Shown here: positions 1 to 64,000 of the stretch, one piece after another | How the letters are laid out: every line of letters begins with the position of its first letter | How positions within the stretch are numbered: the first letter of the stretch is position 1 | Origin: Nitrospirota bacterium | GTDB taxonomy: Bacteria > Nitrospirota > UBA9217 | DNA length: 64,000 bases | Reading direction: 5' to 3' | NCBI GenBank assembly: GCA_963754875.1 | Contig: CAVWHO010000007.1 | Span: forward strand, 96,001 to 160,000 | Notes under the pieces: generated by a model | Seen by the model: only the letters and a program-made list of their open reading frames with translations | What the model was told of the DNA's origin: nothing | The model's database searches: none | Position numbers and translations under genes: made by a program

Positions 1-222
1 AAAGACCTGAGCAGTGCGCTTGCGCAGCTCCGCGAATGGGACAAAATGATGAAACATCACGCTCCGGAACGGAACGTTTTCGAACTCAAGAACATGATTA
101 CCACGTCAATGCTCATCACCCGTTCGGCTCTCCTGCGGGAAGGGAGCGTAGGCGCGCATTACCGGAGCGATTTCCCGTCAAAAGGCAGGAACTGGAGGAA
201 GAGGACGGTTATGGCGAAATGA
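1..222 (+). CDS. nadB: L-aspartate oxidase, C-terminal fragment (5' end outside window)
   Basis: Manual frame-1 translation ...FELKNMITTSMLITRSALLREGSVGAHYRSDFPSKG...MAK* matches the NadB/SdhA-family C-terminal motif; not in the ORF track. Confidence 0.75.
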   Translation, partial: KDLSSALAQLREWDKMMKHHAPERNVFELKNMITTSMLITRSALLREGSVGAHYRSDFPSKGRNWRKRTVMAK

Positions 223-393
223 TTCTTTGCGTGTGGATTATTCATGCGCGGAAAAACGTCTCTCTGATTCACGAAGATCCTGCTTGACCGGCAGCCATCC
301 TTTACAATGGCCGGCAGTTTACGTATAATAGCAAATGTGATGTAGAGACCGTATTGTGCTGCTTCGCAAACCCACACGAGGAGGTAGTGTATA

Positions 394-639
394 ATGTATC
401 AAATTTGGATCGCGGTTATCGGGGCACTTATCATGGCAGGAGGGCTCGGTGGCATCTATTATCTCATCATCAAACAAAATGCCACCTTAGGCATGAAGAC
501 CATCCAGTTCCTGGCCATCGTTTTTGTCCTGCCGTTGATGCTCGTTCTCGGCGTCATGAATGTCCTGGGAAGAGAGACGATCGGCACGCTTCTCGGCGTT
601 GTCGTCGGATACGTCCTCTCCGGTTTTGGAAAGGAATAG
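394..639 (+). CDS. Small hypothetical membrane protein (about 3 hydrophobic segments)
   Basis: 81-aa hydrophobic ORF, GAGGAGG upstream, terminator downstream. Confidence 0.7.
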   Translation: MYQIWIAVIGALIMAGGLGGIYYLIIKQNATLGMKTIQFLAIVFVLPLMLVLGVMNVLGRETIGTLLGVVVGYVLSGFGKE

Positions 640-677
640 ACCGTCTCGACTGCGGCGCGGTGTAAAAAAACCTCAGC

Positions 678-702
678 GGCAGACCGTAAGTCTGCCTTTT
701 TT
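678..702 (+). terminator. Intrinsic terminator
   Basis: GGCAGAC-cgtaa-GTCTGCC followed by TTTTTT. Confidence 0.75.
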
Positions 703-773
703 ATTACTAGTGCTTCGAGCATCTCCTGTTCTCCCCCCTTATAAAAACCTGCAATTATGATAAAATAGTTAGT

Positions 774-953
774 ATGATATTTTCTGCTGATTCAACCATA
801 TGGTTCAGTCTGGAGCGGGGGTTCAGCGAGTCCTTCTACATCCTCTGCCCGATATGCTGGAACTCGGGCATCAAAGTGATCCGTTGGGAAGACGGGACAG
901 AAGAAATGAGCGAGTGTGCCTCGTGCAAGCGCAGGGATGAGGCGATGAAGTGA
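774..953 (+). CDS. 59-aa putative zinc-ribbon microprotein
   Basis: Manual translation MIFSADSTIWFSLERGFSESFYILCPICWNSGIKVIRWEDGTEEMSECASCKRRDEAMK*; two CxxC pairs; below the ORF-track cutoff. Confidence 0.6.
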   Translation: MIFSADSTIWFSLERGFSESFYILCPICWNSGIKVIRWEDGTEEMSECASCKRRDEAMK

Positions 954-1054
954 CTCATCCAAGAGAAACGGGTGAGTCGACAGAGGAGAGCTGTATGTGA
1001 TGTCGACATGTTCTGCATGCATCCTGAATCCTGCATTGCTGCGTCCCTTTCACA

Positions 1055-2323
1055 TCATCCCTTCTCTATTTTTTCCGTTGCAAGAAACGGAATGGTCAGC
1101 ATGCCAGGGATGGTCATGAAGCAGACGATGACGAAAAACATTTTATATCCCACCGTCTGCTGAAGCCAGCCGCTCGCAAAGCCCGGCAGCATCATGCCGA
1201 GCGCCATGATCCCCGTCGAAATTGCGTAGTGAGACGTTTTATATTTCCCTGCAGCCGAATACATGAGGTAAACAGTAAACACCGTAAATCCTACTCCATA
1301 ACCGAACTGCTCCAAAGCCACGAGCGGGTACACATACCCGATGCCGGGCTGTGCGTAGGCCATATATACGAAGAGCAGGTCCGGCAGATGCATGGCGATC
1401 ACCATGGGCCAGACGCACCTCTTGAACCCGTACCGTGAGATGAGCCATCCTCCCAAGACCCCGCCGGTCACCAGGCAGAACACGCCCACGGTCCCGTAAG
1501 CAATACCCACCTGTTCCGTTGTAAGGCCGAGGCCTCCGACGTCAGTCTTGTCCAGGAGAAAAGGGGGCACCAGTTTCAGCAGCATTGCCTCGCCCAGTCG
1601 ATAGAGCAGGATAAAGGCCAGCACGACGCCGACCTTGTTCTGTCGAAAGTAGGCCTTGATGACGCTCAGAAACGATGCAGCATCGCTCCTTGAAAGTGCG
1701 GTTCGGACGCCGTCGGTCGCCGGATACGGCAGGATGAATTTGTGATAGACGAGAGCGCTCGCGAAGATGAGCCCCGAAACGATCATCACCGTGGACCAGC
1801 TCCAGGCAATATCGTTGCTCGATGTTTCGAGCATGCCTGCGACGTAGACCAAAAAGCCCGTGCCGAAGATCATGGCCAGCCGGTAGAAGCCTGCGCGCAG
1901 ACCAACGAAGAGCGCCTGCTCCTTCTCCGTGAGCGCGAGCATGTAGAATCCGTCCGTCGCGATGTCGTAGGTCGCGGAGATAAACGCACCCGCAAGGAAA
2001 GCCGCCAAAGACAGGGCAAAGAACGAGTGCGTCCTCAGCGAGAAGGCAACCATGAACATACACAGGCTCATCGCCGCCTGGGTCCAGAGGATCCAGTTCC
2101 GCTTGGTTGAATACACGTCCACGAAGGGCCCCCAGAACATCTTGATGACCCACGGAAGGTAGAGCCAACTTGTCCAGAACGCAATATGCGCGTTGTCGAT
2201 GCCCAGCCGCTTGTACAGGATGACCGACACGGTGTTGATGAGCACGTAGGGCAGACCTTCGGCGAAATAAAGAGTGGGAAGGATGGACCAGGGATTGCGG
2301 GAGGCAACACGGTCTGTTTTCAT
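1055..2323 (-). CDS. ampG: AmpG-like MFS permease
   Basis: Motifs LYFAEGLPY, LPWVIKMFWGPFVD and SATYDIATDGFY; 12-TM MFS pattern. Confidence 0.8.
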   Translation of the reverse strand: MKTDRVASRNPWSILPTLYFAEGLPYVLINTVSVILYKRLGIDNAHIAFWTSWLYLPWVIKMFWGPFVDVYSTKRNWILWTQAAMSLCMFMVAFSLRTHSFFALSLAAFLAGAFISATYDIATDGFYMLALTEKEQALFVGLRAGFYRLAMIFGTGFLVYVAGMLETSSNDIAWSWSTVMIVSGLIFASALVYHKFILPYPATDGVRTALSRSDAASFLSVIKAYFRQNKVGVVLAFILLYRLGEAMLLKLVPPFLLDKTDVGGLGLTTEQVGIAYGTVGVFCLVTGGVLGGWLISRYGFKRCVWPMVIAMHLPDLLFVYMAYAQPGIGYVYPLVALEQFGYGVGFTVFTVYLMYSAAGKYKTSHYAISTGIMALGMMLPGFASGWLQQTVGYKMFFVIVCFMTIPGMLTIPFLATEKIEKG

Positions 2324-2557
2324 GGACGTAAGCTATCAGATTGCACGAGAAACTGCCAGCGAAAAAACAATGCCGTCAAGAGTCAGGCCCTGTATTCGGC
2401 TGTTGCCGTATCAGCGACAGACAAAAGCCCCTTCGTCAACAATTGAATAATTTCTGTTTTACTTTGGAGCGCGTATCATCCTGCAGTTTCTTAATTTTTA
2501 CTTTGACATTCACGCTACATTCAGGTATTTTTTTACTATCTTTTCGCGAGGAACCTA

Positions 2558-4387
2558 ATGATAAAATCTCGTTTACCTGGTAATCTCTTAGCCATCAGCT
2601 TTCTTTTCTGCATATTGATCGCGCCGAAAGCAGCCATTGCCCTGGATCTTATCGTCGAACAAAATCCCACTGATCCCACGCACTATACAAGCATTCAGAC
2701 AGCAATCGATTATGCCGATTCTCTCGTAAATTCTCCGACCCCAACGACAACCAGTTTCAGGATCCTGGTCGAACCCGGACAGTACCCGGGGCCGATTACG
2801 TTAAAATCGAACATCCCTGTTCTAGGCAGAGAAACTGCCAGAACGATTCTGAGCGGCGGCGGGAGCGGACCGGCGGTAACCGCCTCGGCGGTTACGAGCG
2901 TTAGTTTTAGAAATTTCAGGATTACAAACGCCTCCCCGGGAATCAGCATTTCGAACAACTCGTCCGTCGTTATCGAAAATAATGTCTTTCAAGTCGGAAC
3001 CGGGAGCACGGCCGTACAAATACAAAGTTCACCTTCTGCGCAGGTCATCAACAACACCTTCTACCTTAACGGGACAGCCATCCTCCGCGATGCGGATTCG
3101 GTAATAGTTAAGAATAATATTTTCTTCAATAATACGACGGGTATAAGCCAGGGAGCGGTCGTTTCCCAAAACAACATTACCTTCAATGCTTTTTTCCCGA
3201 ATACGACTGCCGGCCCGCAGGGGACGAACTTCATTCCCAACCCGCTCATTACACTGACCGACCCGCTTTTCGTTGATGTCGCCAATTTTGATTTTCATTT
3301 GAAGTCAGGCTCGCCGTGTATTGACAATGGGGATTCGAACATCACTGACGTCATCGACGGGACACGCAGCGATATGGGTGCCTACGGCGGCCCTGATGCG
3401 GACACGATCCCCTTCCAGATAACCGGCGTCACTCCAGCCATGCCGTCGACAACGTCGGTCACTTTGAACTGGAATCCGAACAACTCCTACATCATTGGCG
3501 GTTATAAGGTCTATTACGGCGACTCCTCCGGTAATTACACCGGCACCGGCGCAGCTGAAGGTCCTTCACCAATTACAGTGCCGACGGGCACCTCTGCCAC
3601 GACCTTTACCTTGAGCGGCCTCAATTTCACCGCTACCACGCCCGCAAGTCCAACGCTTAATTCGACGGCACCGTTGAATGAAAGTCTCGCGCTCACTTGG
3701 AATGCCGTGGCCGGAGCGACCGGGTATAAAGTGTACCATGACACGGTTTCGCCGCCAACCGCTTTTATTGATGATGTCCATAATGTAACTTCCTATACGC
3801 TATCAGGACTCACGAACGGCCAAAAGTATTATGTGGCCGTTTCTGCTTATTCACAGGCACAGCAATATCTGGCAGTCACAGCCTTTGACGTCAGTACGGG
3901 TCCTTTTGAGCCGGGGATACAGCACGAGAGCGCATACTCCCAGGAAGTTACCGCGGGCACCGGTGATGTTAAAGAAAGCGCCTTGTCGAACATACTGTCG
4001 GACTTTCCGGAGGTTATTGTTCCTTATCCGAATCTTCCGAACTCGCATGCAGGATGCTTCATCGCTACCGCCGCATATGGTTATTATTCTGAGCCGAACG
4101 TGCAGGCTCTGCGCAATTTTAGGGATCAATTCCTCGTCACCAATGCCCCCGGCAGGGCTCTTGTCAAATGGTATTATTTTCATGGGCCCGCTGCTGCGGC
4201 CTGGCTGAACTCCCATCCAGGATACAAGCCCCTCGTCAGAGCTGCGCTTTTGCCTGCTGTCGGTGTTTCGCTCTTCTTGACAAAGACATCGCTCGCGATG
4301 AAAATCGCGTTCTTGTTGATAGCAGGTTTTTTTATTGTGTTCCCCTTTACCAGGAAACGGCTTTCAGGTTCGGGAGGCTCGCGTTGA
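2558..4387 (+). CDS. Secreted or surface protein: right-handed beta-helix, FN3 domains and C-terminal CFI-box-CTERM
   Basis: Signal peptide; N-rich beta-helix repeats; DFHLKSGSPCID...DMGAYGG; FN3 motifs (LTWNAVAGATGYKVY, LSGLTNGQKYYVAV); GCFIATAAYG...LRNFRD motif, then TM and basic tail. Confidence 0.85.
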   Translation: MIKSRLPGNLLAISFLFCILIAPKAAIALDLIVEQNPTDPTHYTSIQTAIDYADSLVNSPTPTTTSFRILVEPGQYPGPITLKSNIPVLGRETARTILSGGGSGPAVTASAVTSVSFRNFRITNASPGISISNNSSVVIENNVFQVGTGSTAVQIQSSPSAQVINNTFYLNGTAILRDADSVIVKNNIFFNNTTGISQGAVVSQNNITFNAFFPNTTAGPQGTNFIPNPLITLTDPLFVDVANFDFHLKSGSPCIDNGDSNITDVIDGTRSDMGAYGGPDADTIPFQITGVTPAMPSTTSVTLNWNPNNSYIIGGYKVYYGDSSGNYTGTGAAEGPSPITVPTGTSATTFTLSGLNFTATTPASPTLNSTAPLNESLALTWNAVAGATGYKVYHDTVSPPTAFIDDVHNVTSYTLSGLTNGQKYYVAVSAYSQAQQYLAVTAFDVSTGPFEPGIQHESAYSQEVTAGTGDVKESALSNILSDFPEVIVPYPNLPNSHAGCFIATAAYGYYSEPNVQALRNFRDQFLVTNAPGRALVKWYYFHGPAAAAWLNSHPGYKPLVRAALLPAVGVSLFLTKTSLAMKIAFLLIAGFFIVFPFTRKRLSGSGGSR

Positions 4388-5040
4388 AAAAAATCCTTTT
4401 GTTCTTCATGCTCATCTTCCTGCCGGTCGCGACCTTTGCCGCTGAACCGCTCCAAGAGCGACCGCACTGGTCTTTCGAAGCGAAGGGGGGGAATTTCGCT
4501 CCTTCCCTGGCTAATTGGAAGCAGTTCTACAACAAACGCAGCATGCCGGAATATGGATTCGCACTGTCGTATAAGCTTCTCCGACAGGTCGAGATCGGCG
4601 TCGAAGGCGGTTTCGCCGAGGCAAGAGGTCAGGCATTCGCGCCGCTCCACTCGCAGCAGGCAGGCTCTTCAGTGCTTGCCGGCAGCGTGACGTATGATCT
4701 CTTTCCGGTCAATGTATTCGTACTGCTGCGTGGTCTCGTGAGTGAGAATCAGTGGCTGGTTCCTTATGTGGGCGGCGGCTTTACACGAATGTACTATCAG
4801 GAAAAAGTGGAAGGACAAGGCTCGACGCGCGGCTCAGCGGACGGCTACCACTACCGGGGCGGGCTGCAGTTTCTGCTCGACGGCATTGACCGCGATGCAG
4901 CGAACAGCATGTACCTCGACTACGGAGTCTATCATACATACTTCTTTGTTGAAGCGGAAAAAACCAGCGCTAAAGTAAAGTCTGTTTCAGTCGATATCGG
5001 CGGCGAGGCCTACCTGTTGGGGCTCCTGTTCGAGTTTTAA
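4384..5040 (+). CDS. Outer-membrane beta-barrel protein (MXAN_2562-like)
   Basis: Probable TTG start overlapping the upstream TGA; signal peptide; amphipathic strands (LVPYVGGG); terminal Phe (LLFEF). Confidence 0.75.
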   Translation: MKKILLFFMLIFLPVATFAAEPLQERPHWSFEAKGGNFAPSLANWKQFYNKRSMPEYGFALSYKLLRQVEIGVEGGFAEARGQAFAPLHSQQAGSSVLAGSVTYDLFPVNVFVLLRGLVSENQWLVPYVGGGFTRMYYQEKVEGQGSTRGSADGYHYRGGLQFLLDGIDRDAANSMYLDYGVYHTYFFVEAEKTSAKVKSVSVDIGGEAYLLGLLFEF

Positions 5041-5086
5041 TCGCGAAATTCAGGATCCCCCGTCCAAACTATTCGATTCAATCAGC

Positions 5087-5329
5087 TCAAAATGTGGCTC
5101 CTGCATCAATGCTTTCATCCCTTGCTCTGATGACGAAAAAGGTGATCGTCCCGCCGGCGGTTACTGATGCAGCGATAATCACGGACTTGATCCGTATTCT
5201 CTTTCCGCCAGGCACGTGGGCTTTCTTGCCGTTCAGCGAGCCGCCGGTCACTGGAACATTCGCGCCGCACGAGGTACAGTACTGTGCGTTTTCGTTCGCG
5301 TCAGCGCTGCACTTACTGCCCTCGCTCAT
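5087..5329 (-). pseudogene. Degenerate zinc-ribbon membrane protein
   Basis: MSEGSKC...AQYCTSCG has Gly at the expected first Cys; ORF ends shortly after one TM segment. Confidence 0.4.
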
Positions 5330-5468
5330 TGGTATTTCTCCTTCTTTCCCGTTCTGATACAGAAGGGTGCCGATCATTTTGCTGTACTTGAGAATGTCCA
5401 CCTGGGTGCGACACCCAAAGTCAATCGTTCACGATGCGACCTCACCAGGTTCATACTTGCTGTGCCAA

Positions 5469-6251
5469 TTACCTGAGTCCCGCGTCGGCGGCCGCCTTTG
5501 CCGTATTCGCGGAGGCTCGTCTGCCAGCCGCAGTGGCACAGCCGCTCCCTGCCGCACCGTCCCTCGTCAGGGGCTGGCCTTCTCTTGTCTTGCAATAATC
5601 GCATCCCGGACCGGACAGCTGCTCGGTCAACGCGACCCGCACCGTGGCTTTCTCTGACAGGTCCTGAAGCCACTTGCGCACCGTGCGGCCTGCCGTCCGC
5701 GGGTCGGTTCCGAGCGGCACAACTTTTCGGGCAATAAGCCGATCGATCACGAGGCGATGCTTCAAGTCCTTTTCATACTCGACCGCCGTGCCGTACATCA
5801 ATTTCATTGCCTGCCAAAAAGGGGTTTCGCCGGGACCTGACGCAATGCGGGCTTCGGCAGCAGCGGCAATCTCGTCTTGAGAAACCGTGATCCCGGCTTT
5901 GCGTGCTTCCTGGAGCACCAGCCGCTCAGCAATCAGCTCGTTCAGTGCCCGATACCGGAGGTCGGCTGCGGCCTCTCGGCCCCTATGCTGCACGCGGGAA
6001 ACGGCGTCGTCGAGCTCGGACACCTTGATCTGTTCACCATTCACCTCTGCCGCGATACCGTTGGGCAAATGGAACTTGTAATAGCCGATCGCTGCAGCGA
6101 TCACAATGATAGGCACGAACAGAAGAGCAATAAAATAAACCCTCCGCTGTTTATAAACAACTTTAGTTTGCTGGTTCCCGAGCGGCCTCCCGCACTCTGC
6201 ACAGAATACAGCCTCTGCATCGTTCACTTTATTACAATCAGGACAATTCAT
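5469..6251 (-). CDS. Zinc-ribbon, TM and SurA N-terminal-like protein (C-terminus possibly disrupted)
   Basis: CPDC...FCAECG ribbon; AAEVNGEQI...ALNELIAERLVLQEARKAGITVS is SurA_N-like. Confidence 0.7.
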   Translation of the reverse strand: MNCPDCNKVNDAEAVFCAECGRPLGNQQTKVVYKQRRVYFIALLFVPIIVIAAAIGYYKFHLPNGIAAEVNGEQIKVSELDDAVSRVQHRGREAAADLRYRALNELIAERLVLQEARKAGITVSQDEIAAAAEARIASGPGETPFWQAMKLMYGTAVEYEKDLKHRLVIDRLIARKVVPLGTDPRTAGRTVRKWLQDLSEKATVRVALTEQLSGPGCDYCKTREGQPLTRDGAAGSGCATAAGRRASANTAKAAADAGLR

Positions 6252-6361
6252 TTTTTTCTCCGCAGTCCGGCTACAATACAGCGCAGGCGCAACGGACTAG
6301 CCTGATAACATCGGCTTGAAAACCTGGTCACTTGCCGCCTTCCCTATTCAGTTTTTATTTT

Positions 6362-6496
6362 TGATGGTTTCGTAAAAAGTCGGATATCACGCTTTTGACG
6401 TCATTCCGGCTTGTCCGGAATCTTCTCTTTTCAGTATGTTGTAAAAGCACTACGGTTCCCGACAAGCGGGGATGACGACTTTTTACGACTTCATCA
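6362..6496. repeat. ~135-bp nested palindromic element (MITE/REP-like), copy 1
   Basis: Terminal IR TGATGGTTTCGTAAAAAGTCG / CGACTTTTTACGACTTCATCA; internal IR GTCATTCCGGCTTGTCCGGAA / TTCCCGACAAGCGGGGATGAC; second copy at 23374-23505. Confidence 0.8.
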
Positions 6497-6698
6497 TTTT
6501 TATATATGATTGCAATTCATTTGCCAGCTTAAATGCCTGAGAAAGCAGAGGGATGAGGTTAACGGAAAGGTCTCGGTGTGGCATTTGATACAGCCAGAGC
6601 AGGAAAAAAAACAAGCAACAGATCATATCGTTGCTGAAAGGGACAGTGCACGCCTCTGCCTGTCCTTTTGCAGTACAGGAGATGCGCTCACCGAACAT

Positions 6699-7013
6699 CT
6701 AGTCTGCCTGCACCTGCTTGCCGCTCGTTCTTACCCTATTAATGATCTCCCCGGTACTCGGCAGGCCCGGTGATGCAGAGGGCGTCTTAAGACCGTCGAA
6801 ATAGACAATTTTCCCCAAGTCGTAGCAGTCGAGGATCTCGATGCATTCTTTGTCCTTGGCCTGCCCATAGGACATACTGTAGATGTTACCGTCTTTAAAA
6901 TAAAATCGTATCAGGTTTTCGCTGGCCTCGGCAACGGTTACAAAGAGCGCACCGGTCTTCTTCCCGGCGTGGTATTCCTGCAGCACATCTGCAAACAATT
7001 TCAGTGTAGCCAC
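6699..7013 (-). CDS. Hypothetical protein (DUF4388/PATAN-like)
   Basis: KKTGALFV...IRFYFKDGNI motif; strong RBS. Confidence 0.6.
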   Translation of the reverse strand: MATLKLFADVLQEYHAGKKTGALFVTVAEASENLIRFYFKDGNIYSMSYGQAKDKECIEILDCYDLGKIVYFDGLKTPSASPGLPSTGEIINRVRTSGKQVQAD

Positions 7014-7372
7014 GTTTTTCCACCCCCTTAGAAATCAATTTCATTTGCTGGTGAGGCATTTTGATCTTCGGCAATCCTGCTTTTCTTTTAAATCTTCAAT
7101 CCTGCAGGTCTTTGCGCCTTTTCAACAGCCATCTTGCGCTTATTGAAATATTCGGGCTGCCATGTCAATCCTTACAGAAAATTGGCATACTCGCCTTAAG
7201 GCTTTGAAGCATCCCATTAGTCCGCAGCCACAATACGCTTTTCAGGCTCAAAACAGGCTTCTCATAACTCTAATAAATACGGACCGCGCTTGCTCCCCGC
7301 CCGCGCAGGTCCTCGTCACATGCATCTGTGTACGGCAGCCCCGCCCCCCGGGACTGCGCGACTGCAACCCCG

Positions 7373-7543
7373 TTACCAGCAGAAGACTTTATCAGAGGAG
7401 AACACATCGGCCACGAGCTTGTCGTAGGACACTCCCCCCTTGTACAGCTCAATCGTTTTTACCTCGTTACCTGCAGCCTGTGTTTCCATGATTTTCTTCG
7501 TGCTTGCGTCCGGCGTTTTTTTCAAAATATGTAAAATTTTCAC
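7373..7543 (-). CDS. 56-aa DsrH/TusB-like protein
   Basis: Manual translation from GTG after GGAGGAG: MKILHILKKTPDASTKKIMETQAAGNEVKTIELYKGGVSYDKLVADVFSSDKVFCW*; DsrH-like C-terminus; follows DsrE- and DsrF-like genes. Confidence 0.75.
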   Translation of the reverse strand: MKILHILKKTPDASTKKIMETQAAGNEVKTIELYKGGVSYDKLVADVFSSDKVFCW

Positions 7544-7565
7544 AGAATATTCTCCTCCCTCATGC

Positions 7566-7844
7566 TCAGTAAGGCACTACGACATCATACTCTAAGAGCT
7601 TCTTCGCCATCTCTTCCAGCGCAATCGTAGTATAGCCGTTTTCCTGATTATTGGAATAGATCTTGAGATCGAGTTCGGTAACCAGTTCGAGCGGCGTCGC
7701 GATCTCGGCATTATTCTTGTCCAGTTTGCTATCGAGTACAAAGACCTCGATGGTGTCGTCCGCCAGAGTGAGTCCGCCCGCCACCCGGAGCGCCTCTGCC
7801 TGCCGGTCCCTGACGATGACCGCAATTTTTTTTGTATCTCCCAT
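7566..7844 (-). CDS. DsrF-like sulfur-relay protein
   Basis: KKIAVIVRDRQAEALRVAGGLTL...LLEYDVVVPY; DsrEFH-like fold and operon position. Confidence 0.7.
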   Translation of the reverse strand: MGDTKKIAVIVRDRQAEALRVAGGLTLADDTIEVFVLDSKLDKNNAEIATPLELVTELDLKIYSNNQENGYTTIALEEMAKKLLEYDVVVPY

Positions 7845-7871
7845 GCGTTATGCTCCCTTGTGATCAGATTA

Positions 7872-8177
7872 TTAGAACACCAGCACGCGCGTGCTGTCAT
7901 GCAGCATCCCTGCGTTATTGTACTGGCTGCCGTACGAGATGCCTGCTGTCTTGTCGTGGATACCGATCCGCTCGCAGCTGTGGTCGCAGCAGGAAAACTC
8001 CACGCCGTCTGTCTTCAGCAAATCGAGGAACTTAGGGTCCCTGGTAAAGCGTACGCCTTCATCGGTCATGAAAAGCATCACTGATTTGCCTGCCGCGCGA
8101 GCTGCCTTTACAACGCCTGCGATATGTTCGAGGTTCTCGTACTTGGTTACCATAATGCCCAGCATTTCTGTTGCCAT
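7872..8177 (-). CDS. DsrE-family sulfurtransferase
   Basis: Start after AGGAGG; LFMTDEGV and CCDHS motifs; ends RVLVF. Confidence 0.8.
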   Translation of the reverse strand: MATEMLGIMVTKYENLEHIAGVVKAARAAGKSVMLFMTDEGVRFTRDPKFLDLLKTDGVEFSCCDHSCERIGIHDKTAGISYGSQYNNAGMLHDSTRVLVF

Positions 8178-8292
8178 AATTTCACCTCCTTTCACGAAAC
8201 CGGTCCTCCGCCCCTTCTTTGGCAGAGGCGACCAGCCCAATATTACCATCTTCCCCCGGATTCTAACAAATGTTTTATCGCATTTTTAGGTA

Positions 8293-8325
8293 AAAAAAAC
8301 CGGGCAGGATTTCCCCGCCCGGTCC
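8293..8325 (-). terminator. Intrinsic terminator after yeeE-like gene
   Basis: Minus strand ACCGGGCGGG-gaaat-CCTGCCCGGT followed by a T-run. Confidence 0.7.
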
Positions 8326-8340
8326 TAAGATCTTATCGTT

Positions 8341-9449
8341 TTACACATCCAGATCCTGCATCGGCCTGATCAGCAGGAAATAAACCATGGTCCAGTTGCC
8401 CAGAATGATGAAGATGTTGGCAACCCAGCTCGATACAGCCAGAGTGGACACGCCGGTCAGGCTGTGACCGATGTTGCAGCCGCCGCCCATCTGTGCGCCG
8501 ACTCCCATGATAAAACCGCCCAGAAGCACCTTGATGAGCTCGTCCGCCGGCGGCACCTTCAACTTCACTTCCTTCAGGAGCTTTCCGCTGATGAACGCGC
8601 CAACAGGCACAGCCACGACGTACAGCGAACTCCAGGAAAAGGTCATGCCGAAGATGCTTCGAGATTCGAGTGGGCTGACGGCCCCGGGATTATTCTGATA
8701 GTTCCCGAAGAACACGGCCAAGAAAAACTCCCGGACCGGCCCGGTGAACGAAAGGCCGCGGGCCCTGCCGCCGAAATAATCCGAGGCCCAGAACGCCGCC
8801 ACGGCAACGAGACCGGTCAAGGAGCCCGACCAGGGACCACGAATATCCCTTCTTCGCCTTGACGAAGGGCTTGCCCTTGAACACGAACGAACAGGATCAC
8901 CGCGGAAATGACCACAATGAGGATCCACTTGTTGATGCCGAGCAGATTGTCGAGGGTCGGGATCGTATCCTCACCCTTCCGAAACAATACGTTGCGGTCG
9001 AGATCATCCAATCATAGATCGGCTTCAGAAAGCCGAACTTCGTCATTGCAATGCCGAAGAAGAATCCGAAGACGGCAAAGACGTACGCCAGGTTCCCTTC
9101 TCCCACGCGGTACAGGATGCCGCTTCCGCACCCGCCCGCAAGAACGATGCCCATGCCGAAGATGTAGCCCCCGATGATGTTGGCCCAGGGCACGAAGGCC
9201 TGACGATAGAGCGTACCGGTCACGCAGACCCCGTCTTCAAGATGGCTGCAGCCAGCCCAGATCCTCGATCAAGTTCGCGCCGATCATCGTAACCGCCACG
9301 GCGAGCAGGTATGCGCGGAGCATGGTGTAGTCCTGAAAGAGAACTTCCCGAAACGCGGAGTTGATGCAGAACCGGCCGCGCTGGAGAACAAAACCGAACG
9401 CCGCGCCGATGAGCAGACCGGACACAATAAATGCTAATGTAGAAACCAT
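8341..9449 (-). CDS. YeeE/YedE-family thiosulfate/sulfur transporter, split by about 4 frameshifts
   Basis: Consecutive pieces in different frames rebuild one protein with motifs QRGRFC, LAGGCGSG and GGGCNIGH. Confidence 0.8.
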
Positions 9450-9523
9450 TCTTCCCCCCCTTTAGATTTGTTCCCCCTGCGGTTTCTCTCTATATTCACT
9501 ATGTACTGCGTCCACCCCTGGAG

Positions 9524-9773
9524 TTACGACTTCTTGATGTAGAGCTCCCACAAGCCTTTGTCGTCGAGCTTGACAGCCTCGAACGTGTAGCCCTGTTTCT
9601 CGGCATAGCGCGGGATGCTGTCCTCGGCCGATGCCGGAGCATCGCACAAGACCTTTATGGTCTGTCCGCTCGCAGAGCTTTTCAAGCGCCTTCTTGGTCA
9701 GAAGCAGCGGATAGGGGCACACCCTGCCGAGAGTGTCCAACGTCTGGTCCGGTGTTGCGGTTTTGATTGACAT
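9524..9773 (-). CDS. tusA: TusA/YeeD-family sulfur carrier (one +1 frameshift near 9675)
   Basis: LDTLGRVCPYP motif; removing one base restores GQTIKVLCDAPASAEDSIPRYAEKQGY...LWELYIKKS*. Confidence 0.8.
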
Positions 9774-10059
9774 GTTCTTCCTCCTTGATGATAGTGAACG
9801 TATATTCAGGCCATCATGGAAAACGGCCCTTTGACTGACATGGTGCTGATATCGTGTTCACGTGGAAAACGCGAGGTGTTGTTGCTGAATGCACCACCCC
9901 CTCATGCGTATATATTCGTAACACATTGTTACAGAAGCTTAGAACAACACGGGAACACGTTTGGTACGTTATCAAAAACCCGGTTTTCTGTCAATACTCG
10001 TTTTCGGGTTTTCGCAATAAAATCAGTATTTATGATAGTTATAACGGCAAAAGACTTGC

Positions 10060-10446
10060 TTATAGCAGTGAAAGGATGGTGAGGCAGATCACCGCTGCAA
10101 GCAGTCCGAATCCTGTCGCAGCGACAACTTTACGGTATCGGAGAGCTGTTTTTTTGCTATTGTCCAAAAACGGCGCCAGGAGAATCACACTGAAGGCCAG
10201 GCCCGGAAGCAATACGGCTCCCACGAAGGTCCATCTGCCCGGAAAGTACTTGGTAAGCTGATAGAGAAAGAGGAAATACCATTCAGGCCGGGGGCTGTAC
10301 TGGGCCGAGAAATCTACTTCTCTGCCTACTGCGGGCGGGAACAGGACGGCAAACAGGAGTACTACCTCGACGGTAAGGAGCACAATAAGGGTGATCTCGA
10401 AGACATATACGGGAAAAAAGGTGTTCTCGTTTTTTTTGTCCATCAT
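10060..10446 (-). CDS. Cytochrome b C-terminal subunit (subunit IV / PetD-like)
   Basis: PRPEWYFLF Qo motif; 3 TM segments; no CxxCH. Confidence 0.85.
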   Translation of the reverse strand: MMDKKNENTFFPVYVFEITLIVLLTVEVVLLFAVLFPPAVGREVDFSAQYSPRPEWYFLFLYQLTKYFPGRWTFVGAVLLPGLAFSVILLAPFLDNSKKTALRYRKVVAATGFGLLAAVICLTILSLL

Positions 10447-10566
10447 TCACCATCGCTCGATGCTATAAAAATCTGGTTGACCATGGGCAATACCCTGCTC
10501 TCTCGGGCCTTATGTCGTTTCTCGCTGGCTTCCATTCCGCGCCCCTCATTCAACCGTCCGGCTTTG

Positions 10567-11220
10567 CTACATACCTCCCGATATCCCCACTCTTCTTAAT
10601 ATATGGAAATGTATCCACAGAAAGACGCCGGTGAAGACAGGGAACCACAGCATATGCATACTGTAAAACCGGAGAAGCGTTTGCCCCGTCACTTCGGGTC
10701 CGCCGCGTACAAAGGCCGCCAGTGACGGTCCTATAAACGGCAGGGAACCGAGCATGTTGGTTCCCACCACCGTGGCCCAGTAGGCCTTCTGGTCCCAGGG
10801 CAGGAGATAGCCGGTAAAACCGAAGGACATCGTCATTACGAGCAGCAGCGTGCCGGCCACCCAGTTCAATTCGCGGGGGTTCTTATAGGAGCCGGTGATA
10901 AAGACCCTGAGCATATGGGCCAGGACCATCACCACCATCAGGTTTGCGGCCCAGTGATGGGTCGCGCGAAGCAGACGTCCGAGCGGAACAACCTGGTGCA
11001 GGCGCTGGATGCTCCGGTAGGCCTCTGCCTCCGACGGCGTGTAGTGCATGGAGAGGAGGAGGCCCGTGATCACTTGGAGAACAAAGAGCGTAAACGTAAC
11101 GCCGCCGAAGCAGTAAAAATAATTGATCCATCCGGGCACCGGTTTGTCCATGATCCGGCGGTGTCGGTTCGTGAATCCCATGCGCTTATTGAGGTAATCG
11201 AAAAGTCTCATCCGAATCAC
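10567..11220 (-). CDS. petB: Cytochrome b6-like N-terminal subunit
   Basis: YCFGG, RATHHWAAN, HMLRVF, FGFTGYLLPWDQKAYWA, LLRFYSMH. Confidence 0.9.
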   Translation of the reverse strand: MIRMRLFDYLNKRMGFTNRHRRIMDKPVPGWINYFYCFGGVTFTLFVLQVITGLLLSMHYTPSEAEAYRSIQRLHQVVPLGRLLRATHHWAANLMVVMVLAHMLRVFITGSYKNPRELNWVAGTLLLVMTMSFGFTGYLLPWDQKAYWATVVGTNMLGSLPFIGPSLAAFVRGGPEVTGQTLLRFYSMHMLWFPVFTGVFLWIHFHILRRVGISGGM

Positions 11221-11253
11221 TTTGTACTATGAACTCTGAACTGTGAACTTATT

Positions 11254-11706
11254 TTAGACTTTAACACCCACCAGCACCATGCCGTCCTGCGTCTTCACCG
11301 GAAACCGCGTGAGCGGCGCGGGAGGCGGGCCGGCAATGTTCTTCCCCGTCAAATCGTATCTCCCTCCGTGGCAGGGGCAAACAAACTCGCACTTGTCTTT
11401 TTGATAATTGACAAGGCAGCCGAGGTGGGAACAGACTGCGGAAAAGACAGTCGGCCCTGCAGCAGACGCTACAATGAAGACCCGGGCCTTCCGTTCTTTA
11501 CCATTCACGGAAAAAGTGAGTTCGGTTTTTTTTACGCCGGCGCGCGGGACATCGTCTTCGGGGATGAGAGGAAAGAAAGCGAGCTCCTTATCACGAGCAG
11601 GAAGGGGAGCAGAAATTTTTATCGCAGGGACCAGAAAGCCGAGACCGAGGAGCCCAAGGAGACCGTAGAGCGCTTTTTTCGAGAATTCCCTGCGGTTTGT
11701 TTCCAT
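11254..11706 (-). CDS. Rieske [2Fe-2S] subunit
   Basis: Tat-like NRREF; CSHLGC and CPCHGGRY boxes; GPPPAPL. Confidence 0.9.
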   Translation of the reverse strand: METNRREFSKKALYGLLGLLGLGFLVPAIKISAPLPARDKELAFFPLIPEDDVPRAGVKKTELTFSVNGKERKARVFIVASAAGPTVFSAVCSHLGCLVNYQKDKCEFVCPCHGGRYDLTGKNIAGPPPAPLTRFPVKTQDGMVLVGVKV

Positions 11707-11858
11707 GAGTTTTTATACTACGATGTAGGGTGCGTGTCAACGACAATTCCGAACAAGTAAAAAAAGGAAGATGTGGATATGCGTTGAGATCGAGGGTGCC
11801 GGAACAAGCAGATGCTATTGCGGTATAAGCGGTATAAAATGACGCCAAAGGGTCGTGT

Positions 11859-12479
11859 TTACATGGGCTGGAAACCAGCAGGACAATAATTAAACTTCCC
11901 TATCTGAAAATCCGTTTGTGACGTAAACGTGACTGGCACTCCATTTTCACTGTGTCCCATGAATGTATAAGTGGCCGTATAATTATTGAGGAAGCTCGGC
12001 GCAGTCAGCGCATCGGTATTGTATTGATTTTTTCTTTTCAGATCAACTAATTCTACAGTGATACTTGTCACAGGACTTGGCGTCGCACTACTCACGATGA
12101 AACTGATTGTTTTGTTCCTTGTATCCGACTGTATTGACGGCGCGCCGGCTGAATCTGCCGAAGCCTGATAATCAATGGTATAGCTGTCAATATAAACTAT
12201 TAACTGCTTAATAACGTTGCTCGGGTTAATAAGACTCGCGCTGATTGAAACTGTCGCAGTATGATCGGCAAAATACTCAAGTTGTGTCGTTCCGCTGGGG
12301 TCCGTGCAAAGGTTCTGAACTGCGTCGACGGAAGAAGTATTTACTCCATTGTACGTCGGCGTTATCGTCGCGCTGACGGTGACACCGGGGCTGTCTTTGC
12401 TGCCCCCCCCGCACCCGCTCGTGAAAAGTGCAGCTGCAAAAATACACATGGCACCGTAGTTACGAAGTCTATGCTTCAT
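11859..12479 (-). CDS. Lipoprotein downstream of pilQ
   Basis: Lipobox FTSGC then GGGS linker; S/T-rich beta-type sequence; two further Cys. Confidence 0.7.
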   Translation of the reverse strand: MKHRLRNYGAMCIFAAALFTSGCGGGSKDSPGVTVSATITPTYNGVNTSSVDAVQNLCTDPSGTTQLEYFADHTATVSISASLINPSNVIKQLIVYIDSYTIDYQASADSAGAPSIQSDTRNKTISFIVSSATPSPVTSITVELVDLKRKNQYNTDALTAPSFLNNYTATYTFMGHSENGVPVTFTSQTDFQIGKFNYCPAGFQPM

Positions 12480-12600
12480 AGATCAGTCCTCCCCGTCGAC
12501 TGCATAGGGCTTCCGGTCGATGGATTCCGCACATTCTGGCAGAGCAGGAAAGCCTTTATCGGCTTTTCATAGAACAACACAGAAACTCGAAGCCGTTTTG

Positions 12601-13989
12601 TTATTCCTTTACAATCGTCGGCGTAATAAAAATCATGAGCTCATCTTCAATCTTGGATGTGCTTTTATTCTTAAAGAGCCAGCCGAGGATCGGTATCTTG
12701 GACAGGAATGGCACTGCTGCTTCGGATTCCGCCTCAGTCTTGGTGAGGATCCCTCCGAGCACGATTGTCTCGCCGTCGTTCACGAGCACCTCTGTGTTGG
12801 CATCACGCTTCGTGATCGTGGGAATTCCGTCTACTTCCCGGGAAAAATCAGGTTCCGATTTTTCCACTTTGATTACCATGGCGATTTTATTGTCGCTCGT
12901 AATCGTAGGAATTGCCGAAAGCGAGAGGCTTGCGGATATGATTTGAACCCCGGCGGTGTTCGTGCTGCCTGCCCCTGTGTTGGCTGTGGCGCTCACAATT
13001 CTTACCGGGATATCGGTGCCGCTCGATATTTTCGCTTCCTTGTTGTTGATTGTCAGTACTTTCGGGTTCGACAGTATCTTTCCGTTGCCTGTTGTCTGCA
13101 TTGCCGATAGCTGGAGATCGAGCGAGAGCTTGCCGCCGAGTTTGCCGAAAGAGATGCCGAGCGCGCCGCCCGAGCCGGCGCCCACCGCGGCCGGCAAGTT
13201 CACGGCATAGGCATTGCCGCTCAGTCCAACATCACCGGTGAGGGGAAAAAAGGCCGAAGTCCCGATTGCAGACGACGACCCGCTTGTTCCGCCGCTCGTG
13301 CCGCTGTTGACGCCGGTAACGCCGCCGGTCACGACCGTGGTACCGTTACGACCAATACCCGTATACTGGCCGCCCCACTGGACTCCGAGGTCCCTGGCGT
13401 AATTCGTCGATACTTCTACGATCTTCGCCTCGATCAGCACCTCCGGCATTTTCACGTCAAGATTCCTGAGCAGCCGGGCCATCTCGTCCAGATTCAGGGA
13501 TAGGTCTCTGACCACGATTGCGTTCATTCTGTTGTCGACCGAAAGCTTTGCCCTCTCGCTTTTGACCTTCTCAATGATAGGAAGAAGGTCCTGGCTGCTG
13601 GCGTGACCGAGAGGATATACCCTGGTTTCCATATCGATGTCTCTCACGTCCGACAGTGCAAGCACGCGGACCATATTTGCATCCCGCACGTACGTAAGCC
13701 CCTTGGTCTTCAGGATGGATTCCAGAGCTGCCCACAAATCCACGTCTTTGAGGCTAAGCGTCACAAGTCCCGAAACGCTGTCATTGATGATGATATTCAG
13801 GTTTGCTGCCTGCCCCACGGCGCGTAAAACGTCTTTAATTTCCGCATTGCGAAATTCCATGGAGAGGGGGGCCCCCGTTACTCCCGTGACTTCGATCGTA
13901 TCTGCGTCAGCGTTGCCAAGCGCAAGCAATGCCAATGCGGCTACCAGCAAAACGATGCGGCCACGGCCTACACGTGGGATTCTTGCCAT
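12601..13989 (-). CDS. pilQ: Type IV pilus secretin
   Basis: SMEFRNAEIKDVL, VLIEAKIVEV, LGVQWGG, VPFLSKIPILGWLF and ELMIFITPTIV motifs. Confidence 0.92.
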   Translation of the reverse strand: MARIPRVGRGRIVLLVAALALLALGNADADTIEVTGVTGAPLSMEFRNAEIKDVLRAVGQAANLNIIINDSVSGLVTLSLKDVDLWAALESILKTKGLTYVRDANMVRVLALSDVRDIDMETRVYPLGHASSQDLLPIIEKVKSERAKLSVDNRMNAIVVRDLSLNLDEMARLLRNLDVKMPEVLIEAKIVEVSTNYARDLGVQWGGQYTGIGRNGTTVVTGGVTGVNSGTSGGTSGSSSAIGTSAFFPLTGDVGLSGNAYAVNLPAAVGAGSGGALGISFGKLGGKLSLDLQLSAMQTTGNGKILSNPKVLTINNKEAKISSGTDIPVRIVSATANTGAGSTNTAGVQIISASLSLSAIPTITSDNKIAMVIKVEKSEPDFSREVDGIPTITKRDANTEVLVNDGETIVLGGILTKTEAESEAAVPFLSKIPILGWLFKNKSTSKIEDELMIFITPTIVKE

Positions 13990-13999
13990 AAGCGCCTCC

Positions 14000-14416
14000 C
14001 TACTTCCGAATGGAAAAGTTTTCCAGAAAAATCTCTTCTGTGCTGCCTGTACTGCTCATGAGCACGATGCTGCTTTTACGGATGTTCATCAGTTTCTGGT
14101 CCCCGACCATGCTTCCTTCCTTGACTATTTCACCGCCGATGATTGCGATGCGAACATCTTTACCGTAGATAATCCCGGTGACTTTCTTCTCTGGCGCACG
14201 CGTAGCCGGAGCGGCCACAGTTCCTTCAAACGGCTTGGAAAAGGGATCTCTGCCCCATTTGCCGCCGCTGTCTTGTGAAGTGATCGTGGCTGAAGAGCCA
14301 GGCCTGTCGCCGAAGAATGGGTCCCGCTCCTGCCCGCCCTGCTGTGCGGAAACAACGCTCGTGAGGGCCGCCGTTGCGATCATCATCCCTATATATAGTA
14401 TTGTCTTGTGTATCAT
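14000..14416 (-). CDS. PilP/MshK-like pilus assembly protein
   Basis: RDPF repeats; VTGIIYG...AIIGG; lies between pilO and pilQ. Confidence 0.7.
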   Translation of the reverse strand: MIHKTILYIGMMIATAALTSVVSAQQGGQERDPFFGDRPGSSATITSQDSGGKWGRDPFSKPFEGTVAAPATRAPEKKVTGIIYGKDVRIAIIGGEIVKEGSMVGDQKLMNIRKSSIVLMSSTGSTEEIFLENFSIRK

Positions 14417-14541
14417 GAACCGGATAGCCCGAAACCGAAATGCTTCTTACATATATATAGCTAAGAATTTCTTCGCCGCCCTTTCGTCAAGGGCGAGGAA
14501 TCTACTTTGTCGTCCAAATTCGCAAACTGCTTTGCAGTTCT

Positions 14542-15108
14542 CTACTTTGCCAAATACGTGACCGCTTCCAGCTGCGTCGCACATGATGAAGAGGCGTCCG
14601 GGCAGGCGTCGACCCGGAGCTTCCGTATATTCACCAAGCGCGACTGATGTTCAATGTGTTTGAAATACTCAGCCAGCTCGCGATATCGACCTTTGAGGTC
14701 GAGACTCATGGTCACTTCCTTATGATTATCCTTTTCAATCTCCTGCGAAGGATGCACGGCAATCAGGCTGACTCCTTCCTTCCGCGCCTCGGCAGAAACA
14801 TCTTCCAGGACCAATATCACTCCCTTTTGGTCCGCAAGCTGCCAGCCCTGTGCACCTGCCTTGATGTCCGCGGCCCTCGCCTTCAGATCGGCAATCTGGA
14901 GGGAAAGATCGACGATCGATTTCTGCGTGGCATCAATGTCTGCTTTTACCGATGAAATCCTGCTTTCCGCGATCGTATAGGGAAAACGGTATATCAATCC
15001 TCCGGTGAGCGTCAGTATCACCAGGAACATAAGAATACGCTCACGCGTAGAAAATTTACGCTGGAATAAAGCGGCCATCAGGGCACCCCTTGGGTTTTCA
15101 CACCGCAA
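14542..15108 (-). CDS. pilO: Type IV pilus assembly protein PilO (start may be ATG at 15079)
   Basis: STRERIL, TM and coiled coil; LKGRYRELAEYF...RLVNI. Confidence 0.8.
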   Translation of the reverse strand: MRCENPRGALMAALFQRKFSTRERILMFLVILTLTGGLIYRFPYTIAESRISSVKADIDATQKSIVDLSLQIADLKARAADIKAGAQGWQLADQKGVILVLEDVSAEARKEGVSLIAVHPSQEIEKDNHKEVTMSLDLKGRYRELAEYFKHIEHQSRLVNIRKLRVDACPDASSSCATQLEAVTYLAK

Positions 15109-15644
15109 TGGATTTCGAACCCCACTACATCTCGGCCTTGGACCGTGGATTTCTGCGCAAACAAAAGCTCCGGCTTTTCAAAATATCCCGTCTGCTCCAT
15201 GGCGAGCATAAAATCAGAGATCAGGCGATAGTTGAACGCGCCCCCCCTGATCTTGATCTCTGCCTGGCCGACCGAGCTACCTTCCAGGCTGTCGAACCAC
15301 ACTCCGCGTGGAATAATATGCGAAAATTGTTGAAAGACTTCGGACCACAAAACTCTCTCTTTCAGCAGGCTTTGTATCAGTGTCGCCTGCTGGGGATCTG
15401 CATTCGGCCCGGTCAACCCGAGCTCTGCGCGGACCGCGGCAACCTGCTGTTCGAGCGCAAGTTTCTGGGGCGTCAACGAAGCCAGGCTGGCCCGAAGGTC
15501 CATCCACTGTTTGGCCTTCAAACCGAACAGGACGAGCCAAACGAGCACAAAGAGGGTACCGGCAACCAACCAGGGACTTGAGGCTTTAGCCGGCTTCTTA
15601 TCCTTCGGCGGAAGAAGGTTTATGTACTCTTGTACTGTTTTCAT
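15078..15644 (-). CDS. pilN: Type IV pilus assembly protein PilN
   Basis: INLLP motif; TM; IPRGVWFDSL. Confidence 0.88.
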   Translation of the reverse strand: MKTVQEYINLLPPKDKKPAKASSPWLVAGTLFVLVWLVLFGLKAKQWMDLRASLASLTPQKLALEQQVAAVRAELGLTGPNADPQQATLIQSLLKERVLWSEVFQQFSHIIPRGVWFDSLEGSSVGQAEIKIRGGAFNYRLISDFMLAMEQTGYFEKPELLFAQKSTVQGRDVVGFEIHCGVKTQGVP

Positions 15645-15699
15645 GAGGCTTCTATTACTTTCTCTTTCCAGTTTTGCCTGGGGGATGAGGGCTCAATTT

Positions 15700-16725
15700 T
15701 CACATCTTCCTTAGCGCCAGACCCACGACCGCCGAGAAACACGGCGCCAGGGGGCCGAACTCCGCCCCGAGTGCATCCTCGCATTTCAACGCGCCAAAAG
15801 GATCGCAGCGCTCGACAGGGAGACCGAGAGACTGGGAAAAATATTCCGGAAGCCCCCTCATAAGAGTAGCTCCGCCGGTCACGACCGCCCGGTCCACTGC
15901 CTTTTCGTGGGATGTCGTCCTGTAGTATTCGACGGAGCGTCGGATTTCCATAAGGAAAGCGTCGAGCCTGCCGACAACGGCTGCAACAGTCTTGTTCTTT
16001 TCCGGAGACGCCAGCAGATCAATATTCCGCTTGAATGCCTCGGCGTCCTGCATGCCCACATTCAGATCGTCTGCCACAAGGCGGGTGAGGTCCGCTCCCC
16101 CTGTCTCCAGACAGCGGCTGAAACGGAGAATCCCACCCTTGAAAATATCGATTTCCATTTTTCCGGCCCCGATGTCCACGACAAGGGTGTCCGCTGCGGC
16201 ATTCTCACCGCGAAAAAAGAGGACATTGCGCAGCGCCAAAGCGTTCGCGTCCACAGCCGAAATTTTGATGCCTGCTTCATCAAAAGGAAGAAGGTGCTCC
16301 TTTACCTTGCTTGCGTCGGCCGCCACCATGACAAGATCGTACTTGTCAACCGTCCCTTCTTTTTTTTCATCCGTGATCAGATACTCTACGAGCGCCGTAT
16401 CGAGGGGATAGGAAATATGCCGTTTTGCCTCCCAGCGGACGGCCTCGCGCAATTCGGCAAGCGGCATCTTAGGAAGGGTAAGCGAGCGGATGGTAAGGTC
16501 CTTACCGGGCATCTGCGTGATGACGTTTTTGCGACCGATTTTTTTCTCGGAAAATAAATACCGAAGGTTCGTGCCGACGGACTCACCAGCGGCAGCATCA
16601 GGCGAGAACTCGATGATAGCGGCGGCGAGAAGCTTTGGCTGCTTGCCTTGCCTGATCCGCACGGCCTTGATGCCGCCCGCGCCGATGTCGATTCCCGTTA
16701 TTTCATTCGGTCCGAATAGTCCCAT
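15700..16725 (-). CDS. pilM: Type IV pilus assembly protein PilM
   Basis: GIDIGAGGIK, VVDIGAG, VTGGA and AVVGLALR actin-like motifs. Confidence 0.92.
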   Translation of the reverse strand: MGLFGPNEITGIDIGAGGIKAVRIRQGKQPKLLAAAIIEFSPDAAAGESVGTNLRYLFSEKKIGRKNVITQMPGKDLTIRSLTLPKMPLAELREAVRWEAKRHISYPLDTALVEYLITDEKKEGTVDKYDLVMVAADASKVKEHLLPFDEAGIKISAVDANALALRNVLFFRGENAAADTLVVDIGAGKMEIDIFKGGILRFSRCLETGGADLTRLVADDLNVGMQDAEAFKRNIDLLASPEKNKTVAAVVGRLDAFLMEIRRSVEYYRTTSHEKAVDRAVVTGGATLMRGLPEYFSQSLGLPVERCDPFGALKCEDALGAEFGPLAPCFSAVVGLALRKM

Positions 16726-16772
16726 AAAATAAGCAGCTCAGAACTGCAAAAAGATCCTCACGTTCATTTTTC

Positions 16773-16810
16773 TACAGTTACAGTTAACTGTAACTACAGT
16801 TACGCTGTAA
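16773..16810. promoter_or_regulatory. Perfect 20-bp palindrome with ACAGTTA repeats upstream of pilM
   Basis: AGTTACAGTTAACTGTAACT (16776-16795) is self-complementary; about 50 bp from the pilM start. Confidence 0.55.
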
Positions 16811-16917
16811 TAAATAACCACGAATCCCACTCACTGTCAAGGGAAAACTGTTAGTCATCAAATTTCTGGTCGTCGGGCGATTTCCCCGGTAATAAAGTGC
16901 CGCGTTCCCCCTGCATT

Positions 16918-18594
16918 TCACTCTATGTCCTCATGCCAAATGCCGGTGTCGGTGGCATTCATATCGCCGGTATTGAAGGGATTGACGGTTACCGTGGTCT
17001 GTTTCACCCTCGTCACTGGCGGCACCGCATCGTCGGTGATCGTAACGTCAAAGGTGTAGTTCCCTGGCGCAAGAGGTGTTTGTGAAAAAAGCAGGGAATA
17101 ACTGCCGCCACTCCCTCCCGGAGGGATACGGTCCGCTGCGGCCTGCGCAGTAAAGGTCGTTGATCCTGCAGGTCTTGTCCAGGAGTCATCGTCAACGATT
17201 GCCATGTTAGTCACGAGTGCATAGCCATCATCATCGAAGGTCCAGCCGGCAGGAATGGAAATCGTGACTTGATTGATATTGGAACAGGCCCAGTTCTCAA
17301 TATTCCAGCTAATTTCCGCATCAGTGCTGTCGGCATTCGTCGTTCCGGCATTAACGATGTACCCGTCCACATCCCGCACTGTCGACGTGGCCGTCGCCGT
17401 CGTAAGAACGCCGTTCGTTGCATAGCCTTGAACAGCATAGGTCTCATTCGGAAGCCCGGTCACCGGTGCCGTCCAGGTAAAGGTGCCGGTAGCACCGTTA
17501 GCTATCGAGATCGGCGTTTGTGCCGCCGGGTTGAACGTGCCGATCGCGGCCGAGCCGGTAACCACAGGGACAAGAGCTGAAGGGACTACATTGTTCACAG
17601 CAGCTCCCGTGGTGTTTGAGACGACCATCACAAATGTTGCAACATCGCCGGAATACAGACAGTCCGGATTATTCGTAAATGAAGTTATGGAAAACCCGCA
17701 AACCAGTGCCGAATTGATGTTTACGGTAGAAGAAGATATCGTCGCAGATGTTCGTGATGTGCCCGAACTGGTAGTACAACTGCCGTTGGTGCTCGCACAA
17801 GCGGTAAAATAGACCGACCCGCCGGTAGGACCGGTATCCGTAAGCGTGTAATTCCATGTAATGATCCCTGTGGCTCCGGCATTCAGGTTCAGGGTGGGAG
17901 GGTTGGGCGCCGGCGTCGGATTATTAACGTTAGCGCTGGTCGTGTTCGCCGTCGTCCGCGGTGAAGGCACCGGAGCAATAGCGTTCACCGTTCCGCCGGT
18001 TTTATTCGTCACCGTCATGGTCAAGGTAAATTGGCAATTGTTCCCTACACTAGTAGACGAGGGGACCAGTGTCATGAGAAGCGACTTCCAGGTCCAGGCG
18101 CCTTGGTTATAAAGGTTAGCGGTCCGGGTCCTCGATCCAGTCCAGAACGAGGCGACCACACTGCTCAATACGTCATTCCTGTCAGTGGTCAAGGTCGTGT
18201 TGTTAATGATGTTAAAAGTAAAGTTTTGCGAACCGGGCGATGAAATTCTGTTGGCCGTGGCATTCGCAGAGCAGGTGATCCTCCGATAGTTGCTTCCTGA
18301 TGACCTCGATAATGAGCATGTCCAACCCGTTACGGCTATGGTTTGCGGAGGGAAAAAACTGTACGTTCCGGACACATTGAACTGTACTGTTGTTATTTTT
18401 TCGCCGACATTACCTCCGTTACTGGTATTAGCAACGGTGAAGGTCATGGGTTGAGCAGCGCCCATAGGGAATACAGCAGGCGTAGTAACCTGTTTCACCG
18501 TAAACTGACGCGTGGCCTCTGCAGGGGTCTGCCAGAGGCACAGCACGGCGCAGACAAAAAAGGCAAGACCCATTTTTTTTAAACTACTCGTCAT
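16918..18594 (-). CDS. Secreted T/S/N-rich multi-Ig-like protein, candidate pilus tip adhesin
   Basis: Signal peptide; repeated beta-sandwich-like units with Cys pairs; follows the minor pilins. Confidence 0.65.
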   Translation of the reverse strand: MTSSLKKMGLAFFVCAVLCLWQTPAEATRQFTVKQVTTPAVFPMGAAQPMTFTVANTSNGGNVGEKITTVQFNVSGTYSFFPPQTIAVTGWTCSLSRSSGSNYRRITCSANATANRISSPGSQNFTFNIINNTTLTTDRNDVLSSVVASFWTGSRTRTANLYNQGAWTWKSLLMTLVPSSTSVGNNCQFTLTMTVTNKTGGTVNAIAPVPSPRTTANTTSANVNNPTPAPNPPTLNLNAGATGIITWNYTLTDTGPTGGSVYFTACASTNGSCTTSSGTSRTSATISSSTVNINSALVCGFSITSFTNNPDCLYSGDVATFVMVVSNTTGAAVNNVVPSALVPVVTGSAAIGTFNPAAQTPISIANGATGTFTWTAPVTGLPNETYAVQGYATNGVLTTATATSTVRDVDGYIVNAGTTNADSTDAEISWNIENWACSNINQVTISIPAGWTFDDDGYALVTNMAIVDDDSWTRPAGSTTFTAQAAADRIPPGGSGGSYSLLFSQTPLAPGNYTFDVTITDDAVPPVTRVKQTTVTVNPFNTGDMNATDTGIWHEDIE

Positions 18595-18611
18595 AGAACT
18601 GCTCCCTGCCG

Positions 18612-19463
18612 CTACCGTTGCACCGTTTTTCTTACGACCCGCACGGCTGCTCCCAGGGCGCCCGTGGAAGTGACCTCGGACTGCATATCAGCAGAGCCGC
18701 CCGCAAGCAGCGGGGTTACCGGCCTGCCGGCATTGTGTGCCGCGCTTACAGAACCGTTCAGGCAGCGCTGGACCCCGGTCAGTATCATGTTGCCGCCACC
18801 AGAACTGGAGCCGCTGTAGACAATCTCCTCACCTTCGATAGTAACGATCCCCGAACCAAGGAACTTTACATTCGCCGCGATACGAAAGCTTGCAGGGCTG
18901 CTGCAGGAATTGGCCAGCGCATCGACAAGAGTGGTCACGGGATAGACATTGGTCCCTCTGCTGAAGCTGTTTGCCGCTGTGGCTATCGTGCCGATGGTTT
19001 GTCCACGGGCAGTTAGAGTGAACGTGTTTGCATTGAGAATCGTATATTGCACGAACTCAGCGCCTGCAGTAACGTCATCATCGATTTGCAGAATGCCGCT
19101 TGGCGGAAACCCGTTCGTCGTGTAAACGGTAGCGGTCCCGGCCCCTGCGAGCAACCTTCTTTTAAGCGTCGTTGCAGGCACCCTCGTGGTTGCAGTAAAG
19201 TTTCCTGCGCCGAGATTCGTCGCAGGGGCCGTGAACAGGGGATCTGTTGTGCCCCGGTACCAGTCGAGATTTTGGGCGAGGGACCGCTGTTCAAACTCAA
19301 TGCCTCCCTCGGCAATGAAAAACGCCTGCAGAGACTGCAGGTCGTTGATAGAGCTGAACGTGCCGGTATTGACGAGAGATACAAACATCGCGCCCATAAA
19401 TGCCAGGATCACAATAATGAATATCGCGATGATGATGGAAGTGCCTTTTTGATTTCTGATCAT
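18612..19463 (-). CDS. PilX/MshP-like minor pilin
   Basis: QKG|TSIII leader without Glu5; QAFFIAEGG. Confidence 0.75.
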   Translation of the reverse strand: MIRNQKGTSIIIAIFIIVILAFMGAMFVSLVNTGTFSSINDLQSLQAFFIAEGGIEFEQRSLAQNLDWYRGTTDPLFTAPATNLGAGNFTATTRVPATTLKRRLLAGAGTATVYTTNGFPPSGILQIDDDVTAGAEFVQYTILNANTFTLTARGQTIGTIATAANSFSRGTNVYPVTTLVDALANSCSSPASFRIAANVKFLGSGIVTIEGEEIVYSGSSSGGGNMILTGVQRCLNGSVSAAHNAGRPVTPLLAGGSADMQSEVTSTGALGAAVRVVRKTVQR

Positions 19464-19521
19464 TGCGTCTGCAAATCCCCATGGCCCTTAAGTGGGCAAA
19501 GGACTTGATACCTTCACGATG

Positions 19522-20067
19522 TTAGAAGTTCATCGGGTGCACTCGTGTTTGTATTGTCAGGGATTGAGTCCCCTGCAGGGCCGTTATTTTTATCACTACA
19601 AACCAAACCTGATCGGCTGTTACAGCGACTGTCGTCCCATCCTGCTGAAAATAAGAGAAAGAAGAATTGGCCGGGTCAATAGATGATGCCAGGTTGTTCC
19701 AGCCGCCCCAAGCCAGAGGACTGCAGGTGGCGCTTTCCTGGCGTCTCACCGTCGTACCGCTCACCTGAAATTCAACGGCCTTGCCCGTAACATCGCAGAA
19801 GACCAGGTCCGTTGATATCATTGTCAGAATGTCGGTCGGTGTGGCGTCCCGGATAAGCCGTGCTTCCCGGGCGATGCGTTCCACGGCAAGCCGCGCCTGG
19901 TAGTGGACATCACTGCGCGTGTCCTCGGCGGAATAGGACCTCACCCCCTGCATGACGATCAGGGCGCCGATCCCGGAGATGATAGATACGATCACGATCG
20001 TGATGATGATCTCGATAAGGGTGAAGCCTGCGCTTCGTGTCCTCTTAGGTTGTTTACCAGTACGCAT
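19522..20067 (-). CDS. Minor pilin (MshO/PilW-like)
   Basis: G|FTLIE; ARLAVERIAREAR. Confidence 0.8.
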   Translation of the reverse strand: MRTGKQPKRTRSAGFTLIEIIITIVIVSIISGIGALIVMQGVRSYSAEDTRSDVHYQARLAVERIAREARLIRDATPTDILTMISTDLVFCDVTGKAVEFQVSGTTVRRQESATCSPLAWGGWNNLASSIDPANSSFSYFQQDGTTVAVTADQVWFVVIKITALQGTQSLTIQTRVHPMNF

Positions 20068-20085
20068 GATATTGTTCGGATTGCA

Positions 20086-20532
20086 TCAATAATTAGCAAG
20101 AAGTGTTACAGCCGTGACGTTTCCTATAGCCGCATTCGTTATTGTAACTGCTACCCGTTTATAGTTGGTCGCAGTGTTGCAGGCACCGGTATTGTCCAGA
20201 CTTCCTGATGCGACATAGCAGATGTCCAGACTGCAGTTGAACCCTGTGAGCATGGCCGTATTACACCCTTGGCCCGTTCCCGTATTAAGAGCTGCCGCGG
20301 AAAATCCGTTTGCATTCTTGATGCCGATCACAGCGTCAAGCTCCCCTTGCGCCAACTCCGTTGCCTGATCAACGACCACCGGATTGGCGCTTCCTCGCAT
20401 GCCCGTTGTAAAGACCGACAACACGCCAACAGCTGCGATGGACAGCACGACGAGCGTAATAATGGTCTCGATCAGCGTAAAGCCGCCTGTATTTTTGTTT
20501 GCCCTCAGCCCGCTGTCCTCAGCTCTCTGCAT
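20086..20532 (-). CDS. Minor pilin (MshD/PilV-like)
   Basis: G|FTLIE; QATELAQ...YKRVAVTI. Confidence 0.8.
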   Translation of the reverse strand: MQRAEDSGLRANKNTGGFTLIETIITLVVLSIAAVGVLSVFTTGMRGSANPVVVDQATELAQGELDAVIGIKNANGFSAAALNTGTGQGCNTAMLTGFNCSLDICYVASGSLDNTGACNTATNYKRVAVTITNAAIGNVTAVTLLANY

Positions 20533-20533
20533 C

Positions 20534-21031
20534 TCAATTCACCGCACCGGTTTGGGCCGTGATCGTTAAAGTCCCGGCGGTCACGAGATTCGAATAAACA
20601 GTGATTACCGCTCCGTTGCCGACCGTTGGAGAACCCAAAGAGTTGAACTCGACGTATCCGCCTGCCGGAGTACTCACCGTAATCCCGGTATATTGACCGG
20701 CATTCAGTGCTATACTCAGATTTCCGCTCTTCGCAGGGTCCATCGCAACCTCGCCTGCCTCACCCCATGTCCCATTCCCGTTCAGATCATTCACTACGGC
20801 GTATCCGGGGTTGGGTGACGGTGCAGTGTTGAAATAAACGCGGAATCTCCTGTTTTGAGACATGGCCAGGTTCTGCGCGTAGCGAATGTCGGCTCGAAGT
20901 TTGTGTGTGAACGCCCCGGCGTTCGTTGAAGTTACGTCCCCTAGCCTCGGCGCGGCGAACACAGAAATGATGCTGATGAGGACAAGGATCATGATAAGTT
21001 CAAGTAAGGTGAAACCCCTTTGGGTCATCAT
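20534..21031 (-). CDS. Minor pilin (MshC/FimT-like)
   Basis: G|FTLLE; LRADIRYAQNLAM; EFNSLG; AQTG. Confidence 0.8.
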   Translation of the reverse strand: MMTQRGFTLLELIMILVLISIISVFAAPRLGDVTSTNAGAFTHKLRADIRYAQNLAMSQNRRFRVYFNTAPSPNPGYAVVNDLNGNGTWGEAGEVAMDPAKSGNLSIALNAGQYTGITVSTPAGGYVEFNSLGSPTVGNGAVITVYSNLVTAGTLTITAQTGAVN

Positions 21032-21042
21032 AATGATTCGTC

Positions 21043-21077
21043 AAAAAAAAACCGCCCCCTGTGCTTTTGGGAGCGGT
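21043..21077 (-). terminator. Intrinsic terminator after the major pilin gene
   Basis: Minus strand ACCGCTCCC...GGGGGCGGT followed by a long T-run. Confidence 0.7.
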
Positions 21078-21147
21078 AAACATTATATTATATGGAAATC
21101 AACCATACTGTTGCACAGTTCTCGCACTGCAAGCGGCTCAACCTCTG

Positions 21148-21597
21148 TTAGCAGCCCGTCGTAGTCGTTGAGGCGGTATAAACTCCGCCAGCTCCGGCCG
21201 CTTGCGTATAACTCACCGAGCAGTTTGCGGGTGTGGGCGCGCCGTTCAGCGTAAAGGTTGCAGGTGCGCCGGTGTTATAAGTAAATCCCGACATGTTCGC
21301 AATGGCTGCATTAATTCCACCCGTGGCCGAAGCGGGGAAACCAAACACTGTGGTAACACTTGTTCCACCTACGGTTACGGTACCAGGGTTGAGACTGGCT
21401 TGACCATTAATAATAGCAGCCGCATTCGTCATGGCAGCGGCACCGTTCACGGTGGCCAGCATGCCGTTTACGGCAGAAACTCGGGCGTTGGTCGAAAGAT
21501 CGATATACCGGGGGATCGCTACAGCCGCCAAAATTCCAAGGATCACGATTACCATGACTAATTCAATCAGCGTAAAACCTTTTTGTGACTTTGACAT
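21148..21597 (-). CDS. Major pilin, MshA-like
   Basis: [30 protein letters not shown]...TTTGC C-terminal disulfide; AAGGAGG RBS. Confidence 0.85.
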
Positions 21598-21656
21598 TTG
21601 GTTCCTCCTTCGAAGTTAAGTAATTAAAATCTATTTTGTGCCACCTCGTCGTTAAG

Positions 21657-22073
21657 CTACCACGTTTCGTACCTCTTTGTTGTTGTTCTCACCTTGCCCT
21701 GAATAGGATCGTAGGTAAACGGCTCCCCGAAAGGATCGACTATATTCCCCTTTGCATCCAATGATTGTTGCGTCAAATACTTTTGCTTGAATATTGACCC
21801 CGAATAAGGATCTTTTCCAATCCTGGCTGGAAGCATCACATCTTTCTCAATAAGCTCACGGAGGCTTTGAGGATTTTTTTTATTCAACATCTTATAGAGC
21901 GAAATGCTCGTCCGTATGTTCGTGAGTGCTGTCTTCAGCGCCACTTCCTGGGCTTTACGGGCCAGTTCGCGGTATTTCGGAATCACAACACCGATTAATA
22001 TCCCGATGAGGCCAAGGGCGATGAGCGCCTCCACGATCGTCAACCCCTTCTGCTTCCAGCAGGGTTTTCTCAT
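21657..22073 (-). CDS. Pilin or pseudopilin-like protein (GspG-like; start may be 22085)
   Basis: G|LTIVE leader; DPFGEPFTY. Confidence 0.7.
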   Translation of the reverse strand: MRKPCWKQKGLTIVEALIALGLIGILIGVVIPKYRELARKAQEVALKTALTNIRTSISLYKMLNKKNPQSLRELIEKDVMLPARIGKDPYSGSIFKQKYLTQQSLDAKGNIVDPFGEPFTYDPIQGKVRTTTKRYETW

Positions 22074-22149
22074 CTCCCAAATCACGAGTTAGTATACAAC
22101 AATTTTGATACAATGCAACAAAAAATTGCTGTAGTCGCGCCCTTAATCT

Positions 22150-23364
22150 CTATTTCTGGAACAAACCGATCATGTTCCACATGGGCAGAAATACGCCCAG
22201 TGCCAGGAACAAGACCATCCCCCCGACAAAGAGCAGGAGGATCGGTTCTAACATGGTCGAGAGGTTCTTGAGCGCATACTCGACATCCATATCGTAATAA
22301 TCCGAAACTTTGTTCAGCATGACATCAAGCTGGCCGGTTTCCTCCCCCACGGCAACCATTTGAACCACCAGTGGCGGAAACAGCTTGGATGCCTCCATAG
22401 GCAGCACTATACCCTTGCCTGTCCTAAGGCTTTCGCGCATTTCTTCCACAGCGCGGGCAATCACCACATTGCCCACGATCTCACCAGCGATACCGAGTGT
22501 CAGCATCATGGACAGACCGCTCTTCTGCAGGGCGCTGAAGACCCGTGCGAACCTTGATAGCGCCACTTTCCGAAACAGGATGCCGAAGATCGGCAGCTTC
22601 AGCTTCAGCCGGTCCCAGTGCCACCTGCCTTGAGGCGTACGCACATACGTGACACCACCCCATACGAGTGCCCCTATTCCCAGAACAATGAAATACCAGT
22701 AGTGCTGAATGGCATAATTGATCCCGATGAGAACCCGTGTCGGCAGCGGGAGCTCCGTCTTGAACTGTGCGAAGATCGCTGCAAATTTCGGTATCACGAA
22801 ACTGACCAGAAATATAAAAGCAGCGACGATGGCGACAACGACGATCAGGGGATAGCGTACGGCCGCCTTCACTCGGGCACGGGTCTCGGCATCATGTTCA
22901 GCCAATGCTGCAAGCCGATTCAGGATTTCGTCGAGGATACCGGCTGTCTCTCCGGCACGGATCATGCTCACATAGAGCTTGCTGAATATTTTGGGGTGTT
23001 TGGCAAGAGCGTCGGAAAAGGACGACCCGGCCTCAACGTCCTGCCTGATCTCCACGATCGCGTCCCGCAAACTGGGATTTTCGGTCTGTTTCTCTAAGGT
23101 GATAAGGGTCTGGATGAACGGTACGCCTGCGCTTAAAAGCGTCTCAAGTTGCCTGCTCAATATGATAAGGTCCTGTGCTTTGATTCGAGTAAAGCTCGAA
23201 AACAGGTCGGTCCGCAGAATCGGCTTTGCCTGCTCCTTGATATCAACGGGTATGAAACCCTGGCTGGAAAGCTGGTCAGCAACAGCCTCCCTGCCGCGTG
23301 CCTCCATCACTCCCGCATGCAGGGCGCCTTCTTTGTCCCTCGCTTTGTATGTGTATTGAGGCAT
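22150..23364 (-). CDS. pilC: Inner-membrane platform protein (PilC/GspF/MshG family)
   Basis: YTYKARD, RQLETLLSAG, AGETAG, VGEETGQLD and LEPILL motifs. Confidence 0.9.
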   Translation of the reverse strand: MPQYTYKARDKEGALHAGVMEARGREAVADQLSSQGFIPVDIKEQAKPILRTDLFSSFTRIKAQDLIILSRQLETLLSAGVPFIQTLITLEKQTENPSLRDAIVEIRQDVEAGSSFSDALAKHPKIFSKLYVSMIRAGETAGILDEILNRLAALAEHDAETRARVKAAVRYPLIVVVAIVAAFIFLVSFVIPKFAAIFAQFKTELPLPTRVLIGINYAIQHYWYFIVLGIGALVWGGVTYVRTPQGRWHWDRLKLKLPIFGILFRKVALSRFARVFSALQKSGLSMMLTLGIAGEIVGNVVIARAVEEMRESLRTGKGIVLPMEASKLFPPLVVQMVAVGEETGQLDVMLNKVSDYYDMDVEYALKNLSTMLEPILLLFVGGMVLFLALGVFLPMWNMIGLFQK

Positions 23365-23373
23365 GATAACCCT

Positions 23374-23505
23374 CGATGGTTTCGTACAAAGTCGTCATTC
23401 CCGCTTGTCGGGAATCATGGTGCGGCACAACGTACTCAAAGCAAGGATTCCGGGCAAGCCGGAATGACGTTAAAAGCGTTAAACCGCCTTTTTGCTCGTT
23501 CATCA
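23374..23505. repeat. ~135-bp nested palindromic element (MITE/REP-like), copy 2, inverted
   Basis: Reverse complement aligns along the full length with 6362-6496. Confidence 0.8.
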
Positions 23506-23597
23506 ACCCTTGAACAATCACCGACCCTGATGCGCTTTTCAGCTGCTCTACGTTAACATAAAACCTGAAACAGCGCAACAAAGGAAGAAATAAAATA

Positions 23598-23626
23598 TTG
23601 ACAAAAACTTCTTTCTGCGGTATAGT
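23598..23626 (+). promoter_or_regulatory. Sigma70 promoter of rho
   Basis: TTGACA-N17-TATAGT. Confidence 0.7.
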
Positions 23627-23948
23627 TTTCAACAATCATAGAGCAGGCCTAATCCAAAACCCCATTTACCAAACCCAACAGATTAATTTCTCAGGTTGAA
23701 AAAAAGTATACGCACCCTATTCACAGAGGAAGGCACGTTCATCCGTAGCAAACTCACAAGCCGGCAGAGTCGTTAATCGTACACCAACACAACCCGACAG
23801 TCTGAGGACCCGCCTCCTTAAAAATCGAAATTATTTGCGCATTCATGCATTCACACACATTCAGGAGCAGTATAAACCACCAATCAATCCCCGTAATTAA
23901 GGAACAGACCCCATCTGCCCCTCAAACCCGGGCCAAGGAGTAAACTTA

Positions 23949-25197
23949 ATGAACTTAGTAGAACTGAAGGGCAAAAGCATCGCCGAACTTACCACCATGG
24001 CGGACGAACTGAAGGTCGAGGGCGTAAGCGGCATGCGGAAGCAGGAACTTATCTTCGCGATCCTGCAGGCCCAGACCGAAAAAAACGGCATGATCTTCGG
24101 CGAAGGAGTCCTCGAAATCTTGCCCGACGGGTTCGGCTTCCTGAGAGCACCGGATTACAATTACCTCCCCGGACCGGACGATATCTATGTATCTCCCTCG
24201 CAGATCAGGCGGTTCAATATCCGCACCGGTGATACGGTCTCCGGTCAGATCAGGCCCCCGAAAGAAGGCGAGCGCTATTTCGCCCTTCTCAAGGTTGATG
24301 CGATCAACTACGAGGACCCGGAGATCTCGCGGACCAAGATCCTCTTCGATAACCTCACTCCCTACTATCCCGGAAAAAAAGATCAAGCTCGAACATTCGC
24401 CCACTGACTACACGACCCGCGCCATGGACCTCGTTACCCCCATCGGCATGGGCCAGCGCGGCATGATCGTGGCCCCGCCGCGGACCGGCAAAACCATGCT
24501 GCTCCAGTCGATAGCGAAGGCGATCCTCAAGAACCACAAGGACATCAAGCTCATCGTACTGTTGATCGACGAGCGGCCGGAAGAAGTCACGGACTGGCAG
24601 CGCCAGGTCAAGGCGGAGATCATCAGTTCCACCTTCGATGAACCGCCGCAAAGGCACGTGCAGGTGGCGGACATGGTGAGCGAGCGCGCCAAGCGCCTGG
24701 TGGAACATAAGAAGGATGTAGTCATCCTGCTCGATAGCATCACGCGCCTCGCGCGGGCTCACAATGCTATCATCCCCGCCTCGGGCAAGGTGCTCTCCGG
24801 CGGTCTTGACGCGAATGCCCTGCAGCGGCCAAAACGGTTCTTCGGCGCGGCCCGCAGCATCGAAGACGGCGGGAGCCTCACGATCCTCGCAACAGCGCTC
24901 GTTGATACCGGCAGCCGCATGGATGACGTGATCTTCGAGGAATTCAAGGGCACCGGCAACATGGAACTGCATCTTGACCGCAAGCTCGTGGACAAGCGCG
25001 TGTTCCCGGCCATCGACATCAACGCCTCCGGCACGCGGAAGGAAGAATTGCTCGTGGACAAAGACGATCTGAACCGCATGTGGGTCCTCCGCAAGGTCCT
25101 GAACCCGTTGTCCACGGTCGAAAGCATGGAGTTCCTGCTCGAAAAACTGAAACAGGCCAAGACGAACCGGGACTTCCTGGATTCCATGAACAAGTAA
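23949..25197 (+). CDS. rho: Transcription termination factor Rho (one +1 frameshift near 24370)
   Basis: GFGFLR and [13 protein letters not shown] in one frame; [18 protein letters not shown] and FKGTGNME in the next. Confidence 0.95.
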
Positions 25198-25300
25198 TTT
25201 TTCTCTTGTATTTTTGAGACGTTTGGTATATCATTCCGGCCTTAACGAATATAGCCACAGCAGGTGCTGTGGCTATGGCTTATTTCAGGAGGACACACAA

Positions 25301-25501
25301 ATGAAGCAGGATATTCATCCCGATTACAAGGTATCGAAAGTGCACTGCGCATGCGGGGAAGCGTTCGAAACGCGCTCCACCAAGCCGGAAATACGGCTCG
25401 ACATTTGCTCTAACTGCCACCCCTTCTTCACCGGCAAGCAGAAGCTCATCGATACCGAAGGCCGCGTCGACAAGTTCAGGAAGAAGTACAATAAGGCCTA
25501 A
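25301..25501 (+). CDS. rpmE: 50S ribosomal protein L31 (zinc-binding form)
   Basis: MKQDIHPDY...CACG...[12 protein letters not shown]. Confidence 0.95.
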
Positions 25502-25516
25502 AGCGGACTGCAGATG

Positions 25517-25580
25517 ATAGAGGTCAGATCACAGACGGTAATGCTTGCGTTATCTGTTTTCTGACCTCTGTGTTCTGGCT
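25517..25580. repeat. Heptamer-based inverted repeat
   Basis: AGAGGTCAGA ... TCTGACCTCT. Confidence 0.5.
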
Positions 25581-25598
25581 TAACACGAGGTTTCTGTC

Positions 25599-26504
25599 TT
25601 GGTTGAAAAGTTGAACATAGGCGGGCAGGCCGTGCTCGAAGGTGTGATGATGCGCTCACCCCATGCCTTTACCGTGGCTGTGCGCAAGGGCGGTAGGCCC
25701 GCTGCTGATATCGCGGTCTTGCAGGAAACGATCAGGCCGTTCGGCGAATGTTTTCCGTTGTTCAAGAAAAAAATCATCAGGGGCTCGGTCGCGCTGTTCG
25801 AAGCTTTGTGGCTCGGTATCCGGGCGCTCAATTTTTCGGCGAATGAAGCCCTCGAAGGCGAAGACGGGAAAAAAGAAGAAATCAGCTCCTTTGCCATGGC
25901 AGGGACCATGATCGTAGCGCTGGCCTTCTCACTCGGCCTCTTTCTCGGACTGCCCCTCCTCCTTACCAACCTGCTCGGCATGAAGTACGATGCGGTAACG
26001 AAAAACAGCATGCTGTTCAATCTGACGGACGGCGTACTCCGCGTGGCGCTCTTTCTCGGCTATGTTTCCGGCATCTCCTTCATGAAGGACATCCGAAGGG
26101 TCTTCGAATACCACGGAGCTGAGCACAAGGCTATTGCGGCTTACGAAGCAGGGGTTGAACTGACGGTGGTGAACGCACGGCCCTACTCCCGCATCCATCC
26201 ACGGTGCGGTACGAGCTTTCTGATCGCGGTGATAGCGCTCTCTATTCTCGTTTTTTCCCTGGTCCCGGGCAGCTGGCCGCTCTGGGCAAAGGGTTTGTCA
26301 CGAATCGTGCTCCTCCCCCTGATCGCTGGTTTGGGATATGAGTTCATCAAATTCAGTGCAAAGAACGGCGGGAATCCCTTGATCAAGGGCCTGATGCAGC
26401 CGGGGCTCTGGCTCCAGCGGCTGACGACCCGGGAGCCATCGGACGATCAAATTGAGGTGGCCCTCAGGTCCCTCACCGAGGCCATCGCGATGGAACCCCG
26501 CTAA
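25599..26504 (+). CDS. DUF1385 family membrane protein
   Basis: GGQAVLEGVMMR, FEYHGAEHK, HPRCGTSF, LQRLTTREP. Confidence 0.9.
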   Translation: MVEKLNIGGQAVLEGVMMRSPHAFTVAVRKGGRPAADIAVLQETIRPFGECFPLFKKKIIRGSVALFEALWLGIRALNFSANEALEGEDGKKEEISSFAMAGTMIVALAFSLGLFLGLPLLLTNLLGMKYDAVTKNSMLFNLTDGVLRVALFLGYVSGISFMKDIRRVFEYHGAEHKAIAAYEAGVELTVVNARPYSRIHPRCGTSFLIAVIALSILVFSLVPGSWPLWAKGLSRIVLLPLIAGLGYEFIKFSAKNGGNPLIKGLMQPGLWLQRLTTREPSDDQIEVALRSLTEAIAMEPR

Positions 26505-26518
26505 GGCGGGGTTTTTTG
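26493..26518 (+). terminator. Intrinsic terminator overlapping the DUF1385 stop
   Basis: AACCCCGC-taag-GCGGGGTT followed by TTTT. Confidence 0.7.
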
Positions 26519-26535
26519 TTGGACATTGATCTTTT

Positions 26536-26687
26536 ACCGCAGGCGCGGAGACGCAGAAAAAACAAGAGCCGTATCGACAGAAGTACGTGATCGATATCAG
26601 GTTCTTGGGTGCAGAATATTTTTTCTAATTTCGTTATCGTCGTCCAGTTGATTGTTTTGCCCTTCTCAGCCTCCGCGTCTCCGCGGT
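26536..26687. repeat. Intergenic inverted-repeat element
   Basis: ACCGCAGGCGCGGAGACGCAGA ... TCAGCCTCCGCGTCTCCGCGGT. Confidence 0.55.
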
Positions 26688-26702
26688 TAATCACTTGATA
26701 CT

Positions 26703-27770
26703 ATGCTAAGTAAATTAGACGCAGTTTCAGAAAAATATGACGAGCTGACGAGGCTCCTGTCCGATCCCGGCGTTGCCGCCAACCACCAGCAATACCAGAA
26801 GTATTCGAAGGAGCGGTCGGAGATCGAGGACGTGGTGAACCATTACCGCGCCTATCGTGAACTCCTCAAGCAGATCAGGGAAGCGGAAGAGATCACCCAG
26901 GACAAACAGGCTGATCCGGACCTGAAGGCCATGGCGGATGCCGAGCTCAGGGAACTCCGACCCAAGGTCGATCAGATGGACCAGGAACTCCGGCTGATGC
27001 TCGTGCCCAAAGACCCGCGCGACGATAAGAACGTGTTCCTTGAAATACGCGCAGGCGCAGGCGGGGACGAGGCGGGATTGTTCGCCGCTGAGCTTTTTCG
27101 CCTGTACTCCCGCTACGCCGAGAAGAAGCGCTGGAAAATGACGCTTCTCGACATGAGCACTACGGGCGTCGGCGGGGCCAAGGAAGTCATTGCCCAGATC
27201 CAGGGCAAGGGCGTGTTCAGCAGGCTCAAGTACGAAAGCGGCGTGCACCGCGTGCAGCGTGTTCCCGCCACAGAGGCGAGCGGCAGGATCCATACTTCGA
27301 CCGTGACGGTAGCAGTCATTCCCGAGGCAGAAGACGTGGACGTCCAGATCGAGCAGAAGGACCTCAGAATCGACACGTATTGCTCGTCGGGCCCCGGCGG
27401 CCAGAGCGTGAACACGACCTACTCGGCTGTTCGCATAACTCACATTCCAACCGGCGAGGTTGTTGCCTGCCAGGACGAGCGCTCGCAGCTCAAGAACCGT
27501 GAAAAAGCAATGAAGATACTCAAATCGCGCCTGCTGGAAAAGGAGCGAGAGAAGCGCGAGGCCGAGGAGTCCGCGGCCCGCAAACTGCAGGTCGGCACCG
27601 GCGACCGCAGCGAGAAGATCAGGACGTATAACTTTCCGCAGAGCAGGGTGACCGACCACCGCATCGCTCTATCGCTATACAAGATCGACGCGGTCATGGA
27701 CGGAGACATCGATGAGTTCATCGACGGCCTTACGGCGGCTGACAATGCGGAACGACTCAAAAACCTGTAA
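26703..27770 (+). CDS. prfA: Peptide chain release factor 1
   Basis: PAT motif (RVPATE), GGQ, SEKIRTYNFPQ. Confidence 0.95.
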   Translation: MLSKLDAVSEKYDELTRLLSDPGVAANHQQYQKYSKERSEIEDVVNHYRAYRELLKQIREAEEITQDKQADPDLKAMADAELRELRPKVDQMDQELRLMLVPKDPRDDKNVFLEIRAGAGGDEAGLFAAELFRLYSRYAEKKRWKMTLLDMSTTGVGGAKEVIAQIQGKGVFSRLKYESGVHRVQRVPATEASGRIHTSTVTVAVIPEAEDVDVQIEQKDLRIDTYCSSGPGGQSVNTTYSAVRITHIPTGEVVACQDERSQLKNREKAMKILKSRLLEKEREKREAEESAARKLQVGTGDRSEKIRTYNFPQSRVTDHRIALSLYKIDAVMDGDIDEFIDGLTAADNAERLKNL

Positions 27771-27792
27771 CGTTCACTCCACTTTGATAAAT

Positions 27793-28656
27793 GTGACTCT
27801 TGTTGAAGCAATAAACAATGCAGCAAAACAGTTATCGGCTGCGGGTATAACCAACGACCGGCTCGACGCAGAAGTGCTTCTCTGTCACACGCTCGGAAAA
27901 GACCGCGCCTGGCTCCTGGCCCACATACGGGAACCGCTCAGCAACGAGCTTCGAGGAATCTTTGAACAAAAGATCGATCGAAGGGCCAAGCGGGAACCGC
28001 TTCAGTATATAACGGGACACCAGGAATTCTGGGGCCTGGACTTCGCAGTCACGCGGGACGTCCTTATCCCGAGGCCGGAAACCGAACTGATTATCGAGAC
28101 CGTTCTTGGTTTTACGAAAAAAAAGGACCAGGCAATAACGATCATCGACCTCTGTACGGGCTCAGGCTGCATTGCCGTAAGCCTGGCCAAAGAGTTGGGC
28201 GCTGCGCGCATTTTCGCAACGGATAGATCCGGGAAAGCACTTGACGTTGCCCAAGAGAACGCGCACAGGCACGGGGTTTCAGACCGCATCCGGTTCCTCG
28301 AAGGTGACCTGTTCGGCCCCTTAGATGAACTTGACATCCTTGGCCGTACGGATATCATTGTGGCAAATCCCCCCTACGTTCCATCGGGAGATTACAGCAC
28401 GCTTCAGGCCGAGGTAAGGGATTACGAACCGGAACTGGCGCTCATCGCCGGACGGGATGGCACGGAAATTCATCAGCGCATACTTAACGAGGCGCCGCGT
28501 TTTCTCAAAAACAAAGGTCACCTCATCATGGAAATGGGTATAGGGCAAAGTGGTGAGCTTGTGCACAGGATTCGGGAAACCGGCGTATTTGCTCTGCCGG
28601 CTGTTCTCAGGGACCTTGCGGGTATTGAGCGGGTCATAGTCGCAACAATCAAATGA
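27793..28656 (+). CDS. prmC: Release factor glutamine methyltransferase
   Basis: EPLQYI, LIPRPETE, DLCTGSG, NPPY; GTG start assumed. Confidence 0.93.
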   Translation: MTLVEAINNAAKQLSAAGITNDRLDAEVLLCHTLGKDRAWLLAHIREPLSNELRGIFEQKIDRRAKREPLQYITGHQEFWGLDFAVTRDVLIPRPETELIIETVLGFTKKKDQAITIIDLCTGSGCIAVSLAKELGAARIFATDRSGKALDVAQENAHRHGVSDRIRFLEGDLFGPLDELDILGRTDIIVANPPYVPSGDYSTLQAEVRDYEPELALIAGRDGTEIHQRILNEAPRFLKNKGHLIMEMGIGQSGELVHRIRETGVFALPAVLRDLAGIERVIVATIK

Positions 28657-28720
28657 ACCTCGACCACAAATCGACCCTGTTTCAGTCTTTGGACAGAGTT
28701 CATCGGCGGTTACATAAATC

Positions 28721-29968
28721 ATGAAGAAGATCGTTATCAATGGCGGGAAAAAACTGAGCGGCGAAGTTACGATCAGCGGCGCAAAGAACGCGGCACTGCC
28801 CATCCTCGCTGCCGGCCTGCTGTGCGCGGGTAAGCAGACCATTGCGAATGTCCCGCGCCTGGCCGATGTAACCACGTTCGGAAGGATCCTCCAAAACATG
28901 GGCGTGTCCTTCGATCGGAAGGATGAGGATATCGTCATCGATTCCACTGGTCTGACAAACCCCGAGGCGCCTTATGATCTCGTGCGGACCATGCGGGCCT
29001 CGGTGCTCGTGCTCGGCCCGCTTGTGGCGCGCATGGGCAGGGCCAGGGTGTCAATGCCGGGCGGATGCGCTATCGGCGCGCGTCCCATCAACCTTCATCT
29101 CATGGGCCTCGAGAAGCTCGGCGCATCGGTCGAAATCGAGCATGGCTACGTTGTCGCATCAGCCAGGAGGCTTCACGGGACGCGTATCTATTTCGACACC
29201 ATCACCGTGACCGGCACGGAGAACATCATGATGGCAGCCACGCTTGCAGAAGGCCAGACCATCATCGAGAATGCGGCGCGGGAGCCTGAAATCGTCGATT
29301 TGGCGAATGCCCTCATTCAGATGGGCGCGAAAATCGAAGGCGCGGGTACGGACATCATCAAAATCCAGGGAGTTGACACCCTCCGGCCCATGAACTACAC
29401 CGTGATGCCCGACCGGATCGAAACAGGCACCTTTGTAATCGCCGCAGCGATAACCGGCGGCACGGTGACGATCAAAAATTGTTTTCCCGGCCATCTTGAC
29501 GCAGTTCTGACAAAGGTACAGGAAGCAGGCGTCCAAATTTCGATTGATGACAATACAATCCGCGTGATCGGACAGCCTGGCATCACCGCGGTGAATATCA
29601 AGACACAGGAATATCCGGGTTTTCCCACTGATATGCAGGCACAATTCATGAGCCTCATGACTCTTGCCGAGGGCACGAGCGTTATCAATGAGACAATTTT
29701 TGAGAACCGTTTCACCCATGTGGCGGAACTTCGCCGTATGGGAGCCGATATCGAAGCCGACGGTCACACGGCCATCGTAAAGGGCGTAACGAAGCTGTCC
29801 GCGGCGCCTGTTATGGCGACCGACCTCCGGGCGAGCGCATCCCTGATCCTCGCGGGACTTGCCGCGGAAGGACAGACCGTGGTCTCCCGCATCTACCATC
29901 TCGACCGGGGGTATGAGAACATCGAGCAGAAGCTCTCGGCCCTCGGGGCGGATATTAAAAGAGTATAA
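28721..29968 (+). CDS. murA: UDP-GlcNAc 1-carboxyvinyltransferase
   Basis: [30 protein letters not shown]. Confidence 0.96.
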
Positions 29969-30051
29969 GAGACGGGACGGGCTAACAGGATGGAGAGAGG
30001 GGAAAGATTTCAACCTGCTCTAATCCTGTCGAAAGAGGTTCTTAATCAATT

Positions 30052-31344
30052 ATGAAAATCATCGATTCTCAACAGAAAGACATCGGCACAGAACTGAAGC
30101 GCATCGTGAGCCGCGGTGAAACGGCCACGGAAGAAGTCGCCGCTGCCGTGAAGGAAGTCGTGGACCGCGTCCGCAAAGAAGGCGATCCGGCCGTACTCGA
30201 ATACACCGAGAAGTTCGACAAGGTGAAACTCTCACTCAAGGACATCAAAGTGTCCCCTGAGGAGATCAAGGAAGCCTATGCTCGCGTGGAAACAAAAAAG
30301 GTGGATGCGCTCAAGCTTGCGGCCCAGAACATCCGCCTGTTCCATGAAAAGCAGAAGATCAGCTCCTGGGTCAGCCAGGAAGCTGACGGCGTGATCCTGG
30401 GACAGCTGGCGAGACCGATCCGGAGCGCGGGCATCTATGTGCCAGGCGGCAAGGCCTGCTACCCGTCATCGGTGCTTATGAACGTCATCCCGGCCAAGGT
30501 GGCGGGCGTGGAGCATCTCGTCATGTGTTCGCCGGCGCCGGGCGGGAACCTGAACCCGTACATTTTGATCGCCGCGGACATCGCCGGTGTAAGCGAGATA
30601 TATAAGATAGGCGGGGCACAGGCTGTCGCGGCCATGGCGTACGGTACTGCCACGATTCCCAAGGTCGACAAGATCGTGGGCCCGGGCAATATTTATGTTG
30701 CCACTGCCAAACGCTATGTCTTCGGCCAGGTTGACATCGATATGATCGCCGGGCCGAGTGAGATCCTTGTCATCGCCGACCATACGGCGAACCCCGAGTT
30801 TGTTGCCTCTGATCTCCTTTCCCAGGCAGAACATGACGAGCTCGCTTCCTCCATTCTCGTGACAACCTCTCGGGAGCTGGCGGACAAGGTGGATGCGGAG
30901 GTCGAGCGTCAACTCGCAAACCTGACGAGAAAAGAGATCGCACGCAAGGCCATTGACCGCTTCGGCGCTATTGTTATCACTGCCTCCCTGCCGGAAGCTG
31001 CTGAGGTATCGAATTCCATTGCGCCGGAGCACCTTGAGCTTGCCGTAGAGAAACCTTTTGAACTTCTGGCATTGGTCAAGAATGCAGGAGCAATTTTCCT
31101 CGGCCACTACACGCCAGAATCAGTGGGCGACTACATCGCCGGCCCGAACCATGTGCTTCCCACGGGCGGTACAGCACGGTTTTTCTCGCCACTCTCGACC
31201 GACAGCTTCATGAAAAAGTCCAGCCTGATCTTCTACACACGGGAAGGATTGGACAAGGTCGGTGAGGCCGTGATGCAGATCGCAGACGTCGAAGGCCTGG
31301 AGGCGCACGGGAATACGATACGCGTACGGATGGCAAAGAAATAA
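30052..31344 (+). CDS. hisD: Histidinol dehydrogenase
   Basis: IDMIAGPSE, SQAEHD, APEHL, GPNHVLPT. Confidence 0.96.
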   Translation: MKIIDSQQKDIGTELKRIVSRGETATEEVAAAVKEVVDRVRKEGDPAVLEYTEKFDKVKLSLKDIKVSPEEIKEAYARVETKKVDALKLAAQNIRLFHEKQKISSWVSQEADGVILGQLARPIRSAGIYVPGGKACYPSSVLMNVIPAKVAGVEHLVMCSPAPGGNLNPYILIAADIAGVSEIYKIGGAQAVAAMAYGTATIPKVDKIVGPGNIYVATAKRYVFGQVDIDMIAGPSEILVIADHTANPEFVASDLLSQAEHDELASSILVTTSRELADKVDAEVERQLANLTRKEIARKAIDRFGAIVITASLPEAAEVSNSIAPEHLELAVEKPFELLALVKNAGAIFLGHYTPESVGDYIAGPNHVLPTGGTARFFSPLSTDSFMKKSSLIFYTREGLDKVGEAVMQIADVEGLEAHGNTIRVRMAKK

Positions 31345-31351
31345 GCATACC

Positions 31352-31436
31352 GCAGAAGTCAGAAGACAGAAGTCAGAAGTCAGACGAGACACGAAAAGCC
31401 GTTCTCCTGACCACTGGCTCCTGACTACTGACTCCT
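31352..31436. repeat. Heptamer tandem and inverted repeats
   Basis: (CAGAAGT/A)x4 ... CTGACCA CTGGCTC CTGACTA CTGACTC. Confidence 0.7.
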
Positions 31437-31455
31437 TCTTTACAAAGGAGTTCAC

Positions 31456-32376
31456 ATGCCTACAAAATCGAAAAAGGCCACATCGAAATCACCTGCACCA
31501 GCAAGTCAGAAGCTCAAACTCGGCCTCCCGAAGGGCAGCCTGCAGGATGCAACGTTCAAGCTCTTCAACAAGGCCGGCTACCGTGTCCAGGTCAGTTCGC
31601 GGAGCTACTATCCGACCATTGACGACCAGAACATCGACTGCACGCTTGTGCGCGCACAGGAGATGGCCCGCTATGTCGATCACGGCATTTTCGACGTGGG
31701 CCTCACGGGCAAGGACTGGATCCTGGAGCAGAACGCCGACGTGGTGGAAGTCGCCGAGCTTAGATACGCCAAGGGAGGACTGAACCCGGTCCGCTGGGTC
31801 GTGGCTGTGCCTGAAGAGTCCTCGATCAAGTCGGTCAAAGACCTGAAGGGCAAGCGGATCGCAACGGAACTCGTCGGTTACACAAAACGGTACCTCAAGT
31901 CCAAAGGGGTCACTGCAGATATTGAATTCTCCTGGGGAGCTACGGAAGTGAAACCGCCCCGGCTTGCTGATGCGATCGTGGAGCTCACCGAGACCGGCAG
32001 TTCGCTCAAGGCGAACAAGCTCCGGATCGTGGAAGTGATGCTTGAATCCACGACGCGGCTCATCGCAAACAAGAAGGCCTGGGCCGACCCGTGGAGACGA
32101 AAGAAGATCGAGAATATGGCGATGCTGCTCCAGGGCGCACTTGCTGCAGAGGAAAAGGTCGGCCTCAAAATGAACGCGCCCAAGGCGAACCTCAAAGAAA
32201 TCTGCGGCCTGCTGCCGTCCATGCATGCTCCGACGATCTCGCATCAGACCGATCCTGCCTGGGTCAGCCTTGAAGTGATCCTGGATGAAAAGCTGTCCCG
32301 CGATCTGATCCCGCGGCTCAAGCGTCGCGGCGCGTCGGGAATCGTCGAATACCCGTTGAATAAAGTGATTCCCTGA
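31456..32376 (+). CDS. hisG: ATP phosphoribosyltransferase (long form)
   Basis: [32 protein letters not shown]-terminal regulatory domain. Confidence 0.95.
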
Positions 32377-32380
32377 TCTG

Positions 32381-32408
32381 AAAAGCGGCCGATGAGGCCG
32401 CCTTTTTT
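32381..32408 (+). terminator. Intrinsic terminator after hisG
   Basis: GCGGCC-gatga-GGCCGC followed by CTTTTTT. Confidence 0.6.
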
Positions 32409-32464
32409 GTCTGATATAGTTTGTCCTTGTGTGCGGATATCATTTCTTGTATAGTGACGTTGTC

Positions 32465-33544
32465 ATGAAATCTTCTTCAAAATCGAAAGACATTACATCG
32501 CTGATCAAACCATCTGTACGCCGTCTCGAAGCCTACCTCGTCGATGAAACGCCGGTCCGCATAAAGCTCGACGCCATGGAAAATCCATTTTCCATGCCTC
32601 CGGCCGTGCGTCGTGAAATTGCCGCTGTTGTGAAAAACACGCGGATCAACCTTTATCCCGATCCCTCGGCCAAAATTCTGAAGAAGGCGATTGCATCGTT
32701 CTGGAAAATGAATCCCAAGCAAATGATCCTCGGCAACGGTTCGGACGAGCTGATCCAGGCGATCGTCCTTGCCTTTGGCGGACCAATACTTATTCCGTCG
32801 CCGACATTCGCTATGTACGAGATCACATCCAGTGCGCTTGCGGAGGATGTTGTCTCCGTTCCGCTCGGCACGGAATTCGATCTCGATGCCGATTTGATGA
32901 TTAAAAAGGCGAAATTAAGCAAAGCAAAAGTGATCTTCCTCGCCTGCCCGAACAACCCAACGGGAAACCGGTTTTCAGATGCTGCTGTCCGGAAAATACT
33001 GGACAAGGCGAATGCGGCAGTCGTGATCGACGAGGCGTACTTCAGTTTTTCCGGCAAGACCTATCTGCCCCTTGTGAAGAAGTATCCCAACATGATCATC
33101 CTTCGTACGCTTTCAAAAATCGGTTTTGCAGGCCTCCGGGTCGGCGTGCTGGTTGCGTCGGCAAGCATCGTGAATGAACTCAACAAACTTCGCCTGCCCT
33201 ACAACATCAACAGCCTTTCCCAGGCGGCCGCGGTAAGCGCGCTCAAGCACCGGAGTGTTCTCAATCATCAGATTTCCCTGTTGATTTCAGAACGAAAAAA
33301 GCTCTATAATGTTTTTTCTAAGCTGCCTGGCGTTACAGCCTATCCTTCGGAGACCAACTTCATCATGATCAGGACCGACGCTGACGCATCAGTTATACAT
33401 CGCAAACTGAAGCAGGCCGGCATCTTGATCAAGAATTTGAGCAAGCCCGGCTCGCTCAAGAACTGCCTGAGGGTCACGATCGGAACGCCGGAAGAAAATA
33501 AGGAGTTTCTGACCGCGCTGAACAAGATAGTAATAACACATTGA
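32465..33544 (+). CDS. hisC: Histidinol-phosphate aminotransferase
   Basis: GNGSDELI, PNNPTG, DEAY, RTLSKIGFAGLRVG. Confidence 0.93.
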   Translation: MKSSSKSKDITSLIKPSVRRLEAYLVDETPVRIKLDAMENPFSMPPAVRREIAAVVKNTRINLYPDPSAKILKKAIASFWKMNPKQMILGNGSDELIQAIVLAFGGPILIPSPTFAMYEITSSALAEDVVSVPLGTEFDLDADLMIKKAKLSKAKVIFLACPNNPTGNRFSDAAVRKILDKANAAVVIDEAYFSFSGKTYLPLVKKYPNMIILRTLSKIGFAGLRVGVLVASASIVNELNKLRLPYNINSLSQAAAVSALKHRSVLNHQISLLISERKKLYNVFSKLPGVTAYPSETNFIMIRTDADASVIHRKLKQAGILIKNLSKPGSLKNCLRVTIGTPEENKEFLTALNKIVITH

Positions 33545-33614
33545 TTCCCGACGCATGATTCAGGTTGTATGAGAAAACCTTCATCCTGCATCTTGTATCC
33601 GATCAAGGAGTTTT

Positions 33615-34205
33615 ATGCCCCGCAAAGCTACGATCGATCGCAAGACCAAAGAAACCGACATCAAAATTTCCCTGCACCTTGACGGCACGGGACAGTACCG
33701 CATCAAGACCTCGGTGCCGTTCATGGACCATATGTTCTCGCACATCGCCAAACACGGTTTCTTCGACTTGGTGGTGAAGGCAAAGGGAGACACCGAGATA
33801 GACGATCATCATACCGTCGAAGACCTCGGCATCGCCTTCGGCCAGGCGCTCAAAAAAGCGCTCGGCGACAGCAAAGGCATTCGCCGCTACGGAGAAGCGA
33901 CCGTTCCGATGGACGAGACCCTTGCCCAGGTGGTCATGGACCTTTCCGGCAGACCTTTCCTTGTGTATCAGCTGGATTTACCAAAGAAGTACAAGCTCAA
34001 GGACTTCGATCCAGGACTTGCAGAGGACTTCTTCCGTTCTGTTTCCAACCACGCCGGCATGAACCTCCACATCCGCCTCCTGTACGGCCGCGACGTGCAC
34101 CACATGCTCGAAGGCATTTTCAAGGCTTTCGGCCGCGCTCTGGACCAGGCCACGAGCCTCGATCCCCGGATCAAAGGCGTGCTCTCGACCAAGGGAAAAA
34201 TCTAA
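33615..34205 (+). CDS. hisB: Imidazoleglycerol-phosphate dehydratase
   Basis: [32 protein letters not shown]. Confidence 0.95.
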
Positions 34206-34214
34206 AAGGAAAAT

Positions 34215-34312
34215 TCTCTCAGGGAGAAATGGGGAAAGAGGGAGAATGCGAGAAAACTTCTTGTCTTTTATTATTTTCCCCTTTCGCCTTTCAATTCTCC
34301 TTTTCTCCTGAG
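34215..34312. repeat. Purine/pyrimidine-rich imperfect inverted repeat
   Basis: GGGAGAAAT/GGGGAAAGA units mirrored by TTCTCCTTTT units. Confidence 0.45.
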
Positions 34313-34329
34313 TGATATAAGGCTTTGTT

Positions 34330-34969
34330 ATGATCGCGATTATCGATTATGGAATGGGAAACTTACGGAGCGTCCAGAAGGGCTTCGAACGCATGGGCCA
34401 CGAGGCCGTGGTCACGAACGATGCGAAAACGATCCTGAGCGCGTCCAAGGTCGTCTTGCCCGGTGTGGGCGCGTTTCCGGACTGTATGCGGAACCTCCGG
34501 GAGTACGGTCTTATCGACGTGGTGCACGAGAGCATCGACTCGGGTAAGCCTTTTCTCGGGATCTGCCTCGGACTCCAGCTGCTTTTTACGGAAAGCGAAG
34601 AGTTCGGGATCTCGAAAGGCCTCGACATCATCAAGGGCCGCGTGGTCCGGTTCAAGGGTCCCGCTTTCGAGACTCAAGACTTGAAACTCGAGACTCTTAA
34701 AGTCCCCCACATGGGCTGGAACTCCATATCAATCAAGCGCCGTGCGCCGGCCTTGCAGGACGTGCCGGACAACAGCAATGTCTACTTCGTGCATTCCTTC
34801 CACGTGGTGCCCGAGGACAAGAACGTAATTGCGACGACGACCTCCTACGGAATCGACTTCGTATCGAGCATCTGGAAGGACAACATCTTCGCGACCCAGT
34901 TCCATCCCGGAGAAGAGCCAGGCGCTGGGGCTGTCGATCTTGAAACGGTTTGGAGAACAGAAAGGATAG
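34330..34969 (+). CDS. hisH: IGP synthase glutaminase subunit (+1 frameshift in the HPE motif near 34907)
   Basis: GICLGLQ, VPHMGWN, YFVHS; removing one C restores QFHPEKSQALGLSILKRF...*. Confidence 0.93.
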
Positions 34970-35047
34970 AGGCAAGGGTCCAGTAGCAAGGGTCCGGGAA
35001 ACAAATGCTTACTTCTGATTCCTGACTACTGGCTACTGAGGATTCAC

Positions 35048-35794
35048 ATGTTAATCATTCCTGCAATCGACTTAAAAGAAGGCAAGTGCGTGCGCCTCGA
35101 ACAGGGGCTCATGGACAAGGCCACGGTCTATTCCGACGATCCGGCAACCACTGCTAAACACTGGGAGTCTCAGGGGGCCGAAATTCTGCACGTCGTTGAC
35201 CTGAATGGTGCCTTTGCAGGCGTGCCGAAGAACCTCGATGCGATCAAGGCTATCCGTGCTGCCATTAAGATCCCGATCGAGGTCGGCGGCGGCATCCGCG
35301 ACATGGCCACGATCGACAACCTCGTCTCTATCGGCATCGACCGGATCATCCTCGGCACAGCCGCGATCGAGAACCCGGCTTTTGTCCAGGAAGCCTGTGC
35401 AAAATTTCCGGGAAGGATCATCGTGGGAATCGACGCCAGGGACGGCATGGTCGCGATCAAAGGCTGGGCAGAAGTAACCAAAGTTAAGGCCGTTGATCTT
35501 GCGAAGCAGATGCAGGAATACGGCGTCATCGCCATCATCTACACGGACATCAAGCGGGACGGCATGCTTTCCGGTCCGAACATCGAAGCGACAAAAGCCC
35601 TCGCCGACGCGCTCCACATCCCGGTCATCGCCTCCGGCGGCGTCCATACGATGAAGGACATCGAAAACCTTCTCACCGTGCGATACTCCGGTGTCTCCGG
35701 CGTGATTACCGGAAAGGCCATTTACAGCGGATCGCTGAACCTGAAGGAAGCGATCACCTTCGTCAAGATGAATGACAACCGGTGTGTGAGATAG
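35048..35794 (+). CDS. hisA: ProFAR isomerase
   Basis: [30 protein letters not shown]. Confidence 0.95.
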
Positions 35795-35869
35795 CGGCCA
35801 GCCGACCACTCCCTCTCCTTGAAGCGGAGGAAGATACTCATAGCAAATCATTCGGAGTAATTGCAAACC

Positions 35870-36727
35870 ATGTTAACCAAACGAATCATCCCCTGCCTCG
35901 ATGTGAAAGGCGGCCGCGTGGTGAAGGGCGTAAGCTTCGTGAACCTGCGCGATGCAGGCGATCCGGTCGAAATCGCAAAGGCCTATGACGAACAGGGCGC
36001 GGACGAGCTCACGTTCCTCGACATCACGGCCTCGCACGAAGAGCGTGGGATCATTTTAGACGTCGTTCGAAGGACGGCCGAACAGGTCTTCATGCCGCTC
36101 ACCGTGGGCGGCGGCATCAAGGTGCTGGACGATATCAGGAACCTCCTGCTCGCCGGAGCTGACAAGGTCTCGATCAACACGACAGCTGTCCACGATCCGG
36201 AGTTCATTAAGCATGCGTCTTTGCGCTTCGGCAGCCAATGCATCGTCGTCGCCATTGACGCAAAACGGGTAGTGGCACATGACAAGGACTTCAAACCACC
36301 GCTCACGTGGGCCGAAGACCCGAAGTATCGATCTCTTTTTCTTGCCAACTCGGAACTTAAAACTCAGAACTCAGAACTGCATTGGGAGGTCTACACCCAC
36401 GGCGGCAGAAAGCCCATGGGCATCGATGCTGTTGCCTGGGCAAAAAAAATGGAGGAGTACGGTGCTGGAGAAATTCTGCTTACGAGCATGAACCAGGACG
36501 GCCAGAAGACCGGCTACGACTTGGATTTGACCCGGGCTGTTGCTGAAGCAGTCACGATCCCGGTCATCGCCTCGGGCGGCGTGGGAAACCTGGAACATAT
36601 CTACGAAGGATTTAAGAAGGGCAAGGCCGACGCCGCCCTGGCAGCATCAATCTTTCATTTTAAGGAATATACGATCAGGCAAGCTAAGGAATATTTAAGA
36701 GCGCGCGGCGTGCCGGTAAGATTGTGA
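35870..36727 (+). CDS. hisF: IGP synthase cyclase subunit with an internal insertion
   Basis: [36 protein letters not shown]. Confidence 0.95.
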
Positions 36728-36800
36728 AGGGAAGCCTTCAGCGGCACCGTATATATATGCTGACTGCGCCGTTCTAACGAACGAAAGGAGACTTCATCCG

Positions 36801-37199
36801 ATGAAGAAAATATACGGCGGGATAATGCTGCTCCTTTTTGCTTTTGCTTCAGGCACCATGGCGATTCCGAAGCCCAAGCCCGAACCGGCTCCGGAAAAAA
36901 CGGTGGTGGAAAAAAAGGAGGAGATTTCCGGCGTTGCAAACAATACAGTAGTGGCAAAAAAGGAAACGTTTTCCGGCGTCATCGAAAAAGTCGATACCCG
37001 CAGGAATGCCGTTGTCGTCAGAGATATTTTGAAGAAAGAGAAGACGCTGACCTTTGTTGTCAGTAACAAAACAAAGATCAGAAAATCTGCAATCCCACTG
37101 CTCCTGAAGGACGTGAAGAGGGCCATGCAGGTCACTGTTGAGTATCTGGAAGAAAAGGACAGACTGAGCGCACTCTCGATCGAAGTGCACGGGCCTTAG
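36801..37199 (+). CDS. Exported hypothetical protein
   Basis: AAGGAG RBS; signal peptide; P/K/E-rich linker; OB-like beta domain. Confidence 0.7.
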   Translation: MKKIYGGIMLLLFAFASGTMAIPKPKPEPAPEKTVVEKKEEISGVANNTVVAKKETFSGVIEKVDTRRNAVVVRDILKKEKTLTFVVSNKTKIRKSAIPLLLKDVKRAMQVTVEYLEEKDRLSALSIEVHGP

Positions 37200-37284
37200 G
37201 CTGCCCGGCAGACAACGCTGCTCATAAGGTTCTGAGTAAGACCGGGCATGAACCTGTGCGGCCCTTTTCTTTTTCGCGCCAGCC

Positions 37285-37776
37285 CTACCACTTGTGAAGC
37301 GGGGGATACTCGGTAAGCGTCAGAGCGATAGCCTTTCCGCTTGTGTCAGTCACTACATCCACCGTATATATGATCCACTGTATTCCACCCCACGAAAAGG
37401 CCTGCGTCAGGCTGGATTTCGGTCTGTATACAACGACGGCCCAGTTTCCGTTCAGGGAGGCATCTCCACCCTGGTAGGCCCAGTACCCAGGAGGACAGTT
37501 GGTGCCGTCGACGTCGCCGAATGCGCCGGCATAATTAGAGACCGACGCGTCATTAAAGGGATTATGCGCAGTTATCGGCTGGCTGCTGGCGAGTTGTTTC
37601 ATGGAGTAAATGTTGAGGGCTGAAGAAAGGCTTTGTGCCTCGTACTCGAAGCTGGTCCGTTCGGCATCTTTGGACAGGGAAATAAAACGGGGGATTGCGA
37701 CGGCTCCCAGGACACTGATGACGGTAATTATCATCACCAATTCAAGGAGAGTGAACCCCTCCTGTTGCTTTTTCAT
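37285..37776 (-). CDS. Orphan type IV pilin (MshA/MshB-like)
   Basis: G|FTLLELVMIITVISVLGAVAIPRF; GGGGAG RBS. Confidence 0.8.
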   Translation of the reverse strand: MKKQQEGFTLLELVMIITVISVLGAVAIPRFISLSKDAERTSFEYEAQSLSSALNIYSMKQLASSQPITAHNPFNDASVSNYAGAFGDVDGTNCPPGYWAYQGGDASLNGNWAVVVYRPKSSLTQAFSWGGIQWIIYTVDVVTDTSGKAIALTLTEYPPLHKW

Positions 37777-37873
37777 GAGCCTGCTCCCCTGTAAGCTCTC
37801 CGCGTCATTGGTCCGTGCGCACCACACCTCGCTGTACTAACATCCCCCGTGTCTTGACGGAGGGTTCTTAACT

Positions 37874-37902
37874 ACTATATGAAAATCAAACCCTTCTGTC
37901 AA
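37874..37902 (-). promoter_or_regulatory. Sigma70 promoter of the orphan pilin
   Basis: TTGACA-N17-TATAGT on the minus strand. Confidence 0.6.
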
Positions 37903-38191
37903 GCACAGGACAGCGGCAACTAAAGACCCGATGGTGAGGTTGATGCACCCAAGAACGACAAGGGGTGCACTCTTTTCAAAACAGGCGACGCCTTGAGCCC
38001 CCTACTAAAGGGTAGCGCGTTCGGCTCTTATGTGTGATGGGAAGGGTCAGCAAGAGATGTTGACGGGGGACAGATACAAATGAAATGATATCACACAGGG
38101 GAAAGCGCTCCGGTGGTCTGCCGACCTCATGGCGCGCGGCGAACATTTTTACGACGTCATAATTCGTTTCAATATTGTGCCGTCTTTTTCA

Positions 38192-39610
38192 TTACTCCCA
38201 ATCCAATAACCGCTTGTTTCCGGTGAGCTTCTGGATATGAGTGATGTCCTGGCTCACTTCAAGACAGCCGCGGTACTGTCCCGCCTGATCACGCACAGCA
38301 AAGTAGCGGATGTGGATCACCTTTCCCTGCATCTGGATCCAGAACTCGGCGACGTCTTTGGCCCCAGCCTTAAAGGACGAAAGTATCTTCTCCACCATGT
38401 CGACACTTTTGGGCGGATGGCAGTTCTGGACACGCCTCCCAATCACGCCCGGGCTCCGCGGGAAGATGCGCTCCGGCGTGGCAGAGTAGTAGACCACCTC
38501 GTCGTTTTCATTCACAAAAGAAATGTCGATCGGCAGATGCGTGAGCATTAGGTTCACCTGGTCCGCGGTAAGCAGCCCGTCGAGGTTCAGGCTGCCGATC
38601 TTGTCGGCGATATATGTCTGCTGGAACGATTCAGCGGACGGTTTCCACTGTGCTGCCGGCTTGATCCAGGCAAAACCGATCTCCTCTTCTCCTTTACTGA
38701 CCTTTGCCCACTCGTCCTCGGAAAGCGTTTCGAGGGCCATCGGGAAGAGGATGTGCTCTTCCTTATAGATCATGTCGTTGATCATCTTGGCCAAGGCCTC
38801 AATGGCCACTTTCTCCATTTTGCCGTCCTTCACGCGCTTGCGCACGTCCTTGATGAACCCGCGAATATCATCATGGAGGGCCCACATGACTTTCGATGGA
38901 CCGGAAACGCCCTTCGTCTCGAAGATCGGGAAAAGTTGATTTTCCTTGCGGAGAAAGTGTTTGTCGATCTGCACAAGGCGATCAAGAATGCCGAGGAGTT
39001 TGTCCTTGTCCTTGACGTAATCGGTGATAGTTTCCGCTTCTTTCAGGATTCCTTCACACGCCCGGTTCTCGAGCATAAGCGTATGGACCGGATGACCGGC
39101 AGGAAGACCGGGCACGGCCTTCTGCTCCAGCGCTTCCTTGAACACCTGTACGTGTACATCGCAGAGGCTCTTGATCTCTGCTTCAGGCATTCCTCCGGCA
39201 ATGAGCTGCTGTTCCATCTGGGCAATTTCCCAGGGCGCCACGTCCTTGATCAGTTCCTCAAACTTCTTCTTCTGCGTTTCCGCGTCCTTACCCGCATGCA
39301 GCTCTTTGATGATATTTTTCAGTGTATCGATCCGCACTTCCTGCTCATCGGGGCCGCCTTCTCCATACGAAACCGTGACTGATTCGCCGGTTTTCTTCTT
39401 GATTTCAGCGGCAAGGTCATCGAGGAGCTTTTTTACATCCATCCCGCCGATCATAGCCGCCTTGCCGAGGGATGCGAGCCGCCCCACGGTCTTTCTCATG
39501 AAAGGGTTGTCGAGCATCTTGAATTCGGGGTTTACCGTGATCAGGAAATCCTTGAGGAAAGGATAATGGGCTATAATGTCGTTCACTTTCGTCTTCGGGC
39601 TCAGTTCCAT
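38192..39610 (-). CDS. DUF1858/DUF438-hemerythrin-PAS domain protein
   Basis: LCDVH, GHPVH, HFLRKENQLFP, KEEHILFP, NCHPPKS, GCLEVSQDI. Confidence 0.88.
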   Translation of the reverse strand: MELSPKTKVNDIIAHYPFLKDFLITVNPEFKMLDNPFMRKTVGRLASLGKAAMIGGMDVKKLLDDLAAEIKKKTGESVTVSYGEGGPDEQEVRIDTLKNIIKELHAGKDAETQKKKFEELIKDVAPWEIAQMEQQLIAGGMPEAEIKSLCDVHVQVFKEALEQKAVPGLPAGHPVHTLMLENRACEGILKEAETITDYVKDKDKLLGILDRLVQIDKHFLRKENQLFPIFETKGVSGPSKVMWALHDDIRGFIKDVRKRVKDGKMEKVAIEALAKMINDMIYKEEHILFPMALETLSEDEWAKVSKGEEEIGFAWIKPAAQWKPSAESFQQTYIADKIGSLNLDGLLTADQVNLMLTHLPIDISFVNENDEVVYYSATPERIFPRSPGVIGRRVQNCHPPKSVDMVEKILSSFKAGAKDVAEFWIQMQGKVIHIRYFAVRDQAGQYRGCLEVSQDITHIQKLTGNKRLLDWE

Positions 39611-39635
39611 GACATCCTCCTTTTTTATTGTATAG

Positions 39636-39677
39636 ATTATAGCACGCCGCTCAATTCACACGTATGACGTGGATCAT
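39636..39677 (-). promoter_or_regulatory. Class II Crp/Fnr-type promoter
   Basis: ATGA-N6-TCAT (39664-39677) centred at -41.5 relative to a TATAAT -10 box (39636-39641). Confidence 0.6.
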
Positions 39678-39693
39678 GCTAACCGGTCTTTAC

Positions 39694-39743
39694 CAAAAAA
39701 AGAGCCAGGAACATGCTTGCCGAAAGCATGCCCCTGGCTCTTC
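39694..39743 (-). terminator. Intrinsic terminator after adk
   Basis: GAGCCAGGGCATGCTT...AAGCATGTTCCTGGCTC followed by a T-run. Confidence 0.7.
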
Positions 39744-39767
39744 ATAATAGTATTTGGCTTCGGTTGC

Positions 39768-40421
39768 TTACTTCTTCGCAGCAATCCCCTTCTTGATCGC
39801 ATTCACCACGCCGTCGCTTGATGCCTCTTTAATCGTGAGAAGCATGCCCTGCTTACCATAGTAGCCGATGAGCGGTGCAGTCTTTTCGTTATAGGTATCG
39901 AGCCGTTTGGAAATGGCCTCCACGGTCTCGTCCGCGCGCTGGATCGTCGGGCTGCCGCACTTCTTGCACTTGTCGCCCGGCGCCGGCGGATTGCTCTTGA
40001 TGTTGTAGATTTCCTGGCACGCGGTATTGGAGCAGGTCCTGCGGGTCGTCAACCGGTCGAGGATCACATCGCGCGGAACGTCGATGTTGGCCACAAGGTC
40101 GAGCTCGATGTTCAGCTTCGTGAGCATCTTGCCGAGCTCGTCCGCCTGGGGGATGGTCCGCGGGAACCCGTCGAGCAGGAACCCTTTCTGGCAATCCTTT
40201 TCCTGGAGCCGCTGCCCCATGATGCCCATGATGAGTGAGTCGGGGACCAGGTCGCCCCGGTCCATGTAGCCCTGCGCTTCCTTGCCGAGCGGCGTTCCTG
40301 CTTTTACTGCGCCCCGAAGAATGTCACCCGTCGAGATCTGGACCGAACCGTCCAGAGCCGTCAACAGTTTTGCCACCGTGCCCTTGCCTGCGCCCGGCGC
40401 GCCCAAAAGAATGATTCTCAT
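39768..40421 (-). CDS. adk: Adenylate kinase (zinc-lid type)
   Basis: GAPGAGKGT, STGDILR, LDGFPRT; four lid cysteines. Confidence 0.95.
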   Translation of the reverse strand: MRIILLGAPGAGKGTVAKLLTALDGSVQISTGDILRGAVKAGTPLGKEAQGYMDRGDLVPDSLIMGIMGQRLQEKDCQKGFLLDGFPRTIPQADELGKMLTKLNIELDLVANIDVPRDVILDRLTTRRTCSNTACQEIYNIKSNPPAPGDKCKKCGSPTIQRADETVEAISKRLDTYNEKTAPLIGYYGKQGMLLTIKEASSDGVVNAIKKGIAAKK

Positions 40422-40584
40422 CGCTAAAAGCCTCCTTACAGGAAAAGTGAAATGTGTGTTTCAAAGCGGCCATTATCGTATGATCGGGGCGGAAAATCAA
40501 GGAAAATGTCTCACTGCAAATGGGGGCCATTCTTGACAGCTGCCACTGGAGAGTCAGGGAGCCGGCATGAAGCATGCGCCCGCA

Positions 40585-41592
40585 TCACAGGAGAGCGCCT
40601 GTTGCCTGCCCTCTTCTCTCGACAAGCGGTAAGGTGAGGGTGAAGGTACTTCCCTTTCCGTACATGCTCGTGGCCCATATCCGGCCGCCGTGGTATTCGA
40701 CGATCTGGCGAGCAATGGCGAGGCCCAGTCCAGATCCTTCGATCGTGTTCGTAAGCTGGTCTCCTGATCTCTGGAATTTATCGAATATCAGCTCCAGGTC
40801 CTGGGCCGGAATGCCTATTCCGGTGTCCGAGATCGCTACCACAATCTGCGCCGCAGGGACAGACTCTGCATGGGCCGCAATATGGATGGATCCTCCCGTT
40901 GGCGTAAACTTGAGTGCGTTGGAAATGATGTTCGTGACCACCTGGGCGAGACGGTCACGGTCACCCCGGAGGACCGGAAGGGGCGAATTAAACTTCGTTG
41001 TCAAATGGAGTCCCTTGTTTTCCAAGAGGGGCCGTATATACTCAAGAGACTGCAGAATAACATCCTCGATGGAAAGCTCTTCTAATCGCCACTTCATGGA
41101 ATCTGCTTCGATCCGGGCAAGGTCGAGGAGGTCCTCTATCAGGCGTGTAAGCCGGTCTGCTTCAAGATTAATCGTACGTGCGAGTTTCGCCCGCTGCTGA
41201 CCGTCCATTTCCGGCTTCATGAGGATCAGCTCGACGAACGCCTTGATGGTCGTGAGCGGAGTGCGAAGTTCATGGGAGACGACGGAAATGAAGTCCGATT
41301 TCATTTTGTCGATCTCCTGCAGTTTCCGGTTCATTTTTTGCAGCTGCTCGTTGCTCTTTTGCAGCCCCGTAATGTGTTTTACAAAATAAATGACGACCGA
41401 TGCTACGATCAAGGGAACGACCATGGCGTCAACAGCACCGATGATCAGCGTTTCCCGCGAAACGCCCCGCCACCACAGACGTCCCTGGACAGCACTCAGG
41501 AGAAATGTGATGAGTTCAGAGGAAACGATCGAGATCCAGACAAAGTGCCAGGGGTTTATTCGTTCCAGCTTTTCGATGGTCTTTGAAATCAT
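40585..41592 (-). CDS. Membrane sensor histidine kinase
   Basis: 2 TM segments; SHELRTPL; NALKFT; DTGIGI; GSGLGLAI. Confidence 0.9.
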   Translation of the reverse strand: MISKTIEKLERINPWHFVWISIVSSELITFLLSAVQGRLWWRGVSRETLIIGAVDAMVVPLIVASVVIYFVKHITGLQKSNEQLQKMNRKLQEIDKMKSDFISVVSHELRTPLTTIKAFVELILMKPEMDGQQRAKLARTINLEADRLTRLIEDLLDLARIEADSMKWRLEELSIEDVILQSLEYIRPLLENKGLHLTTKFNSPLPVLRGDRDRLAQVVTNIISNALKFTPTGGSIHIAAHAESVPAAQIVVAISDTGIGIPAQDLELIFDKFQRSGDQLTNTIEGSGLGLAIARQIVEYHGGRIWATSMYGKGSTFTLTLPLVERRGQATGALL

Positions 41593-41729
41593 GCGTGGAC
41601 CCGCCCGTTACGCCTCACGAAATGTTTTCGTTGCCCGCTAAATATACCATAATGCCGTTGCCCTCCTCCAGAAAATTTTCCATTCGGGTTGAGTGACTTC
41701 GGAGCATGAAAACGGTCCTGGCACATTCG

Positions 41730-42740
41730 TCAGAGTGGGAAATGGCAGGCGACATGGTGGGCTCCGCCGGTGTCTTTAAGCCGGGGCTCGGTGGCGGGAT
41801 CCGTACAGACAGACGGTTTGCCCTTGGACTCATAGACCGGACAGCGCGGCGCGAATCGGCAGCCTTCGATCGGCCGCTCGAAATCGAACACGCCCCAGCG
41901 CCCTGCGGGAATGCTTTTGGACTTTCCGGTGACCTCCCTGCTTTGCTTCTCCACGAGTGAGGACCAGAGAATGTGGGTGTACGGATGGCGCGGCTTGTGC
42001 GCAATGCGGTCCGCGACCCCGATCTCCACAATCTTGCCGAGGTACATCACGGCCACCTTGTGGCTGACGAGCTCGACCACGCGAAGATCGTGGGAGATGA
42101 ACAGAAAGGAGAGCCCGAGGTGTTTCTGCAGGTCCCGGAGGAGGTTCACGACCTGCGCCTGGATCGACACGTCGAGGGCGCTCGTTGGTTCATCGGCAAC
42201 GATGAACCGCGCTCCCACGGCAAGCACGCGTGCAATGCCCACTCGCCGCTTTTCGCCGCCCGAAAGTTCACGCGGGAAATTGCCGAGCTTTGCCGTTTTG
42301 AGGTTCACCTGCTCGAGCAAATCGCTGATGCGTTTTTCCACGTCGGCGCCGGCCAGCGGGTGATGGATCGTAATCGCTTCTTTCAAAATATCCCGAATAC
42401 GCATCTTGGGATTGAGAGCAGCGTCCAGATCCTGAAAGATCATCTGCATCTTTCCCCGGAGCCGGCGAAGCTCCCCAGTCGGGACATTCGTAATGTCCCT
42501 GTCCTCGAAGAGGATCCTGCCTGAGGTGGGCTTTTCAAGACGAAGGATGGTCCTGCCGATCGTGGTCTTGCCGCACCCCGACTCGCCGACGAGCCCGACC
42601 GTCTCGTTCTCTTTCAGGCAAAAACTTACCTTATCCACTGCGGGGATGTACTGTGCCTTCTCCTTGAAGGCGGAGAATACCCCCTTGCGGAGAGCAAAGT
42701 GCTTTTTGAGGTCTATGACTTCGAGAATGGTCTTCGGCAT
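41730..42740 (-). CDS. Peptide ABC transporter ATPase (OppF/DppF-like)
   Basis: GESGCGKT, LSGGE, DEPTSALD, HPYT, C-terminal Cys cluster. Confidence 0.92.
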   Translation of the reverse strand: MPKTILEVIDLKKHFALRKGVFSAFKEKAQYIPAVDKVSFCLKENETVGLVGESGCGKTTIGRTILRLEKPTSGRILFEDRDITNVPTGELRRLRGKMQMIFQDLDAALNPKMRIRDILKEAITIHHPLAGADVEKRISDLLEQVNLKTAKLGNFPRELSGGEKRRVGIARVLAVGARFIVADEPTSALDVSIQAQVVNLLRDLQKHLGLSFLFISHDLRVVELVSHKVAVMYLGKIVEIGVADRIAHKPRHPYTHILWSSLVEKQSREVTGKSKSIPAGRWGVFDFERPIEGCRFAPRCPVYESKGKPSVCTDPATEPRLKDTGGAHHVACHFPL

Positions 42741-42756
42741 TAGAACCCTTCATGCA

Positions 42757-42906
42757 ACCATAGATGAACACAGATTAACACTGTAATGATATAACTGAAG
42801 ACGAAGACTTAAGAGCAGAGCGTTGATTCATATTATACATTTAGCTACTTGTTCTATCAGCTCTCATCCGTGTTCATCCGTGTGTCCCGTCCGCGGGACC
42901 CGTGGT
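42757..42906. repeat. Intergenic inverted-repeat element
   Basis: ACCATAGATGAACACAGAT ... ATCCGTGTTCATCCGTGTG...CCGTGGT around an AT-rich core. Confidence 0.6.
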
Positions 42907-42918
42907 TCCCTATGGTAT

Positions 42919-44018
<1,100 letters not shown>

Positions 44019-44022
<4 letters not shown>

Positions 44023-44912
44023 TTGGCTCTCCGGCCTTCGAGTATGTTGTTCAGCCCGTCGCCGAGCAGATGGAAGCCGAGGATGGTAAAGAGAATCGCG
44101 AGCGCAGGGGCTGTCGAGGGCCAGAACGTGCCCTGCATAAAATAATTGGCGCCGGCCTGCACCATGTTGCCCCACGACGGCGTGGGCTCCTGCACGCCGA
44201 AGCCGAGATAACTGAGGCTCGTCTCCATCAGGATGGCCTCTGCCATGCCGAGCGTTGCCTGGATAATGAGGAGCGAGCGGCAGTTATGCCACAGGATGTG
44301 CCGCAGGATGATCGTCCCTGTCGGCACGCCCAGGGCGATATCTGCCTCGATGAAGTTTTTTTGCTTCAAGAAAAGGATCTTGCCTTTGATGAGCGACGCA
44401 ACGACCGGCACGTTCGTGAGCCCCACAACGAGCATGATATAGTAGATGTCCGGCTTGAACGCCGCTATCACGAGCAGGATGAGCACGAGGCGCGGGAAGG
44501 AGTCTACGAGGTTGGTGATATACGTTATGGCTGCGTCGAATTTTCCGCCGCGATAGCCGGCAAGTACTCCGAACAGAGTGCCGAAGAGAAGCGCAATGAA
44601 TATTGCGAGCAGCCCCGGCAGGAAATAGGCTTGAATGCCTACGATCAAGCGAGAAAGCATGTCTCGGCCCATGAAGTCCGTGCCGAGCGGGTGGCCGGGC
44701 GTACCGGGCGCTGCCATCATGAGTTCGAGATCAATGTTTTGCGGGTCGTTCGGCAAAAGGTTGAACGAACCAAGGAGGTAGGAGACAACGACAAGCGCAA
44801 CGATGAGCAGGCCGTAGCCCACGTACGCGAGGTCGACGGCATCCGCCTTCTTCCAGAACGGCAGGTCAGAAAACTCACCAATCTCGCCGGATATTTGGGT
44901 GTAGGTTTTCAT
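44019..44912 (-). CDS. Peptide ABC permease (OppC/DppC-like)
   Basis: HPLGTDFMGRD; LSYLGFGVQEPTPSWG. Confidence 0.9.
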
Positions 44913-44980
44913 AATATTTGGACCAAGGCAACCGTGTTGCCGTTTAAAACGGCACGCCGACACGGTCGGCTCGCTCCCTG

Positions 44981-45946
44981 TTATTCTTTCGACGCTCTTG
45001 GATTCACCGCCACGTACACCACGCTCTGGAACAGGCTGCCCATGCGCACGAGGACCGCGGCCAGGATCGCGATGCCCATGATCACCGGGTAGTCCCGGTC
45101 CTGCGCTGCCTGCCAGGCCATCCTTCCCATGCCGGGCCAGTTGAACACCTGCTCCACGATCACGGCGCCGCCGAGGATGAAAGGAATTTTGGCCGCGATC
45201 ATCTCGGTCACGGGGATGAGCAGGCCTTCCTTAAAGGCATGCTTCCAGACCGACGCGCCTTTGGCCTTCGCCGTACGGATGTAGTCCTCGGCCATCACTC
45301 TTTCCATTTCCTGGCGCAGGAAGCGGATCACCTCGCTGATCGTTCCGTTCCCCACGCCAAGCACGAAGATCGGCAGCAGCATATAGAGCCAGCGGTATTT
45401 CTGTCCCCCGTTCGAAAACCCGAAAGCGAGCGGAAACAAGCCAAGCTTGTGCGTGAAAAAGTAGATGACGATGTAGCCCAGCCAGAACACCGGCAAGGCC
45501 GAGACCACGTAGGAGAACATGGTGAGGGGCCACGAAAGCCTATTGATGCCGCGAACTGCAGAGTAGAGTGCTAGAGGCACGGCGATAAGGAGCGTTATGA
45601 TGAGAGAGCCGATAGTAAGCAGGAACGTATTGAGCCCAACGCGCAGCACTTCCGGGAGTACCGGCAGGCCGGTGCGGATCGAAGTGCCGAAGTTCCCGGT
45701 GAGCATGCCCATAAGCCAGGATAGGTACTGGGCATACCATCCCTTCGAAACACCAAGCGCCTCGCGCACGCCTGCCCGGGCTTCTGCCGTCGGCGTCTGC
45801 CCTTCGAGCAGAACGCTGAACGGGTCGCCAGGGGACAAATAAAGAATGATGAACACCACGAAGCTCACGCCGAGGAGCAGCAGCGCTGTGATCACCAGCT
45901 CCCTGGACAGGGCCAGGGCTATGGGCCGGAAGGCAGAAAGCTTCAT
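44981..45946 (-). CDS. Peptide ABC permease (OppB/DppB-like)
   Basis: PGDP; GNFGTS; DYIRTAKAKG; FNWPGMG; RDYPVI. Confidence 0.92.
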   Translation of the reverse strand: MKLSAFRPIALALSRELVITALLLLGVSFVVFIILYLSPGDPFSVLLEGQTPTAEARAGVREALGVSKGWYAQYLSWLMGMLTGNFGTSIRTGLPVLPEVLRVGLNTFLLTIGSLIITLLIAVPLALYSAVRGINRLSWPLTMFSYVVSALPVFWLGYIVIYFFTHKLGLFPLAFGFSNGGQKYRWLYMLLPIFVLGVGNGTISEVIRFLRQEMERVMAEDYIRTAKAKGASVWKHAFKEGLLIPVTEMIAAKIPFILGGAVIVEQVFNWPGMGRMAWQAAQDRDYPVIMGIAILAAVLVRMGSLFQSVVYVAVNPRASKE

Positions 45947-45956
45947 ACGCTCAATC

Positions 45957-46042
45957 AGCAGAGAGCATAGCGCAGAGGGCAGGGAGCGAAGACAAGAGAT
46001 TCAGACGCTTTCAAGCTCTGCCTTCTGCTCCCTGCTTCATGC
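45957..46042. repeat. Heptamer-based inverted repeat
   Basis: GCAGAGA GCATAGC GCAGAGG GCAGGGA ... TGCCTTC TGCTCCC TGCTTCA TGC. Confidence 0.6.
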
Positions 46043-46047
46043 CGCCT

Positions 46048-47665
46048 CTATTTCTGGTCTTTCTCCTCCATGAACCAATCATCGGCGTAGGAAAAGAACT
46101 TGTAGGGGTGAATGGCCACGCGCCTGATCTTTTTCTGGTATGCAGTATAGTTCGTAAGCGTCCAGAGGAAGGTATAGGGGTTCTCATCGGCCAGTATCGC
46201 GTGGAGCTTCCGGTTGATGGTCCTGCGCTTTTCGTGGTCCAGCGTGAGCTTGCTCTCGTTGATCAGGCCGTCCACTTCCGGGTTGGAATAGCCGCCGAAG
46301 TTGTTCTTCCACGCACCGATCTCGCCGGAGTGAAAAAGAGACGAGATGTCGGCCGAATCGTCGAACACCCAGGACGCGAACATGATGTCGAAGTCGTGCT
46401 CCAGGAACACGTCCTCCTTCCAGGCCTGCCATTCCTTGAACTCCACGTTGATGTCCACGCCGATGTTCTTGAGATAGTTCTTGAACGCGAGCACCACGCG
46501 CTTCACGGCCTCGCTCTCCTTCTCGATCGGCACCTTGAGCGACAGCGCCAGTCGTCTTGCCGTTCTTCTGCATGATGCCATCGGCGCCGCGGCTGAAACC
46601 CGCTTCCTGGAGCAGCGCCTTCGCCTTTTCTGGATCAAAGGGAAGAGGCTGCACGTCGAGGTTGTAGGCCCAGCTGCCGGGCGCGAAGGGGCCGGAGATG
46701 ATGGTCCCCTGGCCGTTAAAGAACGAATCGAGCATCTCCTGCCGGTTCACGGCATAGGTAAAGGCCTTCCGCACGCGCTTGTCGGCCAGGAGCGGGTTCC
46801 GTACGTTGTAGCCGAAGAACGAGTAGGACAGCGCGTTGTAGGGCTGAAGGATGAATCGCTTGTCCCCCTGGATCTCGGGGATGTCGCGCGGGTTCACGAG
46901 CACGATCATGTCGATGGCGTTGAACATGAGCGCCTGGGTCATGATGTTCTGGTCGGCGAACGGCTTGGCAATGAACGTGTCGATGTGCGGACGGCCTTTG
47001 AAGTAGTTGTCGTTCGCCGAAAGGACGATCTCCCGCTCGGCCGTCACGTTTTTTAGCATATACGGACCGGTGCCGATGGGGTTCTGAACAAAGGGATCGT
47101 CACGGGTCAGATAATTTGGATTGGTCGGCCCGTGCTTCGGGATGATCTTGAAGCTGAACTTGGCCAGCGCGTTCAGGATCGGCCGCTTGAGCGTGAACTT
47201 GACGGTATAGTCATCGACCTTTTCCACGCTGTCGATGAACTCATAGCGCACTTTGAGCGGGGTGATGGTCTTAGGATGCATCATGATCTTGTAGGTGAAA
47301 ACCACGTCATCGGCCGTAAACGGCTTGGGTTCCTCTCCCTCTTTCGGATGCCAGGTCACGTCCTTCCGGAGATAAAAGGTGTAAATGCGACCGTCCGGGG
47401 AACGGTCCCACTTCTCCGCCAGCTCGGGAACGATCTCCTGCTTTTCATTGATCCCGACGAGGCCGTTGAAGATGAGCTCGGTCAAGCGCAGCGAAATCAT
47501 CTCGTTGCTCGTGATCGGGTCGAGAGTCGCCGGCCGGCCGTATTCGCCGTAGCTCAGCGTGCCGCCGTCCGGCCGATTGTCCTTCTTGTGCTCTGCCTGG
47601 CCAACAGCAGCCGCTGCCATCACCGCAATGACGCTCAGAAGTAGAACCACCAGCATGCGTTTCAT
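46048..47665 (-). CDS. Peptide ABC substrate-binding protein (OppA/AppA-like; +1 frameshift near 46555)
   Basis: Signal peptide; PELAEKW..SPDG..YTFYLR; PIGTGPY; C-terminus (NFGGYSNPEVD) continues in the next frame. Confidence 0.9.
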
Positions 47666-47684
47666 AATTTCCTCCTCGATAGCA

Positions 47685-47735
47685 TTTCGGAATGCGGATT
47701 GCGGAATGCGATTTGAAATCCGAATTCTACAATCT
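47685..47735. repeat. Heptamer-based inverted repeat
   Basis: TTCGGAA TGCGGAT TGCGGAA TGCG ... AATCCGA ATTCTAC AATCTG. Confidence 0.55.
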
Positions 47736-47737
47736 GT

Positions 47738-49225
47738 TCAATTGATCTTCACGTCCCCGGCGCTCTTGTGTTCCACGGCATAAATGCCCTGCAGCGCTTC
47801 CTGGATCTGGCGCACCTCAGGGAATTGCTTGCTCATCTCGAAGTAGATCTCAAGGGCCTCGGAAAAATTTTTGGTTCGGTAATAGGCTTCCGCGAGATTC
47901 ACGAGCATGGCCGGATCGTTCGCTTCGATTTTGTTCTTGTTGCCCTTGTCGCGTCCTGCCTCCAGGTACGAGGCCGCCTTGGCGTAATCAAGCTTCCGGA
48001 GATAATACCTGCCGACGGCGATCTTGAGGATAGAATATTTTCTGCCTTCTCCAGCCTCGGCCGCGGCTGTGGATTTCTTCACCGTCTGCGCGCATTCGGC
48101 CCTCAGCCTGCTGCAGGCGAACAGGACCTCCGCGAGAAGATCGGGGTCCTCGGGCTGTTTTCGCAGGAGTTCGTCCCAGACGCCCACGGCGTCGGTAACG
48201 CGTCTTTGCTGGTAAAGGTTGGCGCCCTGCCAGACGCGGATGCGGTCTTTATACTGCTGGGGCATCTGCGATGAGGAGACGAAGGCGGCCGTCACTTTTG
48301 CAGACTGATCGAGAGACCCGAAGAGCGCATAGGACTGACCAAGATAAAACTCCGCGGCGTCCTTCACCTTCGGATCAGCCGCTGCTTTTTCCAGGTAGGC
48401 GATGCTCGCCTGACCGTAGATTGTCGCCATATCGCCGAGCAGGGTGAGATCGTAAAAGTTGATGATCTTAGATTTGCCGAGCGTCTCCCGGTACGAATAG
48501 GCCTTGAGTTCCGAACGTTTGAGGAGATCCAGTCCTTTCTCGGTCTGCCCTGCCTTGGCATAGACAGCGAGGATACTTTTGACCATGCGCATCGAGAGCG
48601 GCTTGCCGGACCGTTTCGCTGCTGCAAGGCTCTCGGCAGCGAGGGCCGCGGGATTTTTATCCGCAAGACCCGCTTTGCTGTATGCAGCGGCAAGTTCGGC
48701 CTTCACCTCGGGATCGGAAGAGTCAATCGCTGACCAGAGCTCCTTCGCTTTCTCGGCTTCATGATTCTGATAGTAACACAGGCCGAGACATACCTTGGCC
48801 TCGGACCGGTACCGTGGTTCCAGATTCCCGCTCGCTGAAAATTTTTCCAGGTGGATCGCCGCAGCGGCCGGCTTCCCGGTCTCCATGAGGGCCTCGCCGA
48901 GATAGAAGTCGACGAAATGGCTTCTGGCCGGGCCCCGCGCAGCGGCCAGCTTTTTCAAGCAATCCTGTGATGCAGACGCAGCGGCCTGGAACAACTCGCG
49001 GTGCAGCAGGGCATTCTTGAAGTAGACCATGCCGAGCGTCAGGTTGGCTGTCCCCTGTCTCGGTTGATCGATCGAGGCAGCGTCGGAACGCAGCACTGCA
49101 GCAGCATCCTCGTAATGCTGCTTTTCATAAAGCTTCATCGCCTTCGTCACCGCATCATCTGCAGCAGAGACCTGCACAGCGGTTAGGAGGACAAGAGATG
49201 AAAGAAATAATGCGGTACGTCTCAT
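47738..49225 (-). CDS. Exported TPR protein
   Basis: Signal peptide; repeated TPR-like helices (LGMVYF, LGLCYY, LGQSYA, LAEAYY). Confidence 0.8.
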   Translation of the reverse strand: MRRTALFLSSLVLLTAVQVSAADDAVTKAMKLYEKQHYEDAAAVLRSDAASIDQPRQGTANLTLGMVYFKNALLHRELFQAAASASQDCLKKLAAARGPARSHFVDFYLGEALMETGKPAAAAIHLEKFSASGNLEPRYRSEAKVCLGLCYYQNHEAEKAKELWSAIDSSDPEVKAELAAAYSKAGLADKNPAALAAESLAAAKRSGKPLSMRMVKSILAVYAKAGQTEKGLDLLKRSELKAYSYRETLGKSKIINFYDLTLLGDMATIYGQASIAYLEKAAADPKVKDAAEFYLGQSYALFGSLDQSAKVTAAFVSSSQMPQQYKDRIRVWQGANLYQQRRVTDAVGVWDELLRKQPEDPDLLAEVLFACSRLRAECAQTVKKSTAAAEAGEGRKYSILKIAVGRYYLRKLDYAKAASYLEAGRDKGNKNKIEANDPAMLVNLAEAYYRTKNFSEALEIYFEMSKQFPEVRQIQEALQGIYAVEHKSAGDVKIN

Positions 49226-49322
49226 GCGCGCTCCTGGAATACACTTCAAGGTTCGCCGTGTATCATTCGGGACTGCATACACTTCGAACCGGGGTAAAGA
49301 TCTGTCTTCTTCCTTCCGCTTT

Positions 49323-50582
49323 TCAATCCCTCAGCTTTGCCAGAAAAATCTGGTCCCACTGGTTGATCTGGGCGCGGAACGCAATGGTCCCGTCCCGTGC
49401 GCAGGAAACGTCATGGTTCATCTTCGTATCCGTTTTGAGAGGCACACTCATTTTCAGTTTGACGTCCGCAACGTAGAGCGGATTGTATTCCTGTCGGTCG
49501 TTCTTCACATAGATGATCCGGTTGCTGTCCGGCATCCAGGCAGGCCCGGTTTCCACATCGGCAACAACGTCGATTGCCACGGCTTTTGAAGCGAGTCCCT
49601 CACCCTCCGTGGGGTCCGAACCGTCCGCGGCAATGACGAAGATAGACCACATCCTCGGGTCCCCGGCCGCATTGTAGTTGGAATAAAAGGCGATCTTTTT
49701 TCCGTCCGGCGACCATACCGGCCGAAGATCGTCATAGGTCCAGGTCGTGAGCTTTCTTTTGGATTCCATCGGTTTGGCCACGTCGTTGATAATGACGATG
49801 TCGTGGTTTTCATTGCTGCCGTGCATCATCACGAGCTTTTTGCCGTCCGGTGACCATTGGGGATAGAGATAGGCCTTGCCTCCCCGTGTCAGCCGCGTTA
49901 ACACCCGCGTTGCGAGATTAAGAAGATAGACATCACCGTTTCCTGTACGCCCTGACACGAAGACTATGCGGTCCTCGACCGGCGACCACTGGGCCTGGCC
50001 GTCTTTTTCTCTGTGCCGAGTAAGCCGCACCGGGGCACTGCCACCGAGGTCGAGAAGGTAAATATCGTAGTTGCCCTCTCCGCCGTTACTCATGAAAACG
50101 AACCTTAGTTCGTCGGGCGACCAGGTGATGCCCGCGTTGTAGCTGGTTTCATCGTACACGCCGGGAAAAAAGAACCTCATCTCCGAAAGGCTCCGGGACA
50201 ACAGGTGGAAAACCGTCTGGACCGGCGTACCGTCGGATAACGTGACGCGGATCTCCTTTTTATCTCCGACGCTCCGTTCAAAGGCAATGAACGTTCCCTG
50301 AGGGGACCAGATAGGGTTCGAATCGTTCCGTCCCGATTCGATTGCGACGAGCGGCTTTACGAACAGCGGCTCAGCAGCTTCGGGCTTTTCCCCCTCCGCC
50401 TGACTTCCGGTCTCCGTCGTGGCGGAAGACAGGTCGGCAGGAACGACCGACGACGGTGCGGAACTGCCGCTTCCCGTGTCCGTCGGTGCGGGCAGAACGT
50501 CACCGGCAATCGCCGCAGGGACGATGGCCGCTGCAGAGAGCGCAACGGCCCCTAGGGCGCAATAAAGCTTCCAACCCTTCAC
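49323..50582 (-). CDS. TolB-like PD40 beta-propeller protein
   Basis: Signal peptide; six PxWSPDG-type repeats. Confidence 0.85.
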   Translation of the reverse strand: MKGWKLYCALGAVALSAAAIVPAAIAGDVLPAPTDTGSGSSAPSSVVPADLSSATTETGSQAEGEKPEAAEPLFVKPLVAIESGRNDSNPIWSPQGTFIAFERSVGDKKEIRVTLSDGTPVQTVFHLLSRSLSEMRFFFPGVYDETSYNAGITWSPDELRFVFMSNGGEGNYDIYLLDLGGSAPVRLTRHREKDGQAQWSPVEDRIVFVSGRTGNGDVYLLNLATRVLTRLTRGGKAYLYPQWSPDGKKLVMMHGSNENHDIVIINDVAKPMESKRKLTTWTYDDLRPVWSPDGKKIAFYSNYNAAGDPRMWSIFVIAADGSDPTEGEGLASKAVAIDVVADVETGPAWMPDSNRIIYVKNDRQEYNPLYVADVKLKMSVPLKTDTKMNHDVSCARDGTIAFRAQINQWDQIFLAKLRD

Positions 50583-50596
50583 CAGGCTAACTCCGT

Positions 50597-53170
50597 TTAA
50601 AGGTCCTTGATCTGGTCCCAGTACTTCCGTGCCGAATCCCGTGCCTGATCAAAGGTGCTGTTGCCTTCGAGGCTCTTGGGGAAGAAGTCGAAGTACTCGC
50701 GCCATGCAACATTTGCATTGTTCAGGATGTTGTTTTTCCGCGTGATCTGGTAGAGCTTGTTGTATGAAAGGGCCATGTAGTAGTACGTATCGTGCACGGC
50801 CTCGTCATAGCGGTCATTCGGGAAGAACCTCATGTTTTGTTTTGCGACCTGGAGGTTCTGGATCGCTTTGGCGAAGTTCTGCGCCGCAGCCTCGCGGTCA
50901 GTCTGGATGAGCGAATTGCCCTTCTCGTAATAGGCATGGCCGAGGTTCATGAACGCCACGGAGAATTGCTTATACACGAGCTGCTGGTTCTCGGGCAGCG
51001 AGAGCACGTTCTCAAACTCGCGGATGGCCCCGTCGTAATCACCTGTTTCGTCGAGGTAGATCCGGGCCAGCCGATGGTGCGCCGCGGAATAATCGGGATG
51101 GTCTTTCTCGGTGCTCTTGTACGCCATGACTGCACCGTTGATATCGCCTCTCTGTTCCGCCTGTTCGCCGATCTTGAGGAAGTCCTTGTACAGAACGATC
51201 TTTGCAGCGCCCGTGTAGTTCTCCTCTTTCTTGGCAAACTCGACCACCTCTTCCCAATCCCGGTAGTCCCCGCCGAGCGAGACTTTGACCGTATGGAAGC
51301 CGAGGTTCACCGGTTTTCCGTCGAGGATGGGCGTCCTGCCGATCTTGTCGCCGTCCACGTACACGTCAGCGCCAGTAGGCCGGGAGTTGATCGTGAACAC
51401 GGCGTTGTTGACCAAAAGCGTGAATTCTTTGGTGTCCTTGTTCTTCTCGATCGTGACCTTCTCGGTCACGGGCTGGTAGCCGTGCCGGTACAGCATGAGC
51501 GTGAAGTTCTTGTTGAGCCTGACCGGGACCTCGGCCGTGCCGTCGGGAGCGGTCGAGCCGAGCCACTCGTCGTTCACGTAGATGTTCACCGCGTTGAGCG
51601 GAGAAACGTTGGGAGGCAGGCCTCCCTTGGCCAGGAGGACGAAGTAGTTGCGCACGCTCTCTTCCTCGCCTTCCCGATAGATGCGCCGGACCACCCGGTC
51701 GCCGAAGGCGATCTTCTCGTCTTTTTTCAGGTCCTCCACCTCGGCCCATGACCCGTTCTCTTCGGATTTCTTGACCCGAAGCCTGCCGGTCTCGCTGTAT
51801 CCCGATATCTTTCCCGTCTCATCCATGCGCGGCGTCATGAGCGTAAAATCCGTTCCGCTGGAGATCTTATAGCCGCTCTTCCCGAGGTTGATCCGGTAAC
51901 GTTCACCGTCAACGCCGATTACGGCGCCTTCGAAGGGAAATCGCTCGATCACGGCTCTCGCGATGTCCTTGGCCGCGCCGTTGATGTTGCCTGCGCTCTT
52001 TGCCCGCGTGATCTGGGAGAGGATCAGCGTGCCACCGGAGGTATAGAACTTGGTTTCGATCAGGAAGCCCTTCTCATCCTTTGAAACGCTGCCCAGGATG
52101 ATCATGTCAACAGTCTTCCTGAGCGGCGTCTCCCGCCATCCCTTGGCGGTGATCTTATCGATGTTTAATTTATCGTGTTTCATCTCTGACTGGAGGGTTT
52201 CAGACGGGACCTCGCGGAAGCAGGAATATTTATAGAGCTGCGCCGCCACGGCACTTTCGGTCTGCGTAAGGATGTCGTTGAGATCGGTATTGGCAGTGTT
52301 GCTCACGAACCGGTAAATGCCGGTCCTGATCGCTTTTGGTGATGTAGGATAGAAGTACCGATTGACGTTGACCTCGTCTTTCAGAACGATGGTGGTCTTC
52401 CAAGACTCAGGGATATACCCCGGGGCGGACAGCGTGAGCGGCACCCTCTTGCCCGGCTCACCGTCGTAGGACCAGGTCAACGCGCCCTTCGCATCGGTCT
52501 TGCCCACGTCCTTATTGTTGATGGTTACGCTCAATCCCGGGATGCCGCTCGTCTGGCCGTACTCTTCCGTACGGGCGTTGATCGTCACGGTCACGCGCTT
52601 GGTGAGCTTGGCTTCAATCGTCTGGCCCGGCTCCACGGCCCCGGTCTTGTGCCAGGCTGCATATCCAGATTTTTTCACCGCCAGGTCGATGCCGTTCTCG
52701 GGCAGGTCCTTGTACTCGTAGACGAACCGGCCGGACCCGTCGGTCTTGCCGACCTCTTTGCCCGTTGCCCTGACAGCGGCGTCCGGGACCGGAGAACCCT
52801 TCTCGGTCACGACAAGTGTTACGAACCGCGTCGCGGGAAGATCGGCCGTCAATGAGTACGTATCCATGGCCCCTGACTTGGAGAGTTTCATGACGAACGA
52901 GCCCTTCCAGGGCTTGATATGATAGCCCGGGATTTCCTTTGAAACAACGACCTCGACGTCCGCCCCGGGTTTCCTCCTGATGACCCTGGAGAAAACGCCG
53001 TTTTCGTCGGTAACGCCTTGTTCTTCATTGTCCACGATCACCTTCGCGTGGGCCGCTGGCTGGCCGTTCATGCCGGCCTTCACTTTGAGTTCGAGCTTTT
53101 CTCCTGCACAGGCAAAGAGCAGGGACGACACCATTACCAGTATCGCTGTATGTACTGCACGCTTAATCAT
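50597..53170 (-). CDS. Large lipoprotein: Ig-like repeats, CsgG/FlgT-like region, PEGA and TPR
   Basis: Lipobox LFAC; four GxTDxxG-type repeats; PEGA motif INSRPTGADVYVDGDKIGRTP; C-terminal TPRs. Confidence 0.8.
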   Translation of the reverse strand: MIKRAVHTAILVMVSSLLFACAGEKLELKVKAGMNGQPAAHAKVIVDNEEQGVTDENGVFSRVIRRKPGADVEVVVSKEIPGYHIKPWKGSFVMKLSKSGAMDTYSLTADLPATRFVTLVVTEKGSPVPDAAVRATGKEVGKTDGSGRFVYEYKDLPENGIDLAVKKSGYAAWHKTGAVEPGQTIEAKLTKRVTVTINARTEEYGQTSGIPGLSVTINNKDVGKTDAKGALTWSYDGEPGKRVPLTLSAPGYIPESWKTTIVLKDEVNVNRYFYPTSPKAIRTGIYRFVSNTANTDLNDILTQTESAVAAQLYKYSCFREVPSETLQSEMKHDKLNIDKITAKGWRETPLRKTVDMIILGSVSKDEKGFLIETKFYTSGGTLILSQITRAKSAGNINGAAKDIARAVIERFPFEGAVIGVDGERYRINLGKSGYKISSGTDFTLMTPRMDETGKISGYSETGRLRVKKSEENGSWAEVEDLKKDEKIAFGDRVVRRIYREGEEESVRNYFVLLAKGGLPPNVSPLNAVNIYVNDEWLGSTAPDGTAEVPVRLNKNFTLMLYRHGYQPVTEKVTIEKNKDTKEFTLLVNNAVFTINSRPTGADVYVDGDKIGRTPILDGKPVNLGFHTVKVSLGGDYRDWEEVVEFAKKEENYTGAAKIVLYKDFLKIGEQAEQRGDINGAVMAYKSTEKDHPDYSAAHHRLARIYLDETGDYDGAIREFENVLSLPENQQLVYKQFSVAFMNLGHAYYEKGNSLIQTDREAAAQNFAKAIQNLQVAKQNMRFFPNDRYDEAVHDTYYYMALSYNKLYQITRKNNILNNANVAWREYFDFFPKSLEGNSTFDQARDSARKYWDQIKDL

Positions 53171-53333
53171 ACGAAGCCTCCTTGGTAAAACGGGACAACG
53201 TGAAAAAGCATCAATGCCCTTGTACGAATGTCAAAATCTGACTTTGAGACAGAGCAACGCGGAAAAGAATATCTCAAGCAACCGCGTTTTCACTGGCTCA
53301 CCGTGATGTCCGGGAAACACGGACTCCGTCGTA

Positions 53334-53783
53334 TTACATCGTCGGCGGCTGGATGTTCACCTCGCCGGGATTCACGATCTTGTCCTCGTCCGACTTTGAT
53401 CCCTCGATGCTCTTTAGCTTGCCTTCGGGGATCTTCCTGAGCTTGAACTCCACTTTCTTGCTGCCGAACTGGGTGATCTCGACAGACTGCGTCTCGGTCA
53501 GGTAGCCGATCCTGCTCGCTTCCACCTTGTACATCCCCGGGACGATGTAGTCCTTCACTGATTCAAACTTGCCCGCTGCGTCAACGTTGACGGCTTGCGA
53601 CGCTTTTTCCAGCGTCGTGGTCGTATTGATCATATTCACCACGGTTCCTTGCGGGCTTTCGTTGGTGATTGGGACCGGCTGCATCTTCGCGTCCAGAAGC
53701 TGGACCGTACCGTAGATCTTGGGAGCGCATGATGCCAGGGAGAGCGCCAGTACGGCGAGCAGAAAAGTGTGTCTTGACTTCAT
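53334..53783 (-). CDS. Small lipoprotein (carboxypeptidase regulatory-like fold)
   Basis: AGGAGG RBS; lipobox LASC; GKF...PGMYKVEASRIGY. Confidence 0.8.
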   Translation of the reverse strand: MKSRHTFLLAVLALSLASCAPKIYGTVQLLDAKMQPVPITNESPQGTVVNMINTTTTLEKASQAVNVDAAGKFESVKDYIVPGMYKVEASRIGYLTETQSVEITQFGSKKVEFKLRKIPEGKLKSIEGSKSDEDKIVNPGEVNIQPPTM

Positions 53784-53853
53784 ATCCGATTCCTCCTGTA
53801 CCGTGAATGTGATGCGGTTAAACAATGATTCTCCGCACCGAAGGTGATGGAAC

Positions 53854-53898
53854 AAAAAAAAGCCGCCAAATGAACAAAGACAACGTTCTTTGGCGGCT
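53854..53898 (-). terminator. Riboswitch expression-platform terminator
   Basis: Minus strand AGCCGCCAAAGAAC...GTTCATTTGGCGGCT followed by a T-run; 5' arm overlaps the aptamer 3' end. Confidence 0.85.
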
Positions 53899-54021
53899 CG
53901 ACTCGCGTATAAAACAGCATGCACCTTCCGTCGGATTGTTGCGTCGAGCGGAAATATTCCTGTTTTACGTAGCTTCGTAGCTCTGCGCCCCCAGGTTTCC
54001 CGGGGTTTGCTCTGAGCAAAG
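53888..54021 (-). ncRNA. GEMM-I cyclic-dinucleotide riboswitch, A20 variant (predicted 3',3'-cGAMP)
   Basis: Minus strand CUUUG-CUCAG-A-GCAAACCCCGG-GAAA-CCUGGGGGCGC-AGAGCUACGAAGCUACG...UACGCGAGUCGAGCCG-C-CAAAG; P1 CUUUG/CAAAG, GAAA tetraloop and receptor, A47 and C92 equivalents. Confidence 0.85.
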
Positions 54022-54058
54022 GATATGTTAACCTAGAACTCGATGCAACGACAGTAGA

Positions 54059-54087
54059 AATTTACCATGCCGTCTTCATCTTGTCAA
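54059..54087 (-). promoter_or_regulatory. Sigma70 promoter of the riboswitch operon
   Basis: TTGACA-N17-TAAATT with an extended TG. Confidence 0.7.
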
Positions 54088-54205
54088 GCGACAGTCTCTT
54101 TGAAAAAACGCTTCATAAAAAGCCTGACTTAATCAAAGGTTATCTGGATGACAGCCCGTACGATTACACGGTGACATTGTTCCCTGTAATCGTAATCACA
54201 CAAAT

Positions 54206-54240
54206 AAAAAGGCCATCTGCCTGATCGGCAACGGCCTTTT
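54206..54240 (-). terminator. Intrinsic terminator after the aminotransferase
   Basis: AAAAGGCC...GGCCTTTT hairpin with A/T runs on both sides. Confidence 0.6.
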
Positions 54241-54292
54241 CCTGATACGAACTACGCGGGAACTGGGGGACATCTGGCGTACCATGCTCGGT

Positions 54293-55594
54293 TTACGCTC
54301 CCTGCAAATATTCCGTGATTTTTTCCCGCAACGTTCTGAAGACCCACTCGAACTTAGCGTCGTCCGATTCCAGCAACGTGACGCGGAAGCCTTGCAAATC
54401 GCAGTTGAATCCCGTTAGGGGGACCACGCAGATGCCCGTAGCGCCCAGGAGGTAATAAACAAACCGCTTGTCGAGCGCAACTTCCTTCACGAGCCTCTCC
54501 ACCATCTCTTTCGCCTTGGCATTTCCGATGACGAGCTTCTGGTCCGGCGTCAAGGCGTTCGCTCGAAACATGACTGTCAGGTAAAAGGCACCGTTTGTCT
54601 GATTTACGATGATGCCCTTGATGTCCTTCAAGAGGTTGTATGCGATGCGCGACCTCTTCTCGTACACTGCATTGCGCTGGGCAATATGGTTTGCATATCG
54701 CGCATCACCCATAATGACAGGGATCACCCGTTGGGGAAGTGTCGTCGAGCAGACTTCGAGCATTTTGTCGTCCACGATACTCTTGATATATTTCGCGAAG
54801 ACGGGGTCCTTGTCGGCGTTGTAGACCTCGATCCAGCCGCACCGTGCCCCGGGCCAGGGGAGTTCCTTCGAGATGCCCTTCATCGATATGCCGCAGACGC
54901 CGTTAATCACGTCGGCCAGGGGAACGGCTTTTTTTCCGTTGTAGGTCAGGTTGATGTAGATCTCGTCGCAGACCACGAAGAGATCGTACTGTTTCGCGAT
55001 GGCCACGATCTCCAGCAATACTTCGCGAGGGTAGACCGCGCCCGTGGGGTTGTCCGGGTTGATGAGCAGGATGCCGGAGATAGACGGATTGTACTTTACT
55101 TTCATCCGCAGGTCGTTCACGTCCGGGTACCAGTGGTTGTGCGGGTCGAGCTGGTAGGACACGTACTCCGAACCCGCATGCGATGCTTCCGCCGATGAGT
55201 GCGTGCTATAGGCGGGGCTGGGGCCGATGACGCGGTACTCTTTCCGGAGCTGGCCGTAGACCTTGCTGATTGCGTCACCGAGGCCGTTGAAGAAGATGAT
55301 GTCCTCTTTCGTGATTTTGACGCCGCCATTCTTGTTCGCTTTCTGGGCGAGGAACTCCCTCGTAGCATCGAGACCCTTGGTAGGAGAATAGGCGTAGGTC
55401 AGGTCTTCTTGCATAGTCGAGGTGATGATGTCCTTGATCCAGTCGGGAAGTTTTTCTCCCTTCTGTACCGGGTCGCCGATGTTCTCCCAATTGATCTCGA
55501 TCCCGAGCTTTGCAAATTCCTTTGCAACGGCGACGATCTCGCGGATCTCATACTTAAGTTCATCGGCGCCGAGTGAAACAATATTATTTCTCAT
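54293..55594 (-). CDS. PLP-dependent aminotransferase class I/II (AlaA-like)
   Basis: NIGDP, INPDNPTG, DEIY, GISKELPWPGARCGW. Confidence 0.88.
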   Translation of the reverse strand: MRNNIVSLGADELKYEIREIVAVAKEFAKLGIEINWENIGDPVQKGEKLPDWIKDIITSTMQEDLTYAYSPTKGLDATREFLAQKANKNGGVKITKEDIIFFNGLGDAISKVYGQLRKEYRVIGPSPAYSTHSSAEASHAGSEYVSYQLDPHNHWYPDVNDLRMKVKYNPSISGILLINPDNPTGAVYPREVLLEIVAIAKQYDLFVVCDEIYINLTYNGKKAVPLADVINGVCGISMKGISKELPWPGARCGWIEVYNADKDPVFAKYIKSIVDDKMLEVCSTTLPQRVIPVIMGDARYANHIAQRNAVYEKRSRIAYNLLKDIKGIIVNQTNGAFYLTVMFRANALTPDQKLVIGNAKAKEMVERLVKEVALDKRFVYYLLGATGICVVPLTGFNCDLQGFRVTLLESDDAKFEWVFRTLREKITEYLQGA

Positions 55595-55729
55595 GGAGCT
55601 CCTTTGTAAAAAAACAGGATGTCGAGGTTCATATTACCAAATTCGAGAGCCGGGAGTAAAGCCAAAATGTGACAATCTCGACGAAAATCCTGATGTAATC
55701 ACAGGGGCACAGGGTCTCGACAGGGACGC

Positions 55730-56518
55730 TCAAAGGGCCTTCAACTTCCCCGTCACAAAAGTCCGGGCACGTTCGACGGCTTCCCGTATTTCACTGTTCG
55801 GCGGTAGCACCGCGGCCATCTTATCAACGTATCCCCGCTCCTGAGCCATTTGCAGCGATCTGATGAAATTGAGGTCATAAAGCCAGGTGAGTTGGAGCAG
55901 TTTAAAATCGTTCAGGGTCTTGAGCTCCGATTTGGATGCCATCTTTCCCTGATGCAGGCAGGCAAGGACCGTCGGCGAATAGCCCGGTACATCCGGCAGG
56001 CCGAGCGCTACGGCCGTCGCCCTGCTTGCCCCGTCCTGTCCGTAATATTCTATGAACACTCGCCAGATATCAAGCTTGTCCGCATCCCGCACGATGTGGG
56101 CAAACAGCCGCGTCCTTTGGTCCAGCGTGTCGGGGAGTGAAAAAACGTTGTGCAGGGTAACTGCATGGAGAATGAGGTTTTGTTCCTGTTCCGGCAGCGC
56201 CTGGAGCACGTCTTGTTCCAGCAGCACTTTTACGCCGAGTGCCGCATGGTTCGCCGAGACATCGTCGTCGAATGTCTTGTATTGCTGGTATTGCGGAAAC
56301 CTTCCCACATCGTGGAACAGGGCAATCGCTTCGGCGAGAAGCATGTCCTGATTATTCAGCTGCAGGCTGCGGCCGATTCGCAAGGTATTCAGGCAAACAT
56401 GGTAGGTATGGTCCTTCTTGACGGCAAAGTTCCGCTGGTCTTCCTCGACGTGCGTTGAAAAATGGACGCAGTAGTCAGCAAACCAGTCTTTTAATAGTAT
56501 GAGGTCTTTTTGATTCAT
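55730..56518 (-). CDS. HD-domain phosphohydrolase
   Basis: DHT, LFHDVGRFPQY, NHA, RDADKLDI. Confidence 0.85.
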   Translation of the reverse strand: MNQKDLILLKDWFADYCVHFSTHVEEDQRNFAVKKDHTYHVCLNTLRIGRSLQLNNQDMLLAEAIALFHDVGRFPQYQQYKTFDDDVSANHAALGVKVLLEQDVLQALPEQEQNLILHAVTLHNVFSLPDTLDQRTRLFAHIVRDADKLDIWRVFIEYYGQDGASRATAVALGLPDVPGYSPTVLACLHQGKMASKSELKTLNDFKLLQLTWLYDLNFIRSLQMAQERGYVDKMAAVLPPNSEIREAVERARTFVTGKLKAL

Positions 56519-56724
56519 TGGTGCCTGTCCCTGCAAATTTGTGATTTTACTGCAATGACACGCACGAGTCAATAGCGGCATGGCTGTTTTTTTGATTTTT
56601 TTACCGATTGTATGCTAAATTTATCTACATTCCGTTCATATCTTTGTCTTTCTTGCCCCGGTTCTCATCATCCCGGACCGGCTTGCAAACACGAGAACAC
56701 ATTTTTGGAAAAGGAGCTTCGATT

Positions 56725-57084
56725 ATGTTCGTCCGCGAATTACGTGACTGCGAAGAATTCATTGCCGGCGATAACTGCGCCTTGCGCGAGATCCTCCATC
56801 CCGACAAGGCCGACCTCGCCTTGAGGTACAGCCTCGCCCATGCGGTCGTGAAGCCGGGAGCTACAACCTGGGAACACCGGCTGAAAACGTCGGAAGTCTA
56901 CTATATAGTAGAAGGCGAAGGCACCATGCATATCAACGACGAATCCGCGCCCGTCCTGCCCGGCTCGACCGTGTATATCCCGCCCCTGGCAAAGCAATGC
57001 ATTACGAATTCCGGAAAAACAGACCTCAAGTTCATCTGTATCGTGGATCCGGCGTGGCGCAAAGAGGATGAAGAGGTGCTATGA
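56725..57084 (+). CDS. Cupin domain protein
   Basis: AAGGAG RBS; EHRLKTSEVYYIVEGEG. Confidence 0.85.
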   Translation: MFVRELRDCEEFIAGDNCALREILHPDKADLALRYSLAHAVVKPGATTWEHRLKTSEVYYIVEGEGTMHINDESAPVLPGSTVYIPPLAKQCITNSGKTDLKFICIVDPAWRKEDEEVL

Positions 57085-57112
57085 TATACAAACGAAGTAT
57101 GTCGAGGGTTCC

Positions 57113-58114
57113 ATGCCAATCATCGAAAAATCCGGTTACCAAGCGCCGTTCCTCCTGCGCAACGGGCACCTGCAAACCGTTGTTCCAGCCCTGATACGCA
57201 AACTCGGCACTCAGTTTTATCAACGGGAGCGCATCGATACTCCGGACGATGATTTTCTCGACATCGACTGGTCGAAAGTGGGCAGCGAAAGGATCGCCAT
57301 TCTTTCCCATGGTCTCGAAGGCAGTTCTCATCGCCATTATATTGTCGGGATGGCAACGATGCTGAACCGGCATGGCTGGGATGCCTTGGCCTGGAATTAC
57401 CGCGGGTGTTCCGGTGAAACAAATCGCCGGCTTCGCATGTATCACAACGGTTCCATTGACGATCTGGATTGCGTTGTCCGGCATGTGCTCAAATCCGGCG
57501 CGTATCGGACAATCGCTTTGATCGGGTTCAGTCTCGGAGGAAATCTATCGCTGGTCTATTTAGGCCGCAATGCTGATGTGCTCGACAGCCGAATCCGGAC
57601 AGCCGCTGTTTTCTCCGTGCCCTGCGATCTCCGCGCAAGTGCATTAGAACTTGCGAAGCTGAAGAATAAATTTTATATGACCGATTTTTTAGTGACGCTC
57701 CATGCGAAGATCAAGGCAAAAATGAAAATTTTACCGGGCCAGATCAATGACGACCATTTTCATCGCATCAAAAATTTTAAGGATTTCGACAACCGGTATA
57801 CCGCGCCGATTCATGGTTTTAAAGATGCGGAAGATTACTGGCGCAAATGCAGCTGCGGTCAATTCATCCCGCATATTAAAATCCCCACCTTGATCGTCAA
57901 CGCACTCGATGACCCTTTTCTCGCAGCTGGTTGTTACCCGGTCCGGGAAACACAAAACCATAAACATGTCTACCTGGAAATGCCCGGCTCCGGCGGACAT
58001 GTCGGCTTCATACAATTTAATAATGACAAGAGTTACTGGTCGGAACGACGGGCGCATGGAATTCCTGCAGCAGAACTGAAGCATGATCGGCCTCTTCAGA
58101 GGAGAATGCAATGA
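57113..58114 (+). CDS. YheT-family alpha/beta hydrolase (C-terminus possibly frameshifted)
   Basis: NGHLQT, HGLEGSS, GFSLGG, DDPF, GGHVGF. Confidence 0.88.
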   Translation: MPIIEKSGYQAPFLLRNGHLQTVVPALIRKLGTQFYQRERIDTPDDDFLDIDWSKVGSERIAILSHGLEGSSHRHYIVGMATMLNRHGWDALAWNYRGCSGETNRRLRMYHNGSIDDLDCVVRHVLKSGAYRTIALIGFSLGGNLSLVYLGRNADVLDSRIRTAAVFSVPCDLRASALELAKLKNKFYMTDFLVTLHAKIKAKMKILPGQINDDHFHRIKNFKDFDNRYTAPIHGFKDAEDYWRKCSCGQFIPHIKIPTLIVNALDDPFLAAGCYPVRETQNHKHVYLEMPGSGGHVGFIQFNNDKSYWSERRAHGIPAAELKHDRPLQRRMQ

Positions 58115-58698
58115 ACGTATCAGTCATCCTGGGCCACCCGCACAACGAGAGCTTTAATCATGCAATTGCGAAAGCTGTTGTCGCAGCGCTCCGGGAAAAA
58201 GACCACCAGATCATGTTCCACGACCTTTATGCCGAACACTTCGAAGCCGCGCTGAGTGCTGCCGAAATCCCCAAAAACGCTTTGCTCGATGTTGCCGTTC
58301 AAAGGCATTGCGATGAAATTGCCACAGCCGACGGCATCATTATCATCCACCCGAACTGGTGGGGCCAGCCGCCGGCAATCCTGAAAGGCTGGATCGACCG
58401 GGTGATCCGTCCGGGCGTGGCCTATGAATTCATCGAGGGAGACAGCGGCGAAGGCGAGCCCCGGGGGCTGCTCATGGCTAAAACAGCGCTCGTGTTCAAC
58501 ACGTCGAATACCGGGGCCGAACGGGAGAGGGATGTATTCGGCGACCCCCTCGAAACGATCTGGAAGAACTGCATCTTCGGTCTTTGCGGCGTTCATAATT
58601 TCTATCGCAAGACATTCGGCATTATTGTCACCAGCACGCCGCAGCAAAAAGAAGAATGGCTGCAAGAGGTAAGGGACGTTGTCACCAGATATTTTTAA
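58111..58698 (+). CDS. Flavodoxin-like NAD(P)H:quinone oxidoreductase
   Basis: GHP..SFNHA; PNWWGQPPAILKGWIDRV. Confidence 0.88.
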   Translation: MNVSVILGHPHNESFNHAIAKAVVAALREKDHQIMFHDLYAEHFEAALSAAEIPKNALLDVAVQRHCDEIATADGIIIIHPNWWGQPPAILKGWIDRVIRPGVAYEFIEGDSGEGEPRGLLMAKTALVFNTSNTGAERERDVFGDPLETIWKNCIFGLCGVHNFYRKTFGIIVTSTPQQKEEWLQEVRDVVTRYF

Positions 58699-58720
58699 AG
58701 AGAGAAAAAGGACCCATTAC

Positions 58721-59464
58721 ATGGAAAACAGGGCCGACACCAAAACAAAACATTTTAGCGGTTTTTCAGAAAAATCATCGACCTTCCTGAAGCAGCTCAA
58801 GAAGAACAACGATAAGCTCTGGTTCGATGCACACAAGCAGGAATTCGAGCAGTATCTCCTCCAACCCCTGCAGGCCCTTGTCTCGGACCTTGGTGAATCC
58901 ATGCTCGCCATCGACCCCTTGCTGGAAGTACGACCGGCAACGAACAAGACCATCTCGCGAATTTACCGTGACACGCGCTTTTCCAAAGACAAATCGCCGT
59001 ACAAGACCACTATGTGGCTCACCTTCAAGAGGCCGGGTGAAAACTGGCAGGACGGCCCTGCGTATTTCTTTGAGATCGGCGTTGACCTTTATCGGTACGG
59101 CATGGGCTTTTACCAGGCATCGAAGGAGACCATGGACAACTTCCGGGAACTCATTGATACGAAACCGAAGGAGTTTCAAAAGGCGATCGCATTCTACGCA
59201 CGGCAAAAAGACTTCGTAGTAGAAGGCGAGCAATATAAGCGGGTCCTGGATGCAGACAAGCCGGAAGCTTTGCAAGTCTGGTATCAGCGGAAGAGTTTGT
59301 ACCTCGTCTGCAGCCGGAAAACCGATAAGGCACTCTTCAGCAAGAAGTTGGTCAACGACCTGAAGACCGGCTATGCGCTCCTTGCGCCTCTGTATTATTT
59401 ATTCTGGAAGGCAGCGCTTCTGACCAGGGAAAAGGAAACTCATCGGAAACAGTTTTTTTACTAG
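58721..59464 (+). CDS. DUF2461 family protein
   Basis: NNDKLWF; RIYRDTRFSKDKSPYKT. Confidence 0.88.
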   Translation: MENRADTKTKHFSGFSEKSSTFLKQLKKNNDKLWFDAHKQEFEQYLLQPLQALVSDLGESMLAIDPLLEVRPATNKTISRIYRDTRFSKDKSPYKTTMWLTFKRPGENWQDGPAYFFEIGVDLYRYGMGFYQASKETMDNFRELIDTKPKEFQKAIAFYARQKDFVVEGEQYKRVLDADKPEALQVWYQRKSLYLVCSRKTDKALFSKKLVNDLKTGYALLAPLYYLFWKAALLTREKETHRKQFFY

Positions 59465-59507
59465 CATGTCGAAGTACCCTTTCGGGTCGTACACAGGAGG
59501 AGGGCTG

Positions 59508-59792
59508 ATGAGGAAACAGGCGTCCCGCCTAACAAGACTTCGCAACCCGATGCCCGCGTTAGTTCGGAAAGCGCTCATGGAGCGCGGCCTTATGGAAGCC
59601 TATCGCGATCGTCCGCCCTATCAGAAAAACGATTACCTCGGCTGGATCATTCGCGCGAAGCTTGAACAAACCCGGCAAAAGCGGCTTGGCCAGATGCTTG
59701 ATGAACTTGCTCGACGCGATCGCTACATGAAGATGGTTTATCGAATGAGCCCTGACAAGGCAAATAGGAAAAAAGCAAGCCCACGTCTTTAA
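59508..59792 (+). CDS. YdeI/OmdA-family protein
   Basis: RPPYQKNDYLGWIIRAKLEQTRQKR; AGGAGG RBS. Confidence 0.8.
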   Translation: MRKQASRLTRLRNPMPALVRKALMERGLMEAYRDRPPYQKNDYLGWIIRAKLEQTRQKRLGQMLDELARRDRYMKMVYRMSPDKANRKKASPRL

Positions 59793-60043
59793 CACTGATA
59801 AAGACGGATTAAACTTCATGGAAAAAACATGGTTCTGCATAATTAATCAGTATTCACAAAGTAAATTTTGGGCCCATTTCAGGTAGAATTTGCTGGTAAA
59901 CCACTAAAGTACGACCAAGTTCAGCCCGACCTTTCCGAACATTTCGCACATCCTTCCTTCAAAAACCATTTGCCATAAAGCCCTTCTTGCGTTATTATAT
60001 GAAGTTCTATTTTTGCATCCCATCTCACAGTAAAGGTTAAAGA

Positions 60044-61909
60044 ATGCTCCAGGTCACAAACATCGAAAAATCCTACGGAAAGCAGGTGCTCTTCGACGGC
60101 GTCGGCTTTACCGTTAACCCGCGCGAACGCGTGGGGCTCGTAGGCAGGAACGGCCACGGCAAGTCCACGCTTTTCCGCATGATCCTGGGTGAAGAACACC
60201 AGGACGCAGGCACGATCACCGTGCCTTCGGGGTACACCATCGGCCATTTGTCCCAGCACATCCATTTTACCGAGGATGCGGTGATCAAAGAGGCGTGTCT
60301 CGCCTTGCCAACAAACGAAGACCATATCGACGAGACGTACAAAGCCGAGGCCATCCTGCACGGTCTCGGGTTCACGAATGCGGACTTCGACCGCCATCCC
60401 TCGTCGCTTTCCGGCGGCTACCAGGTCCGCCTGAACCTGGCCAAGGTGCTGGTGTCCGAACCGAACCTCCTGCTTTTGGACGAACCCACGAACTACCTCG
60501 ACATCGTGTCGGTCCGCTGGCTCACGCAGTTCCTGCGCGCTTGGCGGAACGAAATGATCATCATCACTCACGACCGGGACTTCATGGACAGCGTCACGAC
60601 CCACACCATGATCATCCATCGCTGCAAGATGCGGAAGGTTTCGGGCGGCACGCAGAAGCTCTACGACCAGATCCTCCTTGAAGAGGAGATTTACGAAAAA
60701 ACGCGCCAGAACGACGAAAAAAAACGCAAGGAAGTCGAGCAGTTCATCAACCGTTTCCGCGCCCAGGCGACCAAGGCCAGCGCGGTCCAGTCCCGCGTCA
60801 AGGCGCTTGCTCGGCACGAGAAGCTCGACAAGCTTGAAGAGATCAGATCGCTCGACTTCAAGTTCCGGTCGGCTCCCTTCGAGGCCAAGTGGCTCATGAC
60901 CGTGGAAGACCTGTCCTTTGGCTTCTCCCAGGACGGTCCGAAGTTGATCGACGGGGTTTCCTTTGCGGTCAGCAAAAAGGACCGCATAGCCGTAATCGGA
61001 AAGAACGGCAAAGGCAAGACCACGCTCTTAAATCTCCTGGCAAAGGAGCTGTCTCAGACCTCGGGCGACGTGAAGACCCACCCGAACACGAAAATCGCCT
61101 ATTTCGGCCAGACCAACATCAACCGGCTACGTCCGGCAAAGACCGCGCTCCAGGAGGTCATGGAGTCGCATCCCGACTGCGGCCAGGGCGAGGCCCGGGC
61201 GATCTGCGGGCTCATGATGTTCGAGGGCGACAACGCGCTCAAGAAGGTGAGCGTGCTCTCGGGCGGCGAGAAGAGCCGCGTGCTTTTGGGCAAGCTCCTG
61301 GTTTCGCCTGCCAATCTCCTGATGCTCGACGAGCCCACGAACCACCTGGACATGGAGTCCATCGACTCGCTGATCGAGGCGATCGAGGCCTTTGACGGCG
61401 CAGTCATCATCGTGACCCACAGCGAGCTGATCCTCGAAGCCCTGGCAACCAAGCTGATCGTCTACGACAACGACAGCGTATCGGTCTTCGAAGGGACTTA
61501 CCTTGACTTCCTCGAACGGGTCGGATGGAGCGACGAAGGCGGCGTCCGGGTCAAGAAGGGGAAAAAGCAGGAAGCCCAAAGAAACGTCAACCGGAAAGAC
61601 TCGAAGAAGCAGCGCGCCGCCATCGTCTCGGACAAGTCAAAGATCCTGAGCTCGCTCAAAACAAGGATCGCATCCCTTGAAGCGGAAATTACCAAGCTCG
61701 AGCAGGGCGTGGAACAGACGACCCAGGAGCTGCTCGAAGCGTCGGTCAAGGGCAAGGCCCTGGAGATCAAGAATCTGTCCCAATCCGTCAGCGACGCAAA
61801 AGCGAGGATCGAGAAGCTTTTTGCGGAGCTCGAGACCGTGACCGCTGAGCATGACGCCAAGGCGCAGGAATTCGACCAGCAGCTGAACGAGCTGGCGCAG
61901 ATATCGTAG
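60044..61909 (+). CDS. ABC-F family ATPase
   Basis: Two ABC cassettes (GRNGHGKST, GKNGKGKT; DEPTN twice), no TM, C-terminal coiled coil. Confidence 0.92.
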   Translation: MLQVTNIEKSYGKQVLFDGVGFTVNPRERVGLVGRNGHGKSTLFRMILGEEHQDAGTITVPSGYTIGHLSQHIHFTEDAVIKEACLALPTNEDHIDETYKAEAILHGLGFTNADFDRHPSSLSGGYQVRLNLAKVLVSEPNLLLLDEPTNYLDIVSVRWLTQFLRAWRNEMIIITHDRDFMDSVTTHTMIIHRCKMRKVSGGTQKLYDQILLEEEIYEKTRQNDEKKRKEVEQFINRFRAQATKASAVQSRVKALARHEKLDKLEEIRSLDFKFRSAPFEAKWLMTVEDLSFGFSQDGPKLIDGVSFAVSKKDRIAVIGKNGKGKTTLLNLLAKELSQTSGDVKTHPNTKIAYFGQTNINRLRPAKTALQEVMESHPDCGQGEARAICGLMMFEGDNALKKVSVLSGGEKSRVLLGKLLVSPANLLMLDEPTNHLDMESIDSLIEAIEAFDGAVIIVTHSELILEALATKLIVYDNDSVSVFEGTYLDFLERVGWSDEGGVRVKKGKKQEAQRNVNRKDSKKQRAAIVSDKSKILSSLKTRIASLEAEITKLEQGVEQTTQELLEASVKGKALEIKNLSQSVSDAKARIEKLFAELETVTAEHDAKAQEFDQQLNELAQIS

Positions 61910-61961
61910 GTCTATTTTAGAAAAGGGCAGCCCGGCCATACTTTAATATGAGGATCAATGC

Positions 61962-63956
61962 ATGAAAAAGTTTAACCGTTTTCTCCTCCATTTTATGAAA
62001 GACGCCAAACTGTGGCTGTCTTTCATGCTCTATCTCTCCTTGTTCAGGATTTCGTTCATCTTCTATTTCCGGGACAAGATGCAGCCGAACACCGGCTACT
62101 CGGATATTGTTCTTTCCGTGTTGAACGGCATCCGGTTTGACTCCATGGCATCGATCTGCTGGTTTGCCATCCCCTTTTTGGCGAGCATAGTGCTGATATT
62201 TTTCGATGCCGATCGCATCATCAACCGAATTCGCACGGTCACCGGCGTCGCGTTCATGGTTGTCACGACGATCGCCTGGGTCGTGACGTTCGGCTATTTT
62301 AAGGAGTACAACGAGCAGTTCAACTACATGCTCTTCAACCTGTACTACGACGATACGTCGGCGATCTTTAAGACGATCTGGGCGGACTATCACCCCCTGG
62401 TCTATTTTCTCATTATGGGCGCCGCTGCGGCGTTCGCAATTTTCCTCCAGAAAAGGTTCGTGCAGAGGCACTTCATATCACCGGACAAGGTAGCGGCACG
62501 CCGGTTTACGCCCCTCTCCGGCATTGTAACTGTTGTGGTCATCCTGGCCCTCGTTGTCACAGCAGCGCGGGGTTCCGTCGGAGCGCGTCCGGCCCAGCGC
62601 AAGGATGAGGCCGTGGCCAGAGATACGTTCCTGAACAAGTCCGTCGAGAACCCCTACTTTGCCCTCCTCTATACCGTGCAGGACCACATCGAGGCAGCGG
62701 GCTTTGCGGGATTGGAAAATTATATTCCCGACGGCAATGTTCGTAAAGCCGCGCAGGAACTGTTCCACAACGACCAGTCCTATGATAATCTCGACGCTTA
62801 TCTGGTCAAGCACGCCCGGGGGCCCAAGGGCGTTCCGCCGCGCCACATTTTTCTCGTGGTCATGGAAAGCTACGATGAGTGGCCGCTGCTCCCGAAGTAC
62901 GCGTCCCTCGGCGTAACGAACAACCTGAAGGCGCTGGCACAGAAGGGCCTCTATTTCAACGCCTTCCTGCCTGCATCGGACAGCACCATGCAGTCGCTCG
63001 GCGCGATCATTACCGATCTTCCCTATTCCCTCGTCGAAGCCAATTATCAGGTCACGTCGCGCAAGACGTATCCTTCATCCATTGCGGAAACCTTCAAACG
63101 CCTCGGCTACCGGACACGCCTGTTTTACGGCGGCTATCTGAGTTGGCAGCGGTTCGGCGATTTTGCCCGTGACCAGGGGTTCGAGGAGATCTACGGCGCT
63201 CCGCATATGTGGAAACCGGGAGCAGTAATCCATGAGTGGGGCGTGGACGACGAGTATCTTGTCGACTTTATCGTGAACAAGGTAAATGACGACAAACCGA
63301 GCTTCAACCTCATCATGACGACAAGTTACCATCCTCCCTACAATGTCGACGTGTACGGAAAGGGCTTCCCGTTAAAAGAGGTGCCCGCCGACATCAAACC
63401 GTTCTTCGACGGCAGCGTGAGCCTCGATGCGGGAGGCGTGAGCCTTAAGATGCTCGGCCACTTGTGGTACGCTGACAAATGTATCGGCGACCTCGTGAAA
63501 AGGGCCGGGGCGAAACTTTCTCGACCTCTTTTCGCGTTCACCGGCGATCATTTCGGTCGTAAGTTCATCAATGAACGGCCCGATTTCTTTGAAAGCTCCG
63601 CCGTCCCTTTCATCCTGTACGGCCCGGAAGTCCTTCGGGGCGTAAAGATTCCCCAGGGCGCCGTCGGTTCGCACACTGACATTTCCCCAACACTCGTAGA
63701 GCTTGCCGCACCGAAGGGATTCGAGTACTATTCCGTGGGGCAGGACCTGCTCGCGCCCAGGAAAGAATTTCTAGGCATCGGCAATGCCAAGGTCATCGGC
63801 AAGGACTTCATCTTCGATGCCAGGGACTCTCACTTGTACCCGCTCCCCGGCAAGGAGCTTCCGAAACAGCTTCCTGATGTGAACGAGCTGCTGACGACCT
63901 ACAATCGAGCGCACGGGATCGCATGGTGGCGGGAGAGGCGGGGTGAAAAGCTGTAA
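61962..63956 (+). CDS. LTA synthase / sulfatase-like membrane protein
   Basis: 5 TM segments; VVMES; TTSYHPPY; YAD; GDH. Confidence 0.85.
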   Translation: MKKFNRFLLHFMKDAKLWLSFMLYLSLFRISFIFYFRDKMQPNTGYSDIVLSVLNGIRFDSMASICWFAIPFLASIVLIFFDADRIINRIRTVTGVAFMVVTTIAWVVTFGYFKEYNEQFNYMLFNLYYDDTSAIFKTIWADYHPLVYFLIMGAAAAFAIFLQKRFVQRHFISPDKVAARRFTPLSGIVTVVVILALVVTAARGSVGARPAQRKDEAVARDTFLNKSVENPYFALLYTVQDHIEAAGFAGLENYIPDGNVRKAAQELFHNDQSYDNLDAYLVKHARGPKGVPPRHIFLVVMESYDEWPLLPKYASLGVTNNLKALAQKGLYFNAFLPASDSTMQSLGAIITDLPYSLVEANYQVTSRKTYPSSIAETFKRLGYRTRLFYGGYLSWQRFGDFARDQGFEEIYGAPHMWKPGAVIHEWGVDDEYLVDFIVNKVNDDKPSFNLIMTTSYHPPYNVDVYGKGFPLKEVPADIKPFFDGSVSLDAGGVSLKMLGHLWYADKCIGDLVKRAGAKLSRPLFAFTGDHFGRKFINERPDFFESSAVPFILYGPEVLRGVKIPQGAVGSHTDISPTLVELAAPKGFEYYSVGQDLLAPRKEFLGIGNAKVIGKDFIFDARDSHLYPLPGKELPKQLPDVNELLTTYNRAHGIAWWRERRGEKL

Positions 63957-64000
63957 TTTTTTTCAGGCTGAAAACGGATGGTGAAAAGCCCCGGACCTGT

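What the first reader, a model, noticed from the sequence alone, without database searches (positions are those of the whole stretch)
53854..54087. Predicted 3',3'-cGAMP (c-AMP-GMP) ON riboswitch: GEMM-I aptamer with A20/C92
Seen in sequence (minus strand): a TTGACA-N17-TAAATT promoter, then a complete GEMM-I fold (P1 CUUUG/CAAAG, GCAAA, GAAA tetraloop, GCGC-A, receptor GCUACG/UACGC), then a strong terminator whose 5' arm includes the C92 equivalent (53893) and the 3' strand of P1. Aligned by eye to Vibrio Vc2 (GCACAG-G20-GCAAA), this RNA reads GCUCAG-A-GCAAA, so it has A at position 20 (54011). Established: G20 marks c-di-GMP binders, while A20 marks the GEMM-Ib class that binds 3',3'-cGAMP selectively or promiscuously, as described in Geobacter. 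Inference: ligand binding blocks the terminator and switches the operon on, implying cGAMP signalling in this lineage.
Basis: partly seen in the sequence, partly recalled or inferred. Interest (0 to 1): 0.85.

Follow-up and report, generated by a model that had tools for sequence, protein, structure and literature searches.

The report
A20 cyclic-dinucleotide ON riboswitch, Nitrospirota
A conserved RNA switch of the known GEMM-I family sits in front of a cell-envelope and transport gene cluster in an uncultured bacterium that is likely a Nitrospirota, and it likely turns these genes on in response to the rare signal cGAMP, though binding is untested and c-di-GMP is not excluded.

Summary
Observation confirmed. 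53889-54021(-) matches Rfam c-di-GMP-I at 46.7 bits (cut-off 35), with A at position 20, C92, a conserved promoter and a terminator that overlaps P1 (ON wiring, inferred). The switch precedes the same lipoprotein/TPR/ABC cluster in 33 of 59 related loci, always with A20. A20 alone does not fix the ligand: published A20 aptamers range from cGAMP-selective to c-di-GMP-preferring. Added support for cGAMP: across 301 genomes of the phylum, this subtype (A20 with G48; 98 of 98 sites) occurs in 59 of 143 genomes with a Hypr-type Ser-GGDEF and 1 of 158 without (kin not independent). This genome also has an RxxQ HD-GYP. Against: the family's only Ser enzyme found has GGEEF, a combination published as inactive, and this genome's copy is frameshifted. 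Best reading: a cGAMP-responsive, possibly bispecific, ON switch (about 0.68). The scan noted this orthologous switch before in two other genomes (e1-9501245, e1-9804087). New variant of a known kind; interest 0.5.

The parts
54059..54087 (-). sigma-70-type promoter (TTGACA, 17 nt, extended -10); predicted
   Evidence: same layout upstream of 32 of 33 homologous aptamers
53888..54021 (-). GEMM-I (RF01051) aptamer, P1-P2-P3
   Evidence: 46.7 bits, cut-off 35; covariation
54017..54021 (-). P1 5' strand (pairs with 53892-53888)
   Evidence: 5 pairs kept in 31 of 31 sequences
54011..54011 (-). A at specificity position 20 (Vc2 numbering)
   Evidence: A in 31 of 31 aligned sequences
53985..54010 (-). 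P2 with G21-C46 pair and GAAA tetraloop (53999-53996)
53983..53984 (-). A47 (ligand-stacking base) and the non-consensus G48
   Evidence: G48 sites carry A20 in 98 of 98 cases
53905..53973 (-). tetraloop-receptor halves (53973-53968, 53909-53905) enclosing a 58-nt P3 extension that varies from 21 to 67 nt in 29 parsed sequences (28 homologues and the window)
53893..53893 (-). C92, Watson-Crick partner of the ligand's G-beta; also part of the terminator 5' arm
53854..53898 (-). intrinsic terminator hairpin and U tract, mutually exclusive with P1 and the base of P3
53334..53783 (-). first gene under the switch: 149-aa predicted lipoprotein, weak CarboxypepD_reg match
50597..53170 (-). 857-aa predicted lipoprotein with CarboxypepD_reg, PEGA and TPR domains
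49323..50582 (-). TolB-like PD40 beta-propeller protein
47738..49282 (-). 514-aa TPR protein
41730..47665 (-). Opp/Dpp-type ABC transporter: binding protein (frameshift near 46550), two permeases, two ATPases
   Evidence: gene order conserved

Best explanation
This is a GEMM-I riboswitch, predicted to act as a transcriptional ON switch that likely responds in the cell to 3',3'-cGAMP, possibly with c-di-GMP as a second ligand. Shown: the fold, A20/C92, the conservation, and the overlap of terminator and aptamer. Inferred mechanism: RNA polymerase starts near 54052. Once P1 is complete (53888), the dinucleotide can bind the three-way junction, with G-beta pairing to C92, A-alpha to A20, and A47 stacking between them. 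Binding holds C92 and the P1 3' strand, so the terminator (53898-53854) cannot form and the lipoprotein/TPR/TolB-like/ABC cluster is transcribed. Without ligand the terminator wins. By secondary-structure energy the terminator state is far more stable (-72.8 against -44.2 kcal/mol), so the decision would be kinetic, in a window of roughly 20-30 nt. The likely writer is the family's GAF-GGDEF protein with Ser at the base-reading position. The likely eraser is the RxxQ HD-GYP. Both are untested.
For: RF01051 above cut-off with all pocket bases. The same wiring is published for the cGAMP ON switch pilM, whose terminator sequesters the C92 equivalent (PMC9262584). A20 is kept in 33 of 33 orthologous aptamers, with position 20 left free in the search. 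In 301 genomes of the phylum, G48 sites carry A20 in 98 of 98 cases, while A48 sites carry G20 in 95, A20 in 15 and other bases in 3 of 113. The A20/G48 subtype lies in 59 of 143 genomes with a Ser-type GGDEF pattern and 1 of 158 without. Over both patterns, sites in Ser-less genomes are 42 G20 and 2 A20, against 53 G20 and 111 A20 in Ser-bearing genomes. This genome has one Ser-GGDEF among 28 PF00990 matches, whose intact orthologue has GacA (6D9M) as best PDB match with Tyr304 and Ser348 aligned. It also has an RxxQ HD-GYP, the published cGAMP-phosphodiesterase mark, with Q in 18 of 19 readable orthologous loci. A Desulfobacca A-variant showed improved cGAMP binding (PMC9481103).
Against: No binding or read-through data. 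A20 aptamers bind c-di-GMP through a protonated adenine, and Cbe 1-2 prefers c-di-GMP about 15-fold. The pocket here (C17, G21-C46) resembles bispecific Vc2 G20A more than Gs1761 (A17, C21-G46; Vc2 bases partly recalled). The family's Ser enzyme has GGEEF in 35 of 35 loci and 120 of 120 homologues, and Ser348/GGEEF is published as inactive. This genome's copy is frameshifted near its N-terminus. Tyr304 also occurs in 3 of 15 Asp paralogues read. The RxxQ protein lacks the Glu of the usual HHE motif. The co-occurrence follows family lines, so it rests on few independent events. In this genome the aptamer before omcS-like genes, which are cGAMP-regulated in Geobacter, has G20. Nearest-neighbour folding does not give the aptamer as the lowest-energy state even before the terminator is made (-37.7 against -50.3).
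Confidence: 0.68

Rival explanations
1. The switch is a c-di-GMP ON switch in practice. A20 is tolerated through protonation, as in Cbe 1-2, and is fixed for another reason, for example a short hairpin in which U16 pairs with A20 in the ligand-free state. The Ser/GGEEF protein would be an inactive or receptor-type GGDEF.
For: Cbe 1-2 and Vc2 G20A bind c-di-GMP as well as or better than cGAMP. The genome has many canonical Asp GGDEFs. Ser348/GGEEF was inactive in GacA mutants. The P1 5' strand and J1/2 can fold into a small hairpin that pairs A20 (-3.1 kcal/mol). Cell-envelope genes are typical c-di-GMP targets (recalled).
Against: The same genomes keep ordinary G20 aptamers (4 of 7 over the cut-off here; 34 of 45 sampled in five relatives), so a fixed A20/G48 subtype is unnecessary for c-di-GMP alone. 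A20 sites are nearly absent from genomes without the Ser enzyme. The hairpin's closing pair is broken in 2 of 29 parsed sequences and is weaker in paralogues. Catalytic motifs of the Ser enzyme are invariant in 120 of 120 homologues.
Confidence: 0.24
2. The A20/G48 pocket reads a different ligand, such as c-di-AMP or another G-containing cyclic dinucleotide.
For: G48 departs from the Rfam consensus next to the alpha site and is fixed. Two homologues scored best with the variant model c-di-GMP-I-GGC, though below its cut-off.
Against: C92 is invariant and requires a guanine at the beta site, which argues against c-di-AMP. The co-occurring enzymes carry cGAMP marks.
Confidence: 0.05
3. The aptamer is a decayed relic and the element is a constitutive attenuator.
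For: The long P3 insert and a modest score (46.7 bits). The aptamer is not the lowest-energy fold. One homologue is split by about 400 nt (L047).
Against: Pocket bases, P1 and the C44-G83 pair are kept in 31 of 31 sequences while P2 and P3 covary and the insert varies freely.
Confidence: 0.03

Closest known systems
Geobacter GEMM-Ib cGAMP riboswitches (Gs1761 before pgcA; pilM ON switch)
   Same: GEMM-I fold, A at position 20, C92, and a terminator that sequesters C92; upstream of exported lipoprotein genes
   Different: C17, G21-C46 and G48 here, against A17, C21-G46 and A48 in Gs1761 (numbers mapped by offset); GAAA loop with receptor and a 58-nt P3 extension; controls a TPR/TolB-like/ABC cluster, not cytochromes or pili; different phylum
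Vibrio cholerae Vc2 c-di-GMP-I riboswitch and its G20A mutant
   Same: J1/2 and G21-C46 pocket layout, GAAA tetraloop and receptor (Rfam alignment; Vc2 bases partly recalled); G20A is bispecific
   Different: natural A20, G48 instead of A48, long P3 extension, transcription-terminator platform
Clostridium beijerinckii Cbe 1-2
   Same: natural A20 GEMM-I aptamer
   Different: measured to prefer c-di-GMP, 30 against 463 nM; its sequence was not compared here
Hypr GGDEF synthases GacA (6D9M) and the GAF-GGDEF GacB, as the candidate writer
   Same: Asn339, Ser348 and Tyr304 equivalents; GAF-GGDEF architecture as in GacB
   Different: GGEEF motif and a 2-residue insertion that disrupts the I-site RxxD spacing

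Membership tests
GEMM-I / c-di-GMP-I (RF01051) | covariance-model score above the gathering cut-off | tested here: met
   46.7 bits against 35
GEMM-I / c-di-GMP-I (RF01051) | three-way junction P1-P2-P3 with tetraloop and receptor, C44-G83, A47, C92 | tested here: met
GEMM-I / c-di-GMP-I (RF01051) | in a 5' leader with an expression platform | tested here: met
   promoter and terminator conserved; no expression data
c-di-GMP-specific GEMM-I | G at position 20 | tested here: not met
   A at 54011
GEMM-Ib (cGAMP) | A at position 20 with C92 | tested here: met
GEMM-Ib (cGAMP) | measured binding of 3',3'-cGAMP, selective or shared | not testable with these tools
   needs in-line probing, ITC or a biosensor
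GEMM-Ib (cGAMP) | host has a cGAMP synthase | tested here: inconclusive
   one Ser/Tyr GGDEF with GGEEF, frameshifted in this assembly; a crude CD-NTase motif scan found nothing
Hypr GGDEF (candidate synthase, C16:84190-85113) | Ser/Thr at position 348 | tested here: met
Hypr GGDEF (candidate synthase, C16:84190-85113) | non-Arg cross-dimer residue (Tyr304 in GacA) | tested here: met
   Tyr in 120 of 120; also in 3 of 15 Asp paralogues
Hypr GGDEF (candidate synthase, C16:84190-85113) | GGDE[F/Y] motif together with Ser348 | tested here: not met
   GGEEF in 35 of 35 loci and 120 of 120 homologues; rule
cGAMP HD-GYP phosphodiesterase (candidate, C21:233602-234810) | Rxx(Q/N) in place of Rxx(K/R) | tested here: met
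cGAMP HD-GYP phosphodiesterase (candidate, C21:233602-234810) | cGAMP hydrolysis | not testable with these tools
   HD and GYP motifs present, usual HHE Glu absent
c-di-GMP-I-GGC (RF03167) | score above its cut-off of 59 | tested here: not met
   RF01051 was the best clan match for the window; two homologues scored 47.5 and 42

The most novel reading that the evidence does not exclude
Nitrospirota carry a distinct GEMM-I subtype in which G48 is coupled to A20 and makes the pocket cGAMP-selective. In this family the signal is made by a GAF-GGEEF enzyme with Ser348/Tyr304 and a two-residue insertion, an active cGAMP synthase of a type that the published Goldilocks model says cannot work.
Probability: 0.3. 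Interest if true: 0.72.

Novelty: new variant of a known kind. Interest (0 to 1): 0.5.

Why it matters
If right, cGAMP signalling, characterised mainly in Geobacter, Myxococcus and Bdellovibrio, runs through about half of the sampled Nitrospirota genomes and controls envelope and transport genes as well as cytochromes. The A20/G48 coupling offers a single-base test of what makes an A20 aptamer selective, which Keller 2018 left open. The natural Ser348/GGEEF family directly tests the claim that only GGDEF enzymes can evolve into cGAMP synthases. If wrong, it is an ordinary c-di-GMP switch and a warning that A20 is not diagnostic.

Tried and rejected
Whole-window Rfam scan at gathering threshold: 0 hits, a filter loss shown. 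The same mode found nothing in 15 of the 22 non-Nitrospirota loci that have upstream sequence, so it is weak evidence there. A profile of this subtype found no match in any of those loci. The simple terminator scan missed the hairpin. Sequencing runs: no RNA holder listed. Single-sequence structure prediction of the Ser-GGDEF was unusable, pLDDT 32. Independent origin of the Ser enzyme from its Asp paralogue: the quick tree grouped them, but the AU test did not reject one Ser clade (p 0.384, one frameshifted row left out, trait columns dropped), so it is not claimed. A tandem G20+A20 logic gate at L195 is not claimed: the two aptamers are about 410 nt apart with a terminator between them. NCBIfam gave no match for the first gene, so the cluster's substrate is unknown. 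Ren 2015 and Kellenberger 2015 were not held, so I could not check whether an A20/G48 aptamer was among those tested. Fisher P values were computed from hand-transcribed counts and overstate support, because kin are not independent.

Full report
Observation. Rfam's fast gathering scan of the window found nothing, but the permissive scan gave RF01051 c-di-GMP-I at 53889-54021 with 46.7 bits, cut-off 35, E 5.1e-08, and a 49-nt unaligned stretch in P3. In that alignment the base before G21-C22-AAA is A (54011) and C92 is at 53893. Keller 2018 defines G20 and C92 as the two ligand-pairing bases and A as the GEMM-Ib replacement (PMC6140456; I read parts 1, 2 and 4 of 7). Numbers for other positions come from the Rfam alignment, from an offset to Gs1761 numbering (PMC6274999 passages) and from recalled Vc2 numbering.

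Conservation. The first downstream gene was found in 27 of 61 genomes searched, and 23 of 24 loci from this family, the window's own included, carry the full aptamer upstream. A scan of species-representative genomes gave 59 loci. Of these, 33 carry the aptamer: 31 titled Nitrospirota, one Betaproteobacteria, one Geobacteraceae. This is the basis for placing the window in Nitrospirota (inferred). One further locus has the aptamer split by about 400 nt, three begin inside the gene, and 22 from other phyla lack this subtype. In an alignment of 31 of the 34 sequences, A20, G21-C46, A47, G48, C44-G83 and C92 are invariant. P1 is kept in all rows, and P2 and P3 show two-sided changes at 8 pairs (covariation score 0.142 against 0.073 shuffled, 0 of 500; the pair-count measure was reached by 122 of 500 shuffles). 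The P3 extension varies from 21 to 67 nt in the 29 sequences parsed; 5 did not fit the expression. A TTGACA-17/18-TG-TAnnnT promoter lies upstream in 32 of 33 loci.

Expression platform. The terminator at 53898-53854 folds at -23.4 kcal/mol, and similar hairpins form in the other 28 parsed sequences (-18.8 to -32.2). Its 5' arm contains the base of P3, C92 and the P1 3' strand, so it excludes the aptamer. Its core pairs are 97% kept but show no two-sided change. With secondary-structure energies only, the full leader prefers the terminator state (-72.8 against -44.2 kcal/mol for the aptamer-constrained fold), and even the pre-terminator transcript has a lower-energy alternative (-50.3 against -37.7). 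These numbers omit tertiary contacts and ligand, so I infer kinetic control. The layout matches the pilM cGAMP ON switch (PMC9262584 passages).

Regulated genes. Downstream lie a 149-aa predicted lipoprotein, an 857-aa PEGA/TPR protein, a TolB-like propeller, a TPR protein and an Opp/Dpp-type ABC transporter. This order is kept as far as the loci reach, also in Gallionellaceae, Desulfobacteraceae and Rokubacteria, which lack the switch. Co-transcription of the whole cluster is inferred from gene order. Its substrate is unknown.

Does A20 mean cGAMP? Not alone. Vc2 G20A binds c-di-GMP at 53 nM and cGAMP at 120 nM. Gs1761 was reported at 0.53 nM for cGAMP against 660 nM for c-di-GMP by probing, but 290 against 710 nM by ITC, and Cbe 1-2 prefers c-di-GMP, 30 against 463 nM. 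A Desulfobacca A-variant gained cGAMP affinity (PMC9481103 passages). The pocket here has C17 and G21-C46, unlike Gs1761, and so resembles the bispecific mutant, except for G48.

The A20/G48 subtype. With position 20 free and G48 fixed, a pattern matched 98 sites in 60 of 301 genomes of the phylum, and all 98 have A20; the reversed control pattern matched none. With A48 fixed, 113 sites in 67 genomes gave 95 G20, 15 A20 and 3 irregular matches. The two patterns differ slightly in their other fixed bases, and both see only G21-C22 aptamers. The subtype also sits at paralogous loci before other lipoprotein genes. These sites may descend from one ancestor, so the coupling is a lead, not proof of co-evolution.

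Writer and eraser. This genome has 7 RF01051 hits over the cut-off: four G20 and three A20. Among 28 PF00990 matches, one has Ser at the base-reading position. It is a GAF-GGDEF protein, frameshifted near its N-terminus here (I infer an assembly error, as two other genes show similar breaks). It was found in 34 of 36 other family genomes. The intact orthologue L100 has GacA (6D9M) as best PDB match, with Tyr304 and Ser348 aligned. Its motif is GGEEF in 35 of 35 loci read and in the best 120 of 459 homologues, with a two-residue insertion, and its catalytic motifs are invariant. Hallberg 2019 reports that Ser348/GGEEF is inactive and that natural Ser/Thr enzymes have GGDE[F/Y] exclusively (PMC6456294, sections 12 and 13 and passages). 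A GGDDF variant was later found active, so the motif rules have exceptions (PMC8835794 section 7). Twenty of 20 Ser-type loci fetched from other families have the standard GGDEF. The tree does not settle whether the family's enzyme arose separately. Following a lead from e1-9512283, I found an RxxQ HD-GYP at C21:233602-234810, the mark described by Wright et al. (10.1101/600031 passages). Orthologues were found in 18 of 24 other family genomes, with Q in 18 of 19 readable loci.

Phylum-wide co-occurrence. The Ser-GGDEF pattern matched 143 of 301 genomes and split by family: 55 of 56 in this family, and 0 of 57, 0 of 20, 0 of 25, 0 of 12, 0 of 27 and 0 of 8 in six others. The A20/G48 subtype lies in 59 Ser-bearing genomes and one without, which is 90% complete. 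Ser-less genomes do have GEMM-I sites, but 42 are G20 and 2 are A20, against 53 and 111 in Ser-bearing genomes (three irregular matches left out). This is the strongest argument for cGAMP, weakened by shared descent. Against a strict link, the aptamer before this genome's omcS-like genes has G20 while two in a relative have A20.

Novelty. The class is known. Three searches that combined Nitrospir with cGAMP, Hypr or riboswitch terms listed 2, 1 and 0 papers, and the two papers, checked by passage, do not link cGAMP to this phylum. A search for Hypr with GGEEF listed five papers; of the two I read in part, neither describes a natural active Ser/GGEEF enzyme, and three I saw only as listings. 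The original PNAS and Cell Reports papers were not available (Nelson 2015 and Hallberg 2016 not tried), and their tables or supplements may already list such aptamers or enzymes. PMC5888326 and PMC5473149 were read as passages and added only background. The scan has noted this orthologous switch twice before and Nitrospirota cGAMP sets twice; these are unchecked notes and are not counted as support.

Verdict. A real GEMM-I riboswitch with ON wiring. The ligand is likely cGAMP, alone or shared with c-di-GMP (0.68); c-di-GMP only 0.24; other readings 0.08. New variant of a known kind, interest 0.5.

Noticed in passing
G000:C16:84190-85113 (L040), orthologue L100:1495-2658: Family-wide GAF-GGDEF with Ser348 and Tyr304 but GGEEF and a 2-residue insertion, a natural exception to the published Ser/GGDEF-only rule; frameshifted near the N-terminus in this assembly.
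   Followed up: yes
G000:C21:233602-234810 (L193:603-1811, minus): HD-GYP with RxxQ (cGAMP-phosphodiesterase mark), conserved in the family, lacking the usual HHE Glu.
   Followed up: partly
G000:C13:57864-57940 (L007, L170): Second A20 aptamer, with C21-G46 as in Geobacter Gs1761, before a 565-aa predicted lipoprotein with two CxxCH motifs and Cys-rich repeats.
   Followed up: partly
G000:C8:410217-410295 (L172): G20 aptamer before OmcS-like multiheme cytochrome genes (6EF8 match, E 1e-95); comparable loci L198 and L204 in a relative carry A20, so position 20 differs between them.
   Followed up: partly
L195:780-1360: A G20 aptamer with its own terminator about 410 nt upstream of an A20/G48 aptamer before one lipoprotein gene; possible two-signal control.
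   Followed up: partly
L047:9414-9939 (same sequence as L019): Orthologous aptamer degenerate and split by about 400 nt, with the terminator retained.
   Followed up: partly
window 41730-53783: Nine-gene lipoprotein/PEGA-TPR/TolB-like/TPR/ABC cluster whose order is kept across Nitrospirota, Thermodesulfobacteriota, Gallionellaceae and Rokubacteria; function undescribed in the libraries searched.
   Followed up: partly
window ~46550: Frameshift in the ABC binding-protein gene (ORFs 46184-47665 and 46048-46638); likely an assembly error.
   Followed up: partly
G000:C21:199640-200083 and 197216-197659: Two matching copies of an IS200/IS605-like transposase ORF (label recalled) flank the lipoprotein gene downstream of the best-scoring G20 aptamer.
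   Followed up: no
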